Part shown: positions 1 to 64,000 of the stretch, piece by piece
How the letters are laid out: every line of letters starts with the position of its first letter
How positions within the stretch are numbered: position 1 is the stretch's first letter
NCBI GenBank assembly: GCA_951406725.2
Contig: OX597816.1
Span: 80,724,001 to 80,788,000, forward strand
DNA from: Octopus vulgaris
Lineage: Eukaryota
Length of the DNA stretch: 64,000 nucleotides
Direction: 5' to 3'
Notes under the pieces: generated by a model
What the model saw: the letters and a program-made list of their open reading frames with translations, nothing else
The model's database searches: none
What the model was told of the DNA's origin: nothing
Position numbers and translations under genes: made by a program

Positions 1-79
1 CAGATTAATTAGCGCTTAGCATATAAACTAAATGCCATAATATTTATTCTGTACACAGCATTTTGTATAAATTACTAGC

Positions 80-265
80 ATGGGCATTTTGCCAGAAATT
101 TGGGCGATATGATATAGCCCATTTAGATCGATCTTCAGAAATTTACATCTACTTTATTTATCGACCCTGAAAACATGAAATGGTAATGCCAACCAGAGCA
201 GGTTTTGAAAATATAATATAAAGTGATGCAACTTAAAACCATGGAGAATTCTATTTGATTCTCTA
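80..265 (-). mobile_element. Highly diverged copy of SINE family B
   Basis: ttttatcgaccctgaaaacatgaaa (~155-180) and flanks match the antisense core of the better copies at 2585-2800 and 13160-13385. Confidence 0.5.
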
Positions 266-1141
266 AATATCTGTAATGTCTATATATGTATGTCTTTATC
301 TGCCTATCTAGCCACCTACTTACCTTCCTAATCTACCAACATAATTGACGTTCTGCTTATCTCTACCACTATATTTATTGCTGCGCACGTCTCTTTATCT
401 AGTAATCATCATCATCTTCATCATCATCATCGTCATCATCATCATCATCGTCACCATCATCATTAGCAGCAGGAACAATGGAGAGCTACATGATCAAGGC
501 GCCACCATAGCCGCCACACTTTAGCAGAAAAATGCATAAATGCGGGGTTGCGACGTTTGGTTTCAATCTGACAGACATATTTACATTAGCAATGGTAGCG
601 CGAATATTACGTAAAATTATAGTTATCAATATTTTTACCACCACCACCACCACCACCAAAATCACAACTGCAAACATCATCATCGTCATCATTGTCAGCA
701 TCATAGTTTTGATTTGATTTGATTTTTTTTTTTTACCATTCCGTAATGCTATGAACCTATAATCATTACTTTGGAAATAATGAATGTAAAATGAATTTAT
801 GCTTCAATTGTTAGCAGCGGTTGATGCGTTAAGGCTGTGTGATCATTGTAAACTCTTTTGCTTTGTTTGGGAATGTTGAATCAGAAATGTTATGAACAAC
901 TTTCGTTTTAATCTCTATGAAAACTCACCAAAGAAATATAGTGATGTGTTTGTCTGCGTATGTGGAAAGGTGTATTTGTGTCTATGTGGTGTTTGGGTAT
1001 ATGATAGTGTGTGTGGGGGCGGTTATGATGTGGGAGGGTCGTGTTTGTTTTGTGATTTGTTGGTGATTTTTGCCAAATTATAATTCTAAACAATTGTTTA
1101 TAATATTTCTTATTCACACTCGTTCCTTCCCATTACACTGC

Positions 1142-1172
<31 letters not shown>

Positions 1173-1283
1173 TTTCTCTCAATCCAAATCTATTGCTTTT
1201 TTGCTTTTTAATCCTTATCTTTTTGTTTTTAGTTTAATTTCCAGTTATCAATCATATCCATCCAACTGTTCATCTGTCCATCT

Positions 1284-1314
1284 ATGTATGTATGTATGTA
1301 TGTATGTATGTATG

Positions 1315-1378
<64 letters not shown>

Positions 1379-1654
1379 CGTATAGTTTTATCTATGTCCG
1401 TCTATTCATGTATCTACCTATCCATCCATCCATCTATCTATCCTTCTATTTATCCACCTGTCTATATATTTCTCCGTGTATCCATGCATTATTCCTTCTA
1501 TCTATGCATTTATCCATTACACTCTCATTTTATCTATTTATGTACCTATCTATCAATTCATCCATCTACGTATACATTTATACATCTGGCTGTTTATCTC
1601 CTCCGCCTTGTCTCTCTCCCTTTCTATCTGTCTATCTATCTATCTATCTATCTA

Positions 1655-1709
<55 letters not shown>

Positions 1710-1735
1710 GTCTGTCTATCTATCTCTCTTTCTTT
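1284..1735. repeat. Compound microsatellite (TATG)n/(TATC)n/(TA)n
   Basis: Directly visible; source of the YLSI/IYIY pseudo-ORFs. Confidence 0.95.
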
Positions 1736-1740
1736 TTCTA

Positions 1741-1956
1741 TCTTTTACTTGTTTCAGTCATTTGACTGCGGCCATGCTGGAGCACCGCCTTTAATCGAGC
1801 AACTCGACCCCGGGACTTTATTCTTTTGTAAGCCCAGTACTTATTCTATCGGTATCTTTTGCCGAACCGCTAAGTAACGGGGACATAAACACACCAGCAT
1901 CGGTTGTCAAGCAATGCTAGGGGGACAAACACAGACACACAAAACTCACACACACA

Positions 1957-2002
<46 letters not shown>

Positions 2003-2167
2003 TACGACAGGTTTCTTTCAGTTTCCGTCTACCAAATCCACTCACAAGGCTTTGGTCGGCCCGAGGCTATAGTAGAAGACACTTGCCCAAAGTGCCACGC
2101 AATGGGACTGAACCCAGAACCATGTGGTTGGTAAGCAAGCTGCTTACCACACAGCCACACCTGCGCC
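1741..2167 (-). mobile_element. tRNA-derived SINE family A, near full length, internal (TA)/(TG) microsatellite
   Basis: Minus strand starts ggcgcaggtgtggctgtgtggtaag (A-box like) then gggttcagtccc (B-box like); ends in gaaacaagtaaaaga tail; homologous copies at 2860, 4950, 8401, 29889, 37803, 57499. Confidence 0.9.
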
Positions 2168-2584
2168 ATCTTTCTATCTATTTATCTATCTATCTACGTA
2201 CCTACCTAAATTCGTTGCTTCGATGCTATACTGTGATATTAATGGTCGGTTTAGGTTGCTTAAAAATCCCAATACATGACTTACACTAGTCTGGCTGATC
2301 AGTCTTTTACCATCCATACATTTCTTGTACATAACGCAAGGTGTTTATTTATTTCCATTCTTCTTAGCTTTGGCTTAAAAATCTATCGATATATTTTGTG
2401 GTACAATATGGTGTTGAAACAGACCACTGTTAGATAATTTGAAAATAGTTCCCAAAAACATGTTCTCTGTATTAATTGCTCTGGCAATCAGCTTAATCCC
2501 TAAATACTAGAACGCTTATAAGCAGTGTCTCGACAGAAAATTCAAACGAATGGTGCAGAACCCTGTCTTTCTTCTCACACAAAT

Positions 2585-2800
2585 ATTCTTTCCTACTCTA
2601 GGCACAAGGCCCGAAATTTCGAGGGAAGGAGCCAGTCGATTAGATCGACTGAGTTCGCAACTGGTACTTAATTTATCGATCCCGAAAGGTTGAAAAGCAA
2701 AGTCGACCTCGGCAGAATTTGAACTCAAAACATAAAGACAAACGAAATACCGCTAAACATTTCGCTCGGTGTGCTCACATTTCTGCCAGCTCACCGTCTT
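2585..2800 (-). mobile_element. tRNA-derived SINE family B, full length, with target-site duplication
   Basis: Minus strand: gagctggcagaa (A box), gagttcaaattc (B box), central ctttcgggatcgataaattaagtaccag (resembles Deu/Nin-type SINE core, from memory); flanking direct repeat tcttctcacacaaatatt at 2570-2587 and 2797-2814. Confidence 0.92.
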
Positions 2801-2859
2801 CTCACACAAATATTGTAAATATAAGCATTAACGACTTACTATAAACAGAAAAAAATGTT

Positions 2860-3074
2860 CACACGTAGCTGTATAGCAGGAGGTTTGCTTCTCAAGTATA
2901 TTGTTTCATGTTCAGTCCCGCTGTGTGGCACCTTGGGTGAGTGCCTTGTACTATAGCCTCGAGCTGACTAAAGACTTAGTAGCGGATTTGTCTGACAGAA
3001 ACCCAAAGAAACCCGTTGTAAATATCAATATAGTATATATATATATACATATACATGCTTACATACATGCATAG

Positions 3075-3141
<67 letters not shown>

Positions 3142-3425
3142 TGTGTGTCTGTGTGTGTGTGTGTACGTATGTATATATGTATGTATTTATCCATGTATGT
3201 ATGTGTGTTTGTGTTTTTGTGTTTTGTTTGTCCCCCCACCAGCCCTTGACAACCGATGCTAGTTTGTTTATGACCACGCAACTTAACGGTCCGGGGAAAG
3301 AGACCTATATAATACATATCAGACTTCAAAACGTATAAGTACTAAGATTCATTTGCTCGTCTAGAAAGGCTTTGAAGGCGACACTCAAGCATGACTGCGG
3401 TTAAAGACTCAACCAAATAAAAGAT
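2860..3425 (+). mobile_element. SINE family A, diverged, expanded internal microsatellite
   Basis: gttcagtcccgctgtgtggcaccttggg head; (TA)n(TG)n at ~3030-3200; cttgacaaccgatgct body matches the reverse complement of 1741-2167. Confidence 0.85.
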
Positions 3426-3455
3426 ATTCTCTATGACATTTTTGTATATATGTAA

Positions 3456-3456
3456 G

Positions 3457-3526
<70 letters not shown>

Positions 3527-3543
3527 CCTACCTACCTACCTAC

Positions 3544-3589
<46 letters not shown>

Positions 3590-3617
3590 CTATCTATCTA
3601 TCTATCTATCTATCTAT
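3456..3617. repeat. (TATC)n/(TACC)n microsatellite
   Basis: Directly visible. Confidence 0.95.
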
Positions 3618-3851
3618 TTCCCTGTCTTTGTCTGTCTGCCTATCAGTCTGACTGTCTACTTGCCTATGTTCTGTATCCATTATTCTACTTCCAACTCATG
3701 TACTTAACAGCATTCCACTTTCTCACACTTCTATTTATTTTCCCTATGGCTGCGTATACTCCAGAAGTTTTTGTTATTTTGTTCTAAGTTACTCTTCACC
3801 CGTTTTCCGGACCCTTTTTCACAATTCACAATTAGCTTTAACCTAACTGAC

Positions 3852-3884
<33 letters not shown>

Positions 3885-4434
3885 CCTCTCTCTTTCTCTT
3901 TCTCATGCTCTAGATGGCTGTATGGATAACGTAGATATGGTTTTTCGTAAAATTTCAGATAACGGATGAAGAAATCCGTTTTTTTTTTTATATACCTAGG
4001 TGATATGTTATGGTATGAAATCTGTATCACTAATCAGCTTAAGAAGTCAGCTTAAGAAGTTAGCCTGTCAATCTTGAAGTTCCTCGTAGTCCAAATCCAC
4101 AATTATTATCGGTGCACGATATATGTCAGCAAATATGGAGTCATATCCATCAACTTAGCTGTGACCACACTATGATGGATGCTTCAGATTAGTCAAGATG
4201 GATGCTCACTTTATCTTCTGTGTGTATGTATGTATGTATGTATGTATGTATGTATGTATGTATGTGTGTATATGTGTATGTATATATGTATATATGTAAG
4301 TGATGGTGCATGCGCATAAGTTCATGAGAGTGCGTGTATATATATGTGTACATGTGTCTTTGTATTATAATTTAAATGAACCTAACAAAACGCATTTGTT
4401 GATCCCACTGTTTTAATACATCATGCTCAGAGTC

Positions 4435-4655
4435 GTTATTGGTTCCAAATTTTGTCTTAAGGCTAGAAATTTCGGGGAAGAGACTAAGCCTATTACATTG
4501 CCCCTAGGATTCAACCGGTAATTATTTTATCTATCGACACCCGAAAGGATGAATAGGAAAGTTGACCTCAGTGGAATTTGAACTCAGAATGTAGAGACAG
4601 ACGAAATGCCGCTAAGCATTATGCCAGACGTGGTAACGATTTTGTCGGCTCCCTA
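4435..4655 (-). mobile_element. SINE family B
   Basis: ccgaaaggatgaataggaaagttgacctcagtggaatttgaactcagaa...gacgaaatgccgctaagcatt matches the family B antisense core. Confidence 0.85.
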
Positions 4656-4949
4656 CTCAATCCACAATCTCTATTAATGCATTGTATATTTTACTGTCAA
4701 ATTAATGTTTCACAGGACAGGTAACCTCAGGGGACACTCACACACACACACACACACACACTTACACACACAGATAGTGAAAGAGAGATGGGAATAGATA
4801 GATAGACAAGGAAATATTTCGTACATCCATCAACATGTGTATGTACATTTATATATATTTACCGTGTTTCACGTGCGAAATATGTGACATTAAATAAAAC
4901 CAAAATAAGAAATATCAAGAATTTATCCTGAGCCATACGTTATAGTCAT

Positions 4950-5272
4950 AGCGTGGCTATGTGGTATGAAGCCTACTTAGCAACAACATGGTTTCGGGTT
5001 CTGTCCCACTGCGTGGCACTTTAGGCAAGAGCTTTCTACTATAGCCTCGGGCAGATCAAAGCCTTCTGAGTGGATTTGCTAGAGGGAAACTGAAAGAAGC
5101 CTATTGTATACGTATGTATATATTTGTATTTATCTATGTGTGTGTGTGTCTTTGTGTCTGTGTTTGTCCAAATAGTACCGCCTGACAATTAATGTTGGTG
5201 TGTTTACGCACCTGCAACAGCAACATAGCGGTTCGACAAAGAGCCCGATAGAATCAGTACTAGGCTTAAGAA

Positions 5273-5273
<1 letters not shown>
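4950..5273 (+). mobile_element. SINE family A, 3' end lost into (CA)n
   Basis: gcgtggctatgtggtatgaagc...gggttctgtcccactgcgtggcac...ggaaactgaaagaagcc. Confidence 0.85.
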
Positions 5274-5345
<72 letters not shown>

Positions 5346-5446
5346 AACACAAACACACACACACACACACATACAATGCCTCTCTCTTTCTCTCTCTGCT
5401 TGTACGGCAGTCTCTTTCTCTCTTCTTCCTTCTCTCTCTGACAGAC

Positions 5447-5559
5447 CAAAAGCATCACAGAAAACTGTTATTCACTGTTTCACGTTCCCGCCCGGCGGAC
5501 AGTTGTGATTATGACACGGGAACATGAAACTCTGAGTAACAGTTTTTGAAATGCTTTTG
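5447..5559. repeat. Imperfect inverted repeat (~45-bp arms), probable MITE core
   Basis: caaaagcat/atgcttttg, aaaactgttattca/tgagtaacagtttt and gtttcacgttcccg/cgggaacatgaaac pair in nested order. Confidence 0.8.
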
Positions 5560-5642
5560 CAGCTTAAATAAAAAAAAAACAACATATTACTCTACTTTCG
5601 GTATTCGAGTACTATTTTATCCACCTTGCGTTTAAGTGCTAA

Positions 5643-5676
<34 letters not shown>

Positions 5677-7097
5677 AATACACACACTGATTGATTATCA
5701 TTAGTAATTACAAGAAGCTGAACAGGAAGTCATAGGTTCACACAGTGCGATCCAGATGAATTATTAATCCTATCTTATATATTGTATTATCTCCCACTCA
5801 AATCTGATGCCATTACACTATAATAATTTTATGCATTTAATGTTCCTTTTCTTATATTTCCAGTACACCTAGCTTCTTTTTATATTTTTTACTCATTTCG
5901 TTCTCCGCGTTATTATTATTTTAGTTTTTTGTATGTGTATGTGTGTACTTTGTTTTATACTACTTAAATACACAAAAGATTACTTTTTTTCACATGGAAT
6001 AACACAAGCATGAAATTCTCTTTTATTTAATGTAATTGTTATTTTTATATTATTTTACGTATGCGCGGTTTTTCTTTTACTTCAATCTTGCAGGTTTTTA
6101 TGTGAATGGTTGTCTACAGTTAATAATTCTTCTGTAAAATACCTGCGTATGGGATGTGAATGTACGTGAATAGGTTTTTCTATTCAAGTACACTTAAGTG
6201 TTTTATGTGTGAGCAATCAACTCACTGTAAGCTTGTGTGTTGCGTGCGTCAGTATTTATGTGTCTGTGTTTTATGTGCATATATGCATGCGTACCTTTAT
6301 GTCTCCGTACGTATGTGCTGTGAGTGCGTGTATTTGTAAGTATGTCCATTTAAAGAATTTACAATTTCGTCTCACACTACTTACTCGTTCCAACCACATT
6401 ACTATTACTTTGAATAGCAATACTCTACACTCCTCTGTATTTTCTACTTCGTACGGCGCACTAAACTGAATGAGCTCTACCCAACGTTCCATATGTTTTA
6501 ATTCCCTTAACATTATACAACTATATCTTTCGATGATTAATTCGAATCTTTCACTGACATTCTAAATTATTAATGACCGGTCGAATCTACCAGGCTGAAT
6601 TTTACGGTTCGTCGCATTTCTATCAAACAGATTGGAATTGTCTACAATCGATAAAAGAAAGCGATAACTCATAAAAGCATTGCTTATTTTATCGATCTTT
6701 TGTTTTTGTTTTCCTTTTTTTTTTCTTTTCTTGTAAGTCTCTGCTACGGCTTTTTCGTTGATGTTTATCTTTGCTTTAGTTTTCATTGATACGCCTACTT
6801 GTTTACAAGTTCAGTGGATGAGAGAAAGAGAGAGAGACAGAGGCAGAGAGAAAAAGAGAGACAGAGGCAGAGAGAAAGAGAGAGACAGACAGGCAGACAG
6901 GTAGGCAGACAGGTAGGCAGGCAGACAAACGGACAGACAGACTGAGATAGAGACAGTCAGAGGGAGAGAGATAGAAAGACAGTCAGTCAAAGAGAAACGG
7001 AAGGAGAGAGAAGTGGTCTGTCAGAGAGAGAAGGAAGAAGAGAGAAAGAGACTGCCGGAGAAGCAGAGAGAGAAAGAGAGAGGCATTGTATGTGTGC

Positions 7098-7144
<47 letters not shown>

Positions 7145-8400
7145 TAGATAGATGGTCAGTTACATATGTCCGTCAGTGTATTCGATCATACTTATCTATA
7201 AGTATATATTCACCATATAAATGTGAAGACTGCGCAAATAGACATACGTTTATAGATTGCCACACATATAGAAGAGATGTATACAAGTGTACGTATGTCT
7301 ACGTATAAATTGCTTCACAATTATTCGATACTTTGGGTGGTTCTACTCCAGTCCAAGGATGAGTTAAAAAGGCAGGAAATGTCCAAAACTTATGGGAGTG
7401 TATTCATTAAGACTATGCGTATAATTACATGTGTATATTGGTGCATGCATGTAAATGTGATAGTTAATGCCTCAGAAAAAGGGAAACTACACATAAAGAT
7501 GTTTATTTTCCTCATAAATAAAAACAATGGATTTACATGAATAGAAGAGTGTGAATTGGTTTTGGGTTGAAAGGACCATTCAATATGTATAAAAAGTCAC
7601 TACGAGCTTTATTAGTAATTTGATCTTAGTCACTATCACTCTTTTTCTCTCCCATTTCTCCCCCATTTCTCTCTTCCAACCCTTTTCGTGCTTTTGCTCT
7701 CACAGGGAATATACTAGTCAATGGTATACAATATATTTTATGAATGGAAATATATATTTTCACACCACCTGGAATAAAACGTTTTATCAATCAATTTCAC
7801 AAACGAGAGTACGAGAGGAAGAATCCATAGTTTCCAGGACAACAATTGAAGGAGAACGCTGGAAAATCTTCCTTTAGCTTCTAATGTTGAATTTTATGTC
7901 CCTTTTAATGTATACGCCCAGAAATCTAGAAATCAAAAGAGTTAATAACCCATTCAAGAATGCTGCTGATCACGCAAAGAACATATAAGTCACTAAATCA
8001 GATAAAAAGAAACCAATCGAAGGTATAAGCACAATGACTAAGAATATTTGCCTTTAATTAATTTTTCCTCGCGGAAACGAGACTCAGTCATTAAAACACC
8101 ACAAATTATCAACTCCTGGCCAACACCTGATGAATCTTTCGAAATTGGTAAAAATTACCATTCTAGAGGACTCGCAGCAATACGAGTTTAAGCAGCTGAT
8201 AAAATGAGATATCAGTCATGTACTTAATTTATAAAACTATCATAAAACGAAACGTACATTTTTCACTAAAATAAAGATTATAATTGGGGTTAGGGTGCAC
8301 AACACATGGTATTCGGTTACCCATTTTCATTTAAGTGAGTAGCTGAATACTATGTCTTCCCTTTTATCCTTCTTTATTTAAAACACATATATTGCAATTC

Positions 8401-8530
8401 TATCTTTTATTTGTTTCAGTAGTTAGACTGCAACTATGCTAGGGCATCGGTCCCAGTACTTATTTTTTTAAACATCTTCTCTTTTGCTGAACCGCTAAGT
8501 TACGGGGACATAAATGCACCAGCGCTGGTT

Positions 8531-8599
<69 letters not shown>

Positions 8600-8762
8600 G
8601 AGGGGCTTCTTTCAGTTTCCGTCTAGCAAATCCATTGTCAAGGCTTTGGTCAGCCCAATGCTATAGTAGAAGACACTTGCCCAAGGTACCACATAGAAGA
8701 ACTGAACCCGGAACCGCGTCGTTAGGAAGCAAGTTTCTTACCACACAGCCACACCTGTACCT
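8401..8762 (-). mobile_element. SINE family A with internal deletions
   Basis: Collinear with 1741-2167 (ctttcagtttccgtct...aaggctttggtc...tatagtagaagacacttgcccaagg...ttaccacacagccacacctg). Confidence 0.9.
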
Positions 8763-9676
8763 ATAAAATTAAATTGTATATAAAATATAAATATATTAAA
8801 TTACAGTACATTATCTAATATTGTCGCAGTTTTGCAGTACGGTATGTTATATATGACACTATAAGGTCTTAAAGACCATTTAGGACCGAAATTTGAGTTG
8901 TATATTGTACTTAGTAGGAAAGTATACTTGAACGACATGTCCTTATTCTTGACAAAAGAAATGAATAGTTGAAACGTTGGCATTCAAATCTTTGCTCCAT
9001 AAAGATGAAGGTTAGTTAACCTTTTGTTATAACTTTGCCTGAAAATTATATCATAAATATAGAAATCTTGAAACCGGAAAACGTGAAACATCGTTAAATA
9101 ATAGATTACTGTGGACAAGAAATATCATAAGCTGTTACTTAGCACATGAACATAACGGCAAGTAAAAGCTGCGTACTAAATGGAAAGTATAATAGTTCAG
9201 TAGCATAGCGTCATCTCACCTGACATTTAAAATGAATTCCATGAAGTGAGAGATGATAATGGCGAAGGGGTTGAGAGGGAAGAGAAAAAAATGAAAATGA
9301 AACAACAATTTAGCGAGCAGAAGATTATAAGGATAATAAATTGAACGGGAAGTAGAAACGGAAAGTGAAACCTTAAATACTCAATCGCCCATAACTTTTG
9401 ATATTTTATGGAAACATTAATTAATTCTTAATATAACAAGAGGAGAGATAGGAGAGGGGGATAAGGGGAGAAAGCGTGGAGTGGAAGGTGGTAAGAAGTG
9501 GAAGAAAAACAGGAAAACACGAAAAAGGGAAAGGAAATACAGTTGTAGTAAACTTTGCAGCGTTTAGTTTTGTACCTCTTTACAGTATGAGTTCAAATTA
9601 CAATCCGATGTCGGTCTTTCTGGATACTAGTCATCTACTGAGGCTGATTTGACAATATCCATCTACTATATATATA

Positions 9677-9881
9677 CGACGGGGTGGTGCAAAGATCCTC
9701 TAACCGCGAAAGGCCTGGTTAGAGGCCCAAACTCCCGAGTTCTTCTCCGGGGCTTAGAAAAACTGAAGGACCGCTGCAAAATGTGTGTGAATCTGAGAGG
9801 GGAATATGTTTAATAAGATCATAATCAAAAGATGTTCCTGTATTTCCTTTTATTGAAAGTCAAGAAGTTTTCAACACTCCA
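9677..9881 (+). mobile_element. Short mariner-derived non-autonomous element
   Basis: Starts TA|cgacggggtggtgcaaag, ends gaagttttcaacactcc; retains transposase C-terminus GLEKLKDRCKMCVNLRGEYV; related copy at 55715. Confidence 0.7.
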
Positions 9882-10098
9882 CCAGAAATGACTCTATCGA
9901 AAGTAGCATTAATTTTCTTAGGTCATTCAATTTACGTCAATTGATCAATAGACCAATTGAGTAAAGCGATTAATAACGTACCTATGAAGACTACTGGAAA
10001 CAGCTGTGAGCCAGATTTGCTCTAACAATGAAATTATATGTAATGACCATTATTTATTTTAGCTTTTTTATTATATATATATATATATATATATATAT

Positions 10099-10478
10099 TG
10101 ACCAATTCCCATCCCCACATTTTCACACCTATACATACACACGCGCACACGTCAAGACCAACAGCCCTCTCTCACACGCACATACGTGCTCTCTTACACA
10201 CAAGCGCACCTTCGTTCTTGGGATCACTTGTACTTTGTTATCTCCTCTACTTCTTCGCCCTCCTGTGTGACCCTTCTGTCTGGCAGTCGCCATGATAGGT
10301 CGGTAGCCACTACACATTTTTTTCTCTCCTTGTTTCTTTCCGTGTTCCTATCTTTGGAAGAGCGTAGACTCGAAACGTAAAATACTTTTTCAATTCCCGA
10401 GCGTTATACTAATACATCTGCTTGTTTTCTACACCACCTGCCTTCGTCTTTTGTTTCTTTGTTTTTTTCGTGAATTCT

Positions 10479-10481
<3 letters not shown>
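10099..10481 (+). mobile_element. Probable Penelope-like 3' fragment with decayed minimal hammerhead, inserted in (TA)n
   Basis: Bounded by (TA)n on both sides; ctttgga-agagcgtagactc-gaaa-cgta at ~10352-10379; downstream organisation resembles 38455-38615 (minus). Confidence 0.45.
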
Positions 10482-10538
<57 letters not shown>

Positions 10539-11015
10539 TTGTACTTCAAGTTACCAGAGTAGTGATAGCGAGTTGACAGACAAAAAAGAACTCCTCCGCT
10601 CATAAGTGTCCGAAATTTATAATGGCTGTGGTAATGATGACGACGGCAAGGATGAGGAGGGGGAGGAGTGTAAGAAGAGAAAAAATAAATCACAATGATG
10701 ATGACGTTGTCTACCAACTGTGGCACGAAGCAATACATTTTTGTGCGCCGATGTAGTAGACTAAAAAATATGAAACATTTGCTTGTCACTGAAATGCACG
10801 GAATATTAATTTTAAAATGAGTGCAATGATGACAAGTTTTGGGGACAGGAAATAGTTGATTATATCAGCTCAAGTCCATCTATCGGTTCCGAAAAGATCA
10901 AAGGCTATTTCAAACTGTGAGATTTTAATTTCAGAACATAGAGACATAATCACACACTGAACTGTATTTGTCCGATGCTCTAATAACTTTTTCATCCATC
11001 ACTAACATATAAAGC

Positions 11016-11053
<38 letters not shown>

Positions 11054-11177
11054 GTAAGAATTATGTTGACAATGATATTCATGAGGGTAAGAATGATGAT
11101 GATGATGGTAATGATGATAATGGTGGTGGTGGTGGTGGTGGTGGTCGCGGCAGTGGCGGTGGTGGAGGTAGTGGTAA
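11016..11177. repeat. (GAT)n/(GGT)n trinucleotide repeats
   Basis: Directly visible. Confidence 0.9.
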
Positions 11178-11324
11178 TTGCTAACTTTAGCACAACAACA
11201 TAAATTCACTGAGTGGTTATACTAGACTTGAAAATACCAAGTACATCGGCCATGCCTTGTCAAAATTGAAAATAACCATGTAAATGCAGCTCAAAGTGAA
11301 AGTAATTATAGTACCTATATACAC

Positions 11325-11910
11325 GAGAAGAGAAAACTTCCAAGGAAACACCTAATATGGCCTATTCTTCTGCCTCGCTCTAACGCTAATAACAAATTTA
11401 CTGAATGGAACTGCTAATGGCTACATGTGCTAAAGACATATTATGAACAATCATCAGTACGCAGGTGATTTAAAATGTAAAGGACAAAATGCAGTTGCAA
11501 AACTAACTAGAAATGGGCATAAAATAAATAGGTATATAGACAAATTTTCTAAAGCCATTATCAGAGGGTAAATTAACTAAAAATAAGAACATTCAATTAA
11601 AAGCATCGGAATCAGAGAATTAGACCATACACATACTTAAGAGGTGATGGAGGTGGTGTGCTACTACACAAACAGATGGATAAAACTGGAAAAGAATGTT
11701 GCGGAAGAGTCAAACTAGTATTCAAAATTTAAGCCAATGCTAAAAATAAGATAATAGGTATAATTATACTATCCGACTCGGTCATAAAAAGTTCTAAAGT
11801 AATAAACCAATAAAAAGAAATTGAAAAACTTAGAGAAAAGAAGTCAGGCAATTAGAAACTACATTTTAAAGCTAACCTCCCCAAGCCTAGAACATTTAGA
11901 CTATATAAAC
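11325..11910 (+). pseudogene. Decayed reverse transcriptase of an R4/Dong-type LINE
   Basis: Translates to RENFQGNT*YGLFFCLALTLITNLLNGTANGY...MNNHQYAGDLK, matching the RT motifs RGIFQGDSLSPLLFCLAL...NHLLYMDDLK with stops. Confidence 0.7.
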
Positions 11911-12926
11911 ATACAACTATAAAATAACAACAATAAACTAGGAATATATTAAGAAGCAGGTAAAGTGGAAAATGATTAGAATAATAAGGAAACATGAAGG
12001 AAACGAAACCACTATAAGGAAACAATAAAATACAAGCTAGAAGTTATATAGTCTGAGAAAAAGTATTCAGATAAAGACACAAAAATATAAACAAAAAACA
12101 AAAAAGAAAATCGAAAGAGAATTCAAAAACATACTGGACTATGGTGTGGTGTGTATCTCATTATCTTTGAAAGCCTTTTGCTTCGTATTTGATCCTGAAA
12201 ACCAGGTCAACACAATCACACGCCTTTTATCACTAAGCTCGCATTCAATTAATTCTTGTAAGGTATAGAAAACGCCTTGTCTCTTCGTGACGAAGAGCTG
12301 TGCTAACTTTCACATTGCCATTTCATGAACGATTCTCATGGAAAGGAAGAAAGAATATTTCTTGACCTATTCCTATCAAAATTGTTTCTATGAATACAAC
12401 CTGTGTATATTAATAAGATATTCATTGGGTTTGACATTTGGAAAATTTTGTGGCCTATGTGCCGTTTTTGTTCTTATTCAGTAACTCGTTAAAATGGTGT
12501 TCATTCGTTTTAAAAGCACCATTATTATTTCATTCATATTAAAGACATCACTATATTTTTTTCAAAACGTTACAGCTATATTTTACAGCATTTTACCCAT
12601 ATTTTGGGAAAAGGGGATCTATACGAGAAACACCTTCACTTCAGAGAAATTTGTCAAGACGTGGGGAGGCGTTTCTTACTGACATTTTGAGCTGAATATC
12701 TACAAAAATAAAGGATAAAAAATTTACCAAATAAAATGCACATTTCTTTGATTCAGCTTGAAAGATATGACAGAAAAAGTAATCTAATTTTGAAAAAAAA
12801 AATCACAAAACAATATCTGGAAAAATTGGATATGTACATCTAAACAGAACGAAAGTTAATGACGTTTGCTAGGGTAGGAAACAACAAAGACAAAAGCAAT
12901 AACAAAACAACAACAACAACAATAAA

Positions 12927-12994
<68 letters not shown>

Positions 12995-12997
<3 letters not shown>

Positions 12998-13425
12998 GGC
13001 TCTTAAATTTTGGCAGAAAACCAGCAATTTTTAGGGGAGGGTATCATTTGATTACATCGACTCCGGTTCTTCATTAATTTATCGATCCTGGAGGAATGAA
13101 CGTCAAAGTTGACCTCGGTGGAATTTCAACGTAGAAAGTAATGAATGCGAAGAAATACCTATTTCTTTATTACCCACAAGGGGCTAAACACAGAGGGGAC
13201 AAACAAGGACAGACATAGGTATTAAGCCGATTACATCGACCCCAGTGCGTAACTGGTACTTAATTTATCGACCCCGAAAGGATGAAAGGCAAAGTCGACC
13301 TCGGCGGAATTTAAACTCACAACGTAACGCAGACGAAATACCGCTAAGCATTTCGCCCGGCGTGCTAACGTTTCTGCCAGACCGCTATCCACTTTGTCCA
13401 ACACTCTAGAGATTGTGCCAGCTTA
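12995..13425 (-). mobile_element. Old SINE B copy interrupted by a younger SINE B variant (13160-13383)
   Basis: Outer copy breaks at gaaatacc (~13159) and resumes at accgcta (~13381); inner copy is near-canonical but has a different tail (tatttctttattacccacaaggggctaaac). Confidence 0.8.
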
Positions 13426-13451
13426 AAGCTTTAATGATAATAATAATAATA

Positions 13452-13662
13452 ATCCTTTCTACTGAAGACACAAGGCCTGAAATTTGAAGTGAGGGGACGA
13501 GTAGATTACATCGACCCCCAGTGTTTCACTGGTACTTAATTTATCGATCCCGAAAGGATGAAAGGCAAATGTGGACTTCGCCGGAATTTGAACTCAGAAC
13601 GTAGCGACGGGCGAAATGCGGTGAAACATTTTCCCTGGTATGCTAACGATTCAGCTCGCTGC
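13452..13662 (-). mobile_element. SINE family B
   Basis: ggtacttaatttatcgatcccgaaaggatgaaaggcaaa...gaatttgaactcagaacg; (AAT)n on both sides. Confidence 0.9.
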
Positions 13663-13668
13663 TTTAAC

Positions 13669-13728
<60 letters not shown>

Positions 13729-14430
13729 GACGAAACAATAGACCATCTCGTTTCGGGATGTCCTGTGCTGACACCAAACGAATACAAAAATCGCCACGAT
13801 AGGGTAGGACAGTATATACATTGGAAGATATGTAAACACTACAAATCCGACACTCCTGCTAACTGGTATGAACACCATCCTCAGCCAGTTGTTGAAGGTA
13901 AAGATGTCACCATCCTCTGGGATTTTCCAGTCAACACTGACAGAACGATCAAGGCTAATCGACCAGACATAATTGTTAAAGACAGGGAAGAAAATACCTG
14001 CAGACTAATAGAAGTAAGCGTCCCCACTGATAAAAATGTATCTGTCAAGGAATTTGACAAACTTAGTAAATATAAGGACCTGGAAATCGAAATACAGAGG
14101 ATGTGGAATCTTAAAACAAAAACTGTTCCTGTTATTGTAGGTGCCCTAGGTATGATAAAAAAGGGATGTCAGAAACACCTAGACAATATCCCTGGAAAAC
14201 CATGTCTCAAGGAAATCCAAAAGATTGTGCTAACAAGTACTACCCACATCCTTAGAAAAACCCTATCAATGTAAATGTTTGTGTTTGTATTACATGGAGA
14301 TATTTCTCTACTTCCCCTCCCCAAGCTTTCAGCTATATTTCAACAACTCTTAACCTTCACTTGCCCTAGGGCGCTGGGTGTGCCCCGGCAGGTGATTGCA
14401 TCAAACATGCAGATTAAAAGTAAATGATTA
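13729..14430 (+). mobile_element. 5'-truncated R4/Dong-type LINE: open RLE endonuclease frame (13729-14274) plus 3' UTR
   Basis: ETIDHLVSGCPVL..EYKNRHDRV..ILWD..NRPDII..LIEVSVP..KLSKYKDL..VIVGALG gives the end of the CCHC knuckle, RHD and PD-(D/E)xK motifs; begins right after (AAT)n and ends in taataat. Confidence 0.92.
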
Positions 14431-14589
14431 ATAATCAAACATGAAAGGAATTAAAAGTATTTCATGACAATGGGTGGTTCGTTCAAATAATAAACAATCC
14501 TTATTTAGGGACCTTTAATAATGGGCTAATACCAGAAGAAATAATAATATATGAGATCACCATGTCGCGCACATATGTATTTCTTTACT

Positions 14590-15096
<507 letters not shown>

Positions 15097-16091
15097 GTTT
15101 TTTATTTTTATAGCGTGCTTTCACTTCACTACCGAGCACAGATCTGTGTATGTGCTGTGATTTGTTGGGTATGTGCTGTGATTTGTTGTGATGCTCTGAT
15201 GGTTATTGTATGGAAAGTGTTCTGCGTAGGATGTGTGCAGTGCCTAGTAGTGCAATTTTCTGTATGTTATATGTGTTTGTAAGTCCTGGTGTTTTTGTTA
15301 TGTATTTGTCTGAATATTTTTTTATCATGCCTAATGCACCTACTATGATAGGAATTGTTTCTGTTTTCAGATTCCACATTCTAGTTACCTCTATTTCCAG
15401 GTCTTTGTATTTTGAGAGTTTCTCCATTTCTTTTAGAGACACGTTGTCATCAGCCGGTATTGATACATCAATTAGAAAGCATGTTTTTTCTTCATGATCT
15501 CTGACAACTATATCTGGTCTGTTGGCCTTAATTTCTCTATCTGTGTGTATCGGCATATCCCAGAGTATGGTTGCTTTCTCATTTTCTGTGACTTTTCTGG
15601 TGTGTGCCTATACCATCTTTTTACTGTTGTTATTCCATAATGTTGTCATAGCTTCCAATGTATGTAGGTTCCAACTCTGTCATGTCTGTGAATATATTCC
15701 TTCTTAGCCAAGACTGGGCAGCTAGAGATAATATGATTTATTGTTTCGTGTCCATCTCCACATATTCTGCAGTTACTTGTAATATTTCTTTTCATTACAT
15801 GTTTTTGGTAATTTCTGGTGGGGAGGCTTTGGTCTTGTGCTGCAATTAAAAATCCCTCTGTTACTGCTTTGAGTCCTGAGCTTCTCAACCATTGCTGGGA
15901 TTTTTCTTTGTCTATTTCTTTTGCGTTTAGTTTAGTCCAGTATTTACCATGAAGGGCTTTTCTTGCCATCGTTTTATCATGGTTCGTTGCTGTTCTATTT
16001 TTAGTTTGGATTTCATTTGTTTTATAGCTTTTGTTGTTTCTTCATCTTCTTCTTCTTCTTCATGTTTATTAGGTGGTATGATTTCTTGTTT

Positions 16092-16092
<1 letters not shown>
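15097..16092 (-). mobile_element. 5'-truncated R4/Dong-type LINE (second subfamily), ~1 kb
   Basis: LHGKYW..WL..GLKAVTEGFLIAAQDQSL, CRICGDGHETINHIISSC (CCHC), RHDRV, NRPDIV, IDVSIP, KLSKYKDL; one stop and one frameshift near 15600-15650; (TTA)n on both flanks. Confidence 0.95.
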
Positions 16093-16134
<42 letters not shown>

Positions 16135-16135
<1 letters not shown>

Positions 16136-16250
16136 AACTGGTTTCAAATCTTGGCACAAGATCAGACATGCTGTGTGTGAGGGGTGGGGGCGAGTCAATT
16201 ACATCAACACCAGTTCTCAGCTCGTACTTATTGTATCAACCCCCAACATC
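16135..16250 (-). mobile_element. SINE B 3' fragment
   Basis: ggtttcaaatcttggcacaag...gtcaattacatcaac...gtacttattgtatcaaccc. Confidence 0.6.
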
Positions 16251-18677
16251 AAAGTGCCAAATTTTGAAGAGAATAATCTCTTTTCAGACCGATACAAATA
16301 GTCACTGGATTTTTTAGGGATAAATAACTTGCTAGAAATTATATAAAGAAAAACAGTTTTATTGATAGTTCTGCAATCAAGATGTACTTTTATGTGAATG
16401 AGAAACGTCCCTTCTATCAGAAGACAATAGGTATGAACCTTTATTTCCCAGATGACTAGGTCTCTATTTTCCACTAAGAATTATTCTATATATGTAGCGA
16501 AGAAAATGAATTGAAATAAATCAGTTTACAAGATTTTCAATAAATAATGACATAATCAAAATAAATCGTCTGGAACAGATTCCCTACGGAATTGTCACAT
16601 TTATCACCAGAAAAATGTTGGCTATCTTCTCGAAACCTATTAGGAAAATATTTCTGTAAAATTTGGAGCTGTAATTATTTGGTAGGAGACATGATCTTAG
16701 ACATATTAGAAAATAATATCAGCTACCAGGTCGAAGATCAGGGTTGGGGAAACGTTTTAGTGCTGCGGGAAAATATTTCCAAAGAAAAAGGTCTACGGGT
16801 GGACCACCACAAATTCTAAATCTATATTTATGTAAATCTTGTACACATCTATGTATAATTTGATAAACATTAATAAAGATAAGTTTAAACTTTAAATGAA
16901 CGCGTAACATCTTCATTAACGCCGCCTCTGAACTTAGGACGTTTATATTACTTATGAGGTATTCTATATTTTTCAGCTACAGTGTACTTGGGTCTCAAGA
17001 GGGTGGTACTAACACATCAATACGTGTTTTATAATGATAACAACATTTTCATTCAAATGGCAATTACCGAACGATTTCTGTTCGAGTTTGACTCTTTTAA
17101 GTTGTAGTGGAAACGCGAACTATGTCGCAAATAGGCATACGTATATTATATAAATTTTATAATTGAAAAATTTACTATATTTTGCGCATACGTGTATCTC
17201 AGCCTACAGGCGCAATAAAATGGGCTCAAGGGCGCAATTTTCGCCATCCTTGTAGTAGATGAACGATAGACGAACAGCAATACACAGAGGTATTTAACTA
17301 TATATAATTATATCTATCAATCTACATCCATCCATACATACATATATGCATAATTCTGCACATACACATACATACATACATACATAGATACATACATACA
17401 TACATACATACATACATACATACATACATACATGCATGCATACAAGCAAAAATACCCTGTTATTGGAGTTGAAATTCCAATTAAGGAGCCTTGGATCTAG
17501 GTTAAAGAAATCTTGAAATAAAACTGAACAATAGCATACACAATACAGACATATATACATACATCAGTATTACAAAAGAAACTAAAGGTGAATATAAGGT
17601 ATGATTTTACTAATAGTTAGCATTTTCCTACCATGGCAGAATTCTTTTTAAGTGTAGAAGCAACACTGGCAGAATAATGCCAAAATAAGCGAAAAAAAAA
17701 TCACCTCAGTTATCTACATATTAATAAACTGCATATTTACGAAATATAAAATAATGAATGGAAAATTACAATAAAAATGTTTAAACAAATCAATGCAAAA
17801 CAGTAGAATAGAGAGCAAATAAAATGCCAACACAGCGCTGGCTGCTAACTGATTTGAATTGAATAAAGAAAGGAAACAAATAGACACCTAAAAGAAAAAG
17901 CCCGAGAAATGAGATTAAAATTTGCATTTACAGTCCTACCCAGGCGAAATCGTTGTAACATGATATCATAGAGTCGGTCTAGCAACAAATACAAGAAAAT
18001 ATTCCTGATGATGGTGAAGGGTGTTATGATGATAATGGGGAGGAGGAGGATGGGGACTACGAGGACGATGAGGCGACGGATGGTGGGGAAGGTAACAGAG
18101 ATGGTGATGACGTCGAAGAAAAGGAAATGGACAACAACGATGGTGACAATTATGAGGATGGCAAAGGTTACGATGCTAGCGATGCAGATGGTGGTGATGG
18201 CGAAGAACGAGGATGCACGATGATGATAGGCATATTGACTAAAATGATTGTGATAATACTGAGACGACGACAACGATGATGATGATGAGGCGGAGGGGGA
18301 GCAGAAAGAGAATTCATTCTACAACTGTTTGAAGATTTACAGTTGTTATCGTTGCAGTTGTTAGTTTCTCTACTCCCAAACCTAACCCCCACTTCCCCCA
18401 CATGCCTCTGTTTATTCTATAACCAATATAGCAACAATGTGTAATGTATGTGCCCTCACGTACTAGATGGCAGTAATGACCAGAGTAAATATAGAGTGAG
18501 CTTTACATATGCAGTGTTTTAGAAAGGAGAGTAACTCATAGCTCGCTGTTACTGTGGAGAGAGAGAGAGAGAGAGTAGGATGGACAGACTGACAGAAATT
18601 ACTGAAAATTAACTGCAGAAAGAAACACTCATATACATACACATTCACACACACACATGTATGTACATATATGTATG

Positions 18678-18720
<43 letters not shown>

Positions 18721-19102
18721 TATATATATATATATATATCACTGTTAGTGAGAATGGACCAGATTGACACGTGTTGTGGTTTGAAGAGAGAAAAGTGAAT
18801 ATAGATTGAAAAGAAAACTAGATGGGGGTGAAAGAGGTGAAGCCGAGATAGCTTACAGCAAACAGAGAAAGATTAATAATGTATGTGGATCAGAGAGAAA
18901 AAAAAAGGGTTACCAAAATAGTCAGAGAGATGTGAGAACAACATTGGGAGGCATAGAGAAACGGAATACGGTGGACATTTACTGAGGAAAGCTGAAAGAA
19001 GAGGGAGATAAACTGAGATTGATTAACGATATACACCACACATCAATATACACAGATAGACAGAAATACTAATAGAGCTATATACACATTCAAACATACA
19101 AA

Positions 19103-19939
19103 CGAAGGGGTGCCCAAAAGTGTTCGGAAACGTTTTCTGTTGGACAAGACAAACCCGTTGTTCTTCAAGCTTCAGTCGCTAGAAGCCACTTGATGCGACT
19201 ATCAGGCATCAGTATGCTAATCAGCGTCGTCGAGTATAGTCCTACTGCCACAGGGTGCGTCTTTGTTTTGCATTGCTTCTCCCTTATCCGTCGATTTTTG
19301 CAATGACTGAAACGAAGGAACAACGTGCTTCCGTGAAATTCGGTTTTCTGCTGTGGAAAACGGCGGCTGCTTCTAACGGTTTACAAGGATGCTGACATGA
19401 ATAAAACACAAGTTTACGAGTGGTTTTCACGCTTTAGGAATGAAGATCACCCTCGTTCAGTACGTCCGTCGACCACTTGAACGAATAAAACAATTGACAA
19501 ACTGGTTGATATGACTGCCGTGTCCTGGAGCTTCTGCCAACGAATTCTGAGCGAGGAATTGCGAATGAAAAGATTTGCAGCAAAATTTATGCCTCGCTTG
19601 CTCACGGAAGATCAAAAGCAGTTACGACTGAATGTGTGTCGTGAACTGAAAGAACAGCTGGAAATTGATACGGACCTCTTTTCGAATGTCATCACTGGTG
19701 ACGAAAGCTGGTGCTACGGAATTTGCAGAAGTGAAAAAGGTGAAGAAAAATACGACGGAGGTGTTAAAAAGCATCACTTTGAAAGAGTTCCAGCACTGCT
19801 TCGAACAGTGGAAATCATGCCTGGACCGATGCATTGCTTCAAATGGAGAATACTTCGAAGGCGATATAAGTGCAAACATGTAAAACTAAGTGAATAAAAT
19901 AATTTTCCAAAATTCCGGTTTCTTTTGGGTACCCCCTAG
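19103..19939 (+). mobile_element. Internally deleted mariner transposon with both TIRs
   Basis: Left cgaaggggtgcccaaaagtgttcggaa, right ttccggtttcttttgggtaccccctag|TA; transposase pieces MTETKEQRASVKF (ATG 19303), KTQVYEWFSRF, AKFMPRLLTEDQK, VITGDESWCY, then jump to C-terminal FQHCFEQWK..CIASNGEYFEG; the catalytic centre is deleted. Confidence 0.92.
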
Positions 19940-19954
19940 TACATGAAAAATGTT

Positions 19955-20205
19955 CAAAGGTCCTTCTTGAACCATAGGCTCATAAGACCAGTTTCTAGGA
20001 TCCAGTGGCGTATATATTCTATTCGCCACCACCACCCGACGAGACACAGGTCCGTTGCAGGCTTACCCATTTTTTCAGCTGAGTGGACTGGAATAACATT
20101 AAATGAAGTGTTTTGCTTAAGAACATAAAGACCGGCCCGTCCAGGAATCAAACCACAATCTTACGATCCTGTATGAATACCATAATCAATATGCCACGCG
20201 CACAC
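19955..20205 (-). mobile_element. tRNA-derived SINE family D (diverged)
   Basis: Minus strand head ggtttgattcctgg, middle ttccagtccactcagctg, tail acgccac...gaaactggtcttatgagcct shared with 49492-49791. Confidence 0.7.
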
Positions 20206-20384
20206 TATATACATACATACATACATACATACAAGTACCTCTATTTGGGAGATAGTATTTCCTTAGCGTTGAATAAGTCTCGATCATGTAGCGCTACGAT
20301 CGAAGAAATTACAGAAGAGATCAACAATTAAGCACATGTTCCTCGGATCACGTTTTCCAATGCATGTCTCTGTGTGTAGTTAAG

Positions 20385-20650
20385 TCACGTGGCTTAGTGG
20401 TTAGTGGCATTCGGCTCACGAACATAAGGGTCGATTCCTGACGGTGCATTGTGTCCTTGAAAGACGCTTTATTTCACGTTGCTCCATTCAACTCAGTGGC
20501 AAAAGTGGCCACCTTTCTCACATTCTGTGTCACGCTGAATCTTCCTGAGAACCACTTTAAGGTTATACATGTTTGTGGATTGCTAAGTCATTTGCATATC
20601 AATTTCACGAGCGGGTATCAACTGGAACCCTCGTCGTCGTAACCGACGGA

Positions 20651-20655
<5 letters not shown>
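20385..20655 (+). mobile_element. tRNA-derived SINE, family D head with a different tail
   Basis: gtggcttagtggttag (A box), ggtcgattcc (B box), gtgtccttga...tttcacgttgctccattcaactcag; ends ccctcgtcgtcgtaaccgacggagtg then (TA)n. Confidence 0.75.
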
Positions 20656-20690
<35 letters not shown>

Positions 20691-20775
20691 ATACAATATT
20701 TATTGTATAGATAAATTTCCTCTATTTACATAATATTGAGGTCTCTTTCTTTCTTTTGTTATCTTACCGTTTTAT

Positions 20776-20813
<38 letters not shown>

Positions 20814-21609
20814 TCACACACACACACATACACACTTTGTATCATTTGCGAATTTGTGATTTAAAAAGCAACCAATTGTTTCCTGTGCAGATATCTTCAC
20901 AATCGTTCAAATGTGCCACATGGAAACGTTGGTATTCATCTCCATTTTGAAGTAATTATATATATAGGCTATGAGAGGTAATGGTGTCAATAAGACCCAA
21001 AGGTGTTAGGTAATGCTGAGTAAGTGCTATGGACAGGCTATAGTTAAGCTCCAGGTTCGGTGATTATGCGAATAAGGAGTCCAACGTAGGTCATATATCA
21101 TCATCATATGTATATATATATATATATATATAGTGTGTGTATGTGTGTATGTGTATGTGTGTGTCTAACTACAAGTGCAAATCATGAGGATAGTTTGAAG
21201 AAAGTTTCTAGCTGGTCGAACGATTACACAGTTGCTGTATTGTTTGTTCTCCTCATTCTCTGGTATCTGAATATTTCTAAACAGACATCCAACGAGAGAG
21301 AGGGAGAGAGAGAGGGGGAGAGAGTGGGGAGAGAGAGGGAGAGAGAGAGAGAAACAGATAGATAGGTAGACAGACAGACCGGCTGGCAGAGACAGAGAGG
21401 AGAGGAAGTAGGAGGAAGGGAAGGAGAGAAAGGGAGGGAGAGAAAAAGTGAGACAGAGAGACAGCCAGAAACGAACAAAAAAAAAGGAAACGTTTTCATT
21501 ACATAGGTATACAAAGAAAATGCGTGATAAACGATATAAAAGTGAAGTGGAGGGAACATAAAATTCAAATGTTAATATTTTTAGCATCAACACATTATTT
21601 TCTTATTCA

Positions 21610-21646
<37 letters not shown>

Positions 21647-21979
21647 TATGTGTGTGTATGTATGATAATGTATTAGTGCATTCTTCATTTTCTTTTCTCT
21701 CTTTCACACTCACGTCTCTCTCATTCTCTTGAATCCTTTTTTCTTTTTCTCTTTATAGGCAATATGGAATTGATCAGACAAAGATTATTACATAAAGAGG
21801 ATATGATATTGATTATATTTTGACCAAAGATTACAACTGATTGTCGATAGCTTGCTGAAATGGCATCGCCCTATTGTATTGTGAGTTAACCTTATGTACG
21901 TTAATATAAATGCATATGTATACATAAAATGAATGCGCACTCACACACACACAAACACGCACATACTGTATATGAATGC

Positions 21980-22014
<35 letters not shown>

Positions 22015-23219
22015 TATGCATATATATGAGACAGAAGGAGAGAAAGAAAGAGAGTTACTTTATCAGGATTATGTTATACCAATAATATTGTGAATATGTA
22101 ATAATGTAAGAGTGGAGATGGGAGTAGATACATTCTTAAATATGAATGGGAACCAGCATAGTAGTGGACTTAACAAGATCATTTTCCAGTGGAAACTGCT
22201 GCACTTATACCCAACATCTTGTCAAAAGTATTTGGTTTTTGGTGTGGTTGTTGTTTTACTTAACCCCTGATCAACTTTCAGAAAACTGATCTATTACGAA
22301 AAGCACACCTATCATGACTATTTCCACTTCTATGGAACTTCAATTTATCTAGTATGGCCTTCAAAATTTAACAAGTTCAGTGTGTAATTTCAATGAGATT
22401 TTACTATTTCTAGCAGCTGAAACGACCATATAGAGGTTTTCGCTTGTTGTCCCTACTAACAAAAATGTGGTGATAAATGCTAAATTGAAAAGAAAAGCTT
22501 TGGGGAATAAAGAAGACATTTTGAGTTTCCAGCTCTCCGATGACAAAAACACTGGATTAAGGGCCTGTCTCTTGAGGTTTCTTATGCAGCTAAAGATTCT
22601 TGCTGGATCTCACTAAAAATCACGCACCCTGTTGTGTATAGATAACTGGGTGATGTAGTTTGTAAAAGAAAAAAAAATCGTTGGTCACGGATGAAATGCT
22701 ATTGATTAAACGTCAGTTGAGTCGTAATGAGTTTCAACATCAGCAATAACCGATTACCAGGAACGTAGACAGATGCATAACTGAGAAGGATGATATAAGA
22801 TTGTTGTGTATAGATGTACAAACTAGAGCCACCAAATAACAACTTATATAGACCGCACACTAAATAAATTACACAGTACTTTCATCCCAGACAGCAATCC
22901 GCTAGAACCCAATTTCTTTCGCTCAGTTTCTCTATAGATATCAGTTCAGAATCAGCAAAGCCTAACATCCATACACTTTCTCCTCTTCTATATCATTGAA
23001 CTAAAAGAGAAATAAAAGTAAATAATATATTTATGATAATATTTGAACATGCATGTAAACACAGCCAATTTTATATATCATATATACACACACACTAACA
23101 CACACACGACAATGGGCTTCAATCTACATGCACATACACTTTCTTTGGTAAATAAATGCCCTGTAATCACAATATTTACGCAACTAACGAGATAATTAAT
23201 ACACTCCAAGCCGGATCTA

Positions 23220-23775
<556 letters not shown>

Positions 23776-26240
23776 GCTCCTTTAACTAACCCAACAGCAT
23801 GCACAGACGACACATGCTGTCCTCTCGTGTATATTAGGAACGTTAATATGTTGATTCATCCCAATCTTCCATATCGTGATATTTGCCTAGTTTGTCTATT
23901 AATTTATTTATTTTGCATTCGCAATTCTTTCAATATGTATATTCTCCGCGGTTATAATAATAAAATAAACATATGGCTTTCCGACCGAGCCTCTTGACAT
24001 ACCCTTACACAGATTTTTTTTTTTTTTCGGGTATATTTTTCTTTCTTTATTTAATCGAACTTCTGAAATTAGTAATATTGTTTTAGTGTCCAAAATCAAT
24101 ATTATGCATTGGCTCTGATTAATGATGAATCGTGTCCGCAGTGCGTTTCCGATTCTTGCTGTGAAGTTATTAGATTCTATTTCCTTTATCACCTTCCTCT
24201 GAAATATTGAACCTTTGTGAATTAAGAACATGCATTTATCTTCGACACTTTTTATTGTTTTGTTAATAATACGAGTCAATTTCAAATGTTGGGTTATTCG
24301 TACACATCAATATTGATCTTTGTATTATTGATATTACTAAATCCTGTTGGCACCGATTGAAATCACTGGTAATCTTCGTAAGAAATGTTGTTATTGTTGT
24401 TGTTCCGATTGTGACCAGCCCATATTTCTTGCTGCTGTATAGGACTACGTGTACTTTGTTTATTTGTGATGTAGGGTGTACTTTGGAGGTAATTTGGGTT
24501 GTATTTATAAAAGGTCAACACCACGTTGATCGAGTAACATCATGTGCATGATTTAACTGAATTAGCTACGATTCGAATGGAAAACTGAATTATAGAATTC
24601 TCTTTACTAGTGTTTACTTCTCACCAATCCCAGTTTTCGCATTGCCTCCATCTGTTACCATGTATCCGTATTCTAAATGCTGACATTTAACCTATGGTTG
24701 CATACAGCAGATTTCTTTCAGAGCCTTCTAATTTGATCTTCATGGGTGATGTTGCCCATGTCAGGAAATATAAATTCTGCAGGTCACAAAGTAGCACAAA
24801 ATTCATCGGTACACTACATAAATAAGTCTAAGGTTCAACGATACTTCTTCTACACAGTTACACGATCTGCTAAGAATAGTTAGCACATCTCTCTCTCAAA
24901 TTATGCCATATTGTCTTATACAAAGAAAGATACATTCGATAGTGCAGTATTTTATATATTTTAGATTAAATAAATAAAACAAAAAACAGAAGGTACAATC
25001 TTTGATTGTACCACCGCTTCATCAGAATTAATGTTGAAAACAAAAGGACTCAGTCAGTCGTCACTCGTGAGCTACTCTGATTTGGTGATAAGTACCAACA
25101 GTTTCTATAACTCTTTTAGATTCATATGCGTTCGCGAATAGACATATACAACAGCATGGTGCCCTTATATTTGACCAATTGGAACATCTAGGAACGCGGA
25201 AGTTGGAGAGAGGGGTTGCACTATCACCCTGCTGGTAGCATTACAGGTGAATTGATTGAAGCAACATGATGACAATTTTGCTGGATTAGTGTAGATTAGT
25301 GGAGGTTAAACAATAGTAACTTCTTATCCGTTGCTCCACCATCTCTTACAATTACCCTTGTGTTGATGTTATTCAAGAAAAAAATAACATGGGATAAAGA
25401 ATCGGGTAATTTATTTAGTAGCAGCCAGTAGATAACATGTAAGACTCATGCTTCACAGCAGATTTTATTTGAACGCTGGATTTCCAGTCGTTCTATATAT
25501 ATACTTGGTTTCATATTAAGGACTAAAAAGTCTTACATTGTGCTATGACATCATTTCTGAACTACGTACATTACTAGCGAAAGTTTTTGTCTGTCATCTC
25601 AATATGTTGGAATTACATTTTTGCTCACATCTTGTATGTTTCTTCGATTAATATCTTGAAATGTATGACTCACCTAACATTTCTACATTTAAGATTAGAA
25701 GGTCAATCACTGTAGTCATTATTGCTGGAGAGTAACTGATATCATGAGTTAACTTCAAGAGAGATGAGTTAGGATCAAAACTGAATCACAAGCTCCTCTT
25801 AGATGGTATTCGGCGCTATCTTCATCTGCAATCATCTTTCAAAGTGTTGCTACCCACCCATTCTCTCTTTAAAACTATTGTTCTTCTCAGTAAATATCCA
25901 CTTTACATCCATGCATTCCTTCATTGTGTACAGAGTATTATCCATAGAAAATATGCATTGGCATGCATGTAAGGTTTTAATTTCGCACGTATGTTTTCTT
26001 ACTTTATTCTTTTAAATGATATTGTCATAAATAAAAATGTTTCTAGTATTAGTTTATTTGATATGGAAATGAGTTACCATAATCTATGGGGTCTTCAATT
26101 ATGCAAATAATCTTTACGCCGAAGAGAAGCTAGTGGCATTCTTTATTTTTGAAACTCAATATATGTTGATTTTGTGAAAACAAACCTTATAAATTATTTA
26201 TACATATATACATGCATACATACATGTATCGATGTGTACG

Positions 26241-26330
<90 letters not shown>

Positions 26331-26623
26331 TATATACATATACATACATATATAATTTTCATTCATAACATTCCTATCATTTAGGGAAATAATTTTCTTT
26401 TGTATTTCTGCGTTTTCCTTTGTTTTATTAACTTTTACCAAAACCTTGAATTCATTTTATTGGAGAAAAAAAAACGCATTGATACGTAAAATGATATGGA
26501 ATAGATCAGCAATAATATGTCCGCTATTTTCGACCGAGCATTACAGCTTAAGCTCCTCATCCATCAGTGCAATGACCGCAAACATTCTGACAAAACCAGC
26601 GTAGATTATTGGCATTGAATAAC

Positions 26624-26672
<49 letters not shown>

Positions 26673-26809
26673 GTAATCACGACAACAACAGCATCTCAAA
26701 GCTGTAATAACAATGATTCCTTTCTTTGCCGTAAGGCTGAACATTATAAGGAAACAATATTAATATAATTTGTGATCTTTTTACATAACATAATAGCAAA
26801 TGCTGCTGC

Positions 26810-26845
26810 TGATGAGGATGATGATGATGATGATGAGAAGAAGAA

Positions 26846-26892
<47 letters not shown>

Positions 26893-26985
26893 AGAAGAAG
26901 AAGAAGAAGAAGAAGAAGAAGAAGAAGAAGAAGAAGAAGAAGAAGAAGAAGAAGAAGAAGAAGAAGAAGAAAAAGAAGAAGAAGA
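26810..26985. repeat. (GAT)n followed by ~150 bp of (AAG)n
   Basis: Directly visible. Confidence 0.95.
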
Positions 26986-27428
26986 ATGGTATAAAGATGG
27001 GCTTCAGCAAATATTCTGCTCAATACCACAGATTTGCTTCTCATTTGTTTGACCTTAACCAGCTGAGCATGTCCTTTAGTGGCATCTCTGATCACATGCA
27101 GAAGTGGTGGGGGACCATCATAACTATGTGTTGAGAGAAATTCTTTGGGTTTGGATAATTCACCTCCGAAAACATGGATGTTTCGTTCAACATCCTTTAA
27201 CAAACCTTATTCAGGAACCTTTTGATCGGGACGGACTACTCGACTTGAAGAAAATTCTTACTGGGCCCAAGCTACGCTGTTTATCTTGATGTGAGATCAC
27301 CACGTTGCGCACATATGGTTTGGTGCGTATGTCTGACGTACCCTTATCAGACGGATAGTCATGATGGGTATACTGGGGTTCATATATTTTACCCAGGTAT
27401 CACTTTGATGGCATGCGTGCTCCACTCA
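26985..27428 (+). mobile_element. Family E element, longer copy, ending in (AAT)n
   Basis: Shares taccacagatttgct, gcatctctgatcac, ccttattcagg, gaagaaaattct, gcgcacatatggtt, tacccttatcagacgg and cactttgatggcatgc with 14590-14997. Confidence 0.8.
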
Positions 27429-27437
27429 ATAATAATG

Positions 27438-27496
<59 letters not shown>

Positions 27497-27748
27497 CAGC
27501 ATTGTTTGGAACTGAAAGAATATCTTCGCAGGGTTTTTGAAGCATGGCCAGTAAGCAAGTTTCACCTTAGTCTGCTGGCTGTGGACGGCTGACATTTTCC
27601 GTCATATCCAGCAAAATAAGCTGTGAGTTTTAATATAATAATAGCAGCAACAACAATATTAATAATAATAATGTTATTGTTGTTGTTATTATTATTATCA
27701 TCATCATCATTATTATTATTATTATCATTATTATCATTATCATCATCA

Positions 27749-27789
<41 letters not shown>

Positions 27790-28144
27790 GTTCAGTAGTT
27801 TTATTTTTATAGCGTGCTTTCACTTCACTACCGGGCGCAGCTCTGTGTGCCTTGGGTATGTGCTGTGATTTGTTGTGATGCTCTGATGGTTATTGTATGG
27901 AAAGTGTTCTGCGTAGGATGTGTGCGGTGCCTAGTAGTGCAATTTTCTGTATGTTATATGTGTTTGTAAGTCCTGGTGTTTTTGTTATGTATTTGTCTGA
28001 ATATTTTTTTATCACGCCTAATGCACCTACTATGATAGGAATTGTTTCTGTTTTCAGATTCCACATTCTAGTTACCTCTATTTCCAGGTCTTTGTATTTT
28101 GAGAGTTTCTCCATTTCTTTTAGAGACACGTTGTCATCTGCCGG

Positions 28145-28148
<4 letters not shown>
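27790..28148 (-). mobile_element. Short 5'-truncated copy of the 15097-16092 Dong-type LINE
   Basis: SLKEMEKLSKYKDLEIEVTRMWNLKTETIPIIVGALG...RRTLSIQ* plus 3' UTR; (TTA)n on both sides. Confidence 0.95.
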
Positions 28149-28223
<75 letters not shown>

Positions 28224-28769
28224 CATTATCATCATTATTAAACATAGGCAACCTTTATCCCAACTGATAGTTTCAGAATATGTCAGTGAAGAAACGAATG
28301 AATCAGCGTTTGAAGCGATACTTAAAAGTTTTAACATGGATCTAAAGAGATTCAACTGACGAAAGTAAGTTATGACCTTTCAAAAGAGTCCTACATGTTA
28401 CCTTTTCATTGAAAGTGCGTGGATGGAAACTAATTAAAACGTAGGAAGATCAAAACACAGGTTAGAGGGAACAGCTTATTATGCCATCACTAATTTATTT
28501 GGTGAAGTAATAACAACGCAAGTGGTAAGTCACTTGAAAGTAAGCTGTAACTTAGTAAAAGTTTAATAGATTTCTATTGACACAACAGACATAGTAGTGT
28601 GAAAAGCATTTGCAGCTACAGAAAGCAGCAGCTGCGTAATCTTGTAGAGATTCAATCATTTCCATTGTTTTTATAACAGAAAATTATTCCATTTTCTCCT
28701 GTTACCAAGTAAACAGAATTCACAGACCTACAGTGTTATTAGAATAATATTAATCGCCAAGTACACAGA

Positions 28770-28770
28770 C

Positions 28771-28835
<65 letters not shown>

Positions 28836-28903
28836 CATACATATATATATATACATACATATATATATATACATACATATATATATATACATACATATAT
28901 ACA

Positions 28904-28953
<50 letters not shown>

Positions 28954-29040
28954 CATACATATATATATATATATATATCATCATCGTTTAACGTCCGCTT
29001 TCCATGCTAGCATGGGTTGTATATATATATATATATATAT
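28770..29040. repeat. (TA)n/(TACA)n tract containing a ~40-bp retroposon-tail-like fragment
   Basis: Visible repeat; tcatcatcgtttaacgtccgctttccatgctagcatgggtt embedded at ~28978-29019. Confidence 0.8.
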
Positions 29041-29043
29041 TGC

Positions 29044-29695
29044 TTTTAAATTTATCTCTATCGAGTTTATATAGAATTCGGAGCCAGCACTGCAAGTTAC
29101 GACGCTTAGCATACGTCTATACAGACAATGCGATCGAAAATAGAAAACATAGGTAATGGGTGTATCCTTAAATCCTTAAAAATGTTTTAGCCCGAAGGCT
29201 GCGGCCATGCTGGGGCACCACCGCTGTATATGCATGTTTTCAGAGTTATTGCTCTTTCATGAACACTACTTCCAACCCATCGACATCCCGCGAGCGTCTC
29301 TTCTTCTTCCCTTGAAATTGACCAACACAATATTGAGGTGTAAACATTTAAGATACTTGACAGCATATACTTATTGGAAAACGAAATAGTGTGTGATTGC
29401 TAGCAATTAATATGCAAGTACCAGTTGCCAGGAATTTGTTTAATATGCAAATTGATATATTCCATTGTATTACACCACTATACGTAGTGAGTGTTTATGC
29501 AGTGCGTTCGTGGATAGTTGATGGGTTAGATGATGTACTGAGGAAAGAACAATAACTCTTGAAATATACATGTACACTGACTACGTAGCTTTTCTATCGT
29601 CGATTGCATTGTTTATATAGGTGTATTCGTATACGAAACGTTGTAACTTGCAGTGCTGCTTCTTCTATAGAAAATATATAGCGATAAACTCAAAA
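29044..29695. mobile_element. MITE-like element with ~110-bp diverged terminal inverted repeats
   Basis: Left cagcactgcaagttacgacg...acaatgcgatcga pairs with right tcgattgcattgt...cgttgtaacttgcagtgctg; related element at 43432-43800. Confidence 0.75.
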
Positions 29696-29808
29696 GTGAG
29701 AATATCGCGTTGCTAACACATAAGTAAGACACAATAATGACTTTTAAACCTTTAATGTACCTGGTAGCATATTATGGTTGCAAAACCTAATACTGTTTCT
29801 TCTATGAA

Positions 29809-29888
<80 letters not shown>

Positions 29889-29890
<2 letters not shown>

Positions 29891-29989
29891 TGCAGGTGTG
29901 GCGATGGGGACAGATATGTTAGACGAAACCTGAAGGAAGCCCCTAGAATGCGTATGTGTGTGTATTTGCGTGTTGTTTTGTGGGGTGTC

Positions 29990-30024
<35 letters not shown>

Positions 30025-30177
30025 TCTACTGGTTGACAACCGATGTTTGTATATATATCCCCGTAACTTAGCGGTTCGGCACAGAACCCGATAGGTTATT
30101 ACTGAGGGCAATTCGTTGGACTAAATGTCTTCAAGACAGTGCCCCAGCATGGCCGAGTCCAATAACTGAAACAAACG

Positions 30178-30180
<3 letters not shown>
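29889..30180 (+). mobile_element. SINE family A with deleted head region
   Basis: ggtgcaggtgtggc start, ttgacaaccgatg...cccgtaacttagcggttcggca...ccagcatggcc...actgaaacaa. Confidence 0.8.
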
Positions 30181-30250
<70 letters not shown>

Positions 30251-30479
30251 CAGACAGGCAGACAGATATAAACAGTATGAATGGCTACTCAGATGCTTTC
30301 AGATTAACCACATCTTCCAACTGTTTTTTTAACGCAAAAATGTATTTAGAATGCTCATTCTGGATTATCTCCTAACGAGGTTAAGTTACTAATTGCTACG
30401 GTACATTCTTTGGCAGTGGAAAATCAAGAATTCTGAGGATTTAATTTCAATAGTTTAATGTGTTTAAAGATACATTATT

Positions 30480-32330
30480 ATTAAATATATTTTCAACAAA
30501 ATGTTCTGGGTGAGGTAAGCCAGGCCGATAAGCTCATTCATGTAGCCATATTTCAAGCAAAGGTGAAGATGCATTCATACAGTTTTGAGTTTCTCACTAT
30601 TAAGAAGTGATTAATGGTAGTTCGCTAGATTGCAATGTTATGGTAGGTACCAGTATATCCCCTACTTCAGATAGGGCCGTCCCGGATCGAAGGTTAGTTG
30701 GAACACATCTATCGAACAAGGAAGATTTCACTTCAGAACCTGGGTTTAGGTCCTCGATTACAGAAGACATACTTCGGTAAACCAAAGACAGAAAATAATG
30801 AGGTAAAGCAAGATATGAGAGTTTATGAAGAAATACCACAATAGAAAGTAAATGGACTACGAAAATATTCATTGACAATAATCAACAGATATTGTTTGGG
30901 GACGAACGTAATGGAACATAATAATTAATGCTTATGCATTAAATGTTTTAATACGTCTTCTGAGCTGATGTGCTTCTGAATGGGAGTATAGTGGCTTAAT
31001 TTTCAATAAATGTAACATCCTAGAAAAAAAACACTTATATTTAATGTCCTCCACCAAATAATGAAGATATTGGAGCCATATAAATAGGCCAAATTCATAA
31101 TTCCTGATGATACAGAAATTTGTGAAATTCTAATTTGGTCTTTATCGCTGCACTACAAATGACACGCTATAGACATTTTATGTAGGGGTTAAGACATTCA
31201 CCCTGAGTTCTGATCACTTTCTTCATTTTACTCTTAATTTTATGTTTTATATCAAACATATAAGCAACAGATTTCTGATTTACTAAAGTAAATCATTGGC
31301 CTAAGAAAGGAAATGGCGCTCCAATTTGACAGACGCGAATATAAGCTTCTCCCTCTACTGTGTGCAATGTTTTTTTTTTACTCGGCAGAATTTAGCAAAC
31401 GACCAAGAATGCTACAGGCCTAACATTTTGATTATGTATAATCCTCCATGGCTGCCTCAGAAATATGCGATTTGATGGTAAACGGCATACGCTCATCCAC
31501 TTTAATCTCAACAGAATCTGTAATAGCTACTTTCAAGTCATTGATTGACGTTGCAGCTTCCTCTGAGAGCGGAAACTAAGCATTGAATTGCGACCTTATT
31601 CTTCGAAACCACTGGGAATGATAACCGAACGTAATACGAAATAAAGGTTCTTTATTAAGTGGCGTTAAGCGTGAATGGTCAAGTAATTCCTTATGGCTAA
31701 GTTCGATGCGCCAGAATACAAATTGACTCAGTTGAAAGTGATATGAGATTTATGAGCAACTTTTTAAAATTGAGATACTGATGACATGTACGTTAGGGTG
31801 AGTATATTATTGTCAATGATTTCTTAGAGCATTCTGTTCACTTCTGATTGATTAAATTCGACATCAGAACTTATGCAATTTCGTTGTTGTATGTTTATAA
31901 TCTGGCAATAGATTAGAGAGTATTCTAGGCTGATCGATGTTTAACGAGGTTAGTGAGCAAAATTCTAAGCCTGGTAAGGGAGAGCGTTATCAGTTTATCT
32001 TTAACAAACAAGTATGAACATATTTGGTATTTGATTCCAATATTTAAACTTGTTTGCACATTGTTAATTGGTTTACAGGGTCTTGCTTATTGCAGATGTA
32101 ATTCCTCAAAAAACCTGTAAACTAATTGAAGAATAAGTAGAGGTATTTCAGATTCAAGCCAACTTTAAACCAACTGACAGCGCCAGCAGTTTAGGAAGTA
32201 TTTATAGCGGCAGAGCTGCAGAATCTTGTGACGATTTAACTATTTCTGTTGTTATCATAATAGCGTGAAATTATCACATTTATGTACATAGACACAACGT
32301 CTCAGACTTGCTAAAGGATGCGGCGGATAT
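30480..32330 (+). pseudogene. Possible very old Gypsy-type LTR pol remnant
   Basis: Microsatellite-free 2-kb block with weak motif echoes in pol order: NGLRKYSLTIINRY (~30850), YRHFM*G..TFTLSSDH (~31170-31220, RNase H-like), LHIVNWFT (~32055, integrase-like); fragmentary only. Confidence 0.3.
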
Positions 32331-33049
32331 AGCACTGTATGACGTCCATGCATTTCTGGAGGTTATCAACTGCGTAATTGAAATTAAATTGGTACAACTA
32401 TCGACACCAGGCAGCGAACAATATTTGCTTGGAGGCTACATTTAAAACTTATGCAGCTAGCATCAACTATCAAAAATATTGAATATTGGTTTTTTTTTTA
32501 CTTCTCGTTATCAGTCAGTAAAGTATTAGTAAGAATGTCAGACATGTATAGAGAAAGACATATACGTTAACTATAAAAATAAAAGCCGGTTGAATAAATG
32601 AATAATAGTGGTCTGTGTGTTTACTAAATGGAACATACGTCCTTATCAAACAGCAAAACTACGTTTCTTTATGTATTTATTTAATTATATTATTGACAGT
32701 CATTTTTTAAGTTCATTTTCTGTTCCATTTCGGTATGACTTCTTTGTTTTGTTATTTGAATATTTTATTAATCACATAGACAGTCAAATATCTTAGAACA
32801 TGTGTCAGAAACCAAGTACACAGTATCAATATTCTTATCGCTTGTCATTCTAATATGGTAGTGATGAATCTCACAATCTATTGGATTGTCGTGACACCAA
32901 TAAATACATTTTTATTATTGTATTGTATGGAGGCCGATTGAGCAGGACGGATCCCATCTCTCTCCAAGTTATGCATATATTGATGGACTGGTTTCCTAAT
33001 CATCTCACGTGCTAACAAAACACCCATCAATATTACTTCACTTTTTAAA

Positions 33050-33265
33050 TCGGTGAGCTTATCAATATCGTTGGCACGCCAGGCAAACTGCTTAGCGGCA
33101 CTTCGCCCATCATTACCTTCTAAGTTCAAATTCTGCCGAGGCCGACATTACTTTTCATCCTTTTGGAAGTTGATAAAGTACCAGTTGAATACTACGGTCG
33201 ATGAAAGTGACTTACACCCTCCCACGAACTTGCCGGCATTGTACCATAATTTGAAACCAATATTG
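33050..33265 (+). mobile_element. SINE family B
   Basis: tgcttagcggcacttcg...aagttcaaattctgccgagg...ttttcatcctttt...gataaagtaccagtt. Confidence 0.85.
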
Positions 33266-33759
33266 CAACACTTTGGCTGCTGGAGAGATATGTCTGCCTC
33301 CAGGGCTTTTTGACGTTTGCTGGTGCCTACTGACATCATATCTTGCTCATTGGTTAAGTAGTTAAGTATGAAGTTCCAGGTTCGATCCCACTGTGTGCCA
33401 TCTTAAACAAGTGTATTTATATTACTTTCGAATTGTTCCAGATCTTATGCGTAAATTTACGTAAACAGCAAGCAACGGCCTGAACCTTCTTCGGTTCAAC
33501 TGTACTTATAATTCAAAGATCCATATTATATCATGCTGATCTTGTTTATTAATTTTTTAAATGCATACGTGCCTGTAAAATATTCAACCACTTAGAGGTT
33601 AATTTCTAGTTTCGGGTGTTCACTTCATAGAACAATTGAATTCTTATCGTCGAAATCGACAGGAGATTCATTAGCGGAACGCTGCAACTGCTGAGTGCTA
33701 GGATACAATCCTTAACCCACTGACACCTTCTTTCTCCTTCTTCTCTCTTAATTCTCTCT

Positions 33760-33806
<47 letters not shown>

Positions 33807-34319
33807 TCTTTCTCCATTCAATGTCTGATTATCTTCAGAATTTCCTTCCATAAACTCAAATCTATCGGAACTTTGTTAATACAAGAGTGATTTCTTAACC
33901 ACGTGGATTTCAATGAAAGAAATGGTTACTGGACAACCGGCAAAAATATCAGACTGTTCCAATTGAGTTTTACTGCCTTCGTGCTCTCCAATGCACCGTT
34001 TAACAAATGTTTGTCCAGATATGTAGTAGATAAGTCATACTACATTTCCAGTGTGTCCAAGAACAGAGATCTGGAAAACACCATTCAGTGGGTAGATTGT
34101 AGTATGCTTTAAACAACACAATGAGACAATCTCTCCTACACTTTTACATGCTAAAAATATGGAGTTTTTCTTCTTTTTTAAATTACGACAAAAATATATT
34201 CGAACTCAAATACATTTGATCAATGTCCGTTAGGAATTATAAGGCATTTGCTGTAATAATTGTCCTCGCTGTTGTTGTTGTTATATTTATTATAATTAAA
34301 CTGCTAAGGTCTATACTGC

Positions 34320-34640
34320 TTATCGTTTTTCGGGGTATATAAAATAAGTACTACTTGACCAATGAGGTCAGTGTAATCGTCTATCTCTTTGTCCTAAAAT
34401 TGTTGGCCTAGTGCCAAAATTTGGAGCCGCTATTATTAAAGCTGTGAGCTGTCACAATCGTTAGCACAAAATACGTAACAGTATTTCTTCTGGCTTTTTA
34501 CGGTGTGAGTTCCAATCCTATTTTGATTTCACCCTTTCGGAGTCGATAAAATAAGTACCAGTCAAGTACTGGGCGATGAAATCGTATATCCCTCTCCCTC
34601 AAAATTTCAGTCCTTGTGCCTTTTATAAAACGGATTGTTA
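34320..34640 (+). mobile_element. Two tandem diverged SINE B copies
   Basis: ttttcggggtatataaaataagtac (~34330) and gagctgtcacaatcgttagcac...ctttcggagtcgataaaataagtaccagt...ccttgtgcc (34440-34640). Confidence 0.75.
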
Positions 34641-34789
34641 TTATCATTGTTGCTGTTATTGTCATTGTTGTTATGTTATGGTTAGTCACATGTCAGCCCT
34701 CATAGGGAAAATCTAGCAACTTAGTCGAGTAACTGCATAGAGGTCACCACGCTGTTGTTGCTCTTGTTTTATAACACGTTGATCCAACA

Positions 34790-34975
34790 TCACCTGGAAC
34801 AACTCACAACACCAGTATTCCAGTTGTGACCGGCTCGTCGTTTATGCTATTTTGCAGACACAGATTAATCAAGGATTACATTATTCAATGAGTATGAGCA
34901 TTTCAAAGAAGATAGGGTTGCAATTTGAGGGATAGTTCAAAGCTTTATCTAGCAGAAAATGCGACCCCGTTGAGT
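34790..34975. repeat. Old dispersed repeat (family C); similar stretches at ~22590-22720, 24860-24960, 45930-45990, 47480-47650, 62690-62830, 63545-63645
   Basis: Shared degenerate motif aagatagggtgtg..tt.agggaga.ttgg.tgcta.ttctagca, or its reverse complement. Confidence 0.5.
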
Positions 34976-35148
34976 ATCTTTTGTCAGCTCGTAGAATTAT
35001 CAGTAATCTATGTAAGTGGTATGTGTTTACGCATAGTAAAATATTTATCGGGTATTATAAAATATCACATTTTATTGTAATTATAATAAAAACAAATTTA
35101 CATGCAGACATTATTTTCCATATGAGGTATACATATACTCATTCTTGC

Positions 35149-35180
<32 letters not shown>

Positions 35181-35216
35181 GTAAACACGCTTATATACAT
35201 ATATATTTATGTATGA

Positions 35217-35253
<37 letters not shown>

Positions 35254-35835
35254 GTGTGTGTGTATGTGTGTGTGTGTGTAGGTAGGTGTACATATGCATT
35301 TTAAAAACTTTTTTATTCTTTTCATTTTCAAATCCATTAAATTGGAAAAGGAATTACTTTTTTTAGTATAAACCATTATCGCACGAATTTACCAAATAAA
35401 TGCTATGTGGTTAAGAATATGTTTATTTGTGTCTATCGACAGATGCATAGATATATTTGGGTCTTTTTTGAGGCGTTTTTTTTTTTTGTGTATTTCCATA
35501 AAAATGTAAGAATGGTTATATGTATATTTGTGAGCATAGATGGAAAGATTGATGGATAGATAGACAGATTGATACATCGGTTGGTAGACAGACTGACAAC
35601 CAGATTGACACATCGATTAGTTGGTTGGTTGGTTGGTTGGTTGATAGGTATGTAGATAGATAGATAGATAGAGAGAGGGGATATTTGTACGAGTTTATGT
35701 TAAATCAAGATTAATGCATTAAGTAATTTTAAGAATAACAAGAAAATATATATATTGTTCTATATTTAAGAGACGAGGAATTGTGTACACATTTTTTACA
35801 TTTGACGGATATTTGTCCTCATCTTGTTTGATGTT

Positions 35836-35874
35836 AACACAACGTTTCGGCTGATATACCCTTCATCAGGTGTC
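35836..35874 (-). ncRNA. Minimal type I hammerhead ribozyme motif, stem II damaged
   Basis: gacac-CTGATGA-agggtatatcagcc-GAAA-cg-TT-gtgtt: stem I gacac/gtgtt, palindromic stem III aacgtt, only ~2 bp (gg/cc) left in stem II. Confidence 0.65.
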
Positions 35875-35950
35875 TTGGGGAAATTTCGAACCTAGGTTCT
35901 CATTCGTAAGCTATTTTTCGATATTATTATTATTATTATTATTATTATTC

Positions 35951-36026
35951 AAGTCACTGCCTGGAATCGAACTCGGAATTTTGAGGTTAGTAGCCGACGC
36001 TCTTAAAACCACTACGCCATATACCC
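35951..36026 (-). promoter_or_regulatory. tRNA-like segment with Pol III A and B boxes inside the PLE 3' region
   Basis: tggcgtagtgg (A box, 36019-36009) and gagttcgattcc (B box, 35974-35963) at tRNA spacing, followed by (AAT)n. Confidence 0.7.
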
Positions 36027-36337
36027 ATGGGCAATTATGGAGTGAATTTTAAGGCTTATAAAACTAATATTCATCTATCCTTCCTTAATACCGGTTCCCA
36101 TATGTTATTCATATCTACACTCAGTCTGCTTAGGAGGTTGTTGTGTCCTAGCATATGTGTGCTTCTTTTAGTTTTCATATTTTCCTGTGTTCTCTGTCTA
36201 TTATTTTAACATCATCCCACAGGGAGCGGTGGACTCCATTTTTCCATATATGATCAACTATACCCGATTTATCAATATCTCCTCGTGTCATAGCTTTGCG
36301 ATGTTCCTCTACTCTTACTTTTAGGATGTCTGAGAGT

Positions 36338-36375
<38 letters not shown>

Positions 36376-36473
36376 CACATATACATACATACATACATAC
36401 ATACATACATACATACATACATACATACATACATACATACATACATGCATGCATACACATATAGATAGATAGT

Positions 36474-36547
<74 letters not shown>
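36338..36547. repeat. (TAGA)n/(TACA)n/(TAGA)n compound microsatellite
   Basis: Directly visible. Confidence 0.95.
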
Positions 36548-37041
36548 TTACTGGTAGCGATCACAACACCGGTATATCGGAATGGAAACTACATCCGCTA
36601 ATCTCATCGAAACAACTACATCGTGGCATTATGGGTATTACTTAATAATAATAATACCACGATGTCTAACTTTGAGATTCTAAACAAAAGACAAGCTGCC
36701 GGTCGGAGAGCAAACTGAAACTAAGCATATTTCTATAGGAAACAGATTAACATACTCCGTGCAGCAAAATCGGGCAATGCCGGATTTTCCATTGCCAACA
36801 ACTGAACTGTCACACAAACTCGGATATTATAAATAGCATGCAACATCACAATGGCGCATAAAGAAAAAGTTATGAGACCCATTGAAACGTAACATTTGGG
36901 CTCAGCCACCGTGCAGAATGGAAACGGGAAACTCAGCGTAGCGAGAAAGGGAAACCTGAATTTCGAATAAATGAATACGTGTGTCGATAAATATGCGTGT
37001 GCGCGTCTGTATCCGTATGTTTGTGATTGTGTGTGTGTGTA

Positions 37042-37134
<93 letters not shown>

Positions 37135-37734
37135 TGTATATATATTTATAATGTATGTGTATGTATGTATATGTATATAATGTACGTATACTTTTAAATA
37201 TACTTTTATATTTTGCTTATTTACACATTCCCAAATAACGATGATGCGTTCGAGCTTGCGTGTTGTATGTGCCTATGTGTGTGTATGTGCATGTGTGCGA
37301 GTGAGTGTGCATCTGTGTGCGTGTATGTGAATTAGTGTGTTAGTATGTATATATATATATCTTAGCATTACACTGTAAACACAGTTCCTTTTCTATTCGT
37401 TCTTTTAATTTGCATGTCTTGGAGAAGAATTAAATGAAATCATTGCAAAGAGTTAGGCAAAAAGAATAAATGAGAAAGTATACCTATTATAATAGTATAT
37501 TTTTATGTATATTTATATTTGAATAGCCTCGTGTGCGAGTAAGTGAGTGTGCGTACGCGCGCAAGCGTTTACATGTGTTTGTACGTGGTGTTGTGTGTCA
37601 CAGGGATGGGCGACGTATCATAGAGTACATTACTATTTTAAGGCACAAAACAAATAATAAGATACAATTATGGGGCAAGAATGGTGCATTCATATATGTG
37701 TGTGTGTGTGTGTGTTGCAGGCGTGTTTGTGTGT

Positions 37735-37802
<68 letters not shown>

Positions 37803-37803
<1 letters not shown>

Positions 37804-38406
37804 GCAGGCGTGTCTGTGTGGTAAGAAACTTGCTATCCAACCACATAGTTCTGTGTTCAGTCCTACTGCATGAAACCTTGGGTAAGTGTCTTGTACTATG
37901 GCCTCGGCCGACCAAAGTCTTGTGAGTGGATTTGGTAGAAGGAAAATGGCAGAAGATAGTCGTGTTCTCCTTGTCCTGTCTCTCACTGTTATATATTTAT
38001 TTTTCCACTGTTTATATATATTTTTTTACTGTTTATTTGTTTGTACTGTCGTTACCGTCTTGCTTTTTTTTTTACCATTTTTTACCCCTCTGCGAAAAGA
38101 TCTCAGAATTTTAATTGATTTGCTTTTCGCAGGAAGGAAGTTTCTTCGAAGATACGTCTCGCTTTTATCCTTCGAAACGTAGAGTAGATGAAACCTTAGC
38201 GACTGAAGAAGGGGATTTTTCGTTGTGCTAATTGTCTTGTATCCCTTTTTTTGCTTGTCCTGTTCCTTGGTTTGTGTCTATGTTTTTCGTCTCTCTATGT
38301 GTTCGACGTCTTTTTGGTGTCCTGTACACATATATGCGTGTATATGTACATGTAGAGGTAGGTACGTACATATATGTTTATATATACGCATATGTTCTAT
38401 TTTATT

Positions 38407-38455
<49 letters not shown>

Positions 38456-38842
38456 AATCCCTAAAAGAACGAAGAACAAACACAACAAAAAAATACAAGG
38501 CAAGGACGTGGTACATGCAAAGTATTAGCAGATGTTCAGGGAAGGAAAAGAAGGTTGGTTTAACGTTCCGAGCAAATCTCTTCACCAGAAACAGGAGACG
38601 GAGGAAAGTCCAAGAGACGTACGTATATATATATATATATATGTATGTATATACACGTATTTGTTCCCCCACAACCGATTTTGGTGTATTTACGTTCCTG
38701 TATTAGCGGTTCAGCAAAGAGATCGATAGAATAAATACTAGGCTTATAAAGAATAAGTCCTGGGGTCGATTTGTTTGACGAAAGGTGGCGCTCCAGCGTA
38801 GTAGCTGTCAAATGAATGAAACAAGTAAAAGAATAAAAGAAT
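37803..38842 (+). mobile_element. SINE family A split by a ~660-bp insertion at its internal microsatellite
   Basis: Head 37803-37955 (gcaggcgtgtctgtgtggtaag...gtgagtggatttggtaga); tail 38655-38842 (acaaccga...agcggttcagcaaagaga...gaaacaagtaaaagaataaaaga). Confidence 0.85.
38455..38615 (-). mobile_element. Probable PLE 3' fragment with decayed hammerhead, in (TA)n
   Basis: Minus strand gttt-ctggtga-agagatttgctc-ggaa-cgtta-aac; downstream ccctgaac..ctaatac..taccac parallels 10320-10480. Confidence 0.45.
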
Positions 38843-38992
38843 GTATATATATATATATATATTTATGTGTGAATCTGCGCGTAGTCGGATGCCTGTGGTT
38901 TTGCATGCCAATGGGTACGTGCGTAAGTGAAAGATGATACACTAAGAAGTGGGCACTAAGAAAGGTAAATATGAATCTAATTGATTGTTGCG

Positions 38993-39032
<40 letters not shown>

Positions 39033-39979
39033 GTACATTCGTGTGTGTCCGTACATCTGTATAAATACATACTTTTTTATAAGGACATGTTTTATAAGGA
39101 CATGTTTTTTTTTTTTGACATGTTTGCAATGAGAGCGTGCTAAAACAATAAAGAGGCAATATTACATTAATGAGGATAGTGAATACTAATGCGTGTGTGT
39201 ATGTGTGTGTGTGTCTGTAGGTGTGTGTGTGTGAGAGAGAGAAACAGATAGGCAGACAGATTGCTATTTCAGTAAGTTTATCGACAATAAATCATTATGA
39301 TGAACAAATACGCCCAAAAGTAGTATATACAACGTTCATTCGTTAGCAACTAACGTCGCCCGCTGAGCTAATTAAGCGTAGTAAAATAGAAATACTCAGA
39401 AATCATGTTCAGTTGTGAAAAGTTTAGCTGTAGAATAGTACCGTTTACAATGAAAACAGCAGGTTTTTAGTTATCATCTTAGTGATGACATTTAAGATTA
39501 CGAAGCCCGATAATTGTCATTAGAAAGGTTCACTGCTCGAGTTGACAGGCTTTTTTCAATTCCTCCAGGGTGGGGAATGTTTTCAAGGACCGATATAGAT
39601 TTACATAGCATTTTAAATGATATTCTCTTTTGTATATTACATGCTTGTATTTCCATCACATAAATACATTATTATTATTATTATTAATAGGTTGATTGCT
39701 CGACCTGTTAGATATCTGACTGTTAGTTTTCTCGATGAGAAATGACCTGAGACTAAACAACACCTATCTACATATGCAAAAATCCAAATAACTAATTTGA
39801 GACGAATTATATGTACAGAGTCATAGTGTAATATTTTCCACGCGTGAATATTTACCGTTAATAAAATCCTTTAAATGAGAGTTTTCCTGATAACTGTTTC
39901 TTTAAGTTTACTGTTCGTGCAGTAAGCTACGAAATTTTTGCATTCTCTCGATTTCCTGTAATTCAGACGGCATTATGAT

Positions 39980-40200
39980 CTCAGCTGACATAATGAAAAA
40001 GGTGTTAACCCGGAAGATGGCGAGGGAGATGCACTGGAACAGTCACTTTGATTATTGGGGCTCACATTTGGGTATAGCCATCTCCGATCCGATAACGGTG
40101 AGCAGGGATATGGTCCGGTGGCCGAGAACGCCGAAAGTCTCTATTGCCACAGGATCGACCATAAACCTGTCAGTGAGCGACCGTTGTTTTAACAAGCATT
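39980..40200 (-). pseudogene. CRE-like non-LTR retrotransposon RLE C-terminus remnant
   Basis: KQRSLTDRFMVDPVAIETFGVLGHRTISLLTVIG..EPQ*SK*LFQCISLAIFRVN matches the P.AIET.G..G...LFQRIS.A..RGN signature of CRE-clade ends; two stops; 5' side abuts (TG)n. Confidence 0.75.
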
Positions 40201-40317
40201 CGAGCACGCACACGCAAACACACACACACATACACACACGTTAATAGTTCATCTTTAATAACTAATCTTTTGTCAAACTTGATACATCACACATTGGGTG
40301 TATCGTTAGTGCATGAA

Positions 40318-40757
40318 TATACGTTTTCATCATAGAAATCTATGGATGGATTAGCGATTTGCTAACATCTATAGATAAAATTAAAACAGACAGCAGTTTA
40401 TAATGTTTTACCAATAAGGAAAACTGTCCGAAATCTGCCGAATTAGAGACAGTCCTTACTGATGAGGCAACGAAATTGCCGAAACTGACGTCGATATAAG
40501 GAATTTTCGAACGATGTTTTCGGACGATTATAATCTCTGTCTAGATATGTATACAATTATATGCTTTGAATACAGCATTAGAGCATTTTAGCTCTCATTT
40601 CTAGCAATGCAGGTGTTTCTTACTACATAGTTACTGTTAGTGATAATTATAGCTTTTCCTTTTTGCTAAAACATAGCAAACTGCTGTCTATTTACATTTT
40701 CTGTATACACATTAATGATCAGCTAAATCGACCATAGATTTTTATGATGAAAACATA
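40318..40757. repeat. Inverted repeat with ~105-bp arms (40318-40425 / 40651-40757) enclosing a hammerhead
   Basis: gttttcatcatagaaatctatgg vs ccatagatttttatgatgaaaac; agacagcagttt vs aaactgctgtct; aaggaaaa vs ttttcctt. Confidence 0.85.
40453..40502 (+). ncRNA. Type I hammerhead ribozyme motif
   Basis: Stem I tcctta(40453-58)/taagga(40497-502), CTGATGA (40459-65), stem II ggcaa/ttgcc with 5-nt loop, GAAA (40481-84); stem III actgacgtcgat is one ag>ga swap away from the palindrome actgacgtcagt. Confidence 0.8.
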
Positions 40758-40950
40758 CAGACAGAATTTCAGACGAGACAACGGGACTTTCTGACAATTT
40801 TCAGAATGTCTGACAACGGGAATTTCAGAAACTGACATCAGTATAAGGAATTCCCGGACAGTGTTTTCGGACGATTATAGTCTCCCTCTGTATAGAATTA
40901 TGCGCATTAGAGCATTTTAGCTCTTATTTCTAGCAATGTAGGTGTTTCTA
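40481..40950 (+). repeat. Direct repeat ~130 bp (40481-40621 and 40828-40950)
   Basis: Both contain gaaactgac...tataaggaatt...tgttttcggacgattata...gcattagagcattttagctct.atttctagcaatg.aggtgtttct. Confidence 0.9.
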
Positions 40951-41109
40951 GCACATTAATCACATTTATTGACAATTATTTGTATGTTTGTGTATGTGTG
41001 TGTTTATATATATATGTGTGTATATATCCATATATATATATATATATACGTGTGTGTATATATAAATATATATATGAGTGGGTATGTGTGTATATATATA
41101 CTCATGTAC

Positions 41110-41149
<40 letters not shown>

Positions 41150-42063
41150 CTATACATATATATGTATGTGTGTATAATATATATATCCTCAGGTGTCATG
41201 CATACAGGACTCTGAGCTTGTGTGTGCCTGCATGCGCGAGCGTATATGCATAGATTGATGATAAAATAATTGATTAATATACTTAACCTGTAATGAATCA
41301 TAGACCTCGATAGCGATTAAACATACATATTGGATATAGGACAGCGCATTTACATTGCCTGTAGGTAATGGGAAAGAACGTGATCAAATATAGATTCTAT
41401 TAGCAATAAAAGCAAATTGATTACATATATAATGATATTTGCCATAGAGTAAACTGATGGCACGAGCGAAGATATATGATGTTTCATACTCTAATGATTG
41501 ACATGGAGAGAACAAAGATTGCGGAGAAGAATGGTAAAATGAGAATGTTAAAGACACAGAGAAATGTAATTTTATATCATGTAAAACATATAAGCAACTC
41601 GTTTCTCAACTGCTCGGTTTCATTTTCAGTCTCGCTACTTGGCACCTTGGGTAAATATCTTCTATCATAAGTCCAATCCAATACTTAGTATACGAGTTAG
41701 GCAGGGGATATTGGTCAAGTGATGAAATCACCTCTGATAAGACACCAACGAGGGTCGAAAATCGATTACGACTCGTTACTTTGTCTAATCTATGAAGAAA
41801 TATATATATATATATATAATAGAAATATTAAAATTACTAGTCTGACTAGCAAGGTAGAATGGAACCGCTGACCTTAGCAAAAACCTGTTCGAAGGTTGTA
41901 ATGGACACTGGTATTTGGTTCGTCTGTCATATGGCTAGCTAGAGGCGATGGCCTCTTGGAGCTAATCAGCGTCACCTCAGCTAATTTAGTCTTATATTTA
42001 CAGACTGCCATATTAGTATGGCGATAACTATTAATATATATATATATGCAGACTTATATTCAT

Positions 42064-42153
<90 letters not shown>
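42064..42153. repeat. (TAGA)n microsatellite
   Basis: Directly visible. Confidence 0.95.
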
Positions 42154-42154
<1 letters not shown>

Positions 42155-42393
42155 TGCATATAAATAGATACATATATGTATGTATGTATAAGATGTGTCT
42201 TCTTGATATAAAATATTATAGTATCGCTATTGCGAAGGCATTATAACGTTGTGTAACGCAGATCTCACTGTGCTGTTAAGAAATTCGCTGCGCATCTATG
42301 TGCTTCCGATTCTTTATGCACGTTTGGGATCTAGTGTGTGGAGTATGGAAGGCTGACACTGCAAAAAACATCATGTGTGAGCGTGCGTGTGTT

Positions 42394-42443
<50 letters not shown>

Positions 42444-43118
42444 TTTTATAGAATTCTGATAATATATTTCTTCACTGATAACAATACACACATACGTGTA
42501 TGGGTGGTATGTGTGTGTGAATGTGTGTGTGATTGTGTGTGTGTGTGTGTATCTGTGTGTGTAATTGTCTGCTCACTTATCCACTTCGTGTATGTATTTA
42601 TAAGATACTGATTTATATAATGTCCTCAATGAGTGTTATTTTCGTTTTCTTTTGTAAGAGAAAACATTAGTCTTCTTTTTTTTTTTCTTTAATAACTCTT
42701 GTCATTTATAGATAGAAAAACATCGATGCAGAATACTGCAAAAACCTATTATATGTACTGTGGTATATTGGGTAACAAAAGAAAAGTAATTTTATGATTG
42801 TGAGGTGGTGTTTACTGCGACGAAGACAATAGAGATTGCAATGAACATCTGTAATAAGAAGAAAAAAAAATTATAGCGTAAAACAGCTATCCTCGAATCA
42901 CATATGATCGTAAAGTCAAAATTATAGTTTATACATTACAGATATTGTATAGATAGGTCATACATTGTCGACTTTTCTTATCATATTATCTTTCTCAATT
43001 TAAATATTTTAAATTATTGTTTGCAGAACTTACCTCTGTATACTACACACACAATCAAACAATAGTATTTTGGCAAAATAAAATAGATGATACATATATG
43101 TATAAATACACATACATG

Positions 43119-43156
<38 letters not shown>

Positions 43157-43431
43157 GACACACACATAGCTGTCACATTTCAAAGTACACCAAACCAAGA
43201 CTTTTCATTACTCGTAAATTGTGCCCTGTCTCTATGTCAAATAGTCATCCTAAATCTAATGGCGTCTTTAATTGGCCTTGTAACATACTACTTACATATC
43301 CGATTGTACGTATTCTTAAATAAAACAAAACACTCCTCCTCCATATTTTGACCATTATATCCCTTCGATGAAGCAAAACACTTCACTATCTCTCGGTCTC
43401 CCACTCTTACTCTCTTACTAAATACATAAAT

Positions 43432-43800
43432 ATTCATTTTAAAAGTTATCTCTATAGATCTTCAACTGAATTCAGAGTCAGTACTGCAAGTTACAACGTT
43501 TTGGTAAACAAATACGTATACGTAAACAATGCGATCGAATAGAGAAAAAGAAGGTATTGATTGTATATTCATATTTTAGGGATTATTGTCCGTTCGTCAG
43601 TTCTTCATCTAACACATCATAGTGAGGTGCTGATGAAAGGACAATAACCTTGCAAGAATTATATTCACCCATCACCTATTTTTTTAATGTCGGATCACGT
43701 TATTTACGGAAACATATTTGTTCACGAAACGTCGTACATTAAATTGCTGGGTCTCTCTGAATTGTATAGAAAATGTATAGAGATAAATATTAAAATGAAA
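43432..43800. mobile_element. Long-TIR MITE, same family as 29044-29695
   Basis: Left ttcattttaaaagttatctctatag..ctgcaagttacaacgttt..acaatgcgatcga; right tatagagataaatattaaaatgaa is its reverse complement. Confidence 0.7.
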
Positions 43801-43841
43801 TTATACTACTGTTCACACACTGTAAAACGCCGTATTGACTT

Positions 43842-43922
<81 letters not shown>

Positions 43923-44807
43923 GCATGCATCATTAGAATTATATGTCTTAGTCACAATATTTTAATATTACAAGCGTTAGGAATTATCCGTTTAGTCAGG
44001 TAACAAACGTAACTCCTGCACAGCTTTTCTCATAAACATTTAAAAATATATTTATAAACATTTATCACAGTTTTCCAAGCTCTTTAAATTACACCCACTT
44101 ATCCCAAACATTTATATATTTAAAATATCCGTCTTAATTACTACCGTCAGTAAATATTTGTAGCTTTACACACACACGCGCACAACTGAACGCTTCTATG
44201 CTTACGGATACATGTGCATTTGTATAAACATGAATATAAAAATATCAAATTCCCAGACAAAAGTACACGCTCGCTCAATAATATTGTCTAAGTTAATATA
44301 CCCAAGTATTAATTTATTTTTACATGTCAACGCCCCTGTCTTTAATAAATTACCGTAAATGTCAATGTCTACCACATTTCTACGTATAATACGCTCTTGA
44401 TTTGTACAAATTATATTATAAACTAATACTATTATGCATAACACACAATGCTGCACAACTGACTACAAGAATGAATAATCTACTATGATCCAATAGATTA
44501 GCTTTTAATATCTTTTTTTTATATAAAATGCATTTATCTATTAGAAAAAAAATAATGTACATATTATCGATAAAATTAACCATAAATAATTGTGTGTAAA
44601 TAATAAAAGTTACCTGAAAAAGTTTATATTCTGATACACTAATCGCCAACATTTTGCTATTCAAGCGTATCAGCTAGTTTTCAGCTCAGTTAAACATAAT
44701 AAAGTTTACTGCTGGTTATGGCGATAGAGTAGCAGCAAGATGCTTTAGCATGATTAAATGTAACGTCCATGGAAGCACGCACAAGATAAGCGTAATGTTA
44801 TAACCAA

Positions 44808-44841
44808 CTAACAATAATAATAATAATAATAATAATATTCA

Positions 44842-44919
<78 letters not shown>

Positions 44920-44922
44920 AAG

Positions 44923-44954
<32 letters not shown>

Positions 44955-44984
44955 GAAGAAGAAGAAGAAGAAGAAGAAGAAGAA
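44808..44984. repeat. (AAT)n followed by (AAG)n
   Basis: Directly visible. Confidence 0.95.
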
Positions 44985-45115
44985 ACATTCTTTCTTATTT
45001 TGGCACAAGACCAGAAGTCGATTAATTCTGAGTTCTCAACTGGTACTTATTTTACAGATGTTATCGACTTGCTCCTTCTCAACAAATTTCAGGTCTTGCG
45101 CCTATAATAGAAAGG

Positions 45116-45147
<32 letters not shown>

Positions 45148-45830
45148 TGTCTGTCAAGTCACAACAAGGAACTCAGACAGACACGACTTTACGCAATATG
45201 AGGATTTTGCTAGTCTCCGACTCTGCCACTCTCTACAGTTTGTACTCACACCACGCATTACCTCTCTCTAGCCCCCACTTTTCTCAGATTCCAACGTAAC
45301 ACTCATGCTACCTGGTCGTGTTGCCACAACTTGTAGTGGATTTGGCAAGTCTAAGGCATTTGTTCGTGATATTGGCAATGGTTTCACTCACTCTACTGCA
45401 GATGCGTAACAGCAGAGACACTTGCTCATTCTTCAGGTTGACCCTCCAGTTCATGGCCAGAGTTTGGTCCTGCGCTGCCAGTATAGTACTCTCGGTCTCA
45501 TTTCCAGAGTTCCTTTCATCAGCCAATCACACCAAGTTTTTCCAGTAACTCTGCTGTGGATACATGGAACTGATTGTGTTGTCCCTTGTTGCGTAGTTCT
45601 TCCTTTGTTTTCCCTTTTTTCTGACCATGTAATTCCATGAGAGTAGGGTTTCATCTCTCTCGTTGGCTGTTCGTGATCGGAATTCATGAGCACTCTCAAG
45701 TCCTTTTTGATAAATCCTTCTGCATTAGCAGCATATTGTAGGTGTTGTTTGCTGGTTACCAAATATTCAGACATAGTTTGCTGGTTACCAAATATTCAGA
45801 CATATACTTCAGACATAGTATTTCAAAATC
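45148..45830 (-). mobile_element. Decayed third R4/Dong-type LINE subfamily
   Basis: WCDWLMKGTL/ETESTILAAQDQTL..LRICSRVSETIANITNKC.LAK; internal deletion; 3' end runs into (TAA)n at ~45117-45147. Confidence 0.8.
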
Positions 45831-46578
45831 TTCATTGTCTAAAACTACATTGTTTTTCATGAGGTGCAAACTGAGGGACGTGTAACACCTATTTGTGGCA
45901 GGCTAAATCGCTCTGCATTGTTTAACGTCCACGTTACTTATGAAGATAGGGTGTGCTTTACGGGAGATATGACTGCTATTGTTAGAGAGTTCGTTTTACA
46001 ATTTTCTAACATTGGGAACTTATCAAAATAAGTACCATCAACTGGTATTAGTATCCACTTAATCGATGGTGCACTCCCACGAAAATGTGTGGCCGTTAGC
46101 CAATATTACATATCAGCTATTTATCGGACTTTTTTCTTCTCGAGACATATCTTGTTATATGTCCTAGATTTTTATTTAGAAGGAAATTGTTATTTGTTTG
46201 TGCTTTGTGTTTTCTTTGGTTGCCTGTTTTTTTTTTTTTTGTTCTTTTTCTAAATATCTCATTAGAATCAACAATGGTGAAAGCAAGAAGGAAAAACAAA
46301 CATTTTGACATATGTTGAATGTGTAACATTTACATTCCCTTGTGAAATACGGATGTCTAGCACATCTTTATTTCTCCTGACTGCTGATCACCCCCTCTCT
46401 CTCTCTCTCACATATATATATATATATATAACACATACATACATATATATATGTATATAAGACATACATACATAGATATTTATATATATATATATATATA
46501 TAAACACATTCATATATATATGTATATAAGACATACATACATACATACATATTTATATATATATATATATATATATAA

Positions 46579-46619
<41 letters not shown>

Positions 46620-46957
46620 AGACATACATACATACATATATATAACCACATAACCACTTCTTACTCCGATTCTTTTACTTCATTTTCTCCGCCATTCTAT
46701 ATTATATCATATCTAACATTCTGTATCCCTTCCACTCTTCACAGACATTCTTCGTATGTCGTATGTTTGCTTCTCTTCTTGTTTTCCCGTTTGTTTCTTT
46801 TCAACATACTTTGGCTTTGCTACAGTTGTTGTTTTCTTCTTTCAAGCATCTGGTATTTTTCTCTATTTATTGAATTGATTTTTTCCTTTTGCTTTTACAT
46901 TCGCCATATTTATCTCTGTGTGTTTGTCTCTGTCTGTCTGTCTGTCTGTCTGTCTGT

Positions 46958-47009
<52 letters not shown>

Positions 47010-48149
47010 CTGTCACATCTACTCTCTCTTATTAATTCATCTCATGTCCAATCATAAACCTATTTCTCCTTGTACTTCTTATTTCTTCGGTTTTTTTTTC
47101 GTTGTATTTTTATGCAAACCTTATATTTCTTTCACTCATCCGTTTTCTCATATTTACAGTCGGAGCTTCTTCATCATCACCTACACTTCTACATCATCTC
47201 CACTTCCTTTCAGTTGATTCATATCCTGATCTGTCCCATTTGTGTGTGTGAGTGTGTGTGTGTGTGTAATTTTATTCGACTCTCCTTCTCGAGACAGATA
47301 TCGGCACGTAACCATATGCAACACCAAAATTATGATAAACACCAACCCCAAAGATGTGGAATAAACTATGACCTCTGACACTTGCAATAGTGCTATCGTA
47401 CAATTTACGCAAGAGAAACAACCACAATGAAACCTAATAACTAGATAATATTAAAATAGATTAGCGTTCAAGAGAAGGAGCTTCTATATGGTCGCATAAC
47501 TAGCTAGAAAGAACAGACATATCCTACCGTTTAAGAAAATACAAACTGAGTAATGCAGCGGTCCTTGACTCTATTTAGACAGGTAAAAAAGGTTATGGTC
47601 ACTTCTGGAGTGTCTTTGATTTTAAATCTGTTAATCTGTGATTAAACAACGACCCAACCATCAACAACAGAAGATTATGGATGGTGAAATTTATAAATCA
47701 ATCTAGCACGGATAAATCTTGTTGTGAAGGCTGAATCCACATACTTACCAGATTGCTTGTGTAAGGAACATATATAAGCTTTACACAAGCTGTTTAAATT
47801 AATTCTTCTGAGGGCGCTGCGTGTCCAACAAGATTATAACTGATGAGCAAACATGTGGAAAGAATGGAGAGTAAGGATATTCCGAATAACTTTTAATTAA
47901 TAAAGCTGTAATATCTAGGAAAAATACACCAGAGAAATCTTGTGAGAGTATGGCGTGATTACACAAAGGCAATTGATTCTATTCTTCACTGATGTTTGCT
48001 GGAATCACTGAACTTGGCAGAAGTAACTGTTGTCATTGAAATGTCACAATAAACTTCTTGACCCAAGTAATTCAAAACGCAGCGGTTATGTATGATGCTA
48101 TGCATCTTTCGAAATGAATATTCCTTGGAGATAGTCACTCTTTGTGCTG

Positions 48150-49130
48150 CTGCAAATATTGACAGTAAACCTTTTCTTATTTCTTTGACAAAAATCCAGT
48201 GGTTATATGCTAATGCTTACAACATCCAGAAACGTAGATGTAACCTTTAATATCTCTATCGACAATCTAAAAATCTATAGGAAACAGTTGGATTTAATAA
48301 CCATGTATTCAGCTCTGACTGTCATATTTTAAAGCCTGATGTATTAATTTTTTCCTATCGCTATAGTCATATTTAAGAGTTGTGCGTGGGAAAATTACCT
48401 CCCAGAGTGAAAACATTCACATCAAAGGTCTTTCTGCTTTCTTTGTTCCAAACAATGTTATAAAATCTTTGGTTATTGATGACAATATAGCTTACAATGG
48501 TGCTGAGATTAAAGATAACGTGACCTAGAGAGTTACATCAGGCTTAAAAAATATGGTAATCAATACTTCACAATGCATTTGTAGTACGAATATTGGCGCC
48601 AGTATTTAATATAATTAATTGGATAATAAAGAGAATACGGTTTATTGATATCAAAATATGAAAATAAGTTTGACATCAATTGAAAGTTGCCATGCAGTGA
48701 TATCGATAAGCGCTAATTTTGAGGAGTATACAGGAGAAGATTACATCCTGTTTAGACAGTTTTCTGCATCCAGGGTAGCACTTTGGCAAAGATTGCGAAA
48801 AACAGTAGCAAAATTAAAAACATCAATGAAATTTTCCAAACAAAGGAGTACAACAGATTGCATGTCGAGAGTGTAGTCAAGTACTCAGCATATAATGGTA
48901 TTTTGTGTGATCTCAGAACTGACGCGGATATATAATAACTAGGAAGAACACACATAGCATCAATTACTCTACAAAAATGTTATATATTAATATTTCAACT
49001 ATAAATTTGAAAAAATTCTATCAATAATAGGAAATGAAACCTTTTCTATAGTTGTGGCTGTTACATCACGTTACCAAGATGAAACTAAAACGTTCAGTTA
49101 AATTGCATCTCTATGTAAGATATCAGACCT
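48150..49130 (+). pseudogene. Possible very old hAT transposase remnant
   Basis: Weak echoes in the expected order: ISLTKIQW (cf. FSLT.D.W), IAYNGAEIK (cf. TDNGANI), LWQRLRKTVAKLKTS, PR*N* (cf. TRWNS). Confidence 0.3.
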
Positions 49131-49491
49131 ATACTTAGTATAGAACTAAATAAAAGTACAACTAAATAAAAGTACAAGTCGAATCCGAAGTAGTTGTCTG
49201 GTACAGAAAAGGAAATCAGTTAGAATTGCAGAGGTCAGCTTCGGAACAGATACGAACATTTCAATCGAAATTATCACGAATGCGAAGATTTAACAAACTT
49301 TTATATCCAAATTACACATTTACATGGTTTACTATAGCTTTTGGTGCTTTTGCGTTTGTTACTAAAGGTTTAAGTGATTAGTCTTAAATTGATGGGGGGG
49401 CAGGGTCTTCAGACAGGGGAAGAAAACATAATCGAATATATTTTCTGTAAATAAGAGGAACATATTTATGATAAAGTTTGACATTTAACTG

Positions 49492-49791
49492 TGGAGGTGC
49501 AATGGCCCAATGGTTGGGGCAGCGGACTCGCTGTCGAAGGATCGCAGTTTCGATTCCCAGACCGAGCGTTGTGTGTGTCTATTGAGCGAAAACACCTAAA
49601 TGGGTGGCGGCGACCCCTGTTGCACTCTTTCGCCACAACTTTCTTTCACTCTCTCTTCCTGTTGCTTGAGTAACGCTGCGATGGACTGGCGTCCCGTCCA
49701 GCTGTGGGGAACACATACGCCACAGAAACCGGGAAACCGGGTCCATGAGCCTGGCTAGGCTTGAAAAGGGCGACGTTTATCGTTTTTTTTT
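49492..49791 (+). mobile_element. tRNA-derived SINE, full length with 11-bp TSD
   Basis: tggcccaatgg (A box), gtttcgattccc (B box), ctgcgatggactggcgtcccgtccag (resembles V-domain SINE core, from memory), T-rich end; TSD acatttaactg at 49481-49491 and 49792-49802. Confidence 0.9.
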
Positions 49792-50967
49792 ACATTTAAC
49801 TGATGACGTTTGGTTTCTTAATAAAAAGAAAACATGTCATTCCTTAAAGAATCGATAAGAATTTTAAGGAAAGAGAGAAAACTATGGGAAAAAAAAAATT
49901 TAACTCGATGTAGTCATACAACCTGCGAGCCTTTCTCTAAATATATGGCGACTAAAATTTTTATTCCGACTTCCTGTATCATATAAAATATAACTACATA
50001 GCTGACACCAAAATCAGTGCAAATCAAAGTCCGCTGATTGCTGATCTCATGGTTGCTGTTTAATTTCTTTTTTTTGTTACCCATTTTACTCTCAAATCCA
50101 AACTCCCATCACAAGCCAGCGATCTTCAAAAGGTAATCTGAAATTTTAACATATTAGTCATACATCAGTTGTGATCAAACATCAGTTGTGCTAGACCGAC
50201 AGGAAGGATATAGGCATGGCCTTTCCTCTTTAAGTGAAAGAGTAGATTTACAAATCGAAAATATTCATATGTAGGGAACTGTGCGTGTATGTATTTGTGT
50301 AAATATAGGTTCATATATATATATATATGCGTGCGTGTTTAGTGTATATGAATATTTTATCGAAGCATAAATTCGTTCCGATTAAGATAGCATATACAAA
50401 TCTGCTTCGTATTATATGGTTATAATACTATTATCATAGCTTTAAAAGCTTTAATATTTTTATTTTCAGTGAAAAATACTTCGATTTTACAGGGGCTGAG
50501 ATATGGACTGTGAGGTAAATGCACTCACGTGTGTACGCACGCGCGTACGTGCGCGCGTGTGTGTGTGTGAGTGCTTGTGTTTGCGTATGTGTGCAAATAC
50601 GAGTGCAGGCATAACTTCTTTACGCAAACACCTCGTTCCAGAATGTGTCTTTATCAAAACCTTCGGTTGACTATTGTCATGTGAGTGAAATTTTGTCGAC
50701 ACAAACTGTGCGTATACAGTCATCAACATTTCTCTCTTTACTTCTGTATTTTATGCTCGCGTGTGTATATGTTTACGTCAGCGTGGCGTGAACAAAATTG
50801 CTATATTGTTAGGTTGACCTATAACTCCCGCTTTTTGCAAAAGCGGTAAGATCAATAAAATTAGTACTAAAGTAACAGAGTAACAGCCTAGAAGCCGATG
50901 ATTCCAAAAGTTCGTGTAATTACTGGACCAAAAAATAAAAGAGATACATAGACAAACAGCCAGATAA

Positions 50968-51012
<45 letters not shown>

Positions 51013-51114
51013 TTGATTGATTGATTGATTGATTGATCGATTAAGTGAGTGAGTCATACAGGAGTATTCAATTCTAATAATTCTGTTTACATAATATGTA
51101 AGATGAGATTAAAA

Positions 51115-51280
51115 TATTATTTTCAACTCTATGCACAAGGCCCGAAATTTTGGGGAAGGGGGAACAGTCGATTAGATCGACCGCAGTACGCAACTGGTAC
51201 TTAATTTATCGACCCCGAAAGGATGAAAGGCAAAGTCGACCTCAGCGGAATTTGAACTCAGAACGTTAAAACAGACGAAT
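51115..51280 (-). mobile_element. SINE family B, head-truncated, little diverged
   Basis: gcacaaggcccgaaattt...ggtacttaatttatcgaccccgaaaggatgaaaggcaaagtcgacctc. Confidence 0.9.
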
Positions 51281-52285
51281 GAAATTAACATATTCTAAGA
51301 ATTCTAATAATTATGAGCCTTTTTAGATCAGGTTTCATTGGAGTTCATCATTTTGATATGTTGCTGAAGTGAACAATTTATTTCAGGCACTTATTAGTGA
51401 ATGTTCTTATAAGCTTTCACCATATAACACCACAGTATCTTCTATATCAAAGTTTAAATAGAATTTAAAACCATTACTAATTCGCAGATACAAAAAGTAA
51501 AATTGAAGACTGGTAGTTGACGAAAAAATAAACAAATATTTGCACTTGGACTTGAACAATCCGCCAAGAAATTCATACAGAGCTTTCCGGTAGCATTGGA
51601 CACAATTCTATGACTAAAGTCTTGTATTTTTCAGACACTTTACATTAATAAAGAGTTTGAGACGAGATTATAGATATATAAAAGCAAGATTGTAGATATA
51701 CTACTATAATAATTATATACGATATCCCAGGAAGATTGTCGTTAGACATTTGAATTATATTTTCCGTAAATATTAATAAGTTCTATTAAAAGTAAAATAT
51801 TCTGCTAAATAATACAAATTTACGGCTAATATGCCATTGATTTTCCCTTCAATTCTTATCCATTTTTATCTTTCAATTTGGTTTCGGTATATCTATATCT
51901 TACTAACTAATAGCAATCTATTCTAGACTTTTAATGTTGCCAGGAAAAGCAAATTGGAACAAATGTTATTACATTGCCGGCATAAAGGTCACATGCAAAG
52001 GTCAATAGCATTTTCGTGGATGGGAGCTACAAAATTGATATGCGAGAGTCTCTTACATCAGAAGGTAGGCGGGCAACATTCCATTGTGAATGCACAGGAG
52101 ATAAGATGTAAGGGTAGGGTATTTGCGAGGTGTGACCTTACATTGATATGGTTTACATTGTCTAACATCTGCACATCCTAACCGAAACGTGTAGTTAAGC
52201 TTAACAGGAAGCTAGATATGATATATTAAGTTTGACAGGCTGACAGATTGGCAGAGTTAGCCTGTTGATGTGAGCGTATGTATGA

Positions 52286-52330
<45 letters not shown>

Positions 52331-52588
52331 CGCGCGCGTGTGTGTGTGTGACTGCATTTTGTAGATGTAAGATGGTGAAGAATAGGATATATAGATATAT
52401 ATACATCTATATAAATATATATGTGTATCTGTATATATATATATATATATATATATACGTTAATGAATGTATTTTAAATTAAACAAATTTAAGTTAAAAT
52501 AAGAACCGTAATGAACAAGTGAAGAACATATATATAATGCGCGTGTTTATTTGGCAAAAAAAGTAACCATCGCGAAATATAACAATCA

Positions 52589-52630
<42 letters not shown>

Positions 52631-52753
52631 ATTATATGTATGTATGTATTTATAACACCTTTTTGGGGGTTGGTTTGCAAGAAACTTGTTGCATCTCAAA
52701 AGGGGCAGTAGTCCAATAAATACATGCACCGATATTATTTCATTTCTCTGCTA

Positions 52754-53003
52754 TTCATTTGTCAATTTGTTAAATATTTAACCACTAAATTAATCTTTTA
52801 GCTAGTCAATCAATTAGTTAGGCTTTTTTTAAGTAACAGAACTGAAGCAGGCCAGCAACAGTGGGTGCATGTCGTCGATGAGGTTGTCGATGGCAACGAA
52901 GACTTTGACAAATGTGGCTGCTAAGTAGATTAACTGAACAATTAACTAGACAATTAACTATTAGGTAATTGGTTAAATAGCTAACGAACTGAGAAATAAT
53001 GAA
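52754..53003. repeat. Old imperfect inverted repeat (possible decayed MITE)
   Basis: ttcattt..tatttaacca..ctagtcaat vs attaactag..tggttaaatag..aatgaa. Confidence 0.45.
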
Positions 53004-53249
53004 GAAGAGAATTGGAATTAATGTTTGTCTCTATTATTTGCGTAATGACCCTCACTTAATATAACTATGTCTATTATGTAACGTATATTTTGTATTTATA
53101 TTATGGTATTATGTAATGCATAGGTAATATACACTGAATATAATGATACATATTTTATATTTATGCTTTGTATGATATATACAATGTATCGTATATCTTT
53201 ATACATATAATTCACACACTCATTATATTTGAATGAGTACGTGTACATA

Positions 53250-53549
53250 CGAGTTCTGATCAAGGACTGTTGGTATAGTAACGAAGATAAAGCATGGAAA
53301 GTGAAGCTACTTGACACAGATTGACCTTGAACTCTACTGTGCATGTGCACTAAGTTTTAACGTTCTAGCTCACTTCAACTGTTTACAACAGTGCTTTCTT
53401 CCTAGCACTGATGTAAACAACGAAAGCAAGCTAGAACATTAAGACATGCAAAGCAGAGTTCAAAGTCAATTTGTGCCAAGCGGTGACACTCTACGTGCTT
53501 TAAGTTTGTTACTATGACAACAGTCCGGATACTTATTGATCAGACATCG
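53250..53549. mobile_element. 300-bp foldback MITE of Tc1/mariner type with TA TSDs
   Basis: TA|cgagttctgatcaa...ttgatcagacatcg|TA; arms pair to the centre (tgtttacaacagtgct-ttcttcct-agcactgatgtaaaca). Confidence 0.88.
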
Positions 53550-53923
53550 TATATTATTATGTATATGCGTGCGTGTGTGGAAATACTGTTGTCGGCATAG
53601 TGATATGACAGGCATAAATCTATGTAAACATACACATACTTCCAGTATATATTGTTACTAAAATCTTGTTCGGAGGTTTTGATTACAGCTAGAGCATAGA
53701 TACATGACAGACAACAAATTGAATGCGAATTGATTAAGGGCATTATAATTATCGAAATGCCCTCCTTTACGAAACTGAAATTTTACTTTTACCGTTTGAG
53801 GAATAAGTCCTGTCTCCGTTTTCCGATATTAAGAGCAATATTTTCTTTTTTTATTAGTAATGGTTATATACAACTGACGTGAGTACAGTATATTACTAAC
53901 TCTGAATATACCGACACCTAGGA

Positions 53924-54140
53924 AAGTGGCGATGTAGCAGAATCTTTACGGCGCCGGAAAAAATGCTTATCAGTATTTCATGCGTTTTTACGTTCTGAGT
54001 TCAAATTCCACCGAGGTCGATTTTTGCGTTTCATCCTTACTGGGCCGATAGAATAAGAACCAACTGGACACGGGGTCGCTGTAATCGACATACCCACTAC
54101 CCGTAATTAATGGCCTTGTGCCTAAATTAGAAACCAATAT
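53924..54140 (+). mobile_element. SINE family B
   Basis: cgttctgagttcaaattccaccgaggtcga...tttcatcctt...ggccttgtgcct. Confidence 0.85.
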
Positions 54141-55714
54141 ATCGTCACCAAGGAATGAAAGACAGGTGAAGTTGACCTTTCTCCAAACAGTAGTAAATTT
54201 TCTACCACGGTCTGATAGTTTGCTTTTCTTTCAAGTATCTTTCTGACTAGGTAAAGTTTCCTACATTTTATATTAGAGTATTAATATCATGAGTATTAAA
54301 AAGTTTAAATACAACTGTAGGGCATTAATCACGAAAGTGAAGCCAGCATGTACCAACTATGACTCGAAACCGAGCAGCAATCTCAACTAGCCGCAAGATT
54401 ACCACTTCCTCTACGGTATTTGACATTTATCCCATTACGATAATATCAATGCTTGCGAGGTAAAGTAGAAAGAGAGAAATGTAAGAAATATCCATCTGAG
54501 AAACTATGATTCAGAATTTTGGCATGTGGTTCACGATAGAAATATCCACATTGTAGCGTCTAGGTTGTTTTCATCATAAGAATGTCTCACGAGTGATATT
54601 CAGAAATGAAAATGTTGGCAGCTATCGTATTATACTGGCATATTCACTGAAATCGATATACGCGCATGTGCGCATGCTTGTATGCGTGTGTTTGCATCTA
54701 TATGCATATGCGTGTTCGGTTGCGTGTGTATGCATGTAATTTCCTCTGTGTGTGTGTGTGTGTGTGTGTGTGTACATAGAATTTTGGGAGGAAATATAAT
54801 GATGAAAACATTTATTTCGGCTCTAAATGGGAGAAGTATATGTGTCTGAACCTATGCAATTCACAATTGGCTTCGTCTGCATTTATCTCTGACACAGAAT
54901 CATTTTATGTGCCATTAACTTCTGGGACAGTTTTCCCTGATCGAACAAATTTAGACGTTTTTATATAGAAGAGTTTCCTGGAGCAGAAATATTCATTGAA
55001 TCTGAAGATACAAAGTTTTCATTAACATAGATGAGTGTGTATACGTGCGTGTTAACGTACACACACACACACACACATACTCACACACACACATGTACAC
55101 ACATTCGTTCCAAGAATACGCTCTTTGAATGTATAAACGTATAAACAACACATACTAAAATCACATATAAAACCAAACAAATAAATTTACGTTAATGTTA
55201 TCGCAAATTTTATTTCCCCTTTTTAAAATTATCATTCGATGTTACTATCGTATTGAGACGAACTTACTTTTAGCATTTTCTCCAAATGAGTTATTTCTTC
55301 CAAATTTGTAAGCTTTCGCCGAACCACGACCTGCAGCACCGTTTTGGTCACCAGCTGTGGCCAGCTCACATCATTTACGATAACAATGCCTTTGGCAAAG
55401 CTACCACTTAATATCATAACACACCGCTGTGAACATATACAGCAATTTTAACTAATCCAACAAATAATTAATAATATCATGCATATGTGTGTACATGCAA
55501 GCACATACATACTAGCCAACTAACACAGACATGCATACAGACATATATACATGTGTGTGTGTGTGTGTGTGTGTGCACGCATGTACACACACTCATATAT
55601 ATATATGTATACACACACTTCAGCGAACATAAATCTCATCAATCTCTACACATCTCAAATGAGGCTCAAAATGCTCCCACCTCAATGTTGTTACTCCTGT
55701 AGCACACACATATA

Positions 55715-55922
55715 CGAAGGGATGTTGAAAAGTTCCTAGCTTTAAGGACATCGCGAAAGGCCTGATTGGAGGTCCAAACTTCTGAGTTCTTTTACAGGGG
55801 TTAAGAAAACCTGAAGGACCACTGCAATAAATGTGCGGATCTGATCACCGGAATGAGTTTATAAACTGTTTCTTATAAAAAGATAAATTGTTCCTATGTG
55901 TGGCGACTTTTGAATCACCCTG
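55715..55922 (+). mobile_element. Mariner-derived short element related to 9677-9881
   Basis: TA|cgaagggatgttgaaaagttcc; cgcgaaaggcctg..ctgaaggacc.ctgcaa shared with the 9677 copy; right end gacttttgaatcaccctg|TA. Confidence 0.7.
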
Positions 55923-56148
55923 TATACATACATACATACATACATACATACATACATACATACATACATGTGTACATGGGTCGGACTGGGACATCAAGGC
56001 ATTAACTTTCGGTTTTACATGTTTTTCAACTAGTTGCGTTCATCAATGAGGTTCTCTACTGCGACAAAGAATCTACGGTGTTCACAGCATACCCAGCAGT
56101 CTACGGGAGAAAGACGCAATTCATCCTCAATCCTACAGACATTCCGTC

Positions 56149-56230
56149 AATTCAGCAGAAACAGGATGTCATCTACTGTTATTGACTCGGAGACTTTATA
56201 GCTGCAGATGACATCCTGTTTATATGAATT
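56149..56230. repeat. Hairpin with 16-bp perfect arms
   Basis: aaacaggatgtcatct (56159-74) / agatgacatcctgttt (56206-21), outer aattca/tgaatt. Confidence 0.85.
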
Positions 56231-57498
56231 CATTTCTCTGGCATTGGCACTCGTGTTCCAGTTCGACCTAACAGCTCCACATATGCGTAAGGACCAAATA
56301 CAATCCCTTCAGATTACCTGCCAAAATCATTTCTATCCACAGAACAGTAGTTAATATAATTACTACTAATAAATATTTCACTAACCCGGAAAATCCAATT
56401 GACAGATATAGTGTTCTGCTGGCCGTTATGTCAATTAATTAATTAGTGAAGCACTAAGTAGTGTGTTTTGCATATTTCAAATATGAATTAAAACGGTGCT
56501 ACGATAGAGAAGGTCTACCGCGCTAGCCGTAGTCTACCAATCGTCACACACACACAGAGTTACACACACACACACACACATACGACCCGATAATAAAGGC
56601 AGATCAACATAGACCCTGAATTGTGAAACGGATCAACATGACCTGACCCGACCTGACCTGCTCTTATGGAAGAGTAATTTAGGAGTACCAAATTTAATAT
56701 ATTCTCCATAATTTTAAATTGAACACGTTAGCGTTAACAATTGATACACGAAGTATTAGATATCATTAAAGGATGTAAATGTAAATAATACAGGATGCGA
56801 TATGAAGTTCATATCATTAATATATGTGATACGAAGTGTATGTCATTAATATTAATAACGTAGAGGAATTGTGGCTTTTATCATAACAAAGGGCAAATTA
56901 TTGAGTAATGTAAATATCCTGTTATTATGCAACATTATATATACCACGATATAATCGATGATGTAATACAAAGTGTAGGCCATTCTTATTGTGTTATTAT
57001 TCTACATCTTTATAGAATTTCTTTACGCGATGATCATTAATAAATTCTTAATCACGATGTTGTTTTCCTATTACTATGCAGTGTAAATATCTTAGGAAAA
57101 GCACACCTTTTATTTTATCAAAAAGTTTCGGCAGATCATATACTATAGTATTTCACGTATAGAATGCTCTATGTAGATAGTACAAGAATCAGCCATCGTT
57201 TTGGTGTGCAACTGAAAACACTGGATAATTGTAAGCGAATATCTAATGAACAGAAGACAGGAATAAAGCAGACTGGTTTCAGTACTGTATTGGGCAACTA
57301 TCCTACTCCAAAGTATACTAATTCACCGAGCTGTCTGTTGATCAGGATTTACGCAGATGGGATTTTCAGTCCTAGTTCAATCCTTGTTAGAAGTCAACCT
57401 ATATATACTGTATCTGTGGACAGAAACAGGCAAATAAGCATGCATGTGTATGCTTTGTGCATATGCGAGTGTGTAGGAAAATACATTTACACAAATAT

Positions 57499-57880
57499 TT
57501 ACTCTTTTACTCCCTTACTTGTTTCAGTCATGTGACTGTGGCCATGCTGGAGCACTGCCTTTAGTCGAGCAAATCGATCCCAGGACTTATTCTTTGTAAG
57601 CCTAGTACTTATTCTATCGCTCCCTTTTGCCGAACGGTTAGTTTCGGGGATGTAAACACACCAGCATCGGTTGTCAAGTGATGTTGGGGGGACAAACACA
57701 GACACACAAACATATACACACACATACATATATATACATATATACGACGGGCTTCTTTCAGTTTCCGTCTACCAGATCCACTCACAAGACTTTAGTCGGC
57801 CCGAGGCTATAGCACAAGACACTTGCCCAAGGTGCTACGCAGTAGGACTGAACCCGGAACCATGTAGTCGGTAAGCAGAG
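57499..57880 (-). mobile_element. SINE family A, little diverged
   Basis: Collinear with 1741-2140, with a short internal microsatellite. Confidence 0.92.
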
Positions 57881-58474
57881 TGCTACTATCATACATAGAT
57901 GGTTAAAATTTAAACAAGACGTAAACAAAACGGAAATACATAGTTGAATACAAACAGATATACATACATATACTTAGAGAAATATTTATGAATGTACTGA
58001 AGTTCTAAGTGCGAAGTCCAAACCTTCAGCACATGTTCAGCACAATAAACTCTTCGATACACACCTAGACATTCACATAAATATGCACAGCCAACAGAAA
58101 CCTTACTCCATCCGGACGAAGTTTTCCATATCCGGCCAACTCGCTCTCTCCTCTACCAGTCACAAATGTCTTGAAAATAACTAAAAGATCTGCCGCATTC
58201 CTTGAAAGTTAAACTATTTTAACCATTTAAGAGTAAATAGTACCCGTAGAAGAGCAAACAGTACATGTAGAATTATATTTCATATATATCTAGAAGCCAG
58301 ACATCATCACAATTCTACTGCATCTGTTGAAAATGAGTAGCTAATGGGTTTTTATAACCGCCCCCCACCATGAGATTTTTATTGCTTCGGCGATTTCCCC
58401 TTTTTTCAACTGTCCTTCTCGTTTTCGCATTACAATTTGTGTTTAATTGTTTGTTTCTGCTCATAGTTTATTTT

Positions 58475-58692
58475 TCCTTTCTACTATAGGCACAAGACCA
58501 GAAAATTTGTATGAGTTGGGTAGTTTGTTTACATCAACTCCAGTACTCAACTGGTACTTATTTTATCAACTCTGAAACGATGAAAGGCAAAGTTGACTTT
58601 GGGACGGAATTTGAACTCAGAACGTAAAGGCGGGAAAATGCCGCTAAGCATATTGTGGGGCGTGCTAACGATTCTGCCCAACTCGCCTCCTT
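58475..58692 (-). mobile_element. SINE family B
   Basis: aggcacaagacc...caactggtactta...gatgaaaggcaaagttgac...gaatttgaactcagaacgtaaag...gcgtgctaacgattctgcc. Confidence 0.9.
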
Positions 58693-59069
58693 CATATTTC
58701 TGTTCATAGCGAACATCAACTTAAGCACACTAGCTTATTATATATATATATTTTACGTATCGGTTCATTTCAAATTTCTTTTATTAACCTTAGAACCTGT
58801 GTCTATTGTTGTTAATTGTTTCCTATGCACATACACACTTATGTATTTATTGTCACTATTCTTCCTCTTTTTCTATAATAGTAATTATAAATAATAATTT
58901 TCCTAGTGGGGCCGATTTAGAACCCTTTGAGACGGCGTTCGCTGTTTATATACGGATTATCTCGGAGTTTGTTTGATATATCTGCTTACAGTACAAGTCT
59001 AATAGCATTAGATTTTAGCCAAGTTGTTGTATTTAACCGCAATGATAAAAAAAACTGGAATAGAATAAA

Positions 59070-59106
59070 ATTATGTGTGTGTATGTACACACACACACAC
59101 GTACAC

Positions 59107-59146
<40 letters not shown>

Positions 59147-59255
59147 CAGTATGTATACACATGTATGCGCATATTTATATATATATACACACGTATGTAT
59201 ATATATATATATATATACACACGTGTGTGTATGTATATATATATATATATACACA

Positions 59256-59313
<58 letters not shown>

Positions 59314-60225
59314 ATATGTATACTTATGTATGTGCATATTTATATATATATATACACGCGTGTGTATGTATGTATATATATATACGCACAAACATACAAA
59401 AATATACACATATACGCACACACATACATACATTGAGTGCACGTACACACTTGTGTGTGTGGCGTTTACTTTGGTATTTCTGGAGTTCTATAATTGCTTG
59501 GGAACATGGAAATCAAAAAGAAATATCCATTCGAAAGCATGTCTCAGTCAATCAAAGCATTACGCTTCACTAATCACATCACACGTTTTACAGCCCGCCG
59601 TGGGATTCAGATTGCTGTGAGCGAGTGGATGAGAGAGGGGGAGAGAGAGACAGAGACAGAGAGAGACAGAGGGAGAGAAAGAGAGATAGACAGACAGACA
59701 GAAAGAGAAAGTTGTAAGGCAGCAATGAACATGATGTGTGCGTTTGTTTGTGTACGTGGTTATGAGTGTGATAAAACGCATAGATAGAGAGGGGGAGAGA
59801 GAGGAAGAGAGAGAGGGGGAAGAGAAAAAGAAAAAGGGAAGAGTGGGGTATGAGAGAAATGGGGTGGAAATATTTTTAAGTGTGTAAGTGTAGTGGTGAT
59901 CTGAGTTTGCGTGAGTATACATGTGTATATGTTTTATGGGAGAGTATCTAAGCGCGAGTGTATATGTAGGTATGTGTGAATTTATTTCTAAGTGCCGAAT
60001 TTTCTCAGTTTGATCTGCGTATATATATATGTGTGTGTGTGTGTGAGAGAATGTGTGTGTGTGAGTGTGTTTTCGCGCGCGCGAATGCGTGTGTGAATGT
60101 GTGTGCGTGTAGATGTATACTAATCTCCCTTGTATGTATACGTGTGTGTATATATGTGTGAGAACATTTGGGTATGTATTGAATTTATTCTAGAGAAGGT
60201 GCTTGAGAGCTGGAGCATATATATA

Positions 60226-60273
<48 letters not shown>

Positions 60274-60356
60274 GTGTGTGTGTGTATGTTTGTGTGTGTG
60301 CGTGCGTTTTGTGTGTGTTTAAATGTATGTGCGGAAGTGTGTGTGTTTGAGAGCAA

Positions 60357-60407
<51 letters not shown>

Positions 60408-60714
60408 TGCGTATCTGTACGACTGTATGTCAGTGTTTGCGTGCTCATGTATTAGTGTGTGTGTATGCATGTGTGTATGTCTGTGTATATGTGTCTGTGT
60501 GTGTGTGTGTGTGTGTGTGAAAGAAATAGAAAGCGAGAGAGTGAGAAAGAGACAGAGAGTATTTTTTGTTCAAGGTTTATTTCTGTATGCGTACGGAGAA
60601 TGCGATCGGATGTTAAACGTCGTTTGAGTTTGTATTTATGTTTGTGTGCGACTCTATACGCATTATACTCGTGTTTCTGCATATGTGAGTATGTACATAT
60701 AGTTTGCATGCTTG

Positions 60715-60770
<56 letters not shown>
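59070..60770. repeat. Extended low-complexity zone of (TA)n, (GA)n and (TG)n tracts with short unique spacers
   Basis: Directly visible. Confidence 0.85.
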
Positions 60771-60773
<3 letters not shown>

Positions 60774-61334
60774 CTGCTGTTTGGTTGTGTATGCATGTGC
60801 GATTGTCACTGCATAGTCCAATCTGTGTGCTGAGGCATGTTCCCTATTGTGTGTAAATCTATCTGGATGTCTATCTCTATGCATATGTTCGCTGACCGTG
60901 TTTGTGTTCATTTGCGTATACTTTTTTCCTTTTTCGTGTTCATATGTACTAACGTGTGTGTAACGGTCTTTACGTGTGTTTCTGCATGTATATAGGCAAT
61001 TGTGTATGTGTATGCCTGTGTGTGTGTGTTTGGGTAGAATTCCAACGCAAGAAGACATTTTACGATGCTAATAATCATATTACATTCCTATCGTCACTAC
61101 ATACAGTTAACTTCTGAGATCGCACAGTGAAGCTCGTTCAACTTCATACTATAACGAATTGAACCCTGCCCTTGGATATGATTATTGTGAAATGATAAAA
61201 TGCAGGACTAATTTAATTACAGTATAAATTATTTTATATTTCACATTTTGAGTTCGAATGTCATCACACACGATTTCGAGAGTGTTTCCTCTTATTGAAC
61301 TTGAGTGATACCCATAATATATTATAGTAATCAG

Positions 61335-61870
61335 TAAGAAACTATACCAATGCTTCGGCCAGTGTACAAATGATAGGCTCGCTGGAACTAATAATGAAAC
61401 GACGCTATTATTCACAAATTCATGGATATATTAAAGAAAAAAAAAAACATAAATTAGTACTGTGCTACTAGGAATCAACGATACCATTTCTATCAAGCAG
61501 TGACTAAGTGATTGGTTCATTGGAAACCAATACCCAAGTGACGTTATTGATTACAAATGCTTGATATATTAAATAAAATATATATATATTAACTCTGTGC
61601 CAGTACTATACAGCTGATGAATCAACTACACCGTTTCCATCATGCAGCGAACAAGTGATTTGTTCCTTTGAATCCAGTAACCAAACGACGTTATTGTTTA
61701 CAATGCATGACACATTAAATAAAATATATATATATTAGTATCTTACTAATAATATACTCGAGATGAATCAACTATACCGTTTCCCCTCAAGCAGTAAAAA
61801 TGTCATTGGCCAGTCGGAATAACGAAACGACGCTGTTGTTCAGAAACGCATGACATTTAAAATAAGGAAC
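61335..61870. repeat. Diverged tandem array, ~3.7 copies of a ~146-bp unit
   Basis: aatcaac at 61473, 61620, 61766; each unit has gacg(c/t)t(a/g)tt and attaaa followed by an A/T tract; weaker first unit from ~61340. Confidence 0.8.
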
Positions 61871-62325
61871 AAAACAAAAATTTAAAAGACAAAGAAGCAT
61901 TCTTCAGTAAACATGCTGAAATTGTAAAATTCTACACTAAATGCTTTACATTAAAACTTGAACACCTACTAATGTATTCGATTCTATTTGTTATACCTCC
62001 ATGTTCTAAGATTAATCAAAAGCAATTGATAAGTAAATAGGGTCATATCAAGATAAAATAGTTTCACTTTCAGAAAGCTATAAATACTGTACAATCTCCC
62101 TAATAATTTTAAGGTGTTCTAAATGAAAAAATACTCGATGACTACTACATATATTTTAAGGATGAGAATGTTTCATATCTTAATTGATTTTATATTTATA
62201 TAGATTCCCATTTACAGGCTCCACGAAGTGACTGTGATCCATACTTCAAAGGGTTACCACTGAAAACTTCATCCTTATGAGTCTATGGATAACAAGTCAG
62301 CCTGGCTTGAGCTTATGTCTCACCA

Positions 62326-62537
62326 TAATATTCGTTTCACAGTTTGGCAGAAAGCCAGCGATTTTGAGGGAGGTGTTAAGTTGATTACATCGACCTCAGT
62401 GTTCAACGAATACTTAAGTTATCGACCCCGAAACGATTAAAGGCAAAGTCGACTTCGGCTAAATGTGAACTCCGAACGAAAGGACGGACGAAATGCCGCT
62501 AAACATTGTGCTAACGGTTCTACCAACTCGCTGCCTT
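62326..62537 (-). mobile_element. SINE family B
   Basis: gattacatcgacc...ttatcgaccccgaaacgattaaaggcaaagtcgac...gacgaaatgccgctaa. Confidence 0.88.
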
Positions 62538-63064
62538 CGTTTCTTTGCATAACATTACGACTACTACTGCAAAATCCCAGATATGAGAAGTAAGGAAATC
62601 GGAGTGTCTTAACTGGGAATTGATATTCTTTAATTTAAACGCAAACACGAGATACTCACTACAATCCAGTGAGGGAGCCTCAACACACTTTCTCGATTCG
62701 CTGCAAATAACAGTAAAATCTCCTTTGAATCACACCTACGATCGTTAAAAGTATGGTCACATGAAGATTATTCCCTAGATGCATTACTTGTCAAGATGGA
62801 GATGGATGGTTACATATGGAATAATTTTTATCAAGAATATGATTAATCACAAATGACCTGGAATAAAAAAAATATATATATATATATTAACGATTCACCA
62901 CACAACAACACTCGAATATTATATTCTATATATCACTGTATCACTGCTTCGACCATATTATCGGATATTGATATATACCCTTGGTCACCATACGCTTCCT
63001 CTCATTGTTGTAGCTTTCGAATGATGCCGTCTCGGTTGCTATACAGGTAGGCTGACAGTCCCTC

Positions 63065-63237
63065 TTGAATGGAACGCCGGCCAGTCGCTGGATTATTCAT
63101 TTACAGGTGAGTGTACTAGAACAACATGAAATGAAATCATTTGCTCAAGGACACAACCCACACTCGGTCTGGGAATCGAAAGCACGACCTTGCAATCGTG
63201 AATGCAACATCCTGACCACTAAGGTGCAGACCTTCAG
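63065..63237 (-). mobile_element. SINE family D (diverged)
   Basis: Minus strand cttagtggtcagg (A box), ttcgattcccagaccgag (as at 49550), gtgtccttgagcaa. Confidence 0.75.
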
Positions 63238-63699
63238 ATGTTCTACAATATATATTCCAGAAGAAAATAAAGAATACTTCTTCATATATTTTACAACATG
63301 ATAAATAGGATAGTACGTGCTAATACCCTTAATGCAATGGTCCAAGAAATTCGAATTAACACTAGACCCATTCCGATGAGAAAATGATCATTATCTTATG
63401 AACTTAGACTGAGTAGTTTGACTTTTGGTAACCAGAGTTATGCATTATAAATTAATCAACGATATTGAGTTCATAGAATGAAACAGTAAAAGTTGTGATG
63501 TCCATACTGTTTTAGAGTGGTAGAAATATGATCAAAATATTCTGACTATGATTATCCCACCTTTTGTCTGGATACCATTTTTTTAAAACGTTAGGTGTGC
63601 TAAGAGGGCGATTTGGTTGCTAATTCTAGCATGTGGGACGATCTTTCAGAGACATTCCTCTCTCATTAGCGATTAGTAACGAGGTAGCTCATTCAAGCT

Positions 63700-64000
63700 T
63701 TAAATGAAGTTTCTGACGTTTCGGGGATCATAGATAAATGAAGGCACAATACAGTTATGTAGAGTGTATACTTTCAGATGGGATGTGTATTGTAACCTCT
63801 CTTTTCCATAATTTTATTTTCACTGGATTGGCATGCGCAGCCACTGTGGGAGTTACATCACGATCGATGGATGTAGGATCGGTCGCCCGGTATTTATAGA
63901 CGAAATGGTGTTACTTGTCTCAATGAGTCCGCTACCAAATGCTGCAAGGCAGGGATGACGATTAGTGTTGCGAAGACTGAGGCATTGGTTCTCTCAAGAA
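63700..64000 (+). pseudogene. RTE-clade LINE reverse transcriptase remnant (runs off the window)
   Basis: GCVL*PLF, ITIDGCRIGRPVFIDEMVLL (cf. I..LLFADDLVLL), CKAGMTISVAKTEALVLSR (cf. AGMRISTSKTEAMVLSR) with frameshifts. Confidence 0.75.

What the first reader, a model, noticed from the sequence alone, without database searches (positions are those of the whole stretch)
40453..40849. Split hammerhead ribozyme: two defective copies that complement each other
Seen: copy 1 has stem I, CUGAUGA, a perfect 5-bp stem II and GAAA, but its own stem III/cleavage side is mismatched (...gtcgATA). Copy 2 (40828-40849) lacks CUGAUGA and stem II but keeps gacatcag-TA-taagga. Pairing copy-1 ACUGACGUC (40484-92) with copy-2 GACAUCAGU (40834-42) gives 8/9 bp of stem III, a canonical GUA site (cut after 40843) and the 6-bp stem I tcctta/taagga. 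Known: minimal type I hammerheads with palindromic stem III occur in tandem in Penelope-like elements and retrozymes and can cleave as dimers. Inference: a transcript across this locus could self-cleave once through a ~350-nt long-range fold.
Basis: partly seen in the sequence, partly recalled or inferred. Interest (0 to 1): 0.72.

Follow-up and report, generated by a model that had tools for sequence, protein, structure and literature searches.

The report
Decayed retrozyme pair, chance split hammerhead
Two worn neighbouring copies of an old jumping repeat still carry self-cutting-RNA parts that can be paired across 350 bases, but this is half of a known two-copy fold, turns up about as often as random decay would give, and is predicted to be too unstable to cut, so the site is likely an ordinary genomic fossil.

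Summary
The locus is one insertion of an old, dispersed ~355-nt non-coding repeat. The repeat carries a real type I hammerhead, with compensatory changes in stems I and II and at the stem III centre. It also has Penelope-type insertion geometry, so it is best read as a non-LTR retrozyme family. Both copies are ~12% decayed. The 'split' ribozyme is one half-site of the known double-hammerhead fold. It is not special: 48 of 406 random pairs of decayed copies form such a half-site, and 2 of 8 other real tandem pairs do. In context it is predicted 9-10 kcal/mol above the ensemble (intact monomers 2.6-4.8), and copy 2's cut site is locked in its own hairpin. The rearrangement that destroyed copy 2's core has no second match in the genome. 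Orthologous contigs keep both halves, but no better than neutral drift predicts. Transcription is unshown, and no autonomous partner was found. The scan has already noted young 359-360-nt retrozyme families elsewhere in this genome, with no sequence look-alike of this one. Verdict: ordinary fossil, low interest.

The parts
40314..40425 (-). Inverted arm of the insertion: unit positions ~229-342, the sequence that directly continues copy 2's end at 40979
   Evidence: Profile hit U229-342. In L002, L003 and L004 the matches to 40979 and to 40425 abut with no gap. 104-nt inverted repeat with 40654-40757, 76% complementary.
40426..40766 (+). Copy 1: one nearly full ~345-nt repeat unit, 11.9% from the family majority over the compared span
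40453..40502 (+). Copy-1 type I hammerhead: stem I 5' strand, CUGAUGA, 5-bp stem II and GAAA intact; stem III broken at its second pair; own site after A40496
   Evidence: Sequence; descriptor scans
40767..40812 (+). Rearranged start of copy 2: stem I 5' strand and core lost, with a ~35-nt duplicated remnant (core-like heptamer at 40770-76, stem II remnant 40777-92)
   Evidence: (D7). Only the window itself matches this part among 12 of 12 scored candidates.
40813..40979 (+). Copy 2: unit positions ~42-230, 11.4% from the family majority, ending at one of the family's two preferred end points, next to a microsatellite
40828..40849 (+). Copy-2 cleavage-site half: GAAA, stem III with a CpG-type change in the palindrome centre, GUA site (after 40843), stem I 3' strand
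   Evidence: The CA centre occurs in 3 of 30 exact-pattern hits, beside CG 9 and TG 6.
40817..40856 (+). Local hairpin of copy 2 (40817-26 with 40847-56) that is predicted to sequester the cut site's stem I strand
   Evidence: Predicted occupancy 0.63-0.94 for its outer 8 pairs; also in the MFE folds

Best explanation
The locus is a decayed two-copy insertion of an old ~355-nt hammerhead-bearing repeat, likely a Penelope-mobilised non-LTR retrozyme, and the split ribozyme is likely an unselected leftover half of the known double-hammerhead fold that is predicted to form too rarely to matter. Shown: the dispersed family, the covarying hammerhead, tandem and back-to-back arms with two preferred end points, ~12% decay in both copies, and the chance rate of such half-sites. 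Inferred: when active, the unit RNA was cut by its hammerhead (as a monomer or a dimer) into unit lengths, probably circularised, and was reverse-transcribed by a Penelope-type enzyme priming from both strands of a DNA cut. That would put the 3' ~115 nt on the minus strand and the rest on the plus strand. After insertion, copy 1 lost its stem III pairing and copy 2 lost its core through a local rearrangement, leaving by chance one core and one cut site that match because they descend from the same motif.
For: Family: 76 matches from 40 scored of 1693 candidates, 70-97% identity, long matches 72-84%. Between-locus identity median 79%, maximum 89%, over 77 segments, so no young copies are in this sample. 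Hammerhead: 88.7% of 1297 cells paired, 50 double-sided changes against 21.4 +/- 3.8 shuffled, slid controls 20-39% paired. Geometry: 24 of 80 loci have both orientations; 77 of 114 outer ends fall at unit 220-249 or 270-299; 44 of 76 such ends abut a microsatellite against 514 of 4000 random places. Decay: 10 of 30 rows from loci picked by whole-unit likeness keep a core and 1 of 30 is an intact monomer; 11 of 29 would complete the window's copy-1 core; 48 of 406 random pairs make a half-site with neither copy intact. L002 and L032 show the mirror arrangement; 2 of 8 other tandem pairs, P=0.24. Fold: +9.1 to +10.4 kcal/mol in context against +2.6 to +4.8 for 6 intact monomers. The two hammerhead pieces cofolded do not pair with each other. 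The dimer fold is described in PMC4209133 and PMC7229834.
Against: The half-site is formally complete. Trimmed exactly to 40453-40849 it is only +4.3 kcal/mol, within the range of intact monomers. No intact dimer was in the sample, so the nearest-neighbour penalty for a working long-range half-site is uncalibrated. A C.A opposition at the same stem III position would occur in dimers of the commonest 12-nt variant (CCGA, 19 of 60), so that mismatch may be tolerated. Orthologous contigs list no change in either half. Copies 1 and 2 are not each other's closest relatives (81% alike, rank 24-25 of 76, 2 shared derived states), so 'one RNA template' is not shown. No autonomous partner was found. 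Shuffle control (a) ignores relatedness, and 45 of the 75 rows came from loci picked by the site half or by an exact stem III pattern.
Confidence: 0.8

Rival explanations
1. Fossil with incidental activity: if the plus strand is read through, a small fraction of transcripts would fold into the long-range half-site and cut once at 40843, with no selected role.
For: All catalytic nucleotides, a 6-bp stem I, a 5-bp stem II and 5 uninterrupted stem III pairs are present. The penalty is only +4.3 kcal/mol when flanks are trimmed. Tandem copies are known to cleave as dimers (PMC4209133; PMC7229834).
Against: +9 to +10 kcal/mol with natural flanks. A read-through from upstream includes the inverted arm, which forms a predicted -82 kcal/mol duplex with 40654-40757 and raises the nested-model penalty to +34. 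Copy 1's own stem I strand lies 40 nt away and would form first.
Confidence: 0.13
2. Co-opted discontinuous ribozyme: the host keeps the core of copy 1 and the site of copy 2 because the long-range fold cuts a host transcript, in the manner of the Clec2 discontinuous hammerhead.
For: The locus is present at about 97-98% identity in contigs of three runs with different organism labels, with no listed difference in either functional half.
Against: The chance of no change under neutrality is 0.43, 0.61 and 0.60 for the three informative contigs. Both copies are as decayed as the family median, 12.4%. Equivalent half-sites occur at other loci. No host-gene family was seen in 146 window frames of 55 aa or more (short exons not tested).
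Confidence: 0.03
3. The unit is not a free-standing retrozyme but the pseudo-LTR of an autonomous Penelope-like element whose coding copies were not found; the tandem and inverted copies are its truncated insertions. This concerns the family's nature only, not the split.
For: Pseudo-LTRs carry type I hammerheads and form partial tandems with inverted truncated copies (PMC4209133; 10.1101/2021.04.23.441226). Two family loci lie beside Penelope-like coding fragments: L016 and L015.
Against: 0 of 25 other loci of the L016 coding family carry the unit, and that family has a different hammerhead. 0 of 29 other loci of the L015 coding family carry it within 1.5 kb, and 0 of 20 of these when widened to 9.5 kb. 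Units follow each other head to tail at ~355-nt period with no coding sequence between them.
Confidence: 0.2
4. The hammerhead words are a chance arrangement in AT-rich DNA.
For: No Rfam match at gathering score. A loose descriptor also fires once on an unrelated spot, 29538.
Against: 30 and 60 exact pattern hits against 2 and 3 for reversed controls, 45 of 49 new loci inside the same unit, and covariation.
Confidence: 0.01

Closest known systems
Metazoan non-LTR retrozymes (Cervera and de la Pena 2020, PMC7229834, passages and section 14 read; Li, Clavereau and Pollet 2026, 10.64898/2026.07.22.740005, parts 1-2 of 5 read)
   Same: Non-coding, AT-rich unit of ~355 nt (mussel 350-390 bp) with one type I hammerhead per unit, found as monomers, partial tandems and dimers.
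   Different: Old and decayed (between-locus identity at most 89% in the sample). This locus fails the 'active retrozyme' criterion of two complete consecutive hammerheads. No circular RNA was tested.
Double (dimeric) hammerhead of newt satellite DNA, ASBVd and Penelope-like elements (PMC4209133, parts 1-2 of 4 read; Forster et al. 1988 seen only as cited in PMC4209133 and PMC6155905)
   Same: The core of one tandem copy uses the cut site of the next through an elongated, palindromic stem III.
   Different: Only one half-site can form. The family's stem III (4-5 bp plus tetraloop) should also allow monomer cleavage, and its commonest 12-nt variant is not palindromic.
Penelope-like element pseudo-LTRs and their insertions (10.1101/2021.04.23.441226 and PMC11167929, passages read)
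   Same: Partial tandems, an inverted truncated arm, two preferred end points, insertion beside microsatellites, no evident target-site duplication.
   Different: No RT/GIY-YIG frame is linked to the unit. The end points are ~55-60 nt apart against the 30-40 bp 'tail' described. The hammerhead is not the minimal form.
Clec2 discontinuous hammerhead of mammals (passage in PMC6155905; Martick et al. 2008 seen only as cited)
   Same: Catalytic core and cut site separated by hundreds of bases in one transcript.
   Different: Clec2 is type III with the insert in helix I, sits in an mRNA 3' UTR and is conserved across mammals. Here it would be type I with the insert in stem III, with no known transcript, no sign of selection and strong competing folds.

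Membership tests
Type I hammerhead ribozyme (family level) | Core CUGANGA, GAAA and UH site in type I order | tested here: met
   Alignment A2, 75 rows; core columns 329 of 346 letters match the majority in unbiased rows
Type I hammerhead ribozyme (family level) | Stems I-III with compensatory changes | tested here: met
   Stem I 4 of 6 and stem II 2 of 5 pairs change on both sides. Stem III proper varies on one side only; its palindrome-centre pair switches C-G/A-U in 18 rows.
Type I hammerhead ribozyme (family level) | Self-cleavage | not testable with these tools
   Needs a cleavage assay
Type I hammerhead ribozyme (this locus, each copy alone) | Complete core plus paired stems in one copy | tested here: not met
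   Copy 1: stem III broken at second pair; copy 2: no core or stem II
Minimal hammerhead of Penelope-like elements (PMC4209133) | Little or no helix III, extra base between positions 9 and 10.1, short helix I | tested here: not met
   4-5 bp stem III with tetraloop, 6-bp stem I, no extra base
Non-LTR retrozyme | Short (150-450 bp) low-GC non-coding unit with one type I hammerhead, in tandem or as dispersed monomers | tested here: met
   355-position profile; head-to-tail copies in L002, L004, L006, L092, L106 and others
Non-LTR retrozyme | At least two consecutive complete hammerheads (active element) | tested here: not met
   Not at this locus, and in none of the 11 same-strand pairs listed. 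Applies to these decayed copies, not to the ancestral family.
Non-LTR retrozyme | Expressed as linear and circular unit-length RNA | tested here: inconclusive
   No RNA holder listed; only contigs could be laid
Autonomous Penelope-like element | RT plus GIY-YIG frame flanked by the repeat | tested here: not met
   No linkage for two coding families tested; tblastn of four coding pieces from one family over 80 family loci hit only L016 and L015. Other coding families were not tested.
Penelope-type insertion | Partial tandems, inverted arm, fixed end points, microsatellite targets | tested here: met
Co-opted discontinuous hammerhead (Clec2-like) | Both halves conserved beyond neutral expectation | tested here: inconclusive
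   No listed change in either half, but expected by chance with P 0.43, 0.61, 0.60
Co-opted discontinuous hammerhead (Clec2-like) | Lies in a host transcript and folds stably into the active form | tested here: not met
   Predicted +9 to +10 kcal/mol in context; transcript not shown. Prediction only.

The most novel reading that the evidence does not exclude
Two dead retrozyme copies have assembled by accident a working discontinuous type I hammerhead with a ~340-nt insert in stem III, kept unchanged in related animals, that cuts a host transcript once at 40843: a natural case of a new ribozyme born by complementation between decayed transposon copies.
Probability: 0.04. Interest if true: 0.6.

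Novelty: new member of a known kind. Interest (0 to 1): 0.2.

Why it matters
As it stands it matters little: it is one fossil insertion of one more hammerhead retrozyme family in a genome where the scan has noted several. The family has modest use as a test set. Its stem III centre switched among palindromic forms (AT, CG, CCGG, ACGT) and one large non-palindromic form (CCGA), which lets monomer versus dimer cleavage be tested on natural variants. If the split form did cleave in vivo, it would show that decayed retroelement copies can seed discontinuous ribozymes in host transcripts, and that descriptor scans limited to contiguous motifs undercount them.

Tried and rejected
Rfam at gathering score: nothing; at E<=10 only sub-threshold hammerhead hits and microsatellite noise. 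A type III reading of copy 1 suggested by the Hammerhead_3 hit was rejected by inspection, because no stem I can form between 40454 and 40459. An asymmetric 'core plus coreless' subfamily was rejected: the rearranged 40745-40810 part matches only the window. Autonomous partner: L016-L021 are one segmental duplication of at least 19 kb beside a Penelope-like frame whose other copies lack the unit. L015 abuts a second decayed Penelope-like frame, whose other copies also lack it. Expression: no RNA holder listed. One guessed-RNA run holds family pieces but does not cover copy 2's unique part, and another laid nothing; neither is evidence either way. Host gene: 146 frames scanned, only a retrotransposon zf-RVT hit above cut-off. 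The copy-2 hairpin line used a register off by one and is void; one search replaces it. Rows dropped before counts: duplicate loci and four of five segmental-duplicate copies (84 loci kept, 80 with the unit); L090 (duplicate of L089) from the alignment; L007 (overlapping hits across an inversion) and L105 (45-nt fragment) from the 11 tandem pairs, so 3 of 9 rather than 3 of 11. One further cross-pairing in L002 (5-bp/4-bp, partner outside the unit) is treated as chance. Literature searches listed no title or abstract on complementation between decayed copies or on this family; subscription journals are not covered and supplements were not opened, so absence from print is not established.

Full report
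Observation. Copy 1 (40453-40502) has the stem I 5' strand, CUGAUGA, a 5-bp stem II and GAAA, but its stem III fails at the second pair. Copy 2 (40828-40849) has GAAA, a near-palindromic stem III, a GUA site and the stem I 3' strand. Across copies, 8 of 9 stem III pairs and 6 stem I pairs can be drawn. Rfam finds nothing at gathering score and only a 26-bit Hammerhead_3 match on copy 1. Copy 2's core is destroyed rather than cleanly absent: a broken stem II remnant lies at 40812-27 and a duplicated remnant 35 nt upstream.

The family. The window lies in a 2.8-Gb animal genome (earlier scan notes call it cephalopod, not checked). A 581-nt query gave 1693 first-look candidates and 76 matches from 40 scored, with long matches at 72-84% identity. 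A profile built from natural copies has 355 positions. Over 77 segments, identity between loci has median 79% and maximum 89%; divergence from the column majority has median 12.4%, and is 11.9% for copy 1 and 11.4% for copy 2. An exact 27-place hammerhead pattern has only 5 hits, so no young high-copy class with that motif exists. The scan has noted young 359-360-nt and 485-495-nt retrozyme families elsewhere in this genome; the sequence look-up found no look-alike of this unit.

The hammerhead is real at family level. In 75 aligned copies 88.7% of cells pair, with 50 double-sided changes against 21.4 shuffled, and 20-39% pairing when partners are slid. Stem I switches U-A/C-G and stem II A-U/U-A. 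The shuffle ignores relatedness, and 45 rows came from loci picked by the site half. Among 30 exact hits of the 10-nt stem III the centre is CG 9, AT 8, TG 6, CA 3, other 4 (counted by eye); CA and TG are the expected CpG decay products of CG (established knowledge), and copy 2 is CA. Among 60 hits of the 12-nt form: CCGA 19, CCGG 10, ACGT 4, two other palindromes, 25 others (counted by eye). Several palindromic centres point to dimer formation. The large non-palindromic CCGA class and the 4-5 bp stem point to monomer competence as well. This is not the minimal form defined in PMC4209133.

Insertion geometry. The locus is a minus-strand arm (unit 229-342, 40425 to 40314) back to back with a plus-strand arm (unit 1-345, a rearranged stretch, unit 42-230; 40426-40979). 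The plus arm's end and the minus arm's start are adjacent positions of the unit, as they abut in L002, L003 and L004. This fits priming from both strands of a DNA cut (inference); a later inversion is not excluded. 24 of 80 family loci have both orientations, and 77 of 114 outer ends fall at unit 220-249 or 270-299. 44 of 76 such ends abut microsatellites, against 514 of 4000 random places. These are Penelope-type traits (passages in 10.1101/2021.04.23.441226; PMC11167929); the two-fixed-points test was prompted by note e1-8672319. The window's minus arm ends at 342, not at a preferred point, which is unexplained. Copies 1 and 2 are 81% alike and rank 24-25 of 76 for each other, so a single template RNA is not shown. 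No autonomous partner was found: two Penelope-like coding families sit beside one family locus each, but their other copies lack the unit (0 of 25; 0 of 29 within 1.5 kb; 0 of 20 of those within 9.5 kb).

Is the split more than chance? The drawn fold is one of the two catalytic centres of the double hammerhead described for tandem copies (PMC4209133; PMC7229834; PMC6155905). Among 30 rows from loci picked by whole-unit likeness, 10 keep a core and 1 is an intact monomer. 11 of the other 29 have a site half that would complete the window's copy-1 core. 48 of 406 random pairs form a half-site with neither copy intact, 48 of 812 in a fixed direction. Among real same-strand pairs (11 listed, 2 dropped), L002 and L032 show the mirror arrangement: 2 of 8 besides the window, P=0.24, or 3 of 9 with it, P=0.08. 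Three of those eight came from loci picked for an intact site half. The rearrangement at the head of copy 2 matches nothing else in the genome, so there is no sign that a core-plus-coreless element replicated.

Would it fold? With natural flanks the constrained ensemble lies 9.1-10.4 kcal/mol above the free ensemble, and 34.3 when the upstream inverted arm is included, since that arm would pair with 40654-40757 (nested model only). Six intact monomers from other loci score 2.6-4.8, and the L002 and L032 half-sites 7.3-18.0. Copy 2's site is held in a local hairpin with predicted occupancy 0.63-0.94, and the two hammerhead pieces cofolded stay apart. Against this: trimmed to 40453-40849 the penalty is only 4.3, no intact dimer was available for calibration, and the C.A mismatch of the split stem III is at the position where CCGA-type dimers would also mismatch.

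Conservation and expression. Contigs from three runs with different organism labels cover the locus at about 97-98% identity, two of them spanning the inversion junction. No difference is listed in either functional half, and copy 1's defect is kept; for X3, changes in copy 1 could be hidden under the 1% listing limit. With 4 of 193, 9 of 296 and 9 of 285 changes, the chance of sparing the functional bases is 0.43, 0.61 and 0.60, so the data neither show nor exclude selection. One of these runs may be the source organism. Expression could not be judged. No host-gene family was seen in 146 frames.

Verdict. A fossil tandem insertion of an old non-LTR-retrozyme-like family (unit size as in mussel, PMC7229834 section 14; it fails the two-complete-hammerheads criterion of 10.64898/2026.07.22.740005). 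The split hammerhead is a known fold left by decay at about chance frequency and is predicted to be rarely formed. Confidence 0.8; incidental cleavage 0.13; co-option 0.03-0.04. New member of a known kind; interest 0.2.

Noticed in passing
G000,-43 hits (e.g. L113, L118, L126): The stem III centre of this family has palindromic classes (AT, CG, CCGG, ACGT) and one large non-palindromic class (CCGA, 19 of 60), which in the aligned rows often goes with compensatory stem I and stem II changes; a natural series for monomer versus dimer cleavage.
   Followed up: partly
L015:500-1480 (minus strand): Tandem units run directly into a decayed Penelope-like RT fragment whose first ~305 nt are inverted; either one element inserted at the other's edge or a template switch. 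Other copies of that RT family lack the unit.
   Followed up: partly
L016-L019, L021: Five near-identical copies (95-100%) of a segment on contigs C31, C7 and C6; two were compared over at least 19 kb. Each holds a decayed unit beside a Penelope-like RT/endonuclease fragment.
   Followed up: partly
L057, L059, L062, L068, L070, L072, L077: An abundant Penelope-like coding family (3316 candidates) carries a minimal hammerhead of the PMC4209133 kind near its coding sequence: extra base after the core, long stem II, 2-nt stem III.
   Followed up: no
window 36074-36249 (minus strand): Fragment of that family's endonuclease C-terminal region, 68-79% identical.
   Followed up: no
window 13540-14274 (+), 15203-16041 (-), 19481-19897 (+): Fragments that look like non-LTR retrotransposon C-terminal regions (zf-RVT hit at 15649-16041) and a mariner-like transposase (recalled resemblance, no Pfam hit).
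   Followed up: no
window 61472-61794: 2.2 copies of a 147-nt tandem repeat.
   Followed up: no
L025:1475-1977 and L010:1320-1579: In L025 the inversion junction falls inside the hammerhead itself; in L010 the palindromic hammerhead region also aligns on the opposite strand.
   Followed up: no
window 29538: A loose hammerhead descriptor fires on an unrelated stretch; treated as chance.
   Followed up: no
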